A stretch of DNA of 64,000 nt, from contig OX597821.1 of the NCBI GenBank assembly GCA_951406725.2, positions 89,900,001-89,964,000 on the forward strand, in the 5' to 3' direction. A model generated the notes under the pieces. That model saw only the letters and a program-made list of their open reading frames with translations, did not search any database and was not told the DNA's origin. The DNA is from Octopus vulgaris (Eukaryota). Positions 1 to 64,000 of the stretch are shown piece by piece. The translations under genes and the position numbers were made by a program. Numbering within the stretch: the first letter of the stretch is position 1; each line of letters opens with the position of its first letter.

Positions 1-929
1 GGCACACAGCGTATATAACGAAGACATAATAAGGAAGAATGGAAAATTATACAACTCCAAAATTGATTTATTAAAGCATTATTCTCATAAAATTCCGCTC
101 TCACAAGTGTTTCTGCAGGATATGTGTCCTTGTTTCCTTTGATGTAGCAGCTATATGCATTTAACTTATTTCTAATTATTATGTAGGCTTATTAAAAAAA
201 AAAGCAGTATTAATAGCAAATGTAATCTTTATGCTCACGTTAGCATGCATGTTATATTAGAACACTGAATATTTTGTTATTTATCTAGAGAGAAACTCTT
301 GTATGAATTCGTGGTAAATAAAAGCACTTGTATTTATATTGTTGAGAGATAAGAATCGTCTGTTAGAGCCACCAAAATTGTCAGATCATGTAATTTTTGC
401 CCTGTTTTGGGCTTCTGAGTGGCAGACGTCCATTAGCGAAAAAACAATCAAATCTCACTCTAATAGTAATAAAAAGTACTCAATACAGGAGGTAGAGTAC
501 AAGTAGCTTAATTGAGTAAATCAAGAGCAAACTGACTGAAACCACAGCATTCTCTGGGAATCTTTTCTTACAATCTATTGACAAGGATTCAGCAAAAGGC
601 CTAGTACAATAGCTGAGATCAATATTATTACAATTATGGATAAGAGAAAATCATTATTAGTTTATGATTCCTACTTGGTCGAGAAGCATCATAAAGAAAT
701 AATTAAGATCCCTACAGAGACCTATGATGGCAAGAAAATATCTGGTCCAGCTGGTCTTTACATTTGACACACATTCAGAAATTAAGTGGAAGGTTATAAA
801 GTTGAAATGCATTCTGTTGCAGATAAAAATGAACAGGCATGACAGGGATGAATTAGAGAAACTCTACCAATTTACCCAGTTTATCTTGAAGATTACAATA
901 AACTTGAATCATTAGCAAAATAACTTTTA

Positions 930-1356
930 GGATCTTCTCAGTTTGAACGGCAGCTTTTAACATAATTTGTAGGTAACTAAAAAATTTTAAACCTCGTATA
1001 CTGGTAGAATGTGTTTATAAAACATCTTTTTCTCTTGGCTTTATTAAGAAAATTCTATAGTTTGTAAGATATTTGTTGTTTTTTTTCTTCAATTTCTGCA
1101 ATTTCAACCAATCAATGATGTCTATTGAGGTAAAAAATATTCTGTGCCGTATGAATATATCCCTCATTTAAGAAACAGATTGGGTTTATTTACATTTGTG
1201 AAGAAAAAAAGATACCCTTCCCCCTACCCCTAACCCTAACTAACCCAAACCCTAAAACAGATTGAAAGGCAATAGATCGATACTAGGGTCCTAATTATGG
1301 GTGACAATTTCATATGACACCGCTAGAAAAAACTGCCGTTCAATCCGAAAAGATCC
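930..1356. mobile_element. MITE with ~28-bp TIRs (GGATCTTTTCGGTTTGAACGGCAG...), possibly Merlin-like; carries internal CCCTAA repeats
   Basis: Termini ggatcttctcagtttgaacggcag / ctgccgttcaatccgaaaagatcc are inverted repeats; closely similar second copy at 22187-22601. Confidence 0.85.
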
Positions 1357-1424
1357 AATTTTAATAGTCCATCTCTCCATCAGATTTACTGAACACTGGA
1401 ATCAGAAATGTAGAAAAATAAAGA

Positions 1425-1680
1425 CCCCACTTTGGTCATAAATGACCATGGAATTGCAACTAGGAAGTTACCCTCCTAGGCACAAATTCAGGCAAGGTTG
1501 TTTTATGGAAGGCAAGCAGTTGCCTATGCATACCAGCCTCTCCTCTCCACGCTACTGATGCTATCCAAGGGAAAGGCAAAGGCTGATACAGCTTGGCACC
1601 AGTGATGTTGCCACTCATTTCCTCAGCTGAGTGAACTGGACTAATGTGAAATAAAGTATCTTGCTCAAGAATACAAAAGT
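1425..1680 (-). mobile_element. SINE group C fragment (body and tail, head lost)
   Basis: Contains cagctgagtgaactgga...aataaagtatcttgctcaagaa, shared with 9506-9828, 53005-53125 and 53865-54062. Confidence 0.65.
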
Positions 1681-1777
1681 AGTGTTGCATGTCTGAAGAC
1701 GAGCCCTGTACCATGCAACCAGCTTCTCAAAAAAAAACAAAACCTTACACATGCCTAAGTGAGAAGATTATGAATAT

Positions 1778-1996
1778 TACTCTTTTACTCTTTTACTCTT
1801 TTACTTGTTTCAGTCATTTGACTGCGGCCATGCTGGAGCACCGCCTTTAGTCGAGCAAATCGACCCCGGGACTTATTCTTTGTAAGCCCAGTACTTATTC
1901 TATCAGTCTCTTTTGCCGAACTGCTAAGTGACGGGGACGTAAACACACCAGCATCGGTTGTCAAGCAATGCTAGGGGGACAAACACAGACACACAA

Positions 1997-2046
<50 letters not shown>

Positions 2047-2212
2047 GTACGACGGCTTCTTTCAGTTTCCGTCAACCAAATCCACTCATAAGGCATTGGT
2101 CGGCCCGGGGCTATAGCAGAAGACACTTGCCCAAGATGCCACACAGTGGGACTGAACCCGGGACCATGTGGTTGGTTAGCAAGCTACTTACCACACAGCC
2201 ACTCCTGCGCCT
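1778..2212 (-). mobile_element. SINE group A, full length (tRNA-like head, internal TA/CA microsatellite, (GTAAAAGA)n tail)
   Basis: Reverse complement reads AGGCGCAGGAGTGGCTGTGTGG...GGTTCAGTCCC...GACTGAAACAAGTAAAAGAG; more than 12 related copies in the window. Confidence 0.92.
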
Positions 2213-2692
2213 ATGTGTGTGTATCTGTTGACTTTAATTGACAAAGGATTGCCTTACACTCAAATTTGGAAGTCTGATGCAGCAGCTATAGGATTTCAGA
2301 GTAATGTCATTATAAAAATATGTTCACTTAAAACAACAGAAGCTAGAAATTAAAAACAGAAAGATATATAAAAAAAATAAACAAGAATTCTGTGAGCAAT
2401 AAATTTTTGGAAAAATATAATATGGATTCTATATTCTATGGTGGCTCTTTGTCATATGTAACATAATTTACCACTTTATTAGAAATTGATATTTCCTCAA
2501 GAATTCAGAACAACACTAATAACTACAATACATGAAAAAAGGAAAGATATTTTGAAGGAGCAGAGATTGGGTTCAAAAGACATCAGTACTTGACTGGAAT
2601 TTTATTTTATTGGCCTTGGAATAGTGAAGAATAATGTTGACTTCGATGGGATTCCGACTAAGAATCTAAAAAAACAAGAACAAAACAAGAGA

Positions 2693-2865
2693 TACTCTTT
2701 TACTTGTTTCAGTTATTTGATGGTGGCCATGCTGGAGCACCACCTTTAGTTGAATCAAATCGACCCCAGGACTTATTCTTTGTAAGCCTAGTACTTTATT
2801 CTATCGGTCTCTTTTTGCCAAACCACTAAGTTACGAGGACCTAAACACACCAACATCGGTTGTCA
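2693..2865 (-). mobile_element. SINE group A, 3' half
   Basis: Matches the 3' part of 1778-2212. Confidence 0.85.
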
Positions 2866-3019
2866 TGATAATAATAAAAAGAAGAAGAATAGCAATAACA
2901 ATAACAATTACAATAATAATATTAACAACAAAAACAACAGCAACAGCAACAACAATTATAATGATAATAGCACAAGAACAAGCTTTGACCATGAACTAGA
3001 GGGTCAACCTTAAGAACGA

Positions 3020-3299
3020 GCAAGTGTCTCTGCTGTGGTGCATCTGCAATAGAGTAAGTGAAACCATTGTCCATACCATGAATTAATGCCCTAGACTTGT
3101 CCCAAGTCCCTATGAGTTGTGGCAATATGACCAGGTAGTGAAAGTGCCTCATTGGAAAGTGGGTGAAAAGTGGGTGAGTCAGAGACTAGCAAAAGCCTCT
3201 GGGATTTTCCCATTCCAAGAAGATCAGGTGCTAGAGCATAACAGACCGGACCTAGTGGTGGTGGACAAAGTGTACCACATATGCTATATAGTTGATGTT
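3020..3299 (+). pseudogene. Non-LTR retrotransposon relic, restriction-like endonuclease domain (R4/Dong-type)
   Basis: Translation FPFQEDQVLEHNRPDLVVVDKVYHICYIVDV fits the RLE motif HNRPD(I/L)VVxDK...C.IIDV; stops upstream; ends at the GAA array. Confidence 0.7.
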
Positions 3300-3832
3300 G
3301 AAGAAGAAGAAGAAGAAGAAGGAGAAGGAGAAGAAGAAGAAGTAGTTGAAGAAGAAGTTGCCGAAGAAGAAGTTGAAGAAGAAGGAGTGGAGAAGAAGAA
3401 GAAGTAGTTGAAGAAGAAGTTGAAGAAGAAGAAGTTGAAGAAGAAGGCGAAGAAGAAGAATTTGAAGAAGAAGTTGAAGAAATTGAAGAAGGAGAAGAAG
3501 AATTTGAAGAAGAAGAAGAAGAAGAAATAGTTGAAGAAGAAGTTTAAGAAGAAGACGAGGAAGAAGAATTGAAGAAGAAGAAGTTGAAGAAATTGAAGAA
3601 GGAGAAGAAGAATTTGAAGAAGAAGAATTTGAAGAAGAAGAAGTTGAAGAAGAAGACGAAGAAGAAGAATTTGAAGAAGTTGAAGAAGAAGAAGTTGAAG
3701 AAGAATTGAAGAAGTTGAAGAAGTTGAAGAAGAATTTGAAGAAATTGAAGAAGAAGTTGGAGAAGAAGAAATTGAAGAAGAAGAATTTGAAGAAGTTGAA
3801 GAAGAAGGTTTGAAGAAATTGAAGAAGGAGAA

Positions 3833-3898
<66 letters not shown>

Positions 3899-3925
3899 GA
3901 AGAAGAAGGAGAAGAAGAAGAAGAC
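3298..3925 (+). repeat. Long imperfect (GAA)n purine tract (~630 bp)
   Basis: Direct reading; GAA interrupted by GTT/TTT/ATT/GGA units. Confidence 0.97.
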
Positions 3926-4765
3926 ATAGGAAATTACATACAGTGTTCTGAACTCATCACATCAAATCTGGTGTTCATTACAAGTAGAAATCTGCTTCTA
4001 AATAACAAGTGAGACTGTGAGACTAGAAAACATACTTAGAAGTAAACAAAGGAAAACCAATTAGAGTAATAAGCAAACACACAGACACAAAACACTTAAG
4101 AAAACAATAATGAATAAAGTGCAAACTTTGTTGAAAAAATATATCTATTTATGTCATAAGAACATTAAAAAAAAATGAAAATCAAAATCAAGATTTTTTC
4201 CTATTATATTCTAAAATGAAAATGGGCAGATAAAAAGTATACAAAAACTTTTGGTAGAGAGTAATATATCAGAATGAATGCCAACAGCAGCTCAAAGTTC
4301 GGAACTAAAAGCAAAAATTAAGAAACAGCCAATCTGGTTTTAAGTGCAAAAGACCGATGCTTGCTCCAGACAAAACATAATGCTTACATTAAATGGAGAC
4401 AATGTAACTGTTATAGTGACATGGCTGACCTCTTCATTGTTGACTGCCTGTCCTTGCTATGTCTGAGTATATTCACAGACATAATTGAGTTGGAAGCGAT
4501 GTCAACTGGGCAATATCCTGGTACTTAACTATGAAACTATTTATGAAGTTTTATAAACAAGTAAAAAATATGGAATTGGTATATTGTAACAATTTGGTTG
4601 TAATCATCTGAGTCAAGACTGTCCCAACTGGTAAGAACTTTAAGACCAACCATCTAAATATAATGCTAAAGTACTAAATGAAATGGCTCTATCTTTTGAT
4701 AACCTTCTCCATCCATTCTGTCTAAAACATGGAAAAAAACTAAAAGCACAAACACTTTCATATTA

Positions 4766-5009
4766 AAAGTTCATCTTTATCTTAAAAGAATTCCAATGTT
4801 AGAATTTGACAATGTGCAAGTAAATGCTGCAAAGGGATTCACTCTTTACACAAGTAGAAAGCTGAAAGATTATTTGGTATACTCATCATGAATCCAGCCA
4901 CAATTCTCTGTCCATAACAGTATTTCAGGGCACAAATGAGGAAAGGTGAAAAAGAGACAGACAGGTAAAATCCTGGTCAGACAACTGACTGGACAGGTCA
5001 CAAAACCAT
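4766..5009 (+). mobile_element. RTE-type LINE 3' relic, copy 1 of a 244-bp duplication
   Basis: Near-identical to 6160-6403; degraded SLSITVFQGT...DRQ.KSWSDN motif typical of RTE C-termini. Confidence 0.6.
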
Positions 5010-5054
5010 TGGTGTGGAGCATACAAGCAAATGCACTACCAAATATAATTAGTA

Positions 5055-5925
5055 TGTGGGTCAGTTGAAAAGTTCAAAAGCTGACTAAAATACTCACAGA
5101 ATGTGACCAAATAAGGTTTATTTTTCAACGTAGTCTCCCTTGCGGTACACACATTTCTTCCATTGGTGTTGCTGTGTTTGCATCTCATTGGTGAAAAGTC
5201 ATCAACAGCAGATATGACGTCATCATCACTGCAACAGTGATTCCCAGCTAATTGCTTTTTCCTGTTAGAGAAGCAGATGAACGTTAGATGGCTCAAGAAA
5301 TGTTCAAGGAAACCAACTGGATCTGCCTCAAACAATGTCAAATTTTCCCATGATGTGATCAGTCTGATGCACTTTTCATCAAGTGTCAGAAGACATGGCA
5401 CCGACCAAGTAGAAACCTTTGTCATGCCAAGATCATTGTGTAGAATATTCTCAATTCTGACAGAATATGCTAATAGCAGTAGCTATTTGATTTATAGTCA
5501 ATCATCTGTCATCCATTCCCATGTAGTGAACATTATAAGTATTTACTTCAGTGATGGCAGTTGCTGGATGTCCAAACCTTAGGTCATCTTCAAGATTCAC
5601 CATTCCTTCCTAAATTAAGCTGCCCAGTTGATAAAGCTGGAGTGTCATCCCCTAATGTAGTAACCATGTCAACATGAATATCTTTGGAGGCTAAACCCTT
5701 TTTCTCCAGGTACTTGATAACACCATGATGCTGAATTTTGTCCATTTTCAAGAGAAGTTGCTGCTAATTACTCCAGAAGTCTTCTTTGGACAATCAGATA
5801 TCAGTTTATCTGGAAAGGAACAATGCTTTTATTAATAAGAAGTTTTGAAATTAATGCATGCAAGATTTTGCAGCACTGGTATCATTCCTTCATAGTCAGC
5901 CGGTGAACTTTTCAGCCTATCCTTG
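5055..5925 (-). mobile_element. Mariner-type DNA transposon relic, internally deleted
   Basis: Degenerate TIRs (gggtcagttgaaaagttca...gctgacta / tagtcagcc...tgaacttttcagc); minus-strand peptide KKQLAGNHCCSDDDVISAVDDF resembles a mariner transposase C-terminus. Confidence 0.7.
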
Positions 5926-6159
5926 CACAACAGTTATGATAAGAAATAGACAGAAAACAAATAAAACACAACAAACAAGCAATACCAGTGCTGACAGAGT
6001 TGATTCAGTTAAGATTTGAATTCAGATCATGCATATGAGAGAATTTATATTATTTTCTGTTAGACTTTTTTTTAATGATTTCTAATGTAGGAATAAGGTA
6101 TGTTTAATTGAACAGCTAATGTTTGATATTTACATATTAAGCTCAGAAGGATGAAATAT

Positions 6160-6520
6160 AAAGTTCATCTTTATCTTAAAAGAATTCCAATGTTAGAATA
6201 TGGCAATGTGCAAGTAAACGCTGCAAAGGGAATCACTCTGTGTACAAGTAGAAAGATGAAAGATTATCTGGTATACTCATCAGGCATCCAGTCACAATTC
6301 TCTGTCCATAACAGTATTTCAGGGCACAAATGATGAAAGGTGAAAAAGAGACAGACAGGGAAAATCCTGGTCAGACAACTGACTGGACAGGTCATAAAAC
6401 CATAACCCTGCTACACATGATAGAGAAGAACAGAGACCGATGGCAACAGCTGACTGCAAAAGCATCTAGAGTGGTACTCCTATGACCGGTTGTACCAGTT
6501 AAGGAAATTAATAATTGATG
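6160..6520 (+). mobile_element. RTE-type LINE 3' relic, copy 2 with the element's 3' end
   Basis: Duplicates 4766-5009, then continues to an RTE-like terminus gtggtactcctatgacc...ttaagg. Confidence 0.6.
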
Positions 6521-6624
6521 ATCAAATAAATATTGAAAGTATTTTCTTCCATGTAGTAATAAAGATTTCTAACATTATCACAGCAATACATTTTTGTTAG
6601 GCAGAAACACTGCTGTATCTATTA

Positions 6625-7021
6625 CTAGCAGTATCGCCAGGCGTTGCTCGGGTTTGTAAGGGAAATAACTATATAAGCATTTTTAGAGAGTTATAGCCAA
6701 AAAATAGCAAAAAAATGCATTAAAAATGGAAAAAAAATGATGGTAAATTTTTATTTAATCGTTGACTCATCTTAGACATTTTTAGAGAGTTACTTCCCTT
6801 ATATAATAGCGAAAAAATGCATTAAAATGGAAAAAAATGCTGCTAAATTTTTTTTTAAATCGTAGACTCATCGTAGACATGCGCTAATATCCAGAAGGGC
6901 TCGATATGAATCACGACTATAAGATACCCGGTTTTGGTTAAACTGCACCACAAAATGTGAGAGTAGTTAGGAATCTAAATCGTAGGAGACAGACACACAA
7001 CCTCTCTTTTATATATAAAGA
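6625..7021 (-). mobile_element. Non-autonomous Helitron
   Basis: Minus strand reads A|TCTTTATATATAAAA...subterminal hairpin cccgagcaacgcctgg...CTAG|T, the canonical A/TC...CTAG/T Helitron ends with no TSD; internal tandem subrepeat. Confidence 0.8.
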
Positions 7022-7627
7022 TAAACCCTTGTTCATGAATCATTCTTATTTTATTAGACCCAGAGGAATGATCAGCAATGTCAACATGTGTGGGATTTGA
7101 ACTCTAAATGTTGAAGAACATAAATAAATGCTGCAAGCCATTTATACCAGTACAGAATTATATCTATTACTCAGCCATATCTACACCAGAATTCAACAAT
7201 ATCTGTTACCCTGCCATCTTTCCTGCCTTATAGAAATATAACTGGTGATAACAGCAACAAAAAGAAGAATGATTATAAAATCAAAGAAACAAAAGGGAGA
7301 GATTTTGATGGAGAAAATGTACTGATGGTTGTGAGTTCAGTTCTTGACAGGGTCACAAGTAGTCATTCCATCTTTTAAGAGAATCAATAAAATAATGAAA
7401 TACAGTGAATCTATTGAAGAGAAATTGCCAAATTGATAGTTGATAGGCTGCTAGCAGTGATGGAGGCTCCTATTTCTGGACTAGAAATCAATGGATGGCT
7501 TTGACATACACAACCTGCGTAGATCTTCGTTAACTATCTCACGTAGTTTCTTGCGTATGTGTATCTGTCTATGTGTGTATGAATGTGCACGAAGAAGTAG
7601 TACTACACGTGCACGCATACATACACA

Positions 7628-7665
<38 letters not shown>

Positions 7666-8911
7666 ACACACGCATATAGAAATAGATATACACATGTAAG
7701 TTGATACATTTTTGAATAAGTATACTTGCTTGAATACAGACACATGCAATACACATACATAATGGGAAATTGATAGGTGCACACACACACACATGCACAC
7801 ACACACACATGCACACACACACACACTCACACACATATACACACATAAGCTCCCTCTCTCTCTCTTTCTCTTTCTCACACACACACACACTCACACACAT
7901 TATTCATATATATGCATATAAGTGAGAATGTATGAATCTAAATACATTGGTATATACATATGTAATTCTATATGTGCATACTTATACCTGTATATATACA
8001 CACACATGCACAAACGTCTATATATATATATATATACATTAACACACTCACGCACTTACTATATGTACATTCTGATACACATGTACTCAATAATATATGC
8101 ATGTGTGTCTAGGCATATGTGTGTATGCATTTGTGTGGAGAAGGAGGGAAAGAGAGAGAGAGAGGGAGAGAAAGAGAGAGAGAGGGGAGAGAGAGGGAGA
8201 GAAAGAGAGAGAGGGTAGAGAGAGGGAGAGAAAGAGGGAGTGAGAGAGCTATCCACATGCTCATACACATGGAAGTACATACACATTTACACACATACAA
8301 ATTCAAGAAGATAAGTAAAAATTTTAAATAGAAGATACTTTGCAAGGGGGAAATAATTTATTTAAATCTGAAGTGCATGATATCAAAGCTGTATGTTGTC
8401 CCTAGGAAGGGAAAGATAATAAAAAAAAAAAGATAAAAATTAAATAAAAAAAGAATGCAAATAACCAAAGAAATAAAATGTATGGAAGTAAAATAGAAGA
8501 CAGTATTCTGAATTTAGATTCAAAAATATACTTTGTTTCTAATAAAATGCATTGGCTTAAAGAAATCTTAATAATATCACTGATATATGCAATAGATGCA
8601 CACAAATGCATATGAATGATTGCATATAAATAGTCATTGATGTATATGATGCATACCATTAGATGCATATGAATAGACTACAGTGTGAATGGTTCAGATG
8701 GCTGACACCTTTCGCTTGAAATATCTTATTCTGGTCCTGGGATAATATGAAATAAAAATAAGACAGTGGGTTATTTATATCAGTAATTTTATTTGGATTT
8801 TAGTTTGAGGAAGGTTTAGTACCCATTGACTTCATATGTCCACTGGTAACTAGTGTGGTCAATTAATGAACTGTCTAATGTTCAGTTTCTGTTTTGCCTT
8901 GTTATTGTTGA

Positions 8912-9134
8912 TACTCTTTACTCTCTCTCTCTTTTACTTGTTTCAGTCATTTGACTGCGGCCATGCTGGAGCACCGCCTTTAGTTGATCAAATCGACCCC
9001 CGGGACTTATTCTTTTGTAAGCCCAGTACTTATTTTATCGGTCTCTTTTACCGAACCCCTAAGTGATGGGGACGTAAACACACCAGCATCGGTTGTCAAG
9101 CAATGCTAGGGGGACAAACACAGACACACAAACC

Positions 9135-9166
<32 letters not shown>

Positions 9167-9320
9167 CGACAGGCTTCTTTCAGTTTCCATCTACCAAATC
9201 CACTCACAAGGCCCGGGGCTATAGCAGAAGACACTTGCCCAAGATGCCATGCAGTGGGACTGAACCCGGAACCATGTGGTTGGTTAGCAAGCTACTTACC
9301 ACACAGCCACTCCTGCGCCT
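8912..9320 (-). mobile_element. SINE group A, full length
   Basis: High similarity to 1778-2212. Confidence 0.92.
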
Positions 9321-9505
9321 ATATTGTTGATGTTGTTTGCTTTGAGGGCAGTCCTAAATGAGTTGCCCAAGTATAGCTGCCATCCAAAAGTGTTTAGCTT
9401 TGGTTTCAAAGCATTAAGTGGAAAAGATACAAGTATTCTTTTAGCTAGGATATCAGTTTCATAGAGAGGACATTCACATGATTTGGTACTTATTCTTGAC
9501 ATAGG

Positions 9506-9828
9506 AACACTCCGTCGATTACAACGACGAGGGTCCCAGCTGATATGATCAACGGAACAGCTTGCTTGTAAAATTAACATGCAAATGGCTGAGCAATCCA
9601 CAGACACGTGTACCCCTAACGTAGTTCTCAGGGAGATTCAGCATGACACAGTGTGTGACAAAGCTGACCCTTTGAAATACAGGTACAACTCATTTTTGCC
9701 AGCTGAGTGCACTGGAACAATGGGCAATAAAGTGTCTTGCTCAAGGACACAAGGCGTCGCTGAGAATTGAGCTCACGACCTTACAATCAGGAGCCGAACG
9801 CCCTAACCACTAAGCCATGCGCCTTCAC
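9506..9828 (-). mobile_element. SINE group C, full length; tail shared with group D
   Basis: Head GAAGGCGCATGGCTTAGTGGTTAGGGCG (A box); TSD tattct(t/a)gacatag on both sides. Confidence 0.88.
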
Positions 9829-10710
9829 TATTCTAGACATAGAGGTGAACAAAAGCATTAAAGGAAAAATATTATCTGCTTCAGAAGTGAATTAAAACAT
9901 TTGCAGTGGATCTGAACTTGTAAGCTAGGAGATCATAGTTAAAAACGTTTTTAGCCATTTTACTTCTACATTCAGTTAGAAACAAATGTGGTGTGAACTC
10001 CTTTAAAATAGGTAAAAGAAGAAAAGAAAGCCTATATATTGTTGTTCTACCCTCTAGAAATAGCAGCCAAATTTCTTTCAGGTCATACACTAGTATCTTT
10101 AGAAAAAAAGGAGAGTGGAAATGTAGTCCCAAATATAATGATCTGTATTGATCAAACTAGATTTGTAAAATTGTCAGAAATGCTGAAGGTGTCTTAGCTT
10201 AACTCATTAGGCCTTCGTCAACTACAAACTGGCTATGATACATCCACATTGATGGTTTGCAACTTCTGTCTGGAAGCCCTATCTTGTACAGAATATAAAT
10301 TTAGTGGGAACTGGCCAGAAGTCTGCAGCCAGATGGATATTCTTTGCTAGTCACTACAACTTAAATGTTTTGCTTCAACAGCCATCATCCATCCACGTCT
10401 GTTCCAAAAAACAATACTAGCTGCCATTTCAAATTCAGTATCCTTGCTTACCATGTTAATAAAACTGAAAAGCAGGAAGCACCTCTTCTTTAGAAATATC
10501 TTCTTACTCAGAATTCTTAAGGTATGTTATAAACTACCCATGTCAGTTCAGTTATTAGCTGTCAGTACACACTGTACCCTTCAAAACTTCCCTGCTTCCC
10601 GGATTTCACCAACATTACTCCTAATGTACTTATGCACCCTTTTGACTTCATCACTCTTGTACTGTATACCTTTGTCTTTCTGTGTTTTATCCTGTGTGCT
10701 AAATATGTTA

Positions 10711-10914
10711 GAAGGGGTGCTGAAAAGTTCCTGGCTTTGGGTAAAAGAAAACACTGAAGAATCAGTTAATTATGATTTTATTGAACTTATTCCCAACACA
10801 AATTCACACACTTATTGCAGCGGTCCTTCAGTTTTCCTAAGCCCTGTAAGGTCGGGCCTCCAATCAGGCTTTTTTTGATACCCTTAAAGCCAGGAACATT
10901 TCAGCACCCCTATG
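10711..10914. mobile_element. Mariner-type MITE
   Basis: TIRs aggggtgctgaaaagttcctggcttt / aaagccaggaacatttcagcacccct with TA flanks; related copies at 47456 and 48941. Confidence 0.82.
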
Positions 10915-11060
10915 TACTTTTGGCTGTCATTGCTGTCTCTATTAACAAGACTTATTGCTGCTTTCTATCCTCACTTTTATCCTTTTCCAATCACATGTAG
11001 AAGACCTGACCACTGTATACAATAAGCATTTTGTTCTTGTTATTATACATAGTGATTGTA

Positions 11061-11410
11061 GAGGCGCAATGGCCCAGTGGTTAGGGCAGCGGACTTGCGG
11101 TCATAGGATCACGGTTTCGATTCCCAGACCGGGTGTTGTGAGTGTTTATTGAGCGAAAACACCTAAAAGGGATGGGGGTGATCCCTGCTGTACTCTTTCA
11201 CCACAACTTTCTCTCACTCTTACTTCCTGTTTCTGTTGTACCTGTATTTCAAGAGGCCAGCCTTGTCACGCTGAATATCCCCGAGAACTATGTTAAGGGC
11301 GCACGTGTCTGTGGAGTGCTCAGCCACTTACACGTTAATTTCACAAGCAGGCTGTTCCGTTGATTCGGATCAACCGGAACCCTCATCGTCGTAACCGACG
11401 GAATGCTTCC
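11061..11410 (+). mobile_element. SINE group D, full length
   Basis: tRNA-like head GAGGCGCAATGGCCCAGTGGTTAGGGCAGCGGAC...GGTTTCGATTCC; 13-bp TSD atacatagtgatt. Confidence 0.9.
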
Positions 11411-12151
11411 AAATACATAGTGATTCTTGGAATAACTTGCATCCTATGTATTTTGGATCAGGTTTGGCCTCAAGAGATTATCAACAGCTACTAATGTATG
11501 CATAGTTGAATGATTAATAAGTATTCTTATCAACTGCTTTTGGTTAATTAAGGATTTGTGAATGAAATTTAATAGCAGGAAATATTATGTTAGTCCATTG
11601 GTATTACTTTTCTGGTTGCACCAGTGATAGTTCATATCACTGAGATGTTAGGTGGTAAAATGAAAATGACTAAGAATGCAGAGGACAATATACAAGTGAG
11701 AAACAATGCTACAGATACAAACAGTAAAACTGCACAAAATAAACACACACATGCATGCATGTGAATGCACGCACACACACACACACATATACACATGGTA
11801 ATCTTTGAAAAGGCATGGAAATGAAAGACTAACTGAGCAATAACATAACATGAGAAAGCAAAAAGGGGACATTCATCACATCATAAACAAGTGGAAAAAA
11901 ACAGGTATTTAAAAACAACTGACATTCATATTAGAAATGACAGAATGAAAGAGAAAAAATGGAGATCAGTCCTGTAGTAGCCGTAATAGCAAGCAGGGCA
12001 AGGGTACAAAAGAAGAGAAGCAGAAAGGAAGCTTGAAGTGTCAGGTCAACAAATAACTTGGAGGACAAGATCCCTCAGCTGAAGAGGGTAGTAGTCTTGA
12101 GGCACAGAAAAGGTGTCTCATATTAGAAGAGAAACATGGGTACTTGGGATG

Positions 12152-12192
<41 letters not shown>

Positions 12193-12647
12193 CAGAGAAA
12201 GGTGGTGAAGATGGAATAGGAGGGTGAGTAGTAGTGTTTATAAGAAAATGAACTGGGGATTGGAGAGGGTGAGCAGGTGGTTGAGTTCACAAAATTTCGA
12301 AAGGAGTAAGAAATACAGGTGGGAGATGTACTAAGTAGGCACTGACTGAATAAGGAGGTAATTAAGATATGTTGTTGGGACGGAAATTAATAGGCACAGG
12401 TAGATAGTTAGATACCCGAGGAAGAATAGAGATCTGTGAGAAACAGCAGCAGTAATCATGTTTGTGCCGTGGAATAGGGAGTGAGGGGCATGGACATCGA
12501 TTTTACTTAATTGGGCAGGTAAATCGCTAGTTATCTCGGTCCTTTGTCAGCTCCACTGTGAGGCTCAACATCTTAAGATCATTTCTCACCACTTGATCTT
12601 CCTTTTCCACAGCTTTTCTTCACATTTAGAGACATATATAGATAGAT

Positions 12648-12650
12648 ATC

Positions 12651-12738
<88 letters not shown>

Positions 12739-12815
12739 CCTATCTATCTATCTACCTATCTATCTATATATATATAAATATATATACATATGTTTACATA
12801 TATATATATTTATAC

Positions 12816-12848
<33 letters not shown>

Positions 12849-12879
12849 TATATATATACATACATATATATATATACAT

Positions 12880-12925
<46 letters not shown>

Positions 12926-13011
12926 GTTTACATATATATATATTTATACATATATATATATATATATACACACACATATATATATATACATACATATATA
13001 TATATATACAT

Positions 13012-13044
<33 letters not shown>

Positions 13045-13113
13045 CACTATATATATTTATAAATATATATACATGCACACACGCACACATATATATGCAT
13101 ATGTATATATACA
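12648..13113. repeat. Compound (TATC)n + (TA)n/(CA)n microsatellite
   Basis: Direct reading. Confidence 0.95.
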
Positions 13114-13114
13114 T

Positions 13115-13514
13115 AGGCGCAGGAGTGGCTGTGTTGTAAGTAGCTTGCTTACCAACCACATGGTTCCGGGTTCAATCCCACTGCGTGGCATCTTGGGTAA
13201 GTGTCTTCTGCTATAGCCTCGGGCCGACCAATGCCTTGTGAGTAGATTTGGTAGTCGGAAACTGAAAGAAGCCTCCCGTATATATGTATATATATGTGTG
13301 TGTGTATATGTTTGTGTGTCTGTGTTTGTCCCCCCACCATCGCTTGACAACCAATGCTGGTGTCTTTACGTCCCCGTCACTTAGCGGTTCGGCAAAAAGA
13401 GACCGATTGAATAAGTACTGGGCTTACAAAGAATAAGTCCTGGGGTCGATTTGCTCGACTAAAGGCGGTGCTCCAGCATGGTCGCAGTCAAATGACTGAA
13501 ACAAGTAAGAAGAG
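13115..13514 (+). mobile_element. SINE group A, full length
   Basis: Similarity to the other group A copies. Confidence 0.92.
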
Positions 13515-13580
13515 AAACATGGGTACCTGAGATGTTGAAAAGTCAGGGAGCTCGATCAGATCACCGTTATGTAGGAAGTA

Positions 13581-13953
13581 CCATTTCAGGATACCATATG
13601 CACGAATGAGAACTGCATGTTATGTAAGATTAACCCTGGTATTAACTGTAGAACTAGAAATGTAGTCTACAGCATAAGGTGCATAGAGGGTGCTTGTAAA
13701 GACTAGAACATGACATACATTGGTGAGACATCTAGAAGCATTGTGGAGAGAATAAATGACATCTGAGACAATATGACGACAAAAACAGTCCTTTTTACTC
13801 TACCAACATGCTAAAGACCAATAGGGAGGAACACTGGGCCGACTTGACATCTACATTTTAGCCAAGCTCCCGAAAAACCCATCACTCAGGCAAATACAAG
13901 AGTACGTCCTTATAAATGAAACAGCCCCCGTACTAAATAGGAAATACACGTAG
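13581..13953 (+). pseudogene. Penelope-like element GIY-YIG endonuclease relic
   Basis: Translation CTNENCMLCKINPGINCRTRNVVYSIRCIEGACKD*NMTYIGETSRSIVERIN-HL...LRQIQEYVLINETAPVLNR shows the Cys linker, VVY...YIG, conserved R/H, E and PxLN; one stop plus frameshifts. Confidence 0.85.
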
Positions 13954-14617
13954 AAGGTAGTGTTTCCCCAATACCCATAGTATATACATACACATGTAAA
14001 TTTGTTAGTAGACTGCTATGTTGGCGAATATATATTTATAGGTAGGTAAATTGATATGTAGATAAATAGATAGGTAAGTAGATAGATAGGTACATAGGTA
14101 ATACGGACAGACAAGCACACGCACAAACACAAAAAGAGATGGAAACACATGACCATATACACATACGCACACTCCACACAAACACACCTATGGAGACACA
14201 TCCATCCATCTATACATATGAATATACACATGCACGCTGACGCACAAAGAAGTAAACTAACAAAAAGAACACAGCTCTGATAACGGACACTTAACAACTA
14301 TTGAACAGGTTGCAAGAAGGAATGAAAATCTTATGATAAAAATAATGAGTGGAAATCGAACCGGTGAGTGTGTTAATTAATAAGGCATTAAATCAGAATG
14401 ACTAATCTCAGACACAACAATATACATATATATTTTGGAGATAATTATAACGATAAAGAATATGGAGACTAGTACATCCTCAAAATTTATTTCCTTTTAT
14501 TTTTCATTGTCATACAACATATGGATACGACGACGACACATGTTGCCACAGCAAAGAGTATGGAAAATTGCATGTGAGTGCAGCTTCGTTCAGTGTCTTT
14601 CAACCAGCTTGTCTCGA

Positions 14618-14685
<68 letters not shown>

Positions 14686-14782
14686 ATATCGTATACGAGT
14701 GGGTATATATTTGTAAAAAAGAAGTTTGAAAACGCCACTATATTAAATAAATTTTAATTTTCTTATGAATTTTATGTTTCGG

Positions 14783-14958
14783 TTCTTGAAAAAAGTATCA
14801 AAAATATTATAAAAAGTGCAATGGAAAAGTTCATAATCGTTTCTTACTGGTCTCAATAGAATCCATGTTCTTGAAAAAACGAAGCTTATCAAATATATTA
14901 TAAAAAGTGCAATAGAAAAGTTCATAATCGTTTCTTACTGTTCTCAATAGAATCCATG
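14783..14958 (+). repeat. Tandem duplication of an ~85-90 bp unit
   Basis: tattataaaaagtgcaat(g/a)gaaaagttcataatcgtttcttactg(g/t)tctcaatagaatccatgt occurs twice. Confidence 0.9.
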
Positions 14959-15103
14959 TGGTGGTGTTTTGTCGGTAGTTGGTATAATCGCTATATTACT
15001 GTTGAGTGTAGTGAAGAAGTCCATTATTGTTTCTTGCTGGTATCAAAAGGAACCGCTTTTTTGTTACCTTGTGTTCCAATGGTGGCAACAGTAGTGATAT
15101 ATA

Positions 15104-15158
<55 letters not shown>

Positions 15159-15159
<1 letters not shown>

Positions 15160-15868
15160 GAGCAAAACGGCCCCCGTCCAATGGACAGTGCTGAGTTGTC
15201 AAACATTTAAACCAAATTTTCCCAAAACGACTTGTCCGACCGTCCCATGGGCCTCCCCTTTGAGAAACATTGATTTAACCTAAATTTGAGACAAGAGCAA
15301 AAGAAGAAATAAAGATAGACTTTTTTCTATTCCAAAGAAAAACGATTTTATACACAAATATACAACCGAAGAGTTTAAAGTACCCGTAATGATAAGGCTG
15401 TTGACTGGGAGAACACAAACATGGTTTAAACAGTTCATTAAAAAATAATTAAGCATGCCTTTATTTCAAAAAAGTTAAGGCAAAAAAAACAAAAACTTCT
15501 TGAGAAAATAAATAGTCTTTCCTTCCTTCATGCCAAGTTTGAAGAAAATATCTCTTTTACATCTTACTTTTTTGGTCTCTTGAATATACTGCATTTTGCG
15601 GCATTATTTCAAGCCAGCCGGCTCTTTTTGCGCAAACTGCACGTGCATTTTTCTCGCGTACGCGTAGTATCGATCGCAACAGCTGATGTACTTGCGCGTA
15701 CAAATGCACGTTCCCACGGCTTTATCGATCGCATTTTCACCTAGAATCGATACCGTCGGTATCTACATATCAAATTTGAGCGCAATCGGATGGAGGATGT
15801 CCGAGATACTAGAAGACACACAGACAGACAGACAGACAGACAGAACGGATTTTATATTATATATATAT
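15159..15868 (-). mobile_element. Probable non-autonomous Helitron (second family)
   Basis: Degenerate CTAG end and hairpin cccgtccaatggacag at left; caaatttgagcgcaatcgg, (GACA)n and ttttatattatata at right, the same layout as 6625-7021. Confidence 0.55.
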
Positions 15869-15906
15869 AAATAAATGAAAAAATGGAGTTGAACGACGAT
15901 TTAACA

Positions 15907-16011
15907 AAATTCCTTTATTCTCGACATATGTTTCGAAGACTGCATACTCCTAATTTCGAAGGAATAAGGGGTGCATTATACCGCCTTCTCATCAGGAAAG
16001 ACAAGGAACTT
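15907..16011 (-). ncRNA. Type I hammerhead ribozyme (left-arm copy)
   Basis: Reverse complement of 16231-16335 with the core intact. Confidence 0.8.
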
Positions 16012-16230
16012 ATGTCAGCATCATGATGAACAAAAACTTTTAGATGACTGCCCACACGGAGTCCATAGCGATTATCGCTATGGACATTTAAACCAAATTT
16101 TCTCAAAACAACTTGTCCGACCGTCCCATAGGCCTCCCCTTTGAGAAACACTGATTTAACCTATGATTTATCGCTATGGACTCCGTGTGGGCAGTCATCT
16201 AAAAGTTTTTGTTCTTCATGATGCTGACAT

Positions 16231-16335
16231 AAGTTCCTTGTCTTTCCTGATGAGAAGGCGGTATAATGCACCTCTTATTCCTTCGAAATTAGGAATATGC
16301 AGTCTTCGAAACATATGTCGAGAATAAAGGAATTT
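16231..16335 (+). ncRNA. Type I hammerhead ribozyme
   Basis: CUGAUGA (16247-16253); stem II gaaggc/gucuuc; GAAAC-auau-GUC with cleavage predicted after 16319; stem I aaguuccuu-guc-uuuc pairs with gaga-aua-aaggaauuu around a 3x3 internal loop. Confidence 0.82.
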
Positions 16336-16545
16336 TGTTAAATCGTCGTTCAACTCCATTCTTTCATTTATTTGTATTAAAAAACAACACAAATTTCCAC
16401 ACGAAAGCACGTGATCTCTGCCCTTGGTATGTAGCTTCAACCGTGTTTTTCTGACGTGAATTTGCTACCTGGCTATCGGTTGACCGAATTATCCATACTA
16501 GGATAATTCATTCAACTACTTAAATATATATATATATATATATAT

Positions 16546-16910
16546 AGGCGTCGTTGTGTGGTAAGGAGCTTGCTTTCCAGCCACCATAGTTCCGCCTTCA
16601 GTCCCACTGCATTGGCAGACCGACCAAAAGCCTTGTTAGCGGATTTGGTAAACGGAAACCGAAGAAGCCTGCCGTATATACATGTAGGTGTGTGTATGTG
16701 TGTGTATGTTCCTGTTTGTCCACACAATTGCTTGACAACCAGTATTGGTGTATTTACGTCCCTGTAACTTAGCGGTTCATAAAAAATAAAAACTACCTAT
16801 AGAATAAGTACCAGGTTTTAAGACAGTAAGTCCTGGGGTTGATTGATTCGACTACAGGTTTTCAAGGTGGTGCCCCAGCATGGCCGCAGTCTAGTGACTG
16901 AAACAAAAGA
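16546..16910 (+). mobile_element. SINE group A, older diverged copy with internal deletion
   Basis: Similarity to group A. Confidence 0.8.
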
Positions 16911-17063
16911 CAAAAAATCAAAGATGCATACATATGAGGAGTCCTCAGAAGTTACTATTACTATTACTATTCCGAAGAAGGATTAAACCGCAAACAACAT
17001 GCCTGTGAAATAAACTCCTTAACCATGTTTCTTTACCTGCATTAGTGTAATATTCCACGGGGT

Positions 17064-17460
17064 AAGGGCGGCAAGCAGGCAGAAATGCTAGCACGCCGGG
17101 AAAAATGCTTAATAGTATTTCGTCTGCCGTTACGTTCTGAGTTCAAATTCCACCGAGGTCAACTTTGCCTTTCATCCTTTCGGGGTCGATTAAATAAGTA
17201 CCAGTTACGCACTGGGGTCGATATAATCGACACAATCCGTTTGTCTGTCCTTGTTTGTCCTCTCTGTGTTTAGCCTCTTGTGGGTAGTAAAGAAATAAGT
17301 ATTTCGTCTGTGTTTACGTTCTGAGTTCAAATTTTGCCGAGGTCGACTTTGCCTTTTATTCTTTCGAGTCGACAAATTAAGTACCAGTTGCATACTGAGG
17401 TCGATATAATCGACTGGCCCTCTCCCCCAAAATTTCGGGCCTTGTGCCTAGAGTATAAAC
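17064..17460 (+). mobile_element. SINE group B with duplicated body
   Basis: Head GGCGGC.AGC.GGCAGAA...GAGTTCAAATTC; core GCCTTTCATCCTTTCGGGGTCGAT..ATAAGTACCAG present twice. Confidence 0.88.
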
Positions 17461-17607
17461 GAATATTCTACAGGGAGAAAAAAGACAAAGAACAAAAAGA
17501 AAAAAACACAGAAGGAATGGTCCTGACTGGAACGCCTTTGATTACAGATCTGCTGACGCTGGACTGACCTGTGATTAAACAACAACAAAAACAACAACAA
17601 CAACAAT

Positions 17608-17683
<76 letters not shown>

Positions 17684-17706
17684 GCTGCTACTGCTGCTGC
17701 TGCTGC
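17608..17706. repeat. (TAC)n grading into (TGC)n
   Basis: Direct reading. Confidence 0.95.
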
Positions 17707-18062
17707 CTTCCTAGAAACTTTATATCAATATCGAAATGGCTGTTCTTGGGTTGTTAACTGATGATATATCGTCAGTAATCATTGTCGACAAGGCAATTGT
17801 CAGTGCTAATACCACAAATGCTTTCAGCTACTGGAAAATTAATTTCCTCAATGCTGGAGTTTTAATCGGTGGTCAACAGTTGCAAATCTGGTAAGGATCG
17901 CTGCCTTCCAGACACACGTCTTTCACTTGCTAAACTTCTAACAAATTCTTCTGACAATTTAGTAGTGATGGTGTAACAACTATCCCGATCACCACCACCA
18001 CCACCACCACCACCACCACCACCACCACAATCATTAGTACTGTGTGCTGTGTGCCCATATGG

Positions 18063-18102
<40 letters not shown>

Positions 18103-18415
18103 ACACACTCACACGCACGCATGCACCGACAAACACGAGCACATGTACTGCCATCATAGTGGTACACATTATCATCATCACTAGACTCGCAAATATCGCC
18201 CTAACGACCAGGAAGCAACTCTACCACATACACGCGTACTGCGACCATCACCATCACTACCACTACCACTACCACCACTACACATGCACAATATCACTAC
18301 CATACTCAGAACCACCACTGAATGTAATCACAATACTACTACCTCCTCTATGAACACATTCACCACCCGACAACTACAACAAAAAAAAAAACATTCACAC
18401 TCCAACACTACTTCC

Positions 18416-18760
18416 ATCACCACCACCACCACCACCACTACCACCACCACCACCACCACCACCACAACCAACACCACTACCACCACTACTGCCACTATTG
18501 CTTAACACAAACTATTATCCCCATCTCCACCTCCATGACACTCACCACTACTACCACTACTACCATCACCACCACGACCACCACCACTACCACCACCACC
18601 ACTACTAACACAAACTACTATCCCCATCTCCACCTCCATGACACTCACCACCACCACCACCACCACAACCACTACTGCTTAACATAAACTACTATCACCT
18701 TCTCTACCTCAATGACACTCACCACTACCACCACTACTACCACCATGACAGCCACCACCC
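18416..18760. repeat. (ACC)n-based minisatellite with three copies of a ~45-bp unique core
   Basis: aacacaaacta.tatccccatctccacctccatgacactcacc at ~18503, ~18606 and ~18679. Confidence 0.85.
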
Positions 18761-20199
18761 CTTCAGCGTAATATCACTGCTGCAACTACCACCAACACCT
18801 TACACACCCCTATTTCCCGTACAACCACTATCAGCATCAATATCATCATCTCAAACGGCCCCATGTGACAAACACTGATCACCCCTGCACCCGCACACCA
18901 CTACCGTCATCCCCACCACCACAACTACCAACACCTATTCCACCGTCACCCCCTACGCATATTACTGCAAGAGCACCACCACTACCACCGTCACCAGCAC
19001 TGAACAATCACCTCATATGCACTCACGCACTAACGACCAATAGGTTTGTCTTTGACATGTGCAACTGTAAAATGTGTGCATTAAATCAAGTTAAACGTAC
19101 TCCTACGTTAATGACTATTACCAATGATAGTTGTCAGAGATGGCAACAATGGATTGGTTTGCATATATAAATGGCGTGCAAATTTGTAACAGAGCCGACT
19201 TAGTGGAGCATGGAATTCTTCTAATGAAATGACCAGATAGATAGCGTTTTGCATAAGTGTCTTAACTCCTCTATATTATGAGAGAAAGTATTCTAATTTA
19301 TCTTGATTGCAGCAGATAAGTGATTAGCTCCTACAATTGCCACTGTTAGATGTAGGACAGATACTGAATTAGTGTTCTCGTAGGTGGAAAAGAATAATTG
19401 CCCGTTTTGCTCTAATGCTGAAAATGTACCTAATATCATACAATGATATATGGACAGTAGAGATTCACAGAACAGGAGAGTGACAAAATAAATGTTATTC
19501 TCTCTCTAAGTTAGTGTTAATATGTTTAATGTTATAAAAGCATTAGAAAAGTTAAGAGAAATATATACAGGAAAGTCTATACTTCGCTGAGGAAATCTGA
19601 TATATGAATGAAGCATGCACGAAGTTGTCTCCTCTTATATTTTCTGAACTAAAGATGATAAAATTAGATATTGGACTAATGTCTTTTTGATAACTGGACA
19701 ATTGACATTCCATCACTACAGACGATTCATCAGATAATGACTCCTAAAAAATCTGAAATTGTAGACATCACCTTGATTGGAGTCGTTGTGTATGGAGTTG
19801 TCGAGTAGGATAAGCTGTGACATAGAAATATATGGTAGATGACATGGTTGTAAAATACGTTGAAATTATGAGGTGCGGTGCAGTTGAAATAGCGATGTAG
19901 ATTGAAGTTGTAGCGTAGGTTGTTGAATACTTTGGTGTAGGTTGTGGTAATGGTATAGGTTGAAGTAGTAGAGAACTAAAGTTGTTTTGTAGAATGAAGT
20001 CGTGAGGTATGTTGATATTAAAGCGTTGTAAGTTGAATTTGTGATTCAGCTTGAGAGACGACTATCCGGGGACATTCTCAACACCTTTTTTATAATTAGA
20101 TTTTCAATACTTTCGACACTAACTTAACTGTTGTTTGCAATGAGGGTGGTGCCGTCGAGTAATCAACCTCATTAATTTTAAATTTTGACATATATGTAT

Positions 20200-20491
20200 A
20201 TCCGTGACCGTGACCGACCAGTCTATGAGATGTTGCTACACATCGCTGGTCACGATGCGCTTCGCATTGTTTTAGCCTTCAAATGGCGCTACCCCGCTGG
20301 CTAAACGAGCAGACCAGCAGAAGAAAGCTGTGGCGAAAGAGTATAGCAGGGATCGTCACCACCCCCTGCCGGAGCCTCGTCGAGCTTTAGGTGTTTTTGC
20401 TCAATAAACACCCACAACGCCCGTTCTGGGAATCGAAACCGTGATCCTACAACCGCGAGTCCGCTGCCTTAACCACTGGACCATTGCGCCT
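20200..20491 (-). mobile_element. SINE group D head with an alternative tail
   Basis: Head matches 11061; the 3' region is unrelated to the tail of 11061-11410. Confidence 0.85.
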
Positions 20492-20514
20492 ACACACACA
20501 CACATATACATACA

Positions 20515-20566
<52 letters not shown>

Positions 20567-20829
20567 CATACACACAAAGCTAACAAGAAATATTAGACAT
20601 TTAGACGTTTTTGTGGCATGTATGGGATATAACTCTGAGTTGGCTAGGGACTTCTTGGGTGTCCTATATGTAAATCAAAATCTGAATAAAAAACATAATT
20701 ATGCATTGTGGTAATTACAAATGCACACATTGTCTCTGTCTTTTCCAAACGTGCACACACTCATTAAGTGGCTCCACTCATTCCCATTGCAAGTATAACT
20801 AACTATCGTATGTTTTTAAAAGAATATAA

Positions 20830-21200
20830 AGGAATATAAACCGCTGTTTCTGTGTTAGTATAGCACTTCTACACTCCTCACAGATACAACAAAATCTTCA
20901 ACAAAATGTTGTTAACGCCTGATACAGATGTATGGATAACAGATTATAAACCTTTAACGACAGTTAGATATTTATAAACACTACACAAAAACAAAAACTG
21001 ATGCAGTTACAGAGGCACGGCTTGTTGTCCTTTGAATCTAATAACCCTACCAAACGTAATCATAGACAAACAGGTTGTAGAATCAGCAGTGTAAATCAAA
21101 AGCTTGCATAAGATTAACCACGGATATATTTAATGTTAGAAGCATAGAACAAGCATTCGTTTAAGAGCACAAAGAAATATAATGACATTACTCTTTCTCA
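20830..21200 (+). pseudogene. Degraded Penelope-like thumb/linker relic
   Basis: Fragments HRYNKIFNK, YRCMDN and CSYRGTACCPLNL resemble the PLE motifs H.Y.KIFN, YSCM.N and CNCR...CPL. Confidence 0.45.
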
Positions 21201-21388
21201 ACGTTGTTGATTCGCAAATAAAATAAGCAAGCAAATCCAGGGTGCTCACTGTGAACAAAAGGTGACTGAAAAACCTCAAGATTTTGGCCTTATTTGAATA
21301 CACTTTCCATCTTGAAAAAGGCGGAAAACCATATGAACTGAAACAGAAAATTACATGTCAGTCAATGAATGTGGAGTCATTGAATATA

Positions 21389-21620
21389 TATTTCTTTACT
21401 ACCCACAAGGGGATAAACACAGAGGAGACAAACAAGGACAGACAAACGGATTAAGTCGATTACATCGACCCCAGTGCGTAACTGGTACTTAATTTATCGA
21501 CCCCGAAAGAATGAAAGGCAAAGTCGACCTCGGCGGAGTTTGAACTTGGAACGTAACGGCAGACGAAATACCACTAAGCATTTCGCCCGGCGTGCTAACG
21601 TTTCTGCCAGCTCGCCGTAT
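21389..21620 (-). mobile_element. SINE group B
   Basis: Group B core and head; 10-bp TSD attgaatata. Confidence 0.9.
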
Positions 21621-22186
21621 ATTGAATATAGTTGGCTGAAATTTGGAATGTAGGTATGTACATCGAAATGATGCATACAAAAATATTTGAGGATCTCCAT
21701 AGAAGGTCTATATGATGTCGCTTCCTTTGGCATCTTGGTGGGTTTTGAATTACGATTTTTCCCAGATTCCAGTTTCTAGGAATTTGACAGTATTCATTAT
21801 GAGTATTTGTATATACATAGGGAATGCTCTGATTGCTTCAGGACATAGGTGCATATCTGGGATTTTTTGAAGCGCAGAGCCTTTTGCATTAAATTTTCCA
21901 ATTACTTATTCAATGTCTAATGGAAGGAACCAGTAAAAAAAATACATTGTAATTGGAAAAAAAATTGGTCTTTGAGTTTTGTGAGATATTTTGGTGTTTG
22001 GTTTTCAAGAAATGTCTGTTAGGGTGTTTGTGTGGTGTTGCAGTGTGGGTATATTATTTGAGGTTGTTATTCTGACATAAAGAATGTTGTAACTTTCTTG
22101 GTGATGATATTGCTAATTACCCTACTTAATGTTTTACTGTTAGTTTCGCTCTTTTTCGTCAAATACATATATTTGTTAATTTCCTC

Positions 22187-22601
22187 GGATCTTTTCGGTT
22201 TGAACGGCAGTTTTTAGCATAATTTCTAGGTTACTAAAAAATTTTAAACTTCGTATACCGGTAAAATGTGTTTATAAAACATCTTTTTCTCTTGTTTTTA
22301 TTGAGAAAATTCTATAGTTTGTAAGATATTTGTTTTTTGTTTCTTCATTTTCTACAATTTCAACCAATCACTGACGTCGATTGAGGTAAAAGCCATTCTG
22401 TGCCGTATGAATATGTCCTTCGTTTAAGAAACAGATTGGGTTTATTTACATTTGTGAAGAAAAAAAGACACCCTTCCCTCACCCCTAACCCTAACCCTAA
22501 AACAGATTGAAATGCAATAGATCGATATTAGGGTCATAATTATGGGTGACAATTTCATATGACACCGCTAGAAAAAACTGCCGTTCAAACCGAAAAGATC
22601 C
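22187..22601. mobile_element. MITE, second copy of the 930-1356 family
   Basis: Perfect TIRs ggatcttttcggtttgaacggcagtttttt; flanks atttcctc / gtttcctc (TSD-like). Confidence 0.9.
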
Positions 22602-22924
22602 GTTTCCTCTTTTCCCATGATCTGTTTCTAATATTCCTCTTTGGTTGTTTGACGCAGGGTTGTATTTCTGTCAATGCCTTTGGTACATTTCTCTTGCGTT
22701 TGTTTCTAGTTTTGATGAGGCTAGTTATTTGTTGTGTATAATTTAAGGGTTGTATTTTGTATTTTCTTGGGAGATGATTTTTTTTCAGATGCATCTGTAA
22801 TTATTTTATTATATGAACTGCAACGTCTGTGTTGGTGATTGAGATGTTGTTAAATCCGAAAAAAAAGACAACTTGATTCTATTTCTTCTCTCTCTCTGTC
22901 TCTCCCTCTCTGTCTCTCTCTGTC

Positions 22925-22955
<31 letters not shown>

Positions 22956-23423
22956 TTATTTTTTTCTTGAAAGTTTGTTAAAGTATTTTTTCTTTCATCA
23001 CTTAAATAAGTGAGATTGCTGTGATAATAATTAGTAAGTAGTCTGAGGAAAGTTGCAGAAGTGTTTCACAAGTGTTTTTTTTAAAGCGTGTGGAATAAAA
23101 GATGATGTCTGGAAAAGAGTGGCTGATGGTTTAGTGACTGAGTGTGTTAGAGTGAATCGCTTCAGGTGGAAAGAAGCTTTGGTTATAGCGCTATTAAGAC
23201 ACCTCTTTGCTATGTGTATTGTTGAATCGTATACGCACGTATATTTGTTTTTTCATTTTACATATTTCGTATCAAGATATACCGTTGTTAAGACTCATCG
23301 TGACAGTGTATGAACTCTCTATGCTCGGTTCTGTAGATCGGCTTTCTTATTCCTAAGCCAGCTGAAAGTATTTTCCGTCAGGTTATTTTGTAGTTTATGT
23401 CATTCTTTAGTTGTATTATAATA

Positions 23424-23689
23424 CAGTAACCCCTCGACTATCGAGGGCGCAATGTTCCAAACCCCTCCGCGATAGGTGAAAACTCGCGAACTAGAAACAG
23501 TACTGTATATATATATATTTTTTTTATTATCTTTATAACTTGTATATATTTATTCTATTATCAATGCAAAACAACACCACGGAGAAATTGGCGTAAGCTT
23601 AACTAATAAACCGCGATAGGTGAACCTCGACTGGTGAACCGCGATAGTGAACCGCGATAGGTAAACCGTAATAAAGCGGGGGATTACTG
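23424..23689. mobile_element. pogo/Tigger-like MITE
   Basis: TA|cagtaacccc ... gggattactg|TA; repeated internal motif ccgcgataggtgaa. Confidence 0.82.
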
Positions 23690-23744
23690 TATATCATATC
23701 ATGCGAAATAGACTTTGACTGTTACTACTCTTAAATACGATATA

Positions 23745-23820
<76 letters not shown>

Positions 23821-24051
23821 TATATATACATATATATATACACATATATACATACATATACATAACACATATATATATATACATATACATACACACATGC
23901 ACACACACACAAAAAAACACCCACTCACACACACAAACACCCACTCACACATATATATGTATATATGTATGTAGGTATGTATATGTATATATATACACGT
24001 TTACGAATTTGTTTTGCGAGATTTCTGGTGTGAAACCGTGCGTTGAAACAG

Positions 24052-24383
24052 ATATTGTTATATTTTGGGATGGTCTTTGTTTTTCTTTTTTTGTCAAATA
24101 AACACTCGCACTATATATTCGTTCTTCACTCGTTCATTACTGTTCTTATTTTAGCTGAATCTTATTGTCCGGAAATCTTTTATCCAGAATGGACTAAACG
24201 GAGTAGGAGGATACACGATGACGGAAAGTGTTGCTGAAGAGGTCACAGACGCGTGACGAAAGATTTCCGGACAATGGACATAAGTTAAAATAAGAACAGT
24301 AATAAACCAGTGAAGAACGAATATATTGTGCTCGTGTTTATTTGGCAAAAAAAAAAAAAGAAACTGACCTTGCCGAAATATAG

Positions 24384-24388
<5 letters not shown>
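24052..24388. mobile_element. Penelope pLTR/retrozyme-like inverted-repeat unit beside (TA)n
   Basis: Arms ~24052-24180 and ~24259-24388 are diverged reverse complements; a hammerhead spans the spacer/right-arm junction. Confidence 0.65.
24229..24273 (+). ncRNA. Minimal type I hammerhead ribozyme, partly decayed
   Basis: CUGAAGA-g-gucac/gugac (5-bp stem II)-GAAA-gau-UUC-cggaca; stem I weak (uguug/cggaca). Confidence 0.6.
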
Positions 24389-24440
<52 letters not shown>

Positions 24441-24443
<3 letters not shown>

Positions 24444-24595
24444 AGAGTGAAGATATAAATGCGAAACAAGGTGGAAAAAATAGTACTCGAATACCAGAGG
24501 TAGAGTAATATGCTTTATTAAAAAGCAGCAAAAATATCACAAAAACTGTTACTCAGAGTTTCACGTTCCCGTTCGTCGGACAGTTTTGTTTAGAA
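24441..24595 (-). mobile_element. Short hammerhead-bearing repeat between (TA)n tracts; second copy at 60820
   Basis: ~150 bp shared with 60820-60972. Confidence 0.75.
24542..24587 (-). ncRNA. Minimal type I hammerhead ribozyme, U4C core variant
   Basis: Minus strand: aaaacugu-CCGACGA-acg(ggaa)cgu-GAAA-cucuga-GUA-acaguuuu; 8-bp stem I, GNRA-capped stem II, near-palindromic stem III. Confidence 0.75.
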
Positions 24596-24616
24596 AACAA
24601 AGTATATACATGTATG

Positions 24617-24687
<71 letters not shown>

Positions 24688-25868
24688 CTATATATAATTA
24701 ATTCTTTCAGTGATTCCAGTCATTGGTATGTGGCCATGCTGGGGTACTGACCTTCTGCTTTATAGGCGATTACATTACCTCTAGTATTTGTAAATTAAAA
24801 TTTTTTTAATCAGTATCGGAATGATGAATTGCAAAGATGACCTGGGCAGGATTTCAACTCATAACGTAAAACTACATAATTAAATACCACAAGTTTATTT
24901 ATTTGATTCTCTACCGATCCAGTCAACTACTTCTAATGTAGGTGAATAATGATTTGTAACTAAGGAACAAAGTCTTAGTTAGGAATCGTCCAACAATTTT
25001 AGACGTGAATATGCTTCAATTAAATTGTTCCCAGTACATGGCAATTCGCTTACCCACCTCTAACGTAGTTAAATAATGAATAACATTCATATATTTATTA
25101 ATATAATTGTTGAGAATTTTCTGAAAACTGTAATTTGTTGCATAAATAGAATGACTTCAGTACCTAATCAGTATTAAAGAATAAATTTGCAAAATCTTCC
25201 GGTCATTTATGGAAGCTGTTAAATGAGTTTAGTTGCCGTCTTATGATCTTAGGAAGCTGTCTTTTTATAGATACATTCCATCAGCAATATTCTTTAATTA
25301 GATCTTGTGCGTTTCGTATAGATTCGCATTCTTTCATTTGAATTGTGTGGTTCTAAGAAATTTGCCTACTGGCAGTGAATATAACTGATTTTATATGCCA
25401 CAGGTTGTATTGAAAATTGGAATCTGTCGCTTTTTAAATAAAATTCCCCGTTTTCATTATGTGTTGAGATTCAAGAATGAAGATGAATTTTCCTTCTTCC
25501 TCAACTTTTAACTATAGTTTCCCCGGAATGTATTTTAATTCAGAACGACAAGACATTGACTAAATTAAATAGAAAGTTTCGAAGAAAATGTTGGAGTTAC
25601 TCCGGTTTTATTAGAGAATAGCATGTTGGTAGTTTTATTATTTGTTTATTTTTTCTTTTACCAGTTTCCGTCATTAGACTCTGGCCACACTGGAACATCA
25701 TCATCAAAAATTGTAGTATTTGTTCCTAAGAGGCCACCGTAGTTATTTCAGTCTGGTACCTGGTTTACTGTTATATATTTTTCCAATTGCAAAGGTATGC
25801 CTTTTCATACGCTACCGGTTTTTACACAAGCAAACATAAAACCAAACACGATTGGCACACACACACAG

Positions 25869-25900
<32 letters not shown>

Positions 25901-26479
25901 AAACAAACAAAGAGGCATGCACATACACTGACAAATATTCATACATATATATTCCATCATTATAAGCACTTTTTTCCATTTTTTCATGCTCTCATGGGTT
26001 GGACGGTTTTCATACACCGAATCAGTTCTGATTTTCATTAGATACGACACAGGCTGAGTCACACTTTCCTAACAAGTTTTTAAGTGGTTTCTAATTCTAT
26101 GGCTAGATACCCTTCTTATCACCAACCACTTCACAGAGTGTGCTAGGTACATTTAATCGTGTTGTCTTGTCTCAGTGATATCTCTCATTCTCGCATTTCT
26201 TTCAATTCTTCGTTTACGGGCGATTCAGAAGTTGTATCTCCCCCATCATGACTAAATAAGATCCTTACTTCTCTACATCATCTCCCACCGTTTAATCCTT
26301 CCCTTTTCACACAATGTGTGCGAAGAGACCCAGGATAAGAGGAAAAAAGAGTAAAAGGGAATCAAATGACAAGCATAAGGAGATGACAGAAAGTCAGGGT
26401 TGTAGTAGTAGTAGTAGTAGTAGAGAGAGAGTGAGAGAGAGAGAGATAAACTGCTATAATGACAGATATTCTTTTCTAT

Positions 26480-26684
26480 TCTAGACACAAGGCTCGAAAC
26501 TTTGGGAAAAGGAGACAGTCGATTAAATCGACCTCAGTAAGCAACTGGCGCTTAATTTATCGACCCCGAAAGGATGAAAGGCAAAGTTGACCTCGGCGGA
26601 ATTTGAACTCAGAAACTGAAGACAGACGAAATGGTGATAAGCATTTTGGGCGGCATGCAAACGGTTCTACCAGTTCGCTGCCTT
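26480..26684 (-). mobile_element. SINE group B
   Basis: Group B core and head. Confidence 0.85.
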
Positions 26685-27170
26685 AAGCAGAGGAAAGAAT
26701 AGAAGATGAGAGAGACAGAGTAATGGATAATTAAAACAATGGCGTGTGGTATTTGAGGTAACTTTGGTTTCTATTTCAAGTAGGTCGAATGGCAATGCAA
26801 AGACTGTTTCATTAGCTCGAACGGTTTTGTTGAGTAATTCAATTTAAATAGGATCGAACAGACGTCGGGGGAAAAGCGTACTAGTCACCATTAGATCATT
26901 TTGTATATCTGGGGTTATAATATGTTGTAATGTAACATTCTGAATTAAGATGGCAAGTTATAATTTGAGGAAAATTTTCTCACCATTTGTAACGTGTTGT
27001 CTTATCCTAAAGAGGTTTCCTCGTCAGAGGTACCAGTCAGTAATAAAGTGTTTTGTGGATAGGATCAGCTTGTTATTTCTATAATTCTAGATAAAAATAT
27101 AATAGAGGTTAAGTTGGTAGCAATGTTGTATTGTCTGTGATGTAGAAATCATTGCTTCTTAGCCGCCAGT

Positions 27171-27400
27171 CTTTACTCTTTTACTCTTTTACTTGTTTCA
27201 GTCATTTGACCGTTGCCATGCTGGGGCACCGCCTTTAGTCGAGCAAATTGACCCCAGGACTTACTCTTTGTAAGCCTAGTGCTTATTCTATCGGTCTCTT
27301 TTGCCGAACCGCTAAGTTACGTGGACGTAACACACCAGCATCGGTTGTCAAGCGATGTTGGGAGGACAAACACAGACACTCAAACGTATACACACACACA

Positions 27401-27431
<31 letters not shown>

Positions 27432-27570
27432 GACGGGCTTCTTTCAGTTTCCGTCTACCAAATCCACTCACAAGGCTTTGGTCGGCCCGAGGCTATAGTA
27501 GAAGACACTTGCCCAAGGTGCCACGCAGTGGGACTGAACCCGGAACCATGTGGCTGGTAAGCAACCTGCT
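27171..27570 (-). mobile_element. SINE group A
   Basis: Similarity to group A; extreme 5' end missing. Confidence 0.9.
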
Positions 27571-28547
27571 TTGCACGCACAAATTAATCCTATGTGATAT
27601 TCCAATGATCCTCGACTTAACGTTTTATCAGCAATAATGTATCAAGAATTATACTATCCATAGTGTCCTTCCTTTTTAAAAAATGATAGGAATTTATTTG
27701 TGTGTTATATTACTGCTATTTCTAGCAAGCTGAGTTTATGCCATGCAGAAGTAATTATTATTTATAACTGATTGTCAAATGTTAGACCCGCAGAGATGAC
27801 TCCACAATGTGTTTTCAATTCCTAGTCAAAGTCATTCTCGTTCAAATGCACAATGGATAATATAGTTCTCGATAGACTTTGGTTGAATAAAAGATAAGTC
27901 GGGGATCACTGGAATATCATATATGATTAATTTGTGCCGACTTTCTACCAACTTAGTCTCTATCATATTTGCCTAACATTATAGAAATAGCAAGCTGATC
28001 CTATCCACCTAACACTTTGTTGTTGATTGGTATCTTTATTGCTGACTGCTACTAAAACCTTTTATTCTTAACCAGTTTTTATATAGAATGGTACAGAATT
28101 CTATTTTGTTAATTTTAAATATTCCCTGTGTCCGCTAGTAACCAAAGTAAGTCGAAGGAGCCGAGTCTATATAATTAATTTGATGACTGTTTGATAGCCA
28201 TTATATTTGATGTATTCTGCTAATTCCCTTAAGTTCGACATGAACATCACGCCATCTCTCAAATCTTCTACGGGGATCACTAGGGTTTGCTAGAAACAAC
28301 TACTAGATCTTACTCAAATTGTACCTTGTCATCTTAAAAAAAAATCAAAAAACAAAATTCGCTGAACATTGTTGTTCCCAATATACGGAAAGACCGAATA
28401 ATCTAGAATGCTTTTCGCCAAATGTTTCCTTGATCATAATTGACCTGGAACTAAAGAACAACAGCAAATTTTCCAAGGAGACATATGTTTTTGTAACTAG
28501 AAACTGATATTAGTTTTGACAAGGAAAAAAACAAACTGTTATTGATC

Positions 28548-28732
28548 TTTTTCTTGTTTCAGTCATTTGACGGCGGCCATGCTGGAGCACCGCCTTTAGT
28601 CGAATCAAATCGACCCCAGGACTTATTCTTTGTAAGTCTAGTACTTATTCTATCGGTCTCTTTTGCCGAACCGCTAAGGTACGGGGACGTAAACACACCA
28701 GCATCGGTTGTCAAGCGATGTTGAGGGAACAA

Positions 28733-28763
<31 letters not shown>

Positions 28764-28940
28764 CATACACATATATACGACGGGCTTCTTTCAGTTTCCG
28801 TCTACCAAATCCACTCACAAGGCTTTGGTCGACCCGAGACTATAGTAGAAGACACTTGCCCAAGGTGCCACGCAGTGGGACTGAACCCGCAAACGTGTGG
28901 TTGGTAAGCAAGCTACTTACCACACAGCCACTCCTACACC
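28548..28940 (-). mobile_element. SINE group A
   Basis: Similarity to group A. Confidence 0.9.
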
Positions 28941-29029
28941 TTATTTTTGTGAGAATATCTATTTTGTGAGAATATATATTTTGTGACATTGAAACATTTT
29001 CATTTAGCTTCACTAGGATAAGGAAGGAA

Positions 29030-29235
29030 AGAGAGCTGGTAGAATGGTCATCGCGTCGGATAAAAAGCTTAGCAGCATATCTTCCGGCTCATTACGTTCT
29101 ATATTCAAATTCCGCCGAGGTTTGACTTTGCCTTTTATCCTTTCGGGTTTGATAAAATAAGTACCATTCAAGTACCTGTGTTGACTAACACTTGTCCTCT
29201 AAAAATTGCTGGCCTTGTGTCAAAATTTGAAATAT
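29030..29235 (+). mobile_element. SINE group B, diverged
   Basis: ttcaaattccgccgagg...gccttttatcctttcggg...aataagtacc. Confidence 0.75.
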
Positions 29236-30613
29236 TCATTAGGCCAAGCAAAATGAAATTACTTCTTCTTAAAATTGAAACTGCCATGCAAAATTGGCTT
29301 ATTTAGTGATTACGTCTTTATAGTGTTTGTAACCAATAAGAAATCGATATTAATTAACAAGAAAGGACATTGAATTGGCAGCATTGTAAGAGCTTTCAAC
29401 TAAATGTATGTATTTAGTGATAATCCGGAAGAATCGAAGCCAAGGGATGTAACAGCATCTAAATCTCAGCCCAACAGATGACAAGGTCACAATTGATCGA
29501 ATACTCAAGAGAAACCTTGTTAATTCATGAAACACTTAAACATTAATAATTATTGATACTATCGATGAAAAACAAACAATGAGCTGTCTCATTAAAGCCA
29601 ATATAATAACCATGCCGAGAGACATCGGCATTAGAAGCAAAGAGAAAATATACTGCATAAAAAAAAATTTGCGCACAAAAAAAAAAAAATCATTAGGTTT
29701 CTTATACAATCCCAGTGACTTTATTTTGAAGACCACTCATTATTTCTGTTCGTGTCTTTCAATTTCCTTTCCCTTTTGTTGGATGACAGGAAAAGGTGGA
29801 GCATTTGGTAAAATACCTTACAGTGTCTTTTTACATGCTGAGTTCAAATCCTACCGAAGTGAATTTACCTTTGATCGTTCTCGAGTTGGTACAACATATA
29901 ATACAAATCAATCAATGATGACTTTGGAAGATTTATTCTGGACTACTCTCGCCTCTAAATTTCTAGCTTTGTTTTGTGTTTAATATCGCTGATTATTTGT
30001 ATTCATTCATAGTCTAATTTATTTTAATAAGATGGTAGAATTGTTAGAGAACTGGACACAATGTCTTTTGTTGTTTAATTACGTCCCTTTAAAACCTAAG
30101 TTTAAATTCAGATGAGATTGGCATTACCTTTCATCCTTCTGGGATCAATAAAACAATGCCCCAATCAAATACTAGTGCCGATTTAAATGACTACTTTTCA
30201 TCTGAATTTTGTGGGTCTGTGCAATATAGATTTGATAATGTATGCCAAAATTTTGGGGCAACACAATCAAATTTTAATTCCTATTCTTTGTACCACATTC
30301 ATTTTCCATTGGTATTTGTTGTTAAATCAATTTTTGCATTGTATACACACACACATACACACATACACTCTCTCACTTTCTCTCTCTTTCTCTCTCTTTC
30401 TCCCTCTCTCACACACACAATTAAGCAGACACCCATTATGTGTATATATCAATTATGCCTAATCAATTGCTATAGGGAAATCTTGTAGATTGTTGCCTTA
30501 TGTCTTCTTTGCCACTTTTGAATGTATCAGGAAAACATTACAATTTTTAGTTTTTACGTAACCGTGAGCAGACGCATGAATATTGTTTTGATCATGCAGA
30601 ATATCGAAAATTT

Positions 30614-30616
<3 letters not shown>

Positions 30617-30658
<42 letters not shown>

Positions 30659-30731
30659 TGTGTGTGTGTGAGAAAGAGAGAGAGAGAGTGAGTGTGTGTG
30701 TGTGTGAAAGAGAGAGAGAGAGAGAGGGAGG

Positions 30732-30781
<50 letters not shown>

Positions 30782-30877
30782 AAGAAAGCGGGGAGGGCTG
30801 TATAAGTAGGCTATTGATATTTGTGTATTATGAATATATAAGTATACAGAACGCACGGACGCAAACGCGCACACACA

Positions 30878-30915
<38 letters not shown>
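30617..30915. repeat. Compound (GA)n/(GT)n/(CA)n microsatellites
   Basis: Direct reading. Confidence 0.92.
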
Positions 30916-30916
<1 letters not shown>

Positions 30917-31559
30917 ATTCAAATCTGCGGTCAGTCAGAAGAGAATCTGAACTTTATAAAACAGAAAATTCAAACAAATTTGTTCCTTTACCCACAATTT
31001 TATCAGAATTCTTTCCCGCCCTGTCGATATTCTGTCTCCAACGATTTATTTCTCACTTGAGAATCAATTGTGAGGCATTGTGGTGCCAAGATCGCGTGAC
31101 AAATTTTCGTGGACCTCTTGGTTAATCGGAAAACGGTAGCCTTTCAGAGTGCATTTAGTCTTTGGTACAAAAAGTTCCTAAGATCCAGTTCTGCATAGTT
31201 AGGTCAAGTAAAAGCAACATTCATTCGTCCCATGTTTAGCCGAACAGTCGATGATTAAAGGTAATTCGTGAGCAGGTGTATCAACGTGGAGCAACGCCAT
31301 GTTTTGTCTGACCATGCTTCAAATTTCTTTCTTTGAGACAATTCTCTCTTAAACGCTTCAGCATAAATAAAATATTTTTTATCACTTCAAATTATACATA
31401 TATATTTATGCATATCTGTATAAATTAATCACACACACAGGGTGATTGTAAAGTAACACTCTATTTTAGAATACTTGTAAATAATTTATTAATTGGAGTT
31501 TTTCTCAAATCTTTTGTGTTTGTTCTTCGAAGTATGAGAATTTAATACTCTTGTCGTTC

Positions 31560-31828
31560 GTGAATGGCTGAGATAGATGGGGCGTTGTGGTCCGCATGAG
31601 TGGCCAGCCAGGTGTCCCGACTTAACACCTTATGATTTCTTTCTTTGGGGTTGTTTAAAAGAACAAGTCTATTGTACCAAGCCAAAGACCTTGGAAGAAC
31701 TTGAAGAGCGAAAACGAGGAGTTATGTCTTCTTCCATCTCATAAGAATTCCTGATGAAATCAGTTGAGGCAATTCCTGGCCAACTCAAGTAGCTGGTAGC
31801 GACACCTGGAGCCCATATTGAATTTTAA
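31560..31828 (+). pseudogene. Transposase C-terminal fragment (WPxRSPDL-type)
   Basis: GRCGPHEWPARCPDLTPYDFFLWGCLKEQVYCTKPKTLEELEER...GAHIEF*. Confidence 0.85.
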
Positions 31829-32324
31829 ATAAAACCTCATACTAAAAGCTGTTATAGACATTTTTTTTGTAAAAATTACAATTAATAATTAATACTGGTC
31901 TACAACTATTTTTCATCAAGCATATGTCAATGTGTACTTAGTATAGTTTTTAATGTTGATTTCAGATATACAATTAGTTTTTTGACATCGCGTACAGTTT
32001 TCAAGATGAGAAAGGTTTTTGGTTTTAGCTCATATATTATACAGAAATTCCAATTAATGACGTGTATGCATGTATTTCATTTACTTCATGGAAACATACC
32101 TTTAAAATAAACTACATTATTCATTGCTGCATAGTTCAGATGCAATATTTCATCATCTTAAATTAAATAATCAAGTTTTGTCTGATGAAATAGGTATTTC
32201 AATATCTCCAATTGTCCATTCATAATTGGTCTGATGAAATATTTCATCATCTCAAATTCAATATAAGTATAACCGTTTGTATCTAGTTCCTTTCTTGTTT
32301 TACAGTCTTGGCAAAGATAAAACA

Positions 32325-33033
32325 GAGTAGAAATCGTCTTGATGTGTTTTGTTGTTTGTGGACAGTTTATTGTGTAAGCTCAAAAATGCACAATAACACC
32401 AAGGATTGAGAAGATTTATGAGCTATACTTTGATTGTCCTCTTGGCGATCAGGACAAGCTATGGACACCACATTTTATCCGTTCAGCTTGCACAAGTGGC
32501 TTACGTGACTGGTTCAATAATAAGGAGTCCATGTCTTTTGCCATTCCAATGATATGGAGGGAGCCGAAAGACCATTTTAATGACAGTTATTTTTGCAAAG
32601 TAAATGTCACAGGATTTTCTATGAAGAAAAAACACAAAACTGTGTATCCCAATTTGGATTCTGCGATGTAAACTTCCAGACAAGATTGGGTGAACTGGAA
32701 CTGCTTGCCTGGAATGCCTTCCATCGGATCTGTAAGAATTACTTGGGCAACAAGAAGGCAATGAATTACAAGGACGGCATCAAGAATGTTCTGAAATGTT
32801 ACACAGCAATAGGTTGTCGCATGCCACTGAACGTTCACTTCTTGAACTCCCATCTAGATTTCTTCGCAGTGTCTGATGAACATGGGGAAAGATTTCACAA
32901 GGACATTAGTGCTATAGAGAAACGGTACCAAGGCTTCTTGAATGACAGTATGCTGGCTGACTACTGTTGGACACTTTACAGTGATCAACCAGATCAGGAA
33001 CACCACAGGAAATCCAAATCACAATGTTTCTAA
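32325..33033 (+). pseudogene. Chapaev3-like transposase, N- and C-terminal parts joined by a deletion near 32668
   Basis: LGDQDKLWTPH...PMIWREPKDHFNDSYFC...YPNLDSA, then VHFLNSHLDFF-AVSDEHGERFHKDISAIEKRYQG...MLADYCW. Confidence 0.8.
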
Positions 33034-33087
33034 CACTGTTGTTCGAACTTTGTTGTGTCTGACCCATTTATTGTGTATTCACTCTTT

Positions 33088-33537
33088 GTAGAATGATGGC
33101 AGAATCCCCAAGGACATACTCTACGGAGAGCTTGCTAGGGGTACTAGGTCTGTGGGAAGACCGTTCTTACGTTACAAGGATGTTTGCAAAAGGGACATGA
33201 AGGCCTGCAAAATCAATATTAGCAATTGGGAATCAGTTGCCAGCAACCGTGGAGATTGGCGACGTACCGTAAAAGAGGGAGTACAAAGGAGTGACAGAGA
33301 GAGAGAGAGAGAGGAGAAATGAAAGACAAGAAAAGACGTCAACAAGAAACTATGAAAATACAACCAGCCAGGAACAGTCTTCGCTACATTTGCGCCACCT
33401 GCCGGAGGGAGTGTTTGGCCAGCATAGGACTACACAGCCACAGCAGGAAATGTATTAGGACATGAAATGTAAAAGCCGGACTAGACTATTTTATGCGCAA
33501 CTCCATTGTCTCCCGAGACAAAAAGGATACCAACAAC
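33088..33537 (+). mobile_element. RTE (BovB-like) LINE 3' fragment nested in the Chapaev3-like element
   Basis: DGRIPKDILYGELARGTRSVGRPFLRYKDVCKRDMK...WR...YICATCRRECLASIGLHSHSRKC; ends ccattgtctcccgagac...caacaac. Confidence 0.85.
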
Positions 33538-33961
33538 TGTCTAAAAATAATATGTACTTATTTATTACGTTAATGATTTCATATATACAAATATGTAAAT
33601 ATTTGCAGGTATCTACTGAAAAACTGACACGTGCTGCATATAAATGGAGTAAAATTTTGAAATCAACATGAAAAATTGGTGTAAAAAAGTTGGTTTGCAT
33701 TCATAATGAGCATAATATTTTTAATTTTGTTTCCCAGTGTAATTTATAAGTATTTGAAAATAGGGAGTTACTTTTCAATCACACTGTATATACACACATA
33801 TATTTATAAGTTCATATAATATATAAATTATATATATGTGTGTGTGTGTGTGTATGTATACATATATGTGTGTATATATGTATACGTATATAACTATATA
33901 AGAGAAATACATTGCACAATTTATATTTATACATAAACATACAAGATTTTAGGAAAATAAA

Positions 33962-34110
33962 AATAAGTGGAAATTTTACCGGTGAGTGTGTTAACTTATG
34001 AGGCACAACAAGAAAATGACTCTCCCCAGACACAACAGAATATGCTTCAACACACGAACTCATATAAAGAATCTTGCAAACCAAATCCAAAAGCGAAACA
34101 TACACGATTT
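33962..34110. repeat. Unclassified interspersed repeat; related fragment at ~14345-14420
   Basis: gtggaaat....ccggtgagtgtgttaa...aggca...aatgact...cagacacaaca shared by both sites. Confidence 0.55.
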
Positions 34111-34159
34111 TTTTTACATATAATACATTGTATTCAGTGCCTATACATAATGTAAAAGT

Positions 34160-34191
<32 letters not shown>

Positions 34192-34259
34192 TGTATGTAT
34201 GTATGTATGTATGTATGTATGTATGTATGCATGTATGTATGTATGTATGTATATGTATA

Positions 34260-34300
<41 letters not shown>

Positions 34301-35278
34301 ATAAATGCTGTAAATGTATTTATGTGTTACTATTAGTTTCATGTGCTGAGAGCATGACAAACAGTGTTTTTAAAACCTCTGGTTTCCTAGTACTACCACG
34401 CTAGATGTTAAAAATACTGATTGAATGCCCGCAGCACATGAATCTAATAGTAGCACATAAATACAAATAGTGTGTTTATTAAATAATATTTATCTCTCGC
34501 GAGTCGGAGTATTGTTTATTATTTTTTTTATCTTACCATCACAGAACAGTATATCATGTGTGTGTGTGTGTGTGTGTACATCCCGCGCTGCATACATAAA
34601 GCACACGTAACAAATTGATGTGTTTCACTTTCTTTTGTTCTGTTAAAATACATTTCCGTTTAAATTTGTTTACCAATACATGGAAGATAAATTAATGAGC
34701 GTGTTAGAATTTATAACTCTCGTCCACTTTGCATGTGAAAATTCCTTGTTTTGTTGTAGCATGTACAACAAACTATTTACAAATTCTTCTTTGGAATGTT
34801 TAATTAAAACCCAATAAACAACACGTGTATTTCCTTTCATATATACTGTAAACACGTATGTATAAGTATATATGGTGTATGCTACTTCTTTACTAAAGAA
34901 GTCCATCTCTTCAATTAGTAAATGCCGTCATGAGATCTCATATAACTAACAAGGCCGGTTTTCGACAAACAGACTCTACTGCAGCTGTTAAAAAATTTTC
35001 AGGCAGAACATGTACTTGCGGTTCACGTTGAGTCCTATTTACGAAGTGCTCGTTTCAAGATCGATTGTTCAATTCATCGTATTTCAAAATGCTTTAAAAC
35101 CGTTGAAGATCACTACTTTCTGAACCACTCAATCTTCTATCAACTGTTCCCGATCTTCAACATTCACTCTGTGTGTGTGTGTGTGCGCGTGTGTGTGTGT
35201 GTCTGTGTCTCCGTGTGCACGTATGTGTACATAGCATATGTATATACATGTACTCACATAGATATACACACTGATACA

Positions 35279-35319
<41 letters not shown>

Positions 35320-35424
35320 AAGTAATATAAGTTTTAAACGTATGTGGCTGAACGAAATATCATATAAATGTACAAACGGCCTCACACCCACAAACGAACG
35401 TGCACAAAACTATTCTGAGTTCCT

Positions 35425-36000
35425 TAGTTGTTCGTGGATTGTCATTTATAGAATTAAAATGCCGTCATCTCGATAAAGACCACCTTTGATTCCCAGTTTA
35501 CATTTTTTGTCGTATGTAGATATTAATGCTGTCATTGGCGTCCGTGAAATGCCGGGTACACATAATGATACCGAAAGTGTCTTTGGATTTCCTATTGATC
35601 CATAAGTCATGGTTTTATTTGACAAACGTCTTTCGAGCATACATAATGACGTTCGCTTGTTTCTCCGTAATGTTTGCGATGGATTTATTGTAATTTATGG
35701 TTTTCATTAAAATGGCTAAAGTGACCGATGAGTATTAGCAACTAATGTCAAACTGGTAAAATTTGCATCTGTTTTTATCGGTAATTGCCTTAAGCCCTCA
35801 AACTTTTAAAGAATTTAGGTTTCTTGATAACCATTAATGCTCATCTCACAAAAGTCGATTGTCTGGATGTTACCCTGCGTTTATTACCTCTAACTGCCTT
35901 TATTACCGGTAACATAAATGTAATGAAATACTAAGTTATAGCCATACTCATAACAAGCACTCTGACGTATCATTAACTACCTTATCTATAATACCTCGTA
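35425..36000. pseudogene. Penelope-like reverse transcriptase relic with an inverted 5' part
   Basis: Minus strand 35425-35797: KAITDKNRCKFYQFDI...YARKTF...GGLYRDDGILI; plus strand from 35798: LKLLKNLGFLITINAHLTKVDCLDVTL. Confidence 0.75.
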
Positions 36001-36317
36001 TAGGGTGTTGTGATAAATGTTGCTGTACGCTGAGTTGTTGCAATGAGACAGTGGTCAAATGATCCAACAGGTGCAATGGAAATATAGTTTTCTACAGTCT
36101 TTGAAGGTGAACAAGAGATCCATGGTGATCAGGCTGTCTGAGCGATGTATTTAGATAATGAGTTAAAATGAGGAAGAGTGGCAAACCTTGCAAAATATCG
36201 GCTTCTGTAACGATGGCAACAGTGTGAGATGAGTGATGGCGTTACGAAGAGTTGTGGATGTTGAAGACATCGACGACGATGACTTCAAAGAGGAATGTAT
36301 TTAGAATTTAGAGGAGC

Positions 36318-36505
36318 CTAGGACATTTGCCTCCATGGAAAATAACCCCCCTCCACAAAGACAGTCACCCCTGAGGACAACAGATGATGATTTAAAACTT
36401 CTGAATATATTGGAGAGGGGGTAATTAATCAAGGGTGGTAATTGTCCTAGGGGGTAGTTGTCGTCGGAGCGGGGGGAATTGTTTTGTGGGGGTAATTGTC
36501 CTGAT
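36318..36505. mobile_element. Small foldback/MITE built from GGGGTAATTGTCC subrepeats
   Basis: ggacatttgcc/taacccc/ggacaa motifs at left are inverted against four ggtaattgtcc-like motifs at right. Confidence 0.5.
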
Positions 36506-36525
36506 ACGATTTAGATATGTGTCCT

Positions 36526-36937
36526 CTCTTCACTCTTTTACTCTTTTATTTGTTTCAATCATTAGACTGTGGCCATGCTGGAGCACCACCTTTTGTCGAG
36601 CAAATCGACCCCCCAAGACTTATTCTTTGTAAGCCTAGTAATTATTCTATCGGTCTCTTTTGTCGAACCGCTAAGTTACGGGGACGTAAACACACCAGCA
36701 TCGGTTCTCAGGCGATGTTGGGGACAAACATAGAAACACAAATACATACATCCGCATATATATATATATATATATATGACAGGCTTCTTTCAGTTTCCGT
36801 CTACCATATCCACTCACAAGGCTTTGGTCGACCCGAGACTATAGTAGAAGACACTAAGCCAAGGTGCCTCGCAGTGGGACTGAAACCGGAGCCATGTGGC
36901 TGGGAAATAAACTTCTTACTACACAGCTATTCCTGCG

Positions 36938-36940
<3 letters not shown>
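36526..36940 (-). mobile_element. SINE group A
   Basis: Similarity to group A. Confidence 0.9.
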
Positions 36941-36976
<36 letters not shown>

Positions 36977-37004
36977 GGTATAGATATAGATATAGATAGA
37001 TAGG

Positions 37005-37063
<59 letters not shown>

Positions 37064-37362
37064 TTAGATAGATAGATTGAATAGTGGTACAACAATGCAC
37101 CAGTATTTACTGGAATAGCAATCGCCAATATATCGACGCTATATTAAAGCTTCACTGTATGTAGACATATATATTGGTAAAGATGTTTGCGGGCGGCGAG
37201 CTTGAAAAGTTTCATCCTACCTGTAGGAAGAATGAAGATAATCTAGGACCTAGGTTTCGAACTTTCCAAATTACATTAGTTAACGTAAATTTGATTAGTT
37301 CTCTTCGGCCAGATTCACCTAGACAAAATTTCGAATGTTGCTGCATCAATGCTAGTATATAT

Positions 37363-37403
<41 letters not shown>

Positions 37404-39186
37404 TGTGTGTGTGGGTGTGTGTAAAATGAAATAGTCGAGTATTGTGTCGAATAGATCTGTGTAAGTACCAAGAATTTACCGGTACTTTTTAGATTTAGTC
37501 AACTATAATCGTTTTCTCTATAAACATTTATATATACCTGTACTTTATACCAGCGTATGAATGAATTTATACCACAGACATTGCCATTGTTATTATTATT
37601 ATGCTGGGTGGCAGGTTCACAGAATTGGCTGAGATGAGGACGAAATGTATGAATATTTAGTTGCATTAGCATACAAACCTTAACACTTCTAATAAACTCT
37701 GCTATTTATCATTCTACGTTCAATAAAATAAATATCAGCCAAGTACAAAGATTTAAATTATCAATTGCCCTCTTTCCATCATAATATAAGTATTGGGTTC
37801 GAATTTTGTCAAAAGGTCAGTAGTTTTATGGGGAAGACATTAGTCGACTTCATCGACCTCAATGCTCAACTTGTACCTCTTGTATCGAACGCAAAGGGTT
37901 AAAGAGCAATGTTAACCTCAGGGGAATTTGAATTCAGAATGCAAGAAACCAAAAGTGCCGCTAAGTGTTTTGTCTAACGCGTTAATGATTCTGCCAGCGC
38001 ACCTATAATATAAAGAGAAGCTACTGAGCTAAGTAAAATTTATCAAGTATTTATCCTTTACGTCTTGGTATGTACTCTCGAATTTTTACTTCTGCAACAC
38101 ATATCGTAGGTTTTTATCTCTCTGAGTATCACACGATTTTCATGTATGGGCGTTTATTTTATTTGCAAAAGGTCTTGCCCCGTTGTCTCCAGTCATATTT
38201 GCCCTCAAGGACAGCTTTCTTTCAACGAATTTTCCTAATGAATCACAAGCTAAAAAGTTATTGCTCTCGACAAATTTTGTTTTCAGCTCATAATCTCACA
38301 GTAATTTATTAGTGAAACCCCAAGGGTCAATGACTTCAGGTTAGGAGTTACTTCGTTAATTCAAAAGTTTATAGCTTTATATCTCAATGTGGTAAAACAT
38401 TATTTCTAAAAACTGTTCAGAATCTACGTAGGTGTCACAGCCTCAAGTGTGTTCTAAAACACGGCAAACAAAAATAAGCTTGCCTCACTATACACAATAT
38501 TAATGTTTGTGTATCAGTGTATCAGTGGGTGGCAGCACTAAGCAGTGGTGTGTATAAATACAAAGTTATTATCAGTTCAAAAATGCTCCAAGAGATTTGA
38601 ACTGGTAGTAACCTTGTATTTAGCGCTAGCAGTTATTATACGATAACTGGAATATCATGAGAGAGACAATTTCTCCTACCAGCTCGCTGCGTACACCACT
38701 CCAGTTATTGCGACTGAAAAGGAGATAATCGCTCCAAAATGTCTGCGTCTCACAGTCCGGGTAGATGGCGCTGAAAGCTGATTTTAGGGGTATTTACACC
38801 ATCTGTCTACAGTGTGAAATTTTCTCCATGACAAAACACAATGAATGGCTTTCTTATGGGTCCGAATATGTCCCAAGCATATTTAGATCGGTAATAGCCT
38901 TGAGTGTGCTAGGATATTCAATGAATTGAAATATTTGTTTAATATATATTTAGCTACCGCACTTGCTTGAACTAAATATCGAAAAATACGAAAAGGAAAC
39001 TTCACAGTAAACGTTACTCCCAGAAATGATATCAGTTATATATATATATATATATAGTGATAGCCTTTCTGGTGACGTCGATATGCAACAGTAACACCCC
39101 ACCATAGCCATATTCAGATATGTTATCGACAGTTACTGTCTATATCTCTTTTAGAGAATTATTACTATATATATATATATATATAT

Positions 39187-39221
<35 letters not shown>

Positions 39222-39734
39222 CATACATACATACATATATATCATACATACATACATACATACATACTCATACATACATACATACATACATGTATTTATC
39301 ATAATTGTTTTCTTGTAAACTTTTCTTATTATCTTGTACAAATTAAATAAAATAGAAAATAGCTAAAGTTTTGAAGATATCACTTTCCATTTATACTGTC
39401 AATATTCCGGATAATGTATTTATACATCAAATTTTCAAACAAACAAATAAATAGATCACAAAAATGTAAGTAATTTAAAAAGTTAAAATCGATTAAATAT
39501 TATTGCACGAATCAAAACAATTACGTCTAATGTACTGACACTTTATAACAAGTTCGTGGATATATTTTTCTCTAGAAGGACACAGATTTGTAAACAACAC
39601 TAATCTTACAAATAGCCATTTATATCCTTTGTCAAAGTCTCAACTGAATCTTCAACATGTTGATCATATTTCAGACATCAAAGAAAGAGCATCGTATACT
39701 CTTACACATAAATATTTATATACATATACATATA

Positions 39735-39953
39735 TATTTCTTTACTACCCACAAGGAGCTAAACATAGAGGGGACAAACAAGGACAGACAAAGGGATTAA
39801 GTCGATTACATCGACCCCAGTGCGAAACTGGTACTTTATTTATCGACCCAGAAAGGATGAAAGGCAAAGTCGACCTCGGCGGAATTTGAACTCAGAACGT
39901 AACGGCCGACGAAATACGACCACGCATTTCGCCCGGCGTGCCAACGTTTCTGC
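39735..39953 (-). mobile_element. SINE group B whose head abuts a LINE tail
   Basis: Group B core and tail; head stops at aacgtttctgc. Confidence 0.88.
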
Positions 39954-39958
39954 AGGCC

Positions 39959-41931
39959 TCATCATCATCATCATTGTTCGACCGTGGTCGAGACAATTGA
40001 ATTTACCATGCTACGCCAGACTTCACGGTCCATCATGGCATTACGGAGGTCCTGTAGCTGGATGCCTGTATCCCTGGAGATTACATCAGGGTAGGAAAGT
40101 GTGCGCCCTCTGGTATCGCGAGCAGATGGCTTCCAGTGGAGAAGAGTAGAAATTGCCTCGTTTTCAGCTCTACAACAATGTCCAGCAAACTGTACTCTCT
40201 TACCTTTCACAAGAGATGACACAGGTGGTAGTTTCCCATATATTTGTACTTTGGTTGGATGACGCTTCCACAAGATATTTTGAACTCTCATAAGGAGGCG
40301 AGTGTAGGTTCCATCCAACCACCTCTCAAGCTTCTTTGATAATGTACAGATTTCTGAGCCATATAGTAGAATTGGTTCGACTGTGGCTTTGAAGATTTCA
40401 AGTTTGAAGTCTCTAGTTAGATTTGATGATCAGATCTTATGCATGTCATTACAGGCTGACCAGGTTTTCTAGTTAGAAAATCTTTTCCAGATGATGATAT
40501 GTATGATCCAAGATATTTGTAATCAGAAACCATATTTAAGGGCGCATTGTTGAGAGTATGGATGATGCAATCACTGTTGAACAGGCACTTGTTTATATAT
40601 TCAGTCTTGGCCTCATTGAGGTAAAGACCTACACAATTTGAGGCTTGTTCGAGAGATTGTAAAAGAGAATCACTGATAAGAGCGATGTCGTCAGCAAAGT
40701 CAATGTCTGTCAAGTATTCAGCTGGGTGACTGGAACTTCTAGGTTTTATTTCAAGGCCCTTGTCAGAAATGGTATCAACTGACATAAGTAGCACATAGTC
40801 AACGACAATGATGAAAAGAAATGGGGCGAGTGTGTCTCCCTGCAGTATTCCGGCTTTGATTGAAAAAGATGATGTTTCTCCGTCAGAGGTTAAGATGGTT
40901 GAAGATGTATCTGTGTAGAGGACCTTGATGGCAGAAATGACTTTGTCTGATATCCCATAGAGCTTAAGGATTTCAAACATCTTGTGCCTATCTACAGAGT
41001 CGAACGCTTTAGAAAAGTCCACAAACACCATTGCAAGGTCGTGATTAAATGCTTTTGATTCTTCAATAAGTCTGCATAGGCATAGTATCTAGCTCAGCGT
41101 TGAGCGCCCATGTTTGAATCCATTTTGGTTCTTTCGGAGCAAAGGTTCAACAAAAAGGACAAAACGATTTAGAATCATTTTTTTGTACAATTTTGCAGCA
41201 ATTGACATTAGAGATACACCCCTGTAGTTGGTGACGAGGGATAAATCGCCTTTTTTTGGGTATTGGTAGGATTTGGGATTGGTGCCAAATCTTTGGAGCT
41301 ACAATAGTGGAAAGTGTGTGGTTGCAAAGGTTGAGCAAAAGTGTGTGAAATCTATCATCCTTCCAAATTATAGCTGGGATGTTGTCGGGACCAAATGCTT
41401 TCGAGGCTTTCAGTTGTTTAGGGGCTGCTGTTAGTTCAAATATGTTAAAAGGGGAGGTGTTGATGTCCAGCGTGTCTGATATAGGCACACTTGGAAGAGT
41501 GGGGTTATCAGGGATTTTGGCATTCTTCCCAAGAAGGTTTTTAAAATGAGTAGACCAATTTTCTAAACGCTTCTTAGCGGATCCCCCTTTAATTCTAATT
41601 GATGACCCAGAATTTTTGCCTGATAGGTCTTTGATGGATTTCCAGGTGAGATGGTGTTTTTTACTAATGTGCTCTTTGGATAGTTTGCTAATTTTGCCGT
41701 TGATTAAGTCGACCTCGGCGTTCAAGTAAGCCTCATCAAGATTCTTCTTGGCAGTTATGAGTTGGATCTTCAGTGACTGGGATGGAGAACGGTGGTAAGC
41801 TAGAGATATAGACTTTAGATGGTTTCTGGCTTCGATGACATTTGGGGAATTAGAAGGTTTGCTCTGGCCCCTACTCTTCTTTTTGGGAAGAGTAGCCAAT
41901 GTAACTTCCTCTGTTGATTTGATGAGGCTGC
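39959..41931 (-). mobile_element. 5'-truncated RTE-clade (RTE/RTEX-like) LINE with frameshifted reverse transcriptase
   Basis: KAFGPDNIP, IPKK, QNGF, FVDFSKAFDSV, GILQGDTLAPFLF, FADD, YKYLGS, FAGHC.R and DR..WR motifs; (TGA)n tail starts at the stop codon. Confidence 0.93.
40417..41031 (-). pseudogene. Reverse transcriptase core of the LINE
   Basis: 204-aa ORF with DFSKAFD, QGDTLAP and FADD; flanking parts lie in other frames. Confidence 0.92.
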
Positions 41932-42182
41932 TGGCATTACGGAGGTCCTGTTGCTGGATGCCTGTATCCCTGGAGATTACATCAAGGTAGGAGAGTGTGC
42001 GCCCTTTGGTATTGCGAGTAGATGGCTTCCAGAGGAGAAAAGTAGAAATTGCCTCGTTTTCAGCTCTACAATAATGTCCAAATGCGTAGCCGTATTTCGT
42101 CTGCCGTTACGTTCTGAGTTCAAATTCCACCGTGGTCGACTTCGCCTTTTCATCCTTTCGGGGTCGATTAAATAAGTACCAG
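41932..42182 (+). repeat. 251-bp direct copy of 43053-43303 (LINE/SINE junction)
   Basis: About 3 mismatches; includes the chimeric junction aataatgtcc|aaatgcgtagcc. Confidence 0.92.
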
Positions 42183-42499
42183 CAAACGAAATACCGCTGA
42201 GCATTTCGCCCGGCCTGATAACGTTTCTGCCAACTTGTCGCCCTCCTACCTACCTACCTACCTACCTACCTACCTACCTACCTACCTACCTTCATAAATA
42301 AATAAATACATACATACATGCATAATACATTGATGCATGCATTGATGCATTAATACATACTAACTTGAAGGAGAAACATTCATTTTAACAACAGAAGTTT
42401 ATGTATAGAAACATGCATGCAAGTTAGAGAATTCTTGCAATAATGACACGAATATTTTCCTTTGCTAGAACCGATCATATCTCACCTAGAAAGCTATGT

Positions 42500-42870
42500 C
42501 TTTCTTGTCCAAACTTAGAAGACAGCTACTAATTATCTGACCAAAAAGAGAGATTAGCACGCCTCTGATAGAAAATGTCGAGATAGCCATAATAATGCGG
42601 AAGATATCACCCACACCAACAGATATTCAAAAATATTTGCAAGATATAATCTTTAATCAAGACACAACATAGCGGCAGGAAAGATTGTCGTGACGGCCAT
42701 AGCGAAGGCACACAAGAACCAAAGAATATCCACATCTTTAAAAGGTAATGAATACTGGCGGAATATTATCATGAAAATAACGACGCATTGTTAGAACAGT
42801 AGGCCAGATAATGTTGTATGAAATAGGAAGTAAAGTCCAAGGAACCGTTGTAGACATCTGCTATTTTGTA
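42500..42870 (+). pseudogene. Degraded RLE-type non-LTR relic
   Basis: Fragments EDITH, SRHNIAAGK, NSRPDNVV and VVDIC. Confidence 0.45.
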
Positions 42871-42935
42871 GTTATGAAGTATTAATAAAGAAAAGAAAAC
42901 TTACAGCTCTCATATCAAGGTGGAATGTATTTTCT

Positions 42936-43338
42936 GGCGGTAAGCTGGCAGAAACTTTAGCACGCCGGGCGAAATACTTCATCATCATCATTGTTCGACC
43001 GTGGTCGAGACAATGGAATTTACCATGCTACGCCAGACTTCACGGTCCATCATGGCATTACGGAGGTCCTGTTGCTGGATGCCTGTATCCCTGGAGATTA
43101 CATCAGGGTAGGAGAGTGTGCGCTCTCTGGTATTGCGAGTAGATGGCTTCCAGAGGAGAAAAGTAGAAATTGCCTCGTTTTCAGCTCTACAATAATGTCC
43201 AAATGCGTAGCCGTATTTCGTCTGCCGTTACGTTCTGAGTTCAAATTCCACCGTGGTCGACTTCGCCTTTTCATCCTTTCGGGGTCGATTAAATAAGTAC
43301 CAGTTACGCATTGGGGTCGATATAATCGACTTAATCCG
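42936..43338 (+). mobile_element. SINE group B interrupted by a LINE 3' fragment
   Basis: TSD atgtattttct; head split at gcgaaat|...|aaatgcgtagcc. Confidence 0.9.
42979..43200 (-). mobile_element. Short 3' fragment of the same LINE family as 39959-41931
   Basis: Matches 39959-40183 including the (TGA)n tail; flanked by aaat repeats. Confidence 0.92.
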
Positions 43339-44249
43339 TTTGTCTGTCCTTGTTTGTCCTCTCTGTGTTTAGCCCCTTGTGGGTCGTAAAGAAATAGGTA
43401 TGTATTTTCTGCTTCTATTATAATGTAGGAGCTGGGTTCAATAACAATTGATCTGCATACAAATATTGGGTTTCTTCAAAAGTGAACAAAGAAAACTGAT
43501 TCGACTATCTAAATACATCAGTTAGAGGTACATGAAAATTTGTAAAACTTCTCTTCGTTTGAGGTTCCAGCGATGAAAATACGCACAGAACCACATACAC
43601 ATAGAGAACTGATACACACATTCATACATAAAGAATAACGAAGCATATGCATAACGCTCTGCACGAGTGCCACTGTATTGACATACACACAAGCACGTAT
43701 GCATGATTGCTCATCCCAAGCAATGCAGATAACTACAGACCCCAAGATGTGTTTTTGACTTAAAGAATAGTTTTGCCAAACACATACACGCACACAAACG
43801 CACGCACACATGCACGCTCATATACACACACACATAAACATAGGTGTTTTGTTTAATCAGAGCGATATTAATCATAACGATACTAATAACCTAGTGTTAG
43901 AATCAATATTCAAATGCAATCTGTCTCGACTGTTGTAGTGTGTTGAGGTGGGGGTGAGGATTATAATATTGTTCGAAGTTAAAACTACTTTCTGTACAGT
44001 ACATGTGGTGATATCAGTTTAATTATAAGAATATAAAGACTATGTGTCTGAAATAAAGTGAATTTGAAAGATACGAAATAAATGGTTTTAGTTTAAAAAT
44101 AATATATGTAGTGAAATGATTTTGAGCTTCGTTAAATTTAAGGTAAGAAATGTCAAAAATGATAGTGAAGATTGTAATAACAATAGTAGTATTAGTATTA
44201 GTTGTGGTAGTATTAGTAATAGTAACAAGGACATCAACAACAGCAAGAA

Positions 44250-44490
44250 CAATGACTAAAGGTTCCCCACATGGACGGGACGCTGCTCCGTCGCAGGTGA
44301 GCTGCAAGATTCAGGAGTGAGAGAAATTTGTGGCGAAAGTGTCAGCAGAAGTTCGCCATTAACTTCTGACGAAGCCGCGTGGAGCTTAGGTGTTTCGCTC
44401 ATAAACACACACATCGCCCGGTCTGAGATTCGAACCCACGATCCCTCGACCGCGAGTCCGCTGCTTTAACCACTAGACCATGTACTTCCA
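44250..44490 (-). mobile_element. SINE group D-related copy with a third tail type
   Basis: Head ...AGTGGTTAAAGCAGCGGACTCGCGG...GGTTCGAATC; tail resembles that of 53865-54062. Confidence 0.8.
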
Positions 44491-44649
44491 CCTGTGAGAA
44501 TATAGAGGTTGCCAATATCAAGACGTACATTAAAAAAAGCAATGAAATGTCGATAAAAAAGGCGAGTATCACGAGAAGAAGACCTACAACATGAAAGGGA
44601 AAGGACTTATCGCAACAAACAAAAATTTGCATTGCAAATTATTTCGTAG

Positions 44650-45790
44650 CAACAGACAAATTTCGAGGGGGAGAAGAGCTGGACCAGGCTGAAGAATGTG
44701 ACTGAAGAAATGATTATGGTTGCATAGAAGGAAGCATTACAAACGGAAAACATCAGGAAAGCCATTGATGAAGAAAATATTGATGGGAAGTGTAGGATGT
44801 GCGGTGAAAGAGAACGTAGTTTCTAAATGTCCAAAAGGAGCACAGAAAGAGTATACGAATTGGGGACATGATAGGGTGGCGAATGTTGTGCACTGGGGAA
44901 TCTGTAAGAAGTACAACTTCGTTTCTTCCGAAAAGCCGTCATGACCAAAAGCTAGAAATGGTACTGGAGAATGAAAATACGTACAGATATCCTGTGTGAC
45001 TGTAAACTGTAGAAACATAAAGTCATAGAACACTTTCGGTCTGACATCGTTATCATGCACAAAACATCTCGTGAATGTATAATGATGGCTATAGCATAAG
45101 GCGTCGAGCTGGCAGAAATATTAGCACGCCGGGCGAAATGCTTAGCGGTATTTCGTCTGTCGTTACGTTCTGAGTTCAAATTCCGCCGAGGTCGACTTTG
45201 CCTTTCATCCTTTCGGGGTCGATAAATTAAGTACCAGTTATGCACTGGGGGTCGATGTAATCGACTTAATCCGTTTGTCTGTCCTTGTTTGTCTCTTCTG
45301 TGTTTAGCCCCTTGTAGGTAGTAAAGAAATAGGTATTTCGTCTGCCGTTATGTTCTGAGTTCAAATTCCATCGAGGTCGAACTTTGCCTTTCATCCTTTC
45401 GGGGTCTATAAATAAAGTACCAGTTTCGCACTGGGGTCAATGTAATCGACTTAATCCCTCTGTATGTCCTTGTTTGTCCCCTCTATGTTTAGCCCCTTGT
45501 GGGCAGTAAAGAAATATATAGCATGACTCTTTGATACCAGTGTGTAAGAGGAAGTACAGGAAAAGATTGATAAGAATAATTATTTCAGATACAAGATTGG
45601 GGGCGCGAATGTAAGAGCGTAAAAGATGTGCTGTTTGTTATCGGTGCATTGGGTAACGTAGACAGAAATTTTGAAAAATTCGAGCAACATCTTGCTTGTA
45701 ACATAAACTTCTTTGTTTTGTAAAATATATTTTATTAGGGATAAGAAACTTAAGAAAGGTACTGGATACCAAAGGGTGTGGGGTGTGTCT
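44650..45790 (+). pseudogene. R4/Dong-type LINE relic (zinc knuckle and RLE), split by a SINE
   Basis: SKCPKGAQKEYTNWGHDRVANVVHWGICKKY...; after the SINE, EKIDK and VIGALG. Confidence 0.7.
45098..45516 (+). mobile_element. SINE group B with tandemly duplicated body and tail
   Basis: Two ~185-bp body units; TSD tatagcat. Confidence 0.92.
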
Positions 45791-46557
45791 TCTTATTCAG
45801 CATAATGAACTGGCATAACACCTAAAGCCGAGAGATAAAGGCAAACAAAGGCAACAACAACAACAACAACGACAATAGTAGTGGTATCAAATTTTGGCAT
45901 AAGTTCAGTAATTGGGAATTAGCCAATTACATCAGCGCTTGACTGATGCTTATTTCAGCGAACCTGAAAGGTTTGAAACAAAGTAAACCCCATTGGAGTT
46001 TGAACTCAAAACCTAGATAGCTGGAAGAAATACAGGTAAGTATTCTCTCTGCCTTGCTAACAATTATACCAATCCAATGTCTTAGTAGTAGAAGCCATAT
46101 ACAATAAATTTGCTTTTTAAGTATCTAACTTTGTTGTTTAAAACTTTCAAAATTCGCCCTAAAGGAACAAATATTTTACAAAGCCGACTAGCCTTGGAGG
46201 ATAATTCATAGCTTAGTATCAAAATGATAGAATCAAAATAAATTTAAAAAATGACTTCGTTCAAAAGAAAATTCCATAAGAACTTGCGCGCTCCAAATCA
46301 ACATCTTCCCCTCGTACATACAAGAAGAATAACATCAAGAGCTACAACAAATAATAATATTAGTAATAAAACAAGAACAAAAGGAAAAGGAAATGTGATG
46401 TGGCATAAGATTGATAATAACTACTAAAAATTAAAATTAAAAAACCCCCACGCAATTAAAAATATGCTGAAATATAATCAACCGTGTTGTGAAATATAAG
46501 TAGTGAGATACAAGGAGTATATAATGTATTGTTGAAATGTTGAACAATAATCTTAAT

Positions 46558-46957
46558 AGGCACTGGCGTGGTTATGTACTAAGAGGCTTGCTTCCAGCCA
46601 GATGGTTTCAGGTTTAGTCCCACTGCATGGCACCTTGGGAAAATGTTTTTTACTATAGTCTTGGGCCAACCAAAGCTTGTGAGTGGGTTTGGTAGTCGGA
46701 AACAGAAAGAAGCCCATCGTATATACAAATTTATAGATATATGTGTGTGTGTTTGTGTTTGTCCCCCCACCACTTCACAACAGGTATTGGTGAGTTTACA
46801 TCCCCGTAACTTAGCGATTCGGCAAAAGAGACCGATAGAATAAATATCAGGCTTTAATATATAAAAAAAAGTACTGGGGTCGATTCATTTGACTAAAAAT
46901 ACTTCAAGGTGGTGCACCTCAGCTTGGCCGCAGTCTCAGAACTGAAACAGGTAAAAG

Positions 46958-46960
<3 letters not shown>
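46558..46960 (+). mobile_element. SINE group A, older subfamily
   Basis: Similarity to group A. Confidence 0.85.
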
Positions 46961-46996
<36 letters not shown>

Positions 46997-46999
<3 letters not shown>

Positions 47000-47200
47000 T
47001 AATCCAAACAAGAAAGCACAAAAAAACACAACAACGCGAGGACGTGGAACAAATATAGTATTATTGGACGCTCAGGAAAGAAGGAGGGTTTAACGTTTCG
47101 AGCGGAGCTCTTCGTCGGAAACATAGGGGAAGGAAAGATCCAGAGAAGGGAAGACAGAGGAAAATAAATCGCCAACGGTACACACGAGATCACATTTTGA
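46997..47200 (-). mobile_element. Short hammerhead-bearing element between (TA)n tracts (fourth family)
   Basis: GC-richer 200-bp island that contains the fold at 47088-47122. Confidence 0.6.
47088..47122 (-). ncRNA. Minimal type I hammerhead ribozyme lacking stem III, U4C variant
   Basis: Minus strand: guuu-CCGACGA-a-gagc(ucc)gcuc-GAAAC-GUU-aaac; the palindrome AACGUU replaces stem III. Confidence 0.68.
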
Positions 47201-47455
47201 AAGCAATATATATATTTTGAAGCATATATATATATGAATAAATGAAGAGAGAAATAAAACCTAATAACCAAAAAAAATCTAGGATAAAAAGAGTAGTGCG
47301 TGTGTTCATGGTTTCGAAATATGATAACTTACAGATAAATTGAGAAAAACCTTTGTGTGTAAAATTAACACGGAATAAAAATGCAGGGGATAGATAGTAA
47401 ACGAGTAGAATTCTAGGTATGGTAGACGCATTGGTAGTGTAAATATGGGAATATA

Positions 47456-47663
47456 CGAGAGGGTGCTTTTTTCATTTGAATGCGGCCATGCTGGAGCACC
47501 GCCTTTAGTCGAGCAAATCGATCCCAGAGCTTATTCATTGTAAACCTAGTACTTATTCTATCGGTCTCTTCTGCCGAACCACTAAGTTACGGGGACGTAA
47601 ACACACCACCATCGGTTGTCAAGTGATGCTGGGGGGACAAACACAAACACACAAACATATACT

Positions 47664-47700
<37 letters not shown>

Positions 47701-48050
47701 GTGCATATACGACGGACTTCTTTCAGCTTCCGTCTACCAAATCCTCTCACAAGGCTTTGGTCGGCCCGAAGCTATAATAGAAGACACTTGCCCAAGGTGC
47801 CACGCAGTGGGACTGAACCCAGGACCATGTAGTTGGTAAGCAAGTTACTTACCACACAGCCACTCCTGCGCTTATGATAAGTTCTTTCTAATAAGCTCTT
47901 AGGTATCGCAGGCATTATGGAGATCCAACCTCCTGAGCTCTTTTACAGGGCTTAGAAAACTCGAAGAACTTTTGCAATAAGAGTAAGAATCTGAGTGGGG
48001 AATGATGCATAAAATCGTAATTAACTGATCCTCGTGTATTTTCTTTTTTT
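47456..48050. mobile_element. Mariner-type MITE (10711 family) with a SINE in its left TIR
   Basis: TA|cgagagggtgct...[SINE]...gataagttc...cttttacagggcttagaaaact...aactgatcctc. Confidence 0.65.
47470..47872 (-). mobile_element. SINE group A
   Basis: Similarity to group A. Confidence 0.9.
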
Positions 48051-48807
48051 TATTGGTACATCCATAATTGAATGTTAAAATTTCTGAAGATCATGTAAAT
48101 GAAAATAGATTTTCATTGTTTATTTAGCAGAGTGGCGTTTAAGATATAGAACTTCAAATGTTTCTGACTGGTTGTTACTGAACTTTTGTCAGTTCTCAGT
48201 AGAAGAACCAGCTCTGGTAATAGCAATCGTAATAATTTTCCAATATAAATTATAGGGAGTATTCCTGTGCTTTAAATTCCAGACTTATGTAAAGTGCGAT
48301 GTCGTCTTACAACTTGATTCATGCCTGAATGTAATTGTGTGACAGTTGTATCGAATTTTGACGTTGTTTGTGGTTTGATGGATGGAAAATTTTGTCAAAT
48401 TGGCAGTTTGGATTTTGCATTGGTAGACTACATTCTTTGATAGACATTTGGAGTCTAAGGCTCAACAAGAAGTGGTGGTAGAGTTACATCTATCACGATA
48501 GTTGTGGTTATAGCTAGTTTTGTTAAGCATGACACGTTTAGAAGATCTGATAAGAGTGTTCTAGTCTATTGGGTAATTGAGGATGGGAATATATATGTAT
48601 TTTATAAGGAATTTTTGTTGTACCTTTAGTGAGAGAAAATCTTTGGTAAAAAGAAACATGATTTGACAATAAATATTGTAACCTGTCGAGTGATGATTGG
48701 ACTGAATCCCTTTTTCTTTTATTTCTGTTTGGCTCGCACATATAATCGCTTAATACAAGTGATGTTCACTTGCATATACTCATCCAGACATCAAACACAT
48801 ATCAATA

Positions 48808-48911
<104 letters not shown>

Positions 48912-48940
48912 ACATACATATATATATATAAGTATGTATA

Positions 48941-49142
48941 CGAGGGGTGCTGAAAGGTATCTGGCACGAAAAGCACGGTTTTGAGGCCCAGCCTTCCGAT
49001 TTCTTTTACAGGGTTTAGAAAAACTGAAGGAACACTCCAATAAGTTTATGAATCTGAAAAGAGAATATGTTGAATAAAACAGTAATGAACTGATCCTGTA
49101 TTTTCGGTTATTCGAAGCCAGGAACTTTTCAGAACCTCCCCG
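48941..49142. mobile_element. Mariner-type MITE (10711 family, opposite orientation)
   Basis: TA|cgaggggtgctgaaag ... ccaggaacttttcagaacctccccg|TA. Confidence 0.82.
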
Positions 49143-50172
49143 TATATGTATGTACGTATGTATGTATTGCATATATTTTTAATACTCATATAAATACAGT
49201 TATAAACATTTCATCATACACTTGCAAAACAATACATGAACAACCAGATTTGAACAAAAACTAAACGTAAAGAAATAATTCGTATTAAGATAGATGGCGA
49301 TGTCCTCAATAAAAATTGTAAGTAACTGTGAATGAATTAAGATTTGCCATTTGTTTCTTAACTTTACATAATTATATATACTGGTCAAGATATTTCATGC
49401 CCTTGGTTCTAGTTTTAAAATTCATAAAAATAGGTTTCAATAGGTTTTACTTTGATGACAAAGTTTAGTATGACTGAAACATGTCCGTAGCTGTCAACTT
49501 GCTTGATAATTGAGAACAGATGGTCTCCTAGAGATGAAAATTCTAGCTGTGTGTGTGTGTGAAATAACTCTTAATTCTTTGAAAATATCTCCCTTAACCT
49601 TTGATAGTTGCTAACAAATACCGTTAAGTTTTCAGTTCCTTTCCCTGTATGTATGTATGTATGTATGTATGTATGTATGTATGTATGTATGTATGTATGT
49701 ATGTATGTATGTATGCATGTATGTATTTAAGTATGTATGTATGTTTGTATGTCAGAAACAAAGAATGAAGTAAAACATGTGGCATCACTTTAGAGCATAT
49801 AATTTTTAATTGAAACATAATTGCAGACTTTTTAGAGTAAATAAGGGATTAAGAAATATTTTGCTTTAATCGCCGTTCAAGTCGGAGTTTTAGTGGTAGA
49901 TCAACACGAGGATTTATCGTACATACCTATTAATTTACGTCACCAGATGGAATTATATCGATATATTTTAGCGTACGATGACGTAATATGATAACAGCTC
50001 ACTCAGCCGAAATTTTGGAAGTTACTGTCAATAACATTATTATACCATTGTTAGAGAATAATAGATACTATGTACCATCCTAAAAGTATTGTGTAATCCC
50101 TCAGTTTATTGTAAATTTGTTTTCATTATAACTTAATATAAAACAATCATCAATATAGCTATATGTAAATTT

Positions 50173-50375
50173 AAGGTGGCGAGCTGGCAGAATCGGTAGC
50201 ATTGCGTGCAAAAGGGTTAGTGGCATTTATTTCGTCTTTACGGTCTGAGTTCAAATTCTGCCAAGGTCAGCTTTCCCTATAATCCTTTCGGAGTCGATAA
50301 AATAAGTACCTGTTAATGTAACCGATTTAAGCTCTCCCTGAAAATACTGGTCTTTTACCAACATTTGAAACTAAT
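50173..50375 (+). mobile_element. SINE group B, diverged
   Basis: Head ggtggcgagctggcagaatcg and core present. Confidence 0.8.
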
Positions 50376-50969
50376 ATATACCCAGAAACCATTGGTCTGC
50401 TGATATTGCCAACGGCTAGAAGGTAGTGATAGGCCTTCTTATTTACATTATAATCTCAGACACAGACCATGTTTCAATAAACCAGCTGGAAAAGATGTTT
50501 ACCTGGGGTTAAAAAGTAGTAGCATGATACTGTGCAGGACTGCTACGTTATGTTGAGAAATAAACTTTAACACACACACACACACACTCACACATCGCTG
50601 TTATGTTAAACTGTCGTATGTCCAAATTTGGCCAAAGCGTTTCTTTTCAATATTTAATTTTGCTTGCAATAGCTGGATCTTTTGGTTAAGCTATCTTATT
50701 TCCAGATGCTTCAGATGCCAAGATATGAAAATTGTATCAAAATGTAGTACAATGGTTTAACATTTATCAAAAGTTTAGTAAGTCCCACTTACGACAGTTT
50801 TGCAAAAATATTTCTGACTGAAAATAGCATAGGTGCATGGAGTTACAACAAAGTAGCATTGCTAAGCTGAAACCGTTGGTAGTGTAAACAGAAATGGAAT
50901 GGTGAAACTATTTTTCGTTTTCTGAAAAAGCAACGTTTTGGACATACGACTCTTTTGCATAATAACAAC

Positions 50970-51261
<292 letters not shown>

Positions 51262-53004
51262 TAAAAGACTGGGAAACTGTTGATTTTGATATTAGCTTTC
51301 TGTTTGTTATCACAACTTAAGATAGTCAATTTAAGATTTCCTTTGCTGCATTATTTCTTTGGTATGTCCCAATCTTCCTTATAAATACTTGTAAATTCCT
51401 TGCAGTTTATACACGGTGTTTATGTGAGATGCGCTTTGCCTGTGTATCATTTGTTATGCTGGCGTATTCTTAGTTAATACGGCTTATTTAAAAATTGTCT
51501 GCAACCGGTCATTTTAAAGTTAGATGGTGAAAACGTTTATTCTTAATCCTACTTCACATTCCTGAATTGCTGAGTTATCAATCACTGTTGATTCGTATTT
51601 TTTTTCCTTCTTATTTTCACTAAAGAAATAATGATATTTGTCTTTAAAAGACATTTTCAACTACATCAATTCCTCTTCTCTCAGTAACAATTGAATGGAA
51701 TTGAAAATCTTTCACTATTGCATATAATGAATGCCTAGTTTTCACCGACTGTTTTCTGTTTCCCCCATTGAAATGAACAACTTCTTTTGGTACTGCCGCA
51801 GCAGTTATCTCCAATATTTTCACGGTTGATGGTATTGATGGGTTTTTGTAGGAGATGTCTACGGATATATTGTTGATGCTCTTCTTCTTGATGCTGCAAT
51901 TGTTGAAGTCATTATTATTTGTTGTCATTGTCGTTATTATTGTTCCTATTGTGCTTGTTGCAGCTCTTGTTGTTGCCATTGTTGTTGTTGTTGTTAGGCA
52001 GCTATACGATAAATTAACAATAATCCATCGGATTTTCAGAAACAATACAGTTTTTATTCATCGGCTTTTCATTCCACTCAAATATTCTATCGATAGCAAA
52101 ATACACACAAACACACATGTTCACACACAAACACATACACACACACACACACGCACACGCTTATACGTACACACGCACACGTATATACATACACATACAT
52201 ACACATATATACAAAGCAGGAAAAGCTTCCGAGTAGAATAATATTTCAGACAAAGGTGGAATTTATCTTTAGTAAACCTCTCCTTTTCATTAGTTTTTCA
52301 ATATTTCCAAGTTTATTCAGCTACCGATAAGGGAAAGCTTTGCAAACAATGATTGCTAAATCTCAGTTTTACAAATTTATAGAATCAGAAATTGTTTTAT
52401 TCAGAAGCTGCCAAATTTTTAAATATTACCATCACTCACTATGTCTCAATAGAGACATTTAAGATAATAGAAAAATGTTCTTTAAGTCTGGCTGAGTGGT
52501 TGTAAGGTTTTCATGAACAGCGAAACAGCAGTTTCACATTTCAACTTCATTTGTTTCACTGAAAAGCATCTATTCAACTCTAGCGAGACATATTTAGCAG
52601 TGGCAGAAATGACGCTATCGTTGTTATTACAATTATTTAACCAAAGGTGAACTCTGAATGAGCAATTCTATAATCAGAGACAGTCCAACTGTGACCATCC
52701 TGCTATTATTTCAGACAAAATAGGTAGAAGTATATTTGTTATATTTTGTGTCTATCTTAGAAAAGTTTTCAAGGGGATTTTATTACTATTTCTAGCAGAT
52801 CAAACTAGTGTATAAAGCCTCCCAACATGTTTGCTATCGCTCTGTCTCGCTATTGGCTACTAATACCCAGTGTTTTTGATTTTTATACCTTTTTAACTTT
52901 TCTCCATTTTTTTCTCTCCACAACATCATACCTTCAATGCAATTAGACTGGAAAGCTACATTATTACAGCCGATTTTCAGATTTTTCTTAAAATGCGTAT
53001 TTTG

Positions 53005-53125
53005 CAAAGGTAAGGCAAGGCACCGGTGACGTCACAACTCATTTCTAGAGCTGAGGGAACTGGAGCAACGTGAAATAAAGTGTTTTGCTCAAGAACACAG
53101 CGCGGTCTGGAAATAGAACTCACTA
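53005..53125 (-). mobile_element. SINE group C fragment
   Basis: gctgagggaactggagcaacgtgaaataaagtgttttgctcaagaacac. Confidence 0.7.
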
Positions 53126-53400
53126 TATGGACGCTCTTACGCTAGATATAGATCCGCAAATGGACTCAACCACTAAGAATTGTTCTCAAGAAAAACTTTA
53201 GCACACTAAGAACGTAAGCGGGCAGGACAAATGAAAAATAAAAATGAAAAATAACATAAATATAGATCTATATTTTTGTTATTTTTTCATTTGTCCTGCT
53301 CGCTTACGTTCTTAGTGTGCTAAAGTTTTTCTTGAGGACAATTCTTAGTGGTTGAGTCCATTTGCGGATCTATATCTAGCGTAAGAGCGTCCACATAGTG
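53121..53400. repeat. 280-bp near-perfect palindrome with no spacer
   Basis: Centre aaatatagatctatattt; arms match with few mismatches and one 13-bp duplication in the left arm. Confidence 0.95.
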
Positions 53401-53864
53401 GATTCTCCCTCATACATATATAGATAGATAGATAAATAGATATATAGATAAATACTTGCTTGACAACGGTGTTTGTTTTGCTAATGTCCCCGTAAATTAG
53501 CAGTTCAGTTAAAGCGATCGGTAAGAGAAGTATCTGGTTTGACAAAGAAAATAAACGCTTTAAGGTGCTGTTCCGGTATTGCAGGGTCCAATGACTAAAA
53601 CAAATGAACGAGAAAAGATTAAGTCTTCACCAATAATGTCAGGAATTTATACAAAACTGATACTATGTCTACATGCTTGGAAGAGAGGAGTCTAGTAAAG
53701 ACACCTATAAACCAGGTGCTTGTGCTATTCTAGCTTGTTATTACTTGTTTTATGTCCTTGCTATATTTGGATGTTTGTTGTCCTTTATTTTGAAATCAGT
53801 TAGTAAAATAAAAGTGAAGTTCCTTCTCGCGTCGTTCAGACACATAATGGTTTGTTTCCCTGTT

Positions 53865-54062
53865 GAAGGCGTGTAAATTCCCCACCTGGACAGGACGCCG
53901 GTCTGCCACAGGATTACTAATTTTTGCCAGCTGAGTGGATTGGAGCAACATGAAATGAAGTGTTTTACTCAAGAACATAACACGTTGCCCAGTCTAGGAA
54001 TCGAAACCACAATTACACGATCATGTGTCCAACACTCTAACCATTAAGTCACACATCTCCAC
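53865..54062 (-). mobile_element. SINE group C with an alternative tail
   Basis: Group C core plus tail ccccacctggacaggacgccggtc. Confidence 0.78.
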
Positions 54063-54397
54063 GATTCTAATTAGAGATAGAACGTATTATGCAATGGGCA
54101 CAAGCAAATTTTGTGATATTTCTCTTTTATTCTTTTATTGGTTTCAATGTCTGGACTGCAGTCATGCTGGGGCAAACTCTCGAAATGTTTAGTAGATCAA
54201 ATCAATTCCAGTACACATTCTTTCTTTAAGTCCGATATTTACTCTCTCGATATCTTTCTGACGAACCGCCATGTTACGAGAATGTAAAGAAATCAACAGA
54301 GCGTTGTTAAGAGGTGAGTGACAGACGCAGGCACAAACACAGAGACGCACGCGCACATACAAGTGCGCGCGATGGCTCACATGCAAACATACTCCCT

Positions 54398-54815
54398 AAG
54401 GCGACGAGCTGGCAAAATCGTTAGCATACCAGGCGAAATGCTTAGCGGTATTTCGTCTGCCGCTACGTTCTGAGTTCAAATTCCGCCGAGGTCGACTTTA
54501 CTTTTCATCCTTTCAGGGTCGATTAAATAAGTACCAGTTACGCACTGGGATCGGTATAATCGACTTAATTCGTTTGTCTATCCTTGTTTGTCCTCTCTGT
54601 GTTTGGCCCCTTGTGGGTAGTAAAGAAATAGGTATTTCGTCGGCCGCTACGTTCTGAGTTCAAATTCCGCCGAGGTCGACTTTGCTTTTCATCCTTTCGG
54701 GGTCGATTAAATAAGTACCAGTTACGCATTGGGATCGATATAATCGACTTAATACCTATGTCTGTCCTTGTTTGTTCCCTCTGTGTGTAGCCCCTTGTGG
54801 GTAGTAAGGAAATAG
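54398..54815 (+). mobile_element. SINE group B with tandemly duplicated body and tail
   Basis: Two body units; TSD gcaaacatactc(c/t)ct. Confidence 0.92.
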
Positions 54816-55677
54816 CAAACATACTCTCTCCATGTTTTCTTTTTCGATCCCTTTAGCAATTCTGCTACGTAATTAAATGAGTGCTGAGTTCAGTTTCCCT
54901 GTTGGGCTATAACACAAGCTTTAAGAAATCACTTGAGTATCAATTTACCTTTAAGGATCATAGAATAACAAGGAAATTCATTTCTTCGGTAATACAAACG
55001 ATAGCTTAAAGTAAATAGTAAACAAAGGAGGCGAGGATCTATTGTGGTCAGTAAACTATCTGAAATGAAAACCATCCTGTCATTCAAGTTACTTATATAT
55101 GTATTTTTCTATAATTTTACAAAATTAAAAATATCCAGAATAAACCTGATTTGTGATGAACCCACATAAATACACGCACAAACATACGATCATATACATA
55201 CACGCACATCGACAAAATATAGACACACACAAACACATACGCGCGCGCGCAAATAATGTTGGAAAACAAGTGAGAGAAAGTTTTTGAAATATGAAAAACA
55301 AATAGATTATTTTAAAAAATATGATAATTTAAAATTAAAAAGGAAAAGAAGAGAAATTTGTTGTCTCCAATGATTACGTTTAGTTGAAGAATTAACAGAC
55401 ATCGTGGGTGAAGAAAACGGAATTATACAAATAAAAACACCTAAGGATAAAATATAAAATTTATCAGAAAATAACTAAATTAAAATCAGACAATAACAAT
55501 GAAGCCAAAAAGTATTTTGAAAATTGCAGGAAAACATGGGACATAAAATAGCAACAAAATACACAGCCGAATCCCGTCCTCACAGAACTAGTTGTACATA
55601 TGTATATATATATTATACGCATGGACATACATACACGCACATGCATGTTTACACACACACACACATATATATATGCT

Positions 55678-56446
55678 TGTATGTATGTATGTATGTATGT
55701 ATGTATGTATGTATGTATGTATGTATGTATGTATGTATGTTTGTATGTATGTATGTATGTATGTATGTTTGTATGTATGTATGAATGTATGTATGTATGT
55801 TTGTATGTATGTATGTGTACGTACGTATATATGTATGTATGTATGTACGTATGTATGTATGTATGAATGAATGTATGTATGTATGAATGTATGTATGTAT
55901 GTATGCATGTATGTATGTATGTATGTATGCATGTATGTATGTATGTTTGTATGTATGAATGTATGTATGTACGTACGTTCGTATGTATGTATGTATGTAT
56001 GTACGTATGTATGTATGTATGTATGTATGTATGTACGTACGTATGTATGTACGTACGTACGTATGTATGTATGTATGTATGTATGAATGTGTGTGTGCGT
56101 ATGTATGTATGAATGTATGCATGTATGTATGAATGTATGTATGTATGTATGTATGTATGTATGCATGTATGTATGTATGTTTGTATGTATGTATGTATGT
56201 ATGTATGTATGTTTGTATGTATGAATGTATGTATGTACGTACGTACGTATGTATGTATGTATGTATGTATGTATGTATGAATGTGTGTGTGTGTATGTAT
56301 GTATGAATGTATGCATGTATGTATGAATGTATGTATGTATGTATGTATGTATGAATGTATGTATGTACGTACGTACGTATGTATGTATGTATGTATGTAC
56401 GTATGTATGTATGTATGTATGTATGTATGTATGTATGTATGTATGT
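55678..56446. repeat. ~770-bp (TATG)n array with variant units
   Basis: Direct reading; source of the spurious 242-383 aa ORFs. Confidence 0.97.
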
Positions 56447-57086
56447 GTATGTCAAATACGCATGCATGGAAATATATTTGTTTGTGTCTGTATAAAAATT
56501 GATAAAAAGATAGAAAGATTGATACGATGTACAACGTACAATAATTCTGTGTGTATGTGCGTGTGTGTGTGAGTGTGCCCGTGTGTGCGCGCACAGACAC
56601 ACATACATATAACATAAATATATCTCGAAAAATACAACAAAGACAAAAGTCTTTTACAAAATGTTAATATATTTTTATGAAAAGTGACATGAGCGAGTTA
56701 TAATTCAACTCGTGCGCTGTTTATGTCTGTGTATGCGTATATATGTTTGTATGTATGCGCGTGTCTGTGTGTGTACGCACGTGCGTGTGTGTCTGTGTGT
56801 GTGTGTGTGTTTCTGTGTGTGTGTGTGTGTTTCTGTCTGTGTGTGTGTGATTAAGTTATTATTTGCGTCTGGATCTTGAATTAAGCCAAACAGACTGAGT
56901 GCTGTTTGTCTATTAAATTGAGGTTTTAATGGGAAGAAATAAAAGTGATGCATTTTCAATAAGAACGACAAAGAAAAGTGTGAAAGAAATTTTGTTTTGC
57001 TGCTACTATTGTTGTTCTAAGTGTTGCTGTTGTTGTTGATTTGTTTTTACTCTCTTCGTTGCTCAGATTGTTAAAAGTGTTGTGTG

Positions 57087-57649
57087 AAGGCGCAATGGCC
57101 CAGTGGTTAGGGCAGCGGACTCGCGGTCATAGGATCGCGGTTTGATTACAGGTCTGATAGTAGACCCGTACCTAACCAACAATAACAACCATAATAACAA
57201 CACAGTTACAGGAGTGGTTGTGTGGTAATCAGGTTGCTTACCAACCACATGGTTCCGGGTTCAGTCCCACTGCATGGCACCTTGGCCAAGTGTCTTCTAC
57301 TATAGCCTCAGGCCAACCGGTCATAGGATCGCGGTTTCGATTCCTAGACCGGGCGTTGTGAGCGAAAACAGCTAAAAGCTCCACGAGGCTCCGGCAGGAG
57401 ATGGTGGTGATCCCTGCTGTACTCTTTCACCACAACTTTCTCTCACTCTTACTTCCTGTTTCTGTTGTACCTGTATTTCAAAGGGCCGGCCTTGTCACTC
57501 TCTGTGTCACGCTGAATATCCCCGAGAACTACGTTAAGGTTACACGTGTCTGTGGAGTGCTCAGCCACTTACACGTTAATTTCACGAGCAGGCTGTTCCG
57601 TTGATTCGGATCAACCGGAACCCTCGTCGTCGTAACCGACGGAGTGCTT
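57087..57649 (+). mobile_element. SINE group D interrupted by a 174-bp templated insertion
   Basis: TSD aaaagtgttgt; matches 11061-11410 apart from 57144-57337. Confidence 0.9.
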
Positions 57650-58028
57650 ACAAAAAAAACCCAAAAGTGTTGTTGTTGTTGTTATGGTTCTGTTGTCATA
57701 GCTGTTGTTGTTGCTATCGCTGTGTTGTTGTTGTTGTTGTTGTTGTTGCGGTTATTGTTATAAATGTTGCCGTTGTTAGCTGTTACTGATTTGCTGTCAT
57801 AAAGATTGCTGTCGTTGTTGTTGTTATAAATGTCGCTGTTGTGGTTGTTGTTGTTGTTTAAAACCAGGTCTGTCCGGATCGAATAGACCTATGAACAATG
57901 ACGTTCTAACTTTGATCAACTCGTTATACTGTTCTAGATCGCTGGGAACTACATTATCCAACGTATACTCTTTTCAGATGGTCAGACTTTATTTCTAGAA
58001 GAATACTAAGAAGTAGAGCGTCTCCCAT

Positions 58029-58442
58029 TACTCTTTTACTCTTTTACTTGTTTCAGTCATTTGACTGAGGCCATGCTGGATCACCGCCTTTAGTCGAGCA
58101 AATCAACCCCAGGACTTATTCTTTGTAAACCTAGTACTTATTCTATTGGTCTCTTTTGCCGAACCGCTAAGTGACGAGGACATAAACACACCAGCATCGG
58201 TCGTCAAGCGGTGTTGGGGGAACAAAAACAGATACACAAACACATACACACACAGACATACATATATATATATGCATATATACGACGGACTCCTTTCAGT
58301 TTCCGTCTACCAAATCCACTCCCAAGGCTTTGGTTAGCCCGAGGCTATAGTAGAAGACACTTGGCCAAGGTGCCACGCAGTGGGACTGAACCCGGAACCA
58401 TGTGGTTGGTAAGCAAGCTGATTACCACACAACCACTCCTGT
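58029..58442 (-). mobile_element. SINE group A
   Basis: Similarity to group A. Confidence 0.9.
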
Positions 58443-58878
58443 AACTGTTATTATTATGGTTGTTATTGTTGGTTAGTTACGGGTCTACTATCAGACCTGT
58501 AATCAAACATAACTTAGCTATTACCATTCCACCATTTGAAGTAAGGGTCCCCAATATTTTCTTGCCCATCAGACTGGATTCATGCAAGGTAATTTTTCCA
58601 TGAATGGAACAATCACATGCATAACAAAGCGCACCAAATTGTATCATATGTAATTTACTCATTACATATGTTATGCATGTGTATGTAGCACATACAATCT
58701 ATATACAATGCGAAAATACACTCAGTAGTTTGCGATAGTCAATAAAAAGAAAGACATTTTGAAAGTTTATTCTTTCTGTGCGGCTCTGTACCAAATGATC
58801 CGTAGCCTGGCCCTAGTCCGTAACCTGGTGGTTGTGACCCCCACTAATTTAAAGGTTATTCACGACTGCGTTATCCAA

Positions 58879-59104
58879 TTACTCTTTTACTCTTTACTCT
58901 TTTACTTGTTTCAGTCATTTGACTGTGGCCATGCTGGAGCACCGCCTTTAGTGGAGCAAATCGACCCCAGGACTTATTCTTTGTAAGCCTAGTACTTTTT
59001 CTATCGTCTCTTTTGCTGAACCGCTAAGTTACGGGGACGTAAACACACCAGCATCGGTTGTCAAGCGATGTTGGGGGACAAACACAAACGCACAAACACA
59101 CACC

Positions 59105-59164
<60 letters not shown>

Positions 59165-59346
59165 TACATATATACATATATACGACGGCCGTCTTTCAGT
59201 TTCCGTCTACCAAATCCACTCACAAGGATTTGGTCGGCCCGAGGCTATAGTACAAGACACTTGCCCAAGGTGCCACGCAACGGGACTGAACCCGGTACCA
59301 TGTGGTTGGTAAACAAGCTACTTACCACACAGCCTCTCCTACGCCT
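58879..59346 (-). mobile_element. SINE group A
   Basis: Similarity to group A. Confidence 0.92.
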
Positions 59347-60739
59347 ATATTTATTTATTTTTATTGTTTAATATAGAGATTTGAAGCAAAAATGACAGTA
59401 AAACTCTTGGGAATACAATAACTCCTATTTTGGACGTAAAGAACAAGATAGAAAATAACGGACGCACGTTGTCTGCTTTTACTAAATATATAAATTCATA
59501 CATTTACTTCCTTGAAGATAGCGAATGCACATACTAACACAAAATATTTATGATAAAATCCTTACTAAGAAAAGATTTAGATTCCACTTGAGAAACGTAG
59601 CACTAGGTGAAAAATCATGAAAGAAACAAACTCTAATCAGAAATAGGTATTCTGAAAAAAAAAAAAAATTATAGACAAAGCTATAAAACAATACAGTTAA
59701 AAAACAACGTAAATGTAGGAGATAGCGCCCTATTAAATAATACACAAGCCACACATAAAGTGTATTATATGACTTAAAAGCACACTAACTATGGAATAGA
59801 TGATCGCATAATTAAAACTACATAAAATAGAATAGGAAATTTATTATACCTGATCATTAACTAATACTGATAGTATATTTGAAAATTACTACGATTAAAA
59901 CACAACACAAAATGTTATAAAACATTGAACAAGCTATTAATGATTACAGTGTTTCATTTATAAATTCAATTACAAATGTTAAAGCAGTAAATTTCATGAC
60001 TGAAGTGGTTATACTGGCCATACAAGTATGACAATCGCGCTAGCTCACCATTCATTTACATGGTGCAATTGTAAAGCATGATACCATATCACACAAAATA
60101 AAACAAAGAAAACGTGAGTAGATAACACATCTATACTCGACAGAATTGCCCACAAAAATGGATGATTGATGATATAATCAACGCTTCCAACGCAGCATTA
60201 AACTAAATTAAGCACAGAGATAACGCAGAGTAGTCTCAAATAGAAACAAGCACCTGCCTAATGACGTATAAATCAAATGTCAAAAGTTCAAAGTCTAGTA
60301 ATATTGCAAACATCAATTACGTTGGCATAGCCTACAATAAAGTTGTAGGAATGTATGCAACAGTTCTTCATCTTAAAGACGAGTCTACGATAAAAGTTCA
60401 AGGATGGATTTAGAGAATTTACTATTCCCAAAAATTTGCAAGGAACCGATACAAAAATATTGGGAAAAAAGCACGAGAAAATAATAAAATTAGAACACGT
60501 TTTTACACACACATACACATACGCACGCAGGCATACACACACACATACAAGCACATACACATACACGCACGCACATATGAATATACATTTATGTGTGTAT
60601 GTGTTCACAATATGTGTTTCAGTTTTACAATCGGTTCATACTCTGCAATATTTTAGTATAAATTCGCTGCAATTTGCCAGAACAATAAATGGCTATGTAA
60701 GTCGCAATCTAAACAAACACCATCTACATACTAATATGT

Positions 60740-60819
<80 letters not shown>

Positions 60820-60821
<2 letters not shown>

Positions 60822-61115
60822 GGAGTAAACACATAAATGTGAAACAAGGTGGAAAAAAGAGTACTCAAATACCAGTGGTAGAGTAATATGCTTTATTTAA
60901 AAGCAGCAGAAAATTCAACAAAACCTGTTACTCTGAGTTTCACGTTCCCGTTCGTCGGACAGTTTTTGCTAGAATCTAGCAAAAACTGTCCGACGAACGG
61001 GAACGCTAAATAACAGAAATCCACATGATAATACCATTAACACTAACCACATACCAAATGTCACTATAAACTACACCAACAATAAGAACAGCTTTAAGTC
61101 CCAAAGACACATAAA
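60820..61115. mobile_element. Hammerhead-bearing repeat (24441 family) ending in a 63-bp hairpin
   Basis: Shared with 24441-24595; palindrome 60943-61005; follows (TA)n. Confidence 0.72.
60920..60967 (-). ncRNA. Minimal type I hammerhead ribozyme, U4C variant (second copy)
   Basis: aaaaacugu-CCGACGA-acg(ggaa)cgu-GAAA-cucaga-GUA-acagguuuu. Confidence 0.72.
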
Positions 61116-62018
61116 TTCCTTACTCACCCGGGAATGAGTAATCCGGATAGAGTTACCTTCCTTTTCATCATGGAAGACAAAGGGAAGATAGCATGACTCT
61201 TTGGGCTAAAGGATGGATTGTATCTTAGTAATTGAGTGCTAATCGATCGAGTGGCATTTCTCTAAGTAGAATCTCTGTATGCGTAGTAGTAGCATTGTTC
61301 CAGTATCTAGAGCAATTCCGTATTGGGTACCTCATTCGGGCTTTGAAGAGTGTCAGTAGCGATTGAAGCCTAATATATACCCTGACACTGAAGAGAAGGG
61401 CTAGTCCTTAGGACCTAGCTATCCTGATGATCTGATTTTACAAGGAATAATCTTCTATGACAGTAAGACCTCGCCCTTAGAGCGACTGTTAGGGCTCCAG
61501 CTATGTTTCATTCGTATATTTTTTCCGTGTATAGCGCGATAGTATTCTCTTGATAGGATCTTTTGTAATTGCGAGAGAGAAAGTGACGTACTCCCGTTGG
61601 AGGATGCTCTAAAGTCTGCTGTTAATGGAATCAACACAAGTATAGCGTGTAGTTGTGTGTGCTTAATATTTGATTGGAAAATTTAGCGAAGGGTCCACAG
61701 TAAGAGACAACTATGTCATTCATGCATAAAAAGAAAGAGCATGGGGGTAAAAAGTTGAACCGCGGAAAACATCAGAGTTCATTTCTATTGGTAGAAAGAT
61801 GTATGTCATCACATTCCACGATGGTGCGCTCTAATTAGAAGCTAATGATCCTAGAGATAATGAAATATATATGGATTTCGTAGGGTACAAGTATAAGAAA
61901 AGATTTGCATGCCTGGCATGATAAAAGGCTTTATTGATATTTAGGGCAACAATGTATGTATGTATGTAAGTGTGTGAGTGTGTATGTATATATGTTTGTA
62001 CATTTGTACGTACGTATG

Positions 62019-62051
<33 letters not shown>

Positions 62052-62166
62052 ATATGTATGTATGTATTTTTGTATGTATGCTTGTATATCTGCATCTATA
62101 AGTGTGTGTTTGTATCTATGCATGTATATATGTTCCTGCATATATATTTGTTAAAAATATGTATAT

Positions 62167-62560
62167 AGGCGCAGGAGTGGCTGTGTGGTAACTAGCTTGC
62201 TAACTAACCACATGGTTCCGGGTTCAGTCCCACTGCGTGACATCTTGGGCAAGTGTCTTCTGCTATAGCCCCGGGCTGACCAATGCCTTGTGAGTGGATT
62301 TGGTAGACGGAAACTGAAAGAAGCCCATCGTATATATGTATATATATATGTGTGTGTGTATGTCTGTGTTTGTCTCCCTAGCATTGCTTGACAACCGATG
62401 CTGGTGTGTTTACGTCCCCGTTACTTAGCGGTTCAGCAAAAGAGACCGATGGAATAAGTACTGGGCTTACAAAGAATAAGTCCCGGGGTCAATTTGCTCG
62501 ATTAAAGGCGGTGCTCCAGCATGGCCGCAGTCAAATGACTGAAACAAGTGAAAAAAAGAA
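62167..62560 (+). mobile_element. SINE group A, full length
   Basis: Similarity to group A. Confidence 0.92.
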
Positions 62561-63369
62561 AAGATATCCTGTGTGTTAATGTGTGTATATACTTAATAAG
62601 AAAGCGTTTTACATTCTCTTTTATGACAATTCCACCATCAGTTTTTGTTCTGCCTTCATTGTGTGAGAAAGAAACGAACGAATGATCAGGGAAGATGCAG
62701 ATAAGAGGAAACCTTTTTTCGTTTCACGGATAACAACATTTGTGTTTGTGTAACAAAATAATATATCAATGTACTAAATAAAATGCTTGGCGACATGAAG
62801 AACGTCCGGGATAGAACTGATATGAAAAATACCGGAGATGCGTGAGACATGGATGCGTGAGCAGTAATTTCCATGTAAAAATTGGTTTGCACAGTTGGGA
62901 CGCCTCCAATCCACGTAGAGAGAGAAAGTAAACCACTTCTGACCCAAGAAGGGCGCATTTCCCAAGAAAGATTTTTAAAGTTGCTTCTTTGCTTTACGTG
63001 CTCGCTGTCACCTTTATGATTCGATTTATATCGGGTATCTTACGTGTACCTCAGAGATATCTGAGATGGCTTTGAGTCAACTGTCATTCCACGTTTCTGC
63101 TCCACTGAACACTTCACCTAACACCTTCTAACCCTCGGTTTGGCCTCCCACCTGTCTGGTTCTCTCACCTGTCAATAGCAGAGAAAACAGAAGCGTACCT
63201 TCTTTATGAAAAACTTACAGCATTTTAATTTAAATCCTTTCCCCCACATTTTCCAACCTGTATTTCTTCACCACCAGTTCCAGAATTACACACTTTTCCC
63301 CTTAGCACCTTTCTCTTCTTTCCCACACAACTCTTCACACATATAGAATCAAGAATAATTATAGAGTTA

Positions 63370-63461
63370 ATGATGATGATGATGATGATGAGGAGGAGGA
63401 GGAGGAGGAAGAGGATGATGATGATGATGATGATGATGAGGATGATGATGATGATGATGAT
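63370..63461. repeat. (GAT)n/(GAG)n microsatellite
   Basis: Direct reading. Confidence 0.95.
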
Positions 63462-63594
63462 AATTCTGTATACAGAATGTATACAGACTGTCCAGTGAAT
63501 CCCCTTCTTTTCATGGATGATCCAAAGCCTTTTGCAAAAGTGACTGAATACTAGAACGACTTATAAATAAATGAATGAGAGTAAATTTTATACA

Positions 63595-64000
63595 AATCTT
63601 CGCTCGTTTCTCTCAATGTACTGCATGCATCACCAAGCGGTAGATATAGACAGGCTATATGCCCCCCCACCTCGAAGGAATGGAGAGCATATACTGGTGG
63701 AACTGCAACTGTCCTAAGACAACAACGATAAGATTACACACCTGTTTAAAAATTCTAATGACTTCGATGCTTGAACTTGTATGCAAGTATAACAGTATAA
63801 AGAAACATTACTCATTATCAAATGTAACAAACAAGTATGCAAAAGAAGTAAAGTTCATCGAGGTTGAGGCACAGCTAGAGGGAACAGAAGCAACTGTGGA
63901 AGCAAAGCAAATGATATCACAAGCAAAATGTAGTGGGATGTCTGAGGTACGTAATTGATGGAAAAAATTGGTTATTTGTTGAAAATACATTACAAGGCCC
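63595..64000 (+). pseudogene. R4/Dong-type LINE relic, post-RT region
   Basis: RSFLSMYCMHHQAVDIDRLY then KTTTIRLHTCL resembles the motif RK.LTM..HHP.AD.DRLY.PR..GGRGL; frameshifted. Confidence 0.6.

What the first reader, a model, noticed from the sequence alone, without database searches (positions are those of the whole stretch)
16231..16335. Extended hammerhead with long stem II and an internal loop in stem I, present on both strands of one inverted repeat
Seen: canonical CUGAUGA/GAAA/GUC core, ~50-nt stem II insert, palindromic ACAUAUGU at stem III, and a 13-bp stem I with a 3x3 internal loop. Established: loop-loop contacts between stems I and II speed up natural hammerheads. Inference: this is the best candidate for activity. 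Transcription in either direction would give an RNA with one ribozyme plus its own antisense arm, so cleavage would compete with formation of a 200-bp dsRNA.
Basis: partly seen in the sequence, partly recalled or inferred. Interest (0 to 1): 0.72.

Follow-up and report, generated by a model that had tools for sequence, protein, structure and literature searches.

The report
Penelope retrotransposon stub with long-armed hammerheads
The two mirror-image hammerhead-ribozyme motifs are the cut-short ends of an abundant Penelope-type jumping gene with thousands of copies in this genome, likely left by one insertion; each is predicted to be locked up by the opposite arm, so this copy is likely inactive debris, and its one unusual trait, a long side hairpin, is shared by the whole family.

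Summary
The motif is real: a type I hammerhead core at 16247-16319 (+), with a twin on the minus strand, in the 208-nt arms of an inverted repeat. The arms are the 3' ends (pLTRs) of a Hydra-like Penelope retroelement. Longer copies link this end to RT and GIY-YIG sequence. Exact patterns find 3,845 long-stem-II cores in the genome, against 0 for the controls. The head-to-head layout, one-sided tail and (TA)n ends are published Penelope features, and this scan noted them before on other DNA.

'Best candidate for activity' is not supported:
- Stem III is one pair plus a palindromic loop, the type reported to need a dimer.
- The 3x3 loop occurs in only 4 of 18 variants compared.
- In either direction the antisense arm is transcribed first, and the ribozyme fold then costs about 121 kcal/mol.

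Two points are mildly new. The 53-59-nt stem II is family-wide, with compensatory changes in its first 12 pairs. The lineage also lacks the Hydra CxCX5C linker yet still ends in (TA)n. No cleavage or expression data were obtained.

The parts
15853..15864 (.). left (TA)n target remnant
   Evidence: sequence; arm ends of this family lie at (TA)n in 38 of 47 cases
15865..16072 (-). left arm: 5'-truncated 3' end (pLTR) of the element, short end without tail
   Evidence: 96% to the 3' end of the long copy in L031
15907..16011 (-). twin hammerhead (C3 at 15995, C17 at 15923)
   Evidence: fold
16061..16085 (.). 25-nt palindrome at the head-to-head junction
   Evidence: self-match; such junction palindromes are described in PMC3846280
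16084..16163 (+). 80-nt piece of an unrelated high-copy repeat captured in the spacer
   Evidence: 95% to 15203-15282; that repeat has 1,613 candidate places in the genome, so the source copy is not identified
16168..16377 (+). right arm: 5'-truncated 3' end (pLTR) of the element
   Evidence: 97% to L031 6310-6519, about 500 nt after the GIY-YIG stop
16231..16335 (+). type I hammerhead: stem I 16231-16246/16320-16335, core 16247-16253 and 16308-16311, predicted cleavage after C16319
16254..16307 (+). 54-nt stem II: conserved 12-pair proximal helix with a wobble zone, variable distal hairpin
16311..16318 (+). self-complementary stem III (ACAUAUGU), predicted dimer interface
   Evidence: self-duplex -7.0 kcal/mol; double hammerhead 11.8 kcal/mol below two monomer folds
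16378..16527 (+). tail of about 150 nt = the element's own 5' UTR, on one arm only
   Evidence: 95% to the sequence just before the ORF start in L031
16525..16546 (.). right (TA)n target remnant
   Evidence: sequence

Best explanation
This is a 5'-truncated, head-to-head pair of 3' ends of a Hydra-like Penelope retroelement, likely from one insertion into a (TA)n repeat, and its hammerheads are passengers that are predicted to be blocked here by the opposite arm. Shown: the arm is the element's 3' end; the family has thousands of copies in several subfamilies; the core and the proximal stem II are conserved; many long copies have a second, same-strand pLTR directly before the 5' UTR and ORF. 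Inferred: in such pLTR-ORF-pLTR master copies two same-sense hammerheads pair through their palindromic stem III and cut as a dimer, slowly, releasing a unit-length RNA that may be circularised. Inferred: the RT-endonuclease nicks both strands of a (TA)n target and starts copying at two fixed points on the RNA about 150 nt apart (the pLTR end and the tail end); the two short cDNAs are then joined head-to-head, here through a palindrome and a captured 80-nt repeat fragment. Read-through of this stub would give a 208-bp hairpin, not a cleaved RNA.
For: Arm = 3' end of the long copy L031, which carries RW, DKT, KDHK, FDI..FYPS, MGS.D, YRDD and GIY-YIG-type motifs in order, broken over several frames. 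Copy number 2,868 + 977 exact pattern matches, 0 controls. Of 28 places, 19 show two arms, all 19 head-to-head, 18 of 19 with one long and one short end; 38 of 47 ends at (TA)n against 6% background. 15 of 25 ORF-start loci (4 from one array) have a direct pLTR before the 5' UTR. In 18 copies chosen by their ORF start, 1 of 15 core columns has a shared variant against 46 of 118 others, Fisher p = 0.019. Double hammerhead -62.2 against -50.4 kcal/mol for two monomer folds. Cassette transcripts penalise the ribozyme fold by 121 kcal/mol. The architecture is published (PMC8557442; PMC3846280); two RT start sites bounding the tail and cutting of both strands were shown in vitro for an anole PLE (PMC11167929).
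Against: No cleavage, expression or circular RNA was measured. Pfam support is weak: GIY-YIG at E 0.03-0.07, below cut-off, and no RT family hit, so the assignment rests on motifs, homologues and by-eye comparison with the published alignment. No intact ORF was seen in the long copies read. The loci were top hits to this arm, so they are young copies with at least one full arm. In the anole PLE, hammerhead mutants did not affect insertion in vitro and no reads started at the cut site, so the dimer-cleavage role may be dispensable. The 5' ends of direct pLTRs do not cluster at the cleavage site. The unconstrained two-strand MFE (-65.5) is still below the double hammerhead (-62.2).
Confidence: 0.85

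Rival explanations
1. The ribozyme is active as a monomer, stabilised by a stem I-stem II tertiary contact, on RNAs that start inside the spacer or the pLTR and so lack the antisense arm.
For: Intact core and GUC triplet; without the antisense arm the constrained fold is only 5-6 kcal/mol above the ensemble and stems I and II are preformed; PLE pLTRs can hold promoters (PMC6765202 passage); U at position 1.6 is nearly invariant and mostly unpaired.
Against: One-pair stem III of the type reported to cleave poorly as a monomer; 3x3 loop in only 4 of 18 variants and no fixed partner loop in stem II; no promoter or start site shown here.
Confidence: 0.1
2. The cassette is a selected ribozyme/antisense switch or a non-coding retrozyme unit of its own.
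For: Arms of equal length, 98% alike; no ORF in the cassette; animal retrozymes derive from PLE pLTRs (bioRxiv 10.64898/2026.07.22.740005, part 1).
Against: Arm lengths and junctions differ at every place examined, and many arms run on into the 3' UTR or ORF; the spacer was seen in no other of the loci compared; no short tandem units as in retrozymes.
Confidence: 0.04
3. A MITE or fold-back DNA transposon whose terminal inverted repeats happen to contain a hammerhead.
For: Long inverted repeat in TA-rich DNA.
Against: The outer ends are unequal (one has the 150-nt tail), the inner ends vary, and the sequence is the 3' end of an RT/GIY-YIG element.
Confidence: 0.01

Closest known systems
Hydra clade of C-terminal EN+ Penelope-like elements, including Hydra-1_Obim (Craig et al. 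2021, PMC8557442: passages, section 11, supplement parts 2, 57, 58)
   Same: DKT motif, KDHK, divergent RT4 (MGS.D), GLYRDD, C-terminal GIY-YIG with CxxC..E and N..CxH and no CCHH, 3' hammerhead, (TA)n targets, inverted 5'-truncated partner copy.
   Different: RWL instead of RWK; no CxCX5C linker (an Asn-rich stretch lies there); about 3.5 kb instead of generally under 3 kb; stem II region 53-59 nt against about 26 nt or less in the 26 Hydra rows of File S2; tail about 150 nt against the 30-40 nt usually described. A different family from Hydra-1_Obim, whose hammerhead has a short stem II.
PLE hammerheads with palindromic stem III (Cervera and de la Pena 2014, PMC4209133: parts 1-2 of 4) and axolotl HHR_Amex1 (PMC7229834: passages)
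   Same: Type I topology, short inner helix I (4-5 bp), larger helix II, G10.1-C11.1, one-pair stem III with palindromic loop, pairs on opposite strands 100-700 bp apart.
   Different: Helix II runs to 12 pairs plus a distal hairpin; the conserved loop 1-loop 2 contact of Amex1 was not recognised here.
Inverted pLTR insertions of Adineta vaga Penelope (PMC3846280: passages) and the anole PAc element (PMC11167929: part 1 of 4, passages)
   Same: Head-to-head inverted pLTRs, tail on one arm only, junction palindromes, Asn-rich inserts between RT and EN; tail bounded by two RT start sites.
   Different: There the tail runs into the ORF; here it stops about 45 nt before the ATG and is about five times longer.
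Metazoan non-LTR retrozymes (PMC7229834; bioRxiv 10.64898/2026.07.22.740005)
   Same: Type I hammerhead related to PLE pLTRs, no ORF at this place.
   Different: Not a short tandem repeat; the sequence is the end of a coding element.

Membership tests
Type I hammerhead ribozyme | Core CUGANGA ... GAAA ... NUH with three helices, stem I open | tested here: met
   core conserved in copies chosen without regard to it
Type I hammerhead ribozyme | Site-specific self-cleavage | not testable with these tools
   no assay; only contigs were available to lay
Type I hammerhead ribozyme | Match to an Rfam hammerhead model | tested here: not met
   likely an effect of the 54-nt insert (inference), so it lowers only 'described family'
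Extended (tertiary-stabilised) hammerhead | Conserved loop 1-loop 2 contact or pseudoknot | tested here: not met
   3x3 loop in 4 of 18 variants, loop bases vary; no 3D test possible
Dimer-type hammerhead | One- or two-pair stem III with self-complementary loop | tested here: met
   ACAUAUGU in 13 and ACAUGUGU (G-U compatible) in 5 of 18 (the pattern fixed the other letters); duplex energies
EN+ Penelope-like element | RT followed by a C-terminal GIY-YIG endonuclease in one reading unit | tested here: met
   motifs in order in L031 and a 713-residue open stretch in L126; Pfam only weak
EN+ Penelope-like element | pLTRs in partial tandem or inverted, optional tail, hammerhead in the pLTR | tested here: met
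Hydra clade | DKG changed to DKT | tested here: met
   SDKT in L031 and L126
Hydra clade | No CCHH in EN; CxxC and CxH beside the conserved E and N | tested here: met
Hydra clade | RWK motif | tested here: inconclusive
   RWL at the same place in all 23 distinct segments printed; close homologues read RWR, RWM, RWE
Hydra clade | CxCX5C linker before the endonuclease | tested here: not met
   absent in 16 of 18 distinct EN segments, all 16 of this lineage (3 of them cut off upstream); present in the other 2, from other families, and in homologues P0001 and P0004. Filed as Hydra-like, not as a canonical member
Hydra clade | Insertion into (TA)n | tested here: met
   38 of 47 arm ends against 6% background
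Hydra clade | Placement in the Hydra branch of an RT tree | not tested
   reference sequences were seen only in the paper's supplement; compared by eye
Non-LTR retrozyme | Short non-coding tandem units, each with a hammerhead | tested here: not met

The most novel reading that the evidence does not exclude
This genome holds a very successful Hydra-derived Penelope lineage that has lost the CxCX5C zinc-finger linker yet still targets (TA)n, which would show that the linker is not needed for microsatellite targeting; its hammerhead carries a selected 53-59-nt stem II arm that works as a protein-binding or folding element rather than a catalytic aid, and its near-strict long-end/short-end rule records twin initiation by a dimeric RT-endonuclease on one RNA.
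Probability: 0.3. Interest if true: 0.5.

Novelty: new variant of a known kind. Interest (0 to 1): 0.2.

Why it matters
This copy matters little: it is one of thousands of truncated Penelope ends. The family is of some use to specialists. Hammerheads with so long a stem II were missed by Rfam here, so counts of such ribozymes may be too low. Several subfamilies give natural compensatory variants for testing what PLE hammerheads do, which is still open. A lineage that targets (TA)n without the CxCX5C linker tests the published idea that this linker guides targeting. Many head-to-head stubs would also be a source of long hairpin RNA for silencing or editing if transcribed (inference, untested).

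Tried and rejected
Rfam: no hammerhead match at gathering score or at E up to 10.

RNA evidence: no RNA holder listed on record. Four runs were laid, all contigs, three only guessed to be RNA; no place where many molecules begin or end was listed, and contigs cannot show one. This is no evidence either way.

Local templating of the 80-nt spacer from 15203-15282: not shown. That sequence is a high-copy repeat whose other copies are 94-96% alike to it, about the same as the spacer.

A conserved alternative pairing between the stem II insert and the strand after the cut site: only 2 of 18 variants beat shuffles at p up to 0.05; rejected.

Long stem II as compensation for linker loss: rejected. 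In L129 a CxCX5C endonuclease is followed by a hammerhead-like motif with an even longer stem II (read by eye). I first took that endonuclease for the H subfamily's and dropped this.

Short-stem-II relatives: only 15 matches, which look like deletion products.

Cut site as a template end: 5' ends of direct pLTRs do not cluster there.

A third, weak hammerhead-like hit at 24234 (stems 3/1/2) failed the strict descriptor.

Protein searches: the EN region among longer proteins found nothing; PDB gave nothing useful; Pfam found no RT family in the element.

Literature: seven searches listed no paper on this family or on a PLE hammerhead with a stem II of about 55 nt. 'Long helix II' in PMC13725137 means 6 bp. 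Two spike-moss PLE-X1 rows in File S2 have loops of about 30-35 nt. Lunse et al. on dimeric PLE hammerheads was not held and may contain such variants. I read only 3 of the 59 parts of the Craig supplement, plus two term searches.

Earlier-scan look-ups by place and by sequence returned nothing.

Full report
Observation. The motif is as described. CUGAUGA starts at 16247, stem II encloses 54 nt, GAAA is at 16308, ACAUAUGU at 16311-16318 and the predicted cut follows C16319. The twin on the minus strand has C3 at 15995. The arms are 15865-16072 and 16170-16377, 98% complementary and 97 nt apart. A strict descriptor finds 2 motifs in the window against a mean of 0.02 in 200 shuffles. Rfam does not recognise it.

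What it belongs to. A search of the own genome with the arm gave 2,012 candidates, of which 40 were scored, with 54 matches at 92-100%. Exact patterns for the long-stem-II core give 2,868 matches with U at position 7 and 977 with A, against 0 for the reversed controls. A pattern for a short stem II gives 15. In locus L031 the same 210 nt lie about 500 nt after the stop of a GIY-YIG-type domain, at the end of a 3.5-kb element whose frames carry RW, SDKT, KDHK, FDI..FYPS, MGS.D and YRDD motifs in order. Window 16378-16527 matches the 5' UTR of that element, so it is the 'tail'. The best homologues are Hydra-type proteins with a CxCX5C linker; two named hits come from Argonauta hians and Octopus bimaculoides, which suggests an octopod host (inference). 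By eye the RT matches the Hydra rows of the published alignment and not Penelope/Poseidon, Nematis or Neptune (PMC8557442 supplement). Pfam support is weak.

Architecture. Among 28 places (30 loci minus two duplicates), 19 show two arms. All 19 are head-to-head and 18 have one end with the tail and one without; the exception is L024, where the second 'long' piece is the 5' UTR of a full-length copy. 38 of 47 arm ends have (TA)3 or more within 30 nt, against 6% of random window positions. These were top hits, so they are young copies. Inverted 5'-truncated copies, a tail at one end, junction palindromes and head-to-head order are all published (PMC8557442 passages; PMC3846280 passages). For an anole element, two RT start sites bounding the tail and cutting of both strands were shown in vitro (PMC11167929). 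The window's junction holds a 25-nt palindrome and 80 nt of another high-copy repeat. Of 25 loci found by the ORF start, 15 (4 from one tandem array) have a same-strand pLTR directly before the 5' UTR, so two same-sense hammerheads can share one master transcript.

Selection on the ribozyme. In 18 of 22 loci chosen by their ORF start (the tandem array counted once, 3 loci dropped) the motif region was near complete. One of 15 core columns has a variant shared by two copies, against 46 of 118 other columns (Fisher p = 0.019); the one case involves a junction copy. The search profile did include the core, but copies with changed cores were retrieved. In an alignment of 18 hand-picked variants (picked by a pattern that fixed the core), the first 12 pairs of stem II are paired in 86.6% of cells and 6 of the 12 change on both sides. 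The distal hairpin shifts register (62% paired). The structure was drawn from these sequences and they are related, so the shuffle control (57 against 33.6 cells) overstates the case. The long arm is therefore a family trait under some pairing constraint, not a feature of this copy. The 26 Hydra hammerhead rows in File S2 have about 26 nt or less there.

Activity. Stem III is one C-G pair under AUAU. This is the form of axolotl HHR_Amex1, which cleaved 6% in an hour as a monomer and much better as a dimer (PMC7229834 passages). PLE hammerheads are reported to be slow even as dimers (PMC4209133; PMC6765202). The loop variant ACAUGUGU keeps self-pairing through G-U. A double hammerhead evaluates at -62.2 kcal/mol against -50.4 for two monomer folds; the free two-strand MFE is -65.5. 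The 3x3 loop at positions 5-7 of stem I is present in 4 of 18 variants; others have smaller or shifted mismatches, so it is unlikely to be a conserved docking site. Alone, the ribozyme fold is 5-6 kcal/mol above the ensemble; in a transcript of the cassette, in either direction, it is about 121 kcal/mol above. Because the arms diverge, the antisense arm is always made first, and equilibrium folds of growing prefixes keep the sense arm paired throughout (168 of 171 bases at 16340). These are thermodynamic models without kinetics or tertiary terms. Only a start site inside the spacer or pLTR would free the motif, and none is shown. The RNA look-ups were uninformative.

Mechanism. Shown: identity, copy number, layout, conservation. 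Inferred: dimeric cleavage in master copies, possible circularisation, two fixed copying starts about 150 nt apart, head-to-head joining, and silencing of the ribozyme in this stub. Against a needed role for cleavage, hammerhead mutants did not impair insertion of the anole element in vitro, and 5' ends here do not cluster at the cut site.

Differences from known Hydra elements. The motif reads RWL, the element is about 3.5 kb, the tail is about 150 nt, and the CxCX5C linker is absent in all 16 EN segments of this lineage among 18 found (3 of the 16 cut off upstream), while two other families in the same genome keep it. All 9 Hydra rows shown in the published figure have it. The paper links this linker to (TA)n targeting, yet this lineage still ends in (TA)n. 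I therefore file it as a Penelope-like element that works like Hydra and most likely derives from it, not as a canonical member.

Verdict. Real motif, ordinary origin. Earlier notes of this scan reached the same reading on other DNA; they are not independent support. Interest 0.2.

Noticed in passing
G000:C20:23330474-23350641 (L089-L091): Head-to-tail array of about six near-full-length copies of a sister subfamily, 3.2-3.5 kb apart, with inverted pieces; the copies printed read CUGGUGA in the core and ACAUGAGU in stem III, so the array's hammerheads look damaged.
   Followed up: partly
L005, L031, L123, L126 (between RT thumb and EN): Asn/Ser-rich insert of over 100 residues in place of the CxCX5C linker, like the N-rich inserts described in Adineta Penelope elements.
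   Followed up: partly
L129:2262-2365: Hammerhead-like motif of another family with a stem II of roughly 85-90 nt (by eye), downstream of an endonuclease that keeps CxCX5C.
   Followed up: no
L108:1471-1608: Distant subfamily with a 59-nt stem II of very different sequence that keeps the second helix, and GUA at the cut site.
   Followed up: partly
window 16480-16515: The tail ends in a predicted hairpin of about 15 pairs just before the long-end start point; conservation not tested.
   Followed up: no
window 15160-15330: Another high-copy repeat (1,613 candidates, scored copies 94-96% alike) begins right after a (TA)n run; 80 nt of this family sit in the cassette spacer.
   Followed up: partly
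window 40417-41088 (-): RVT_1 reverse transcriptase fragment, E 1.6e-13, of an unrelated retroelement; the only Pfam hit among 22 of 36 long open frames scanned.
   Followed up: no
L031:1234-2670 (-): 3' part of a different Penelope-type element with a cysteine-rich linker and GIY-YIG lies next to the Hydra-like copy.
   Followed up: no
window 16262: Both arms share a T where 25 of 27 subfamily copies have C, which fits copying of both arms from one template; it keeps the pair as U-G.
   Followed up: yes
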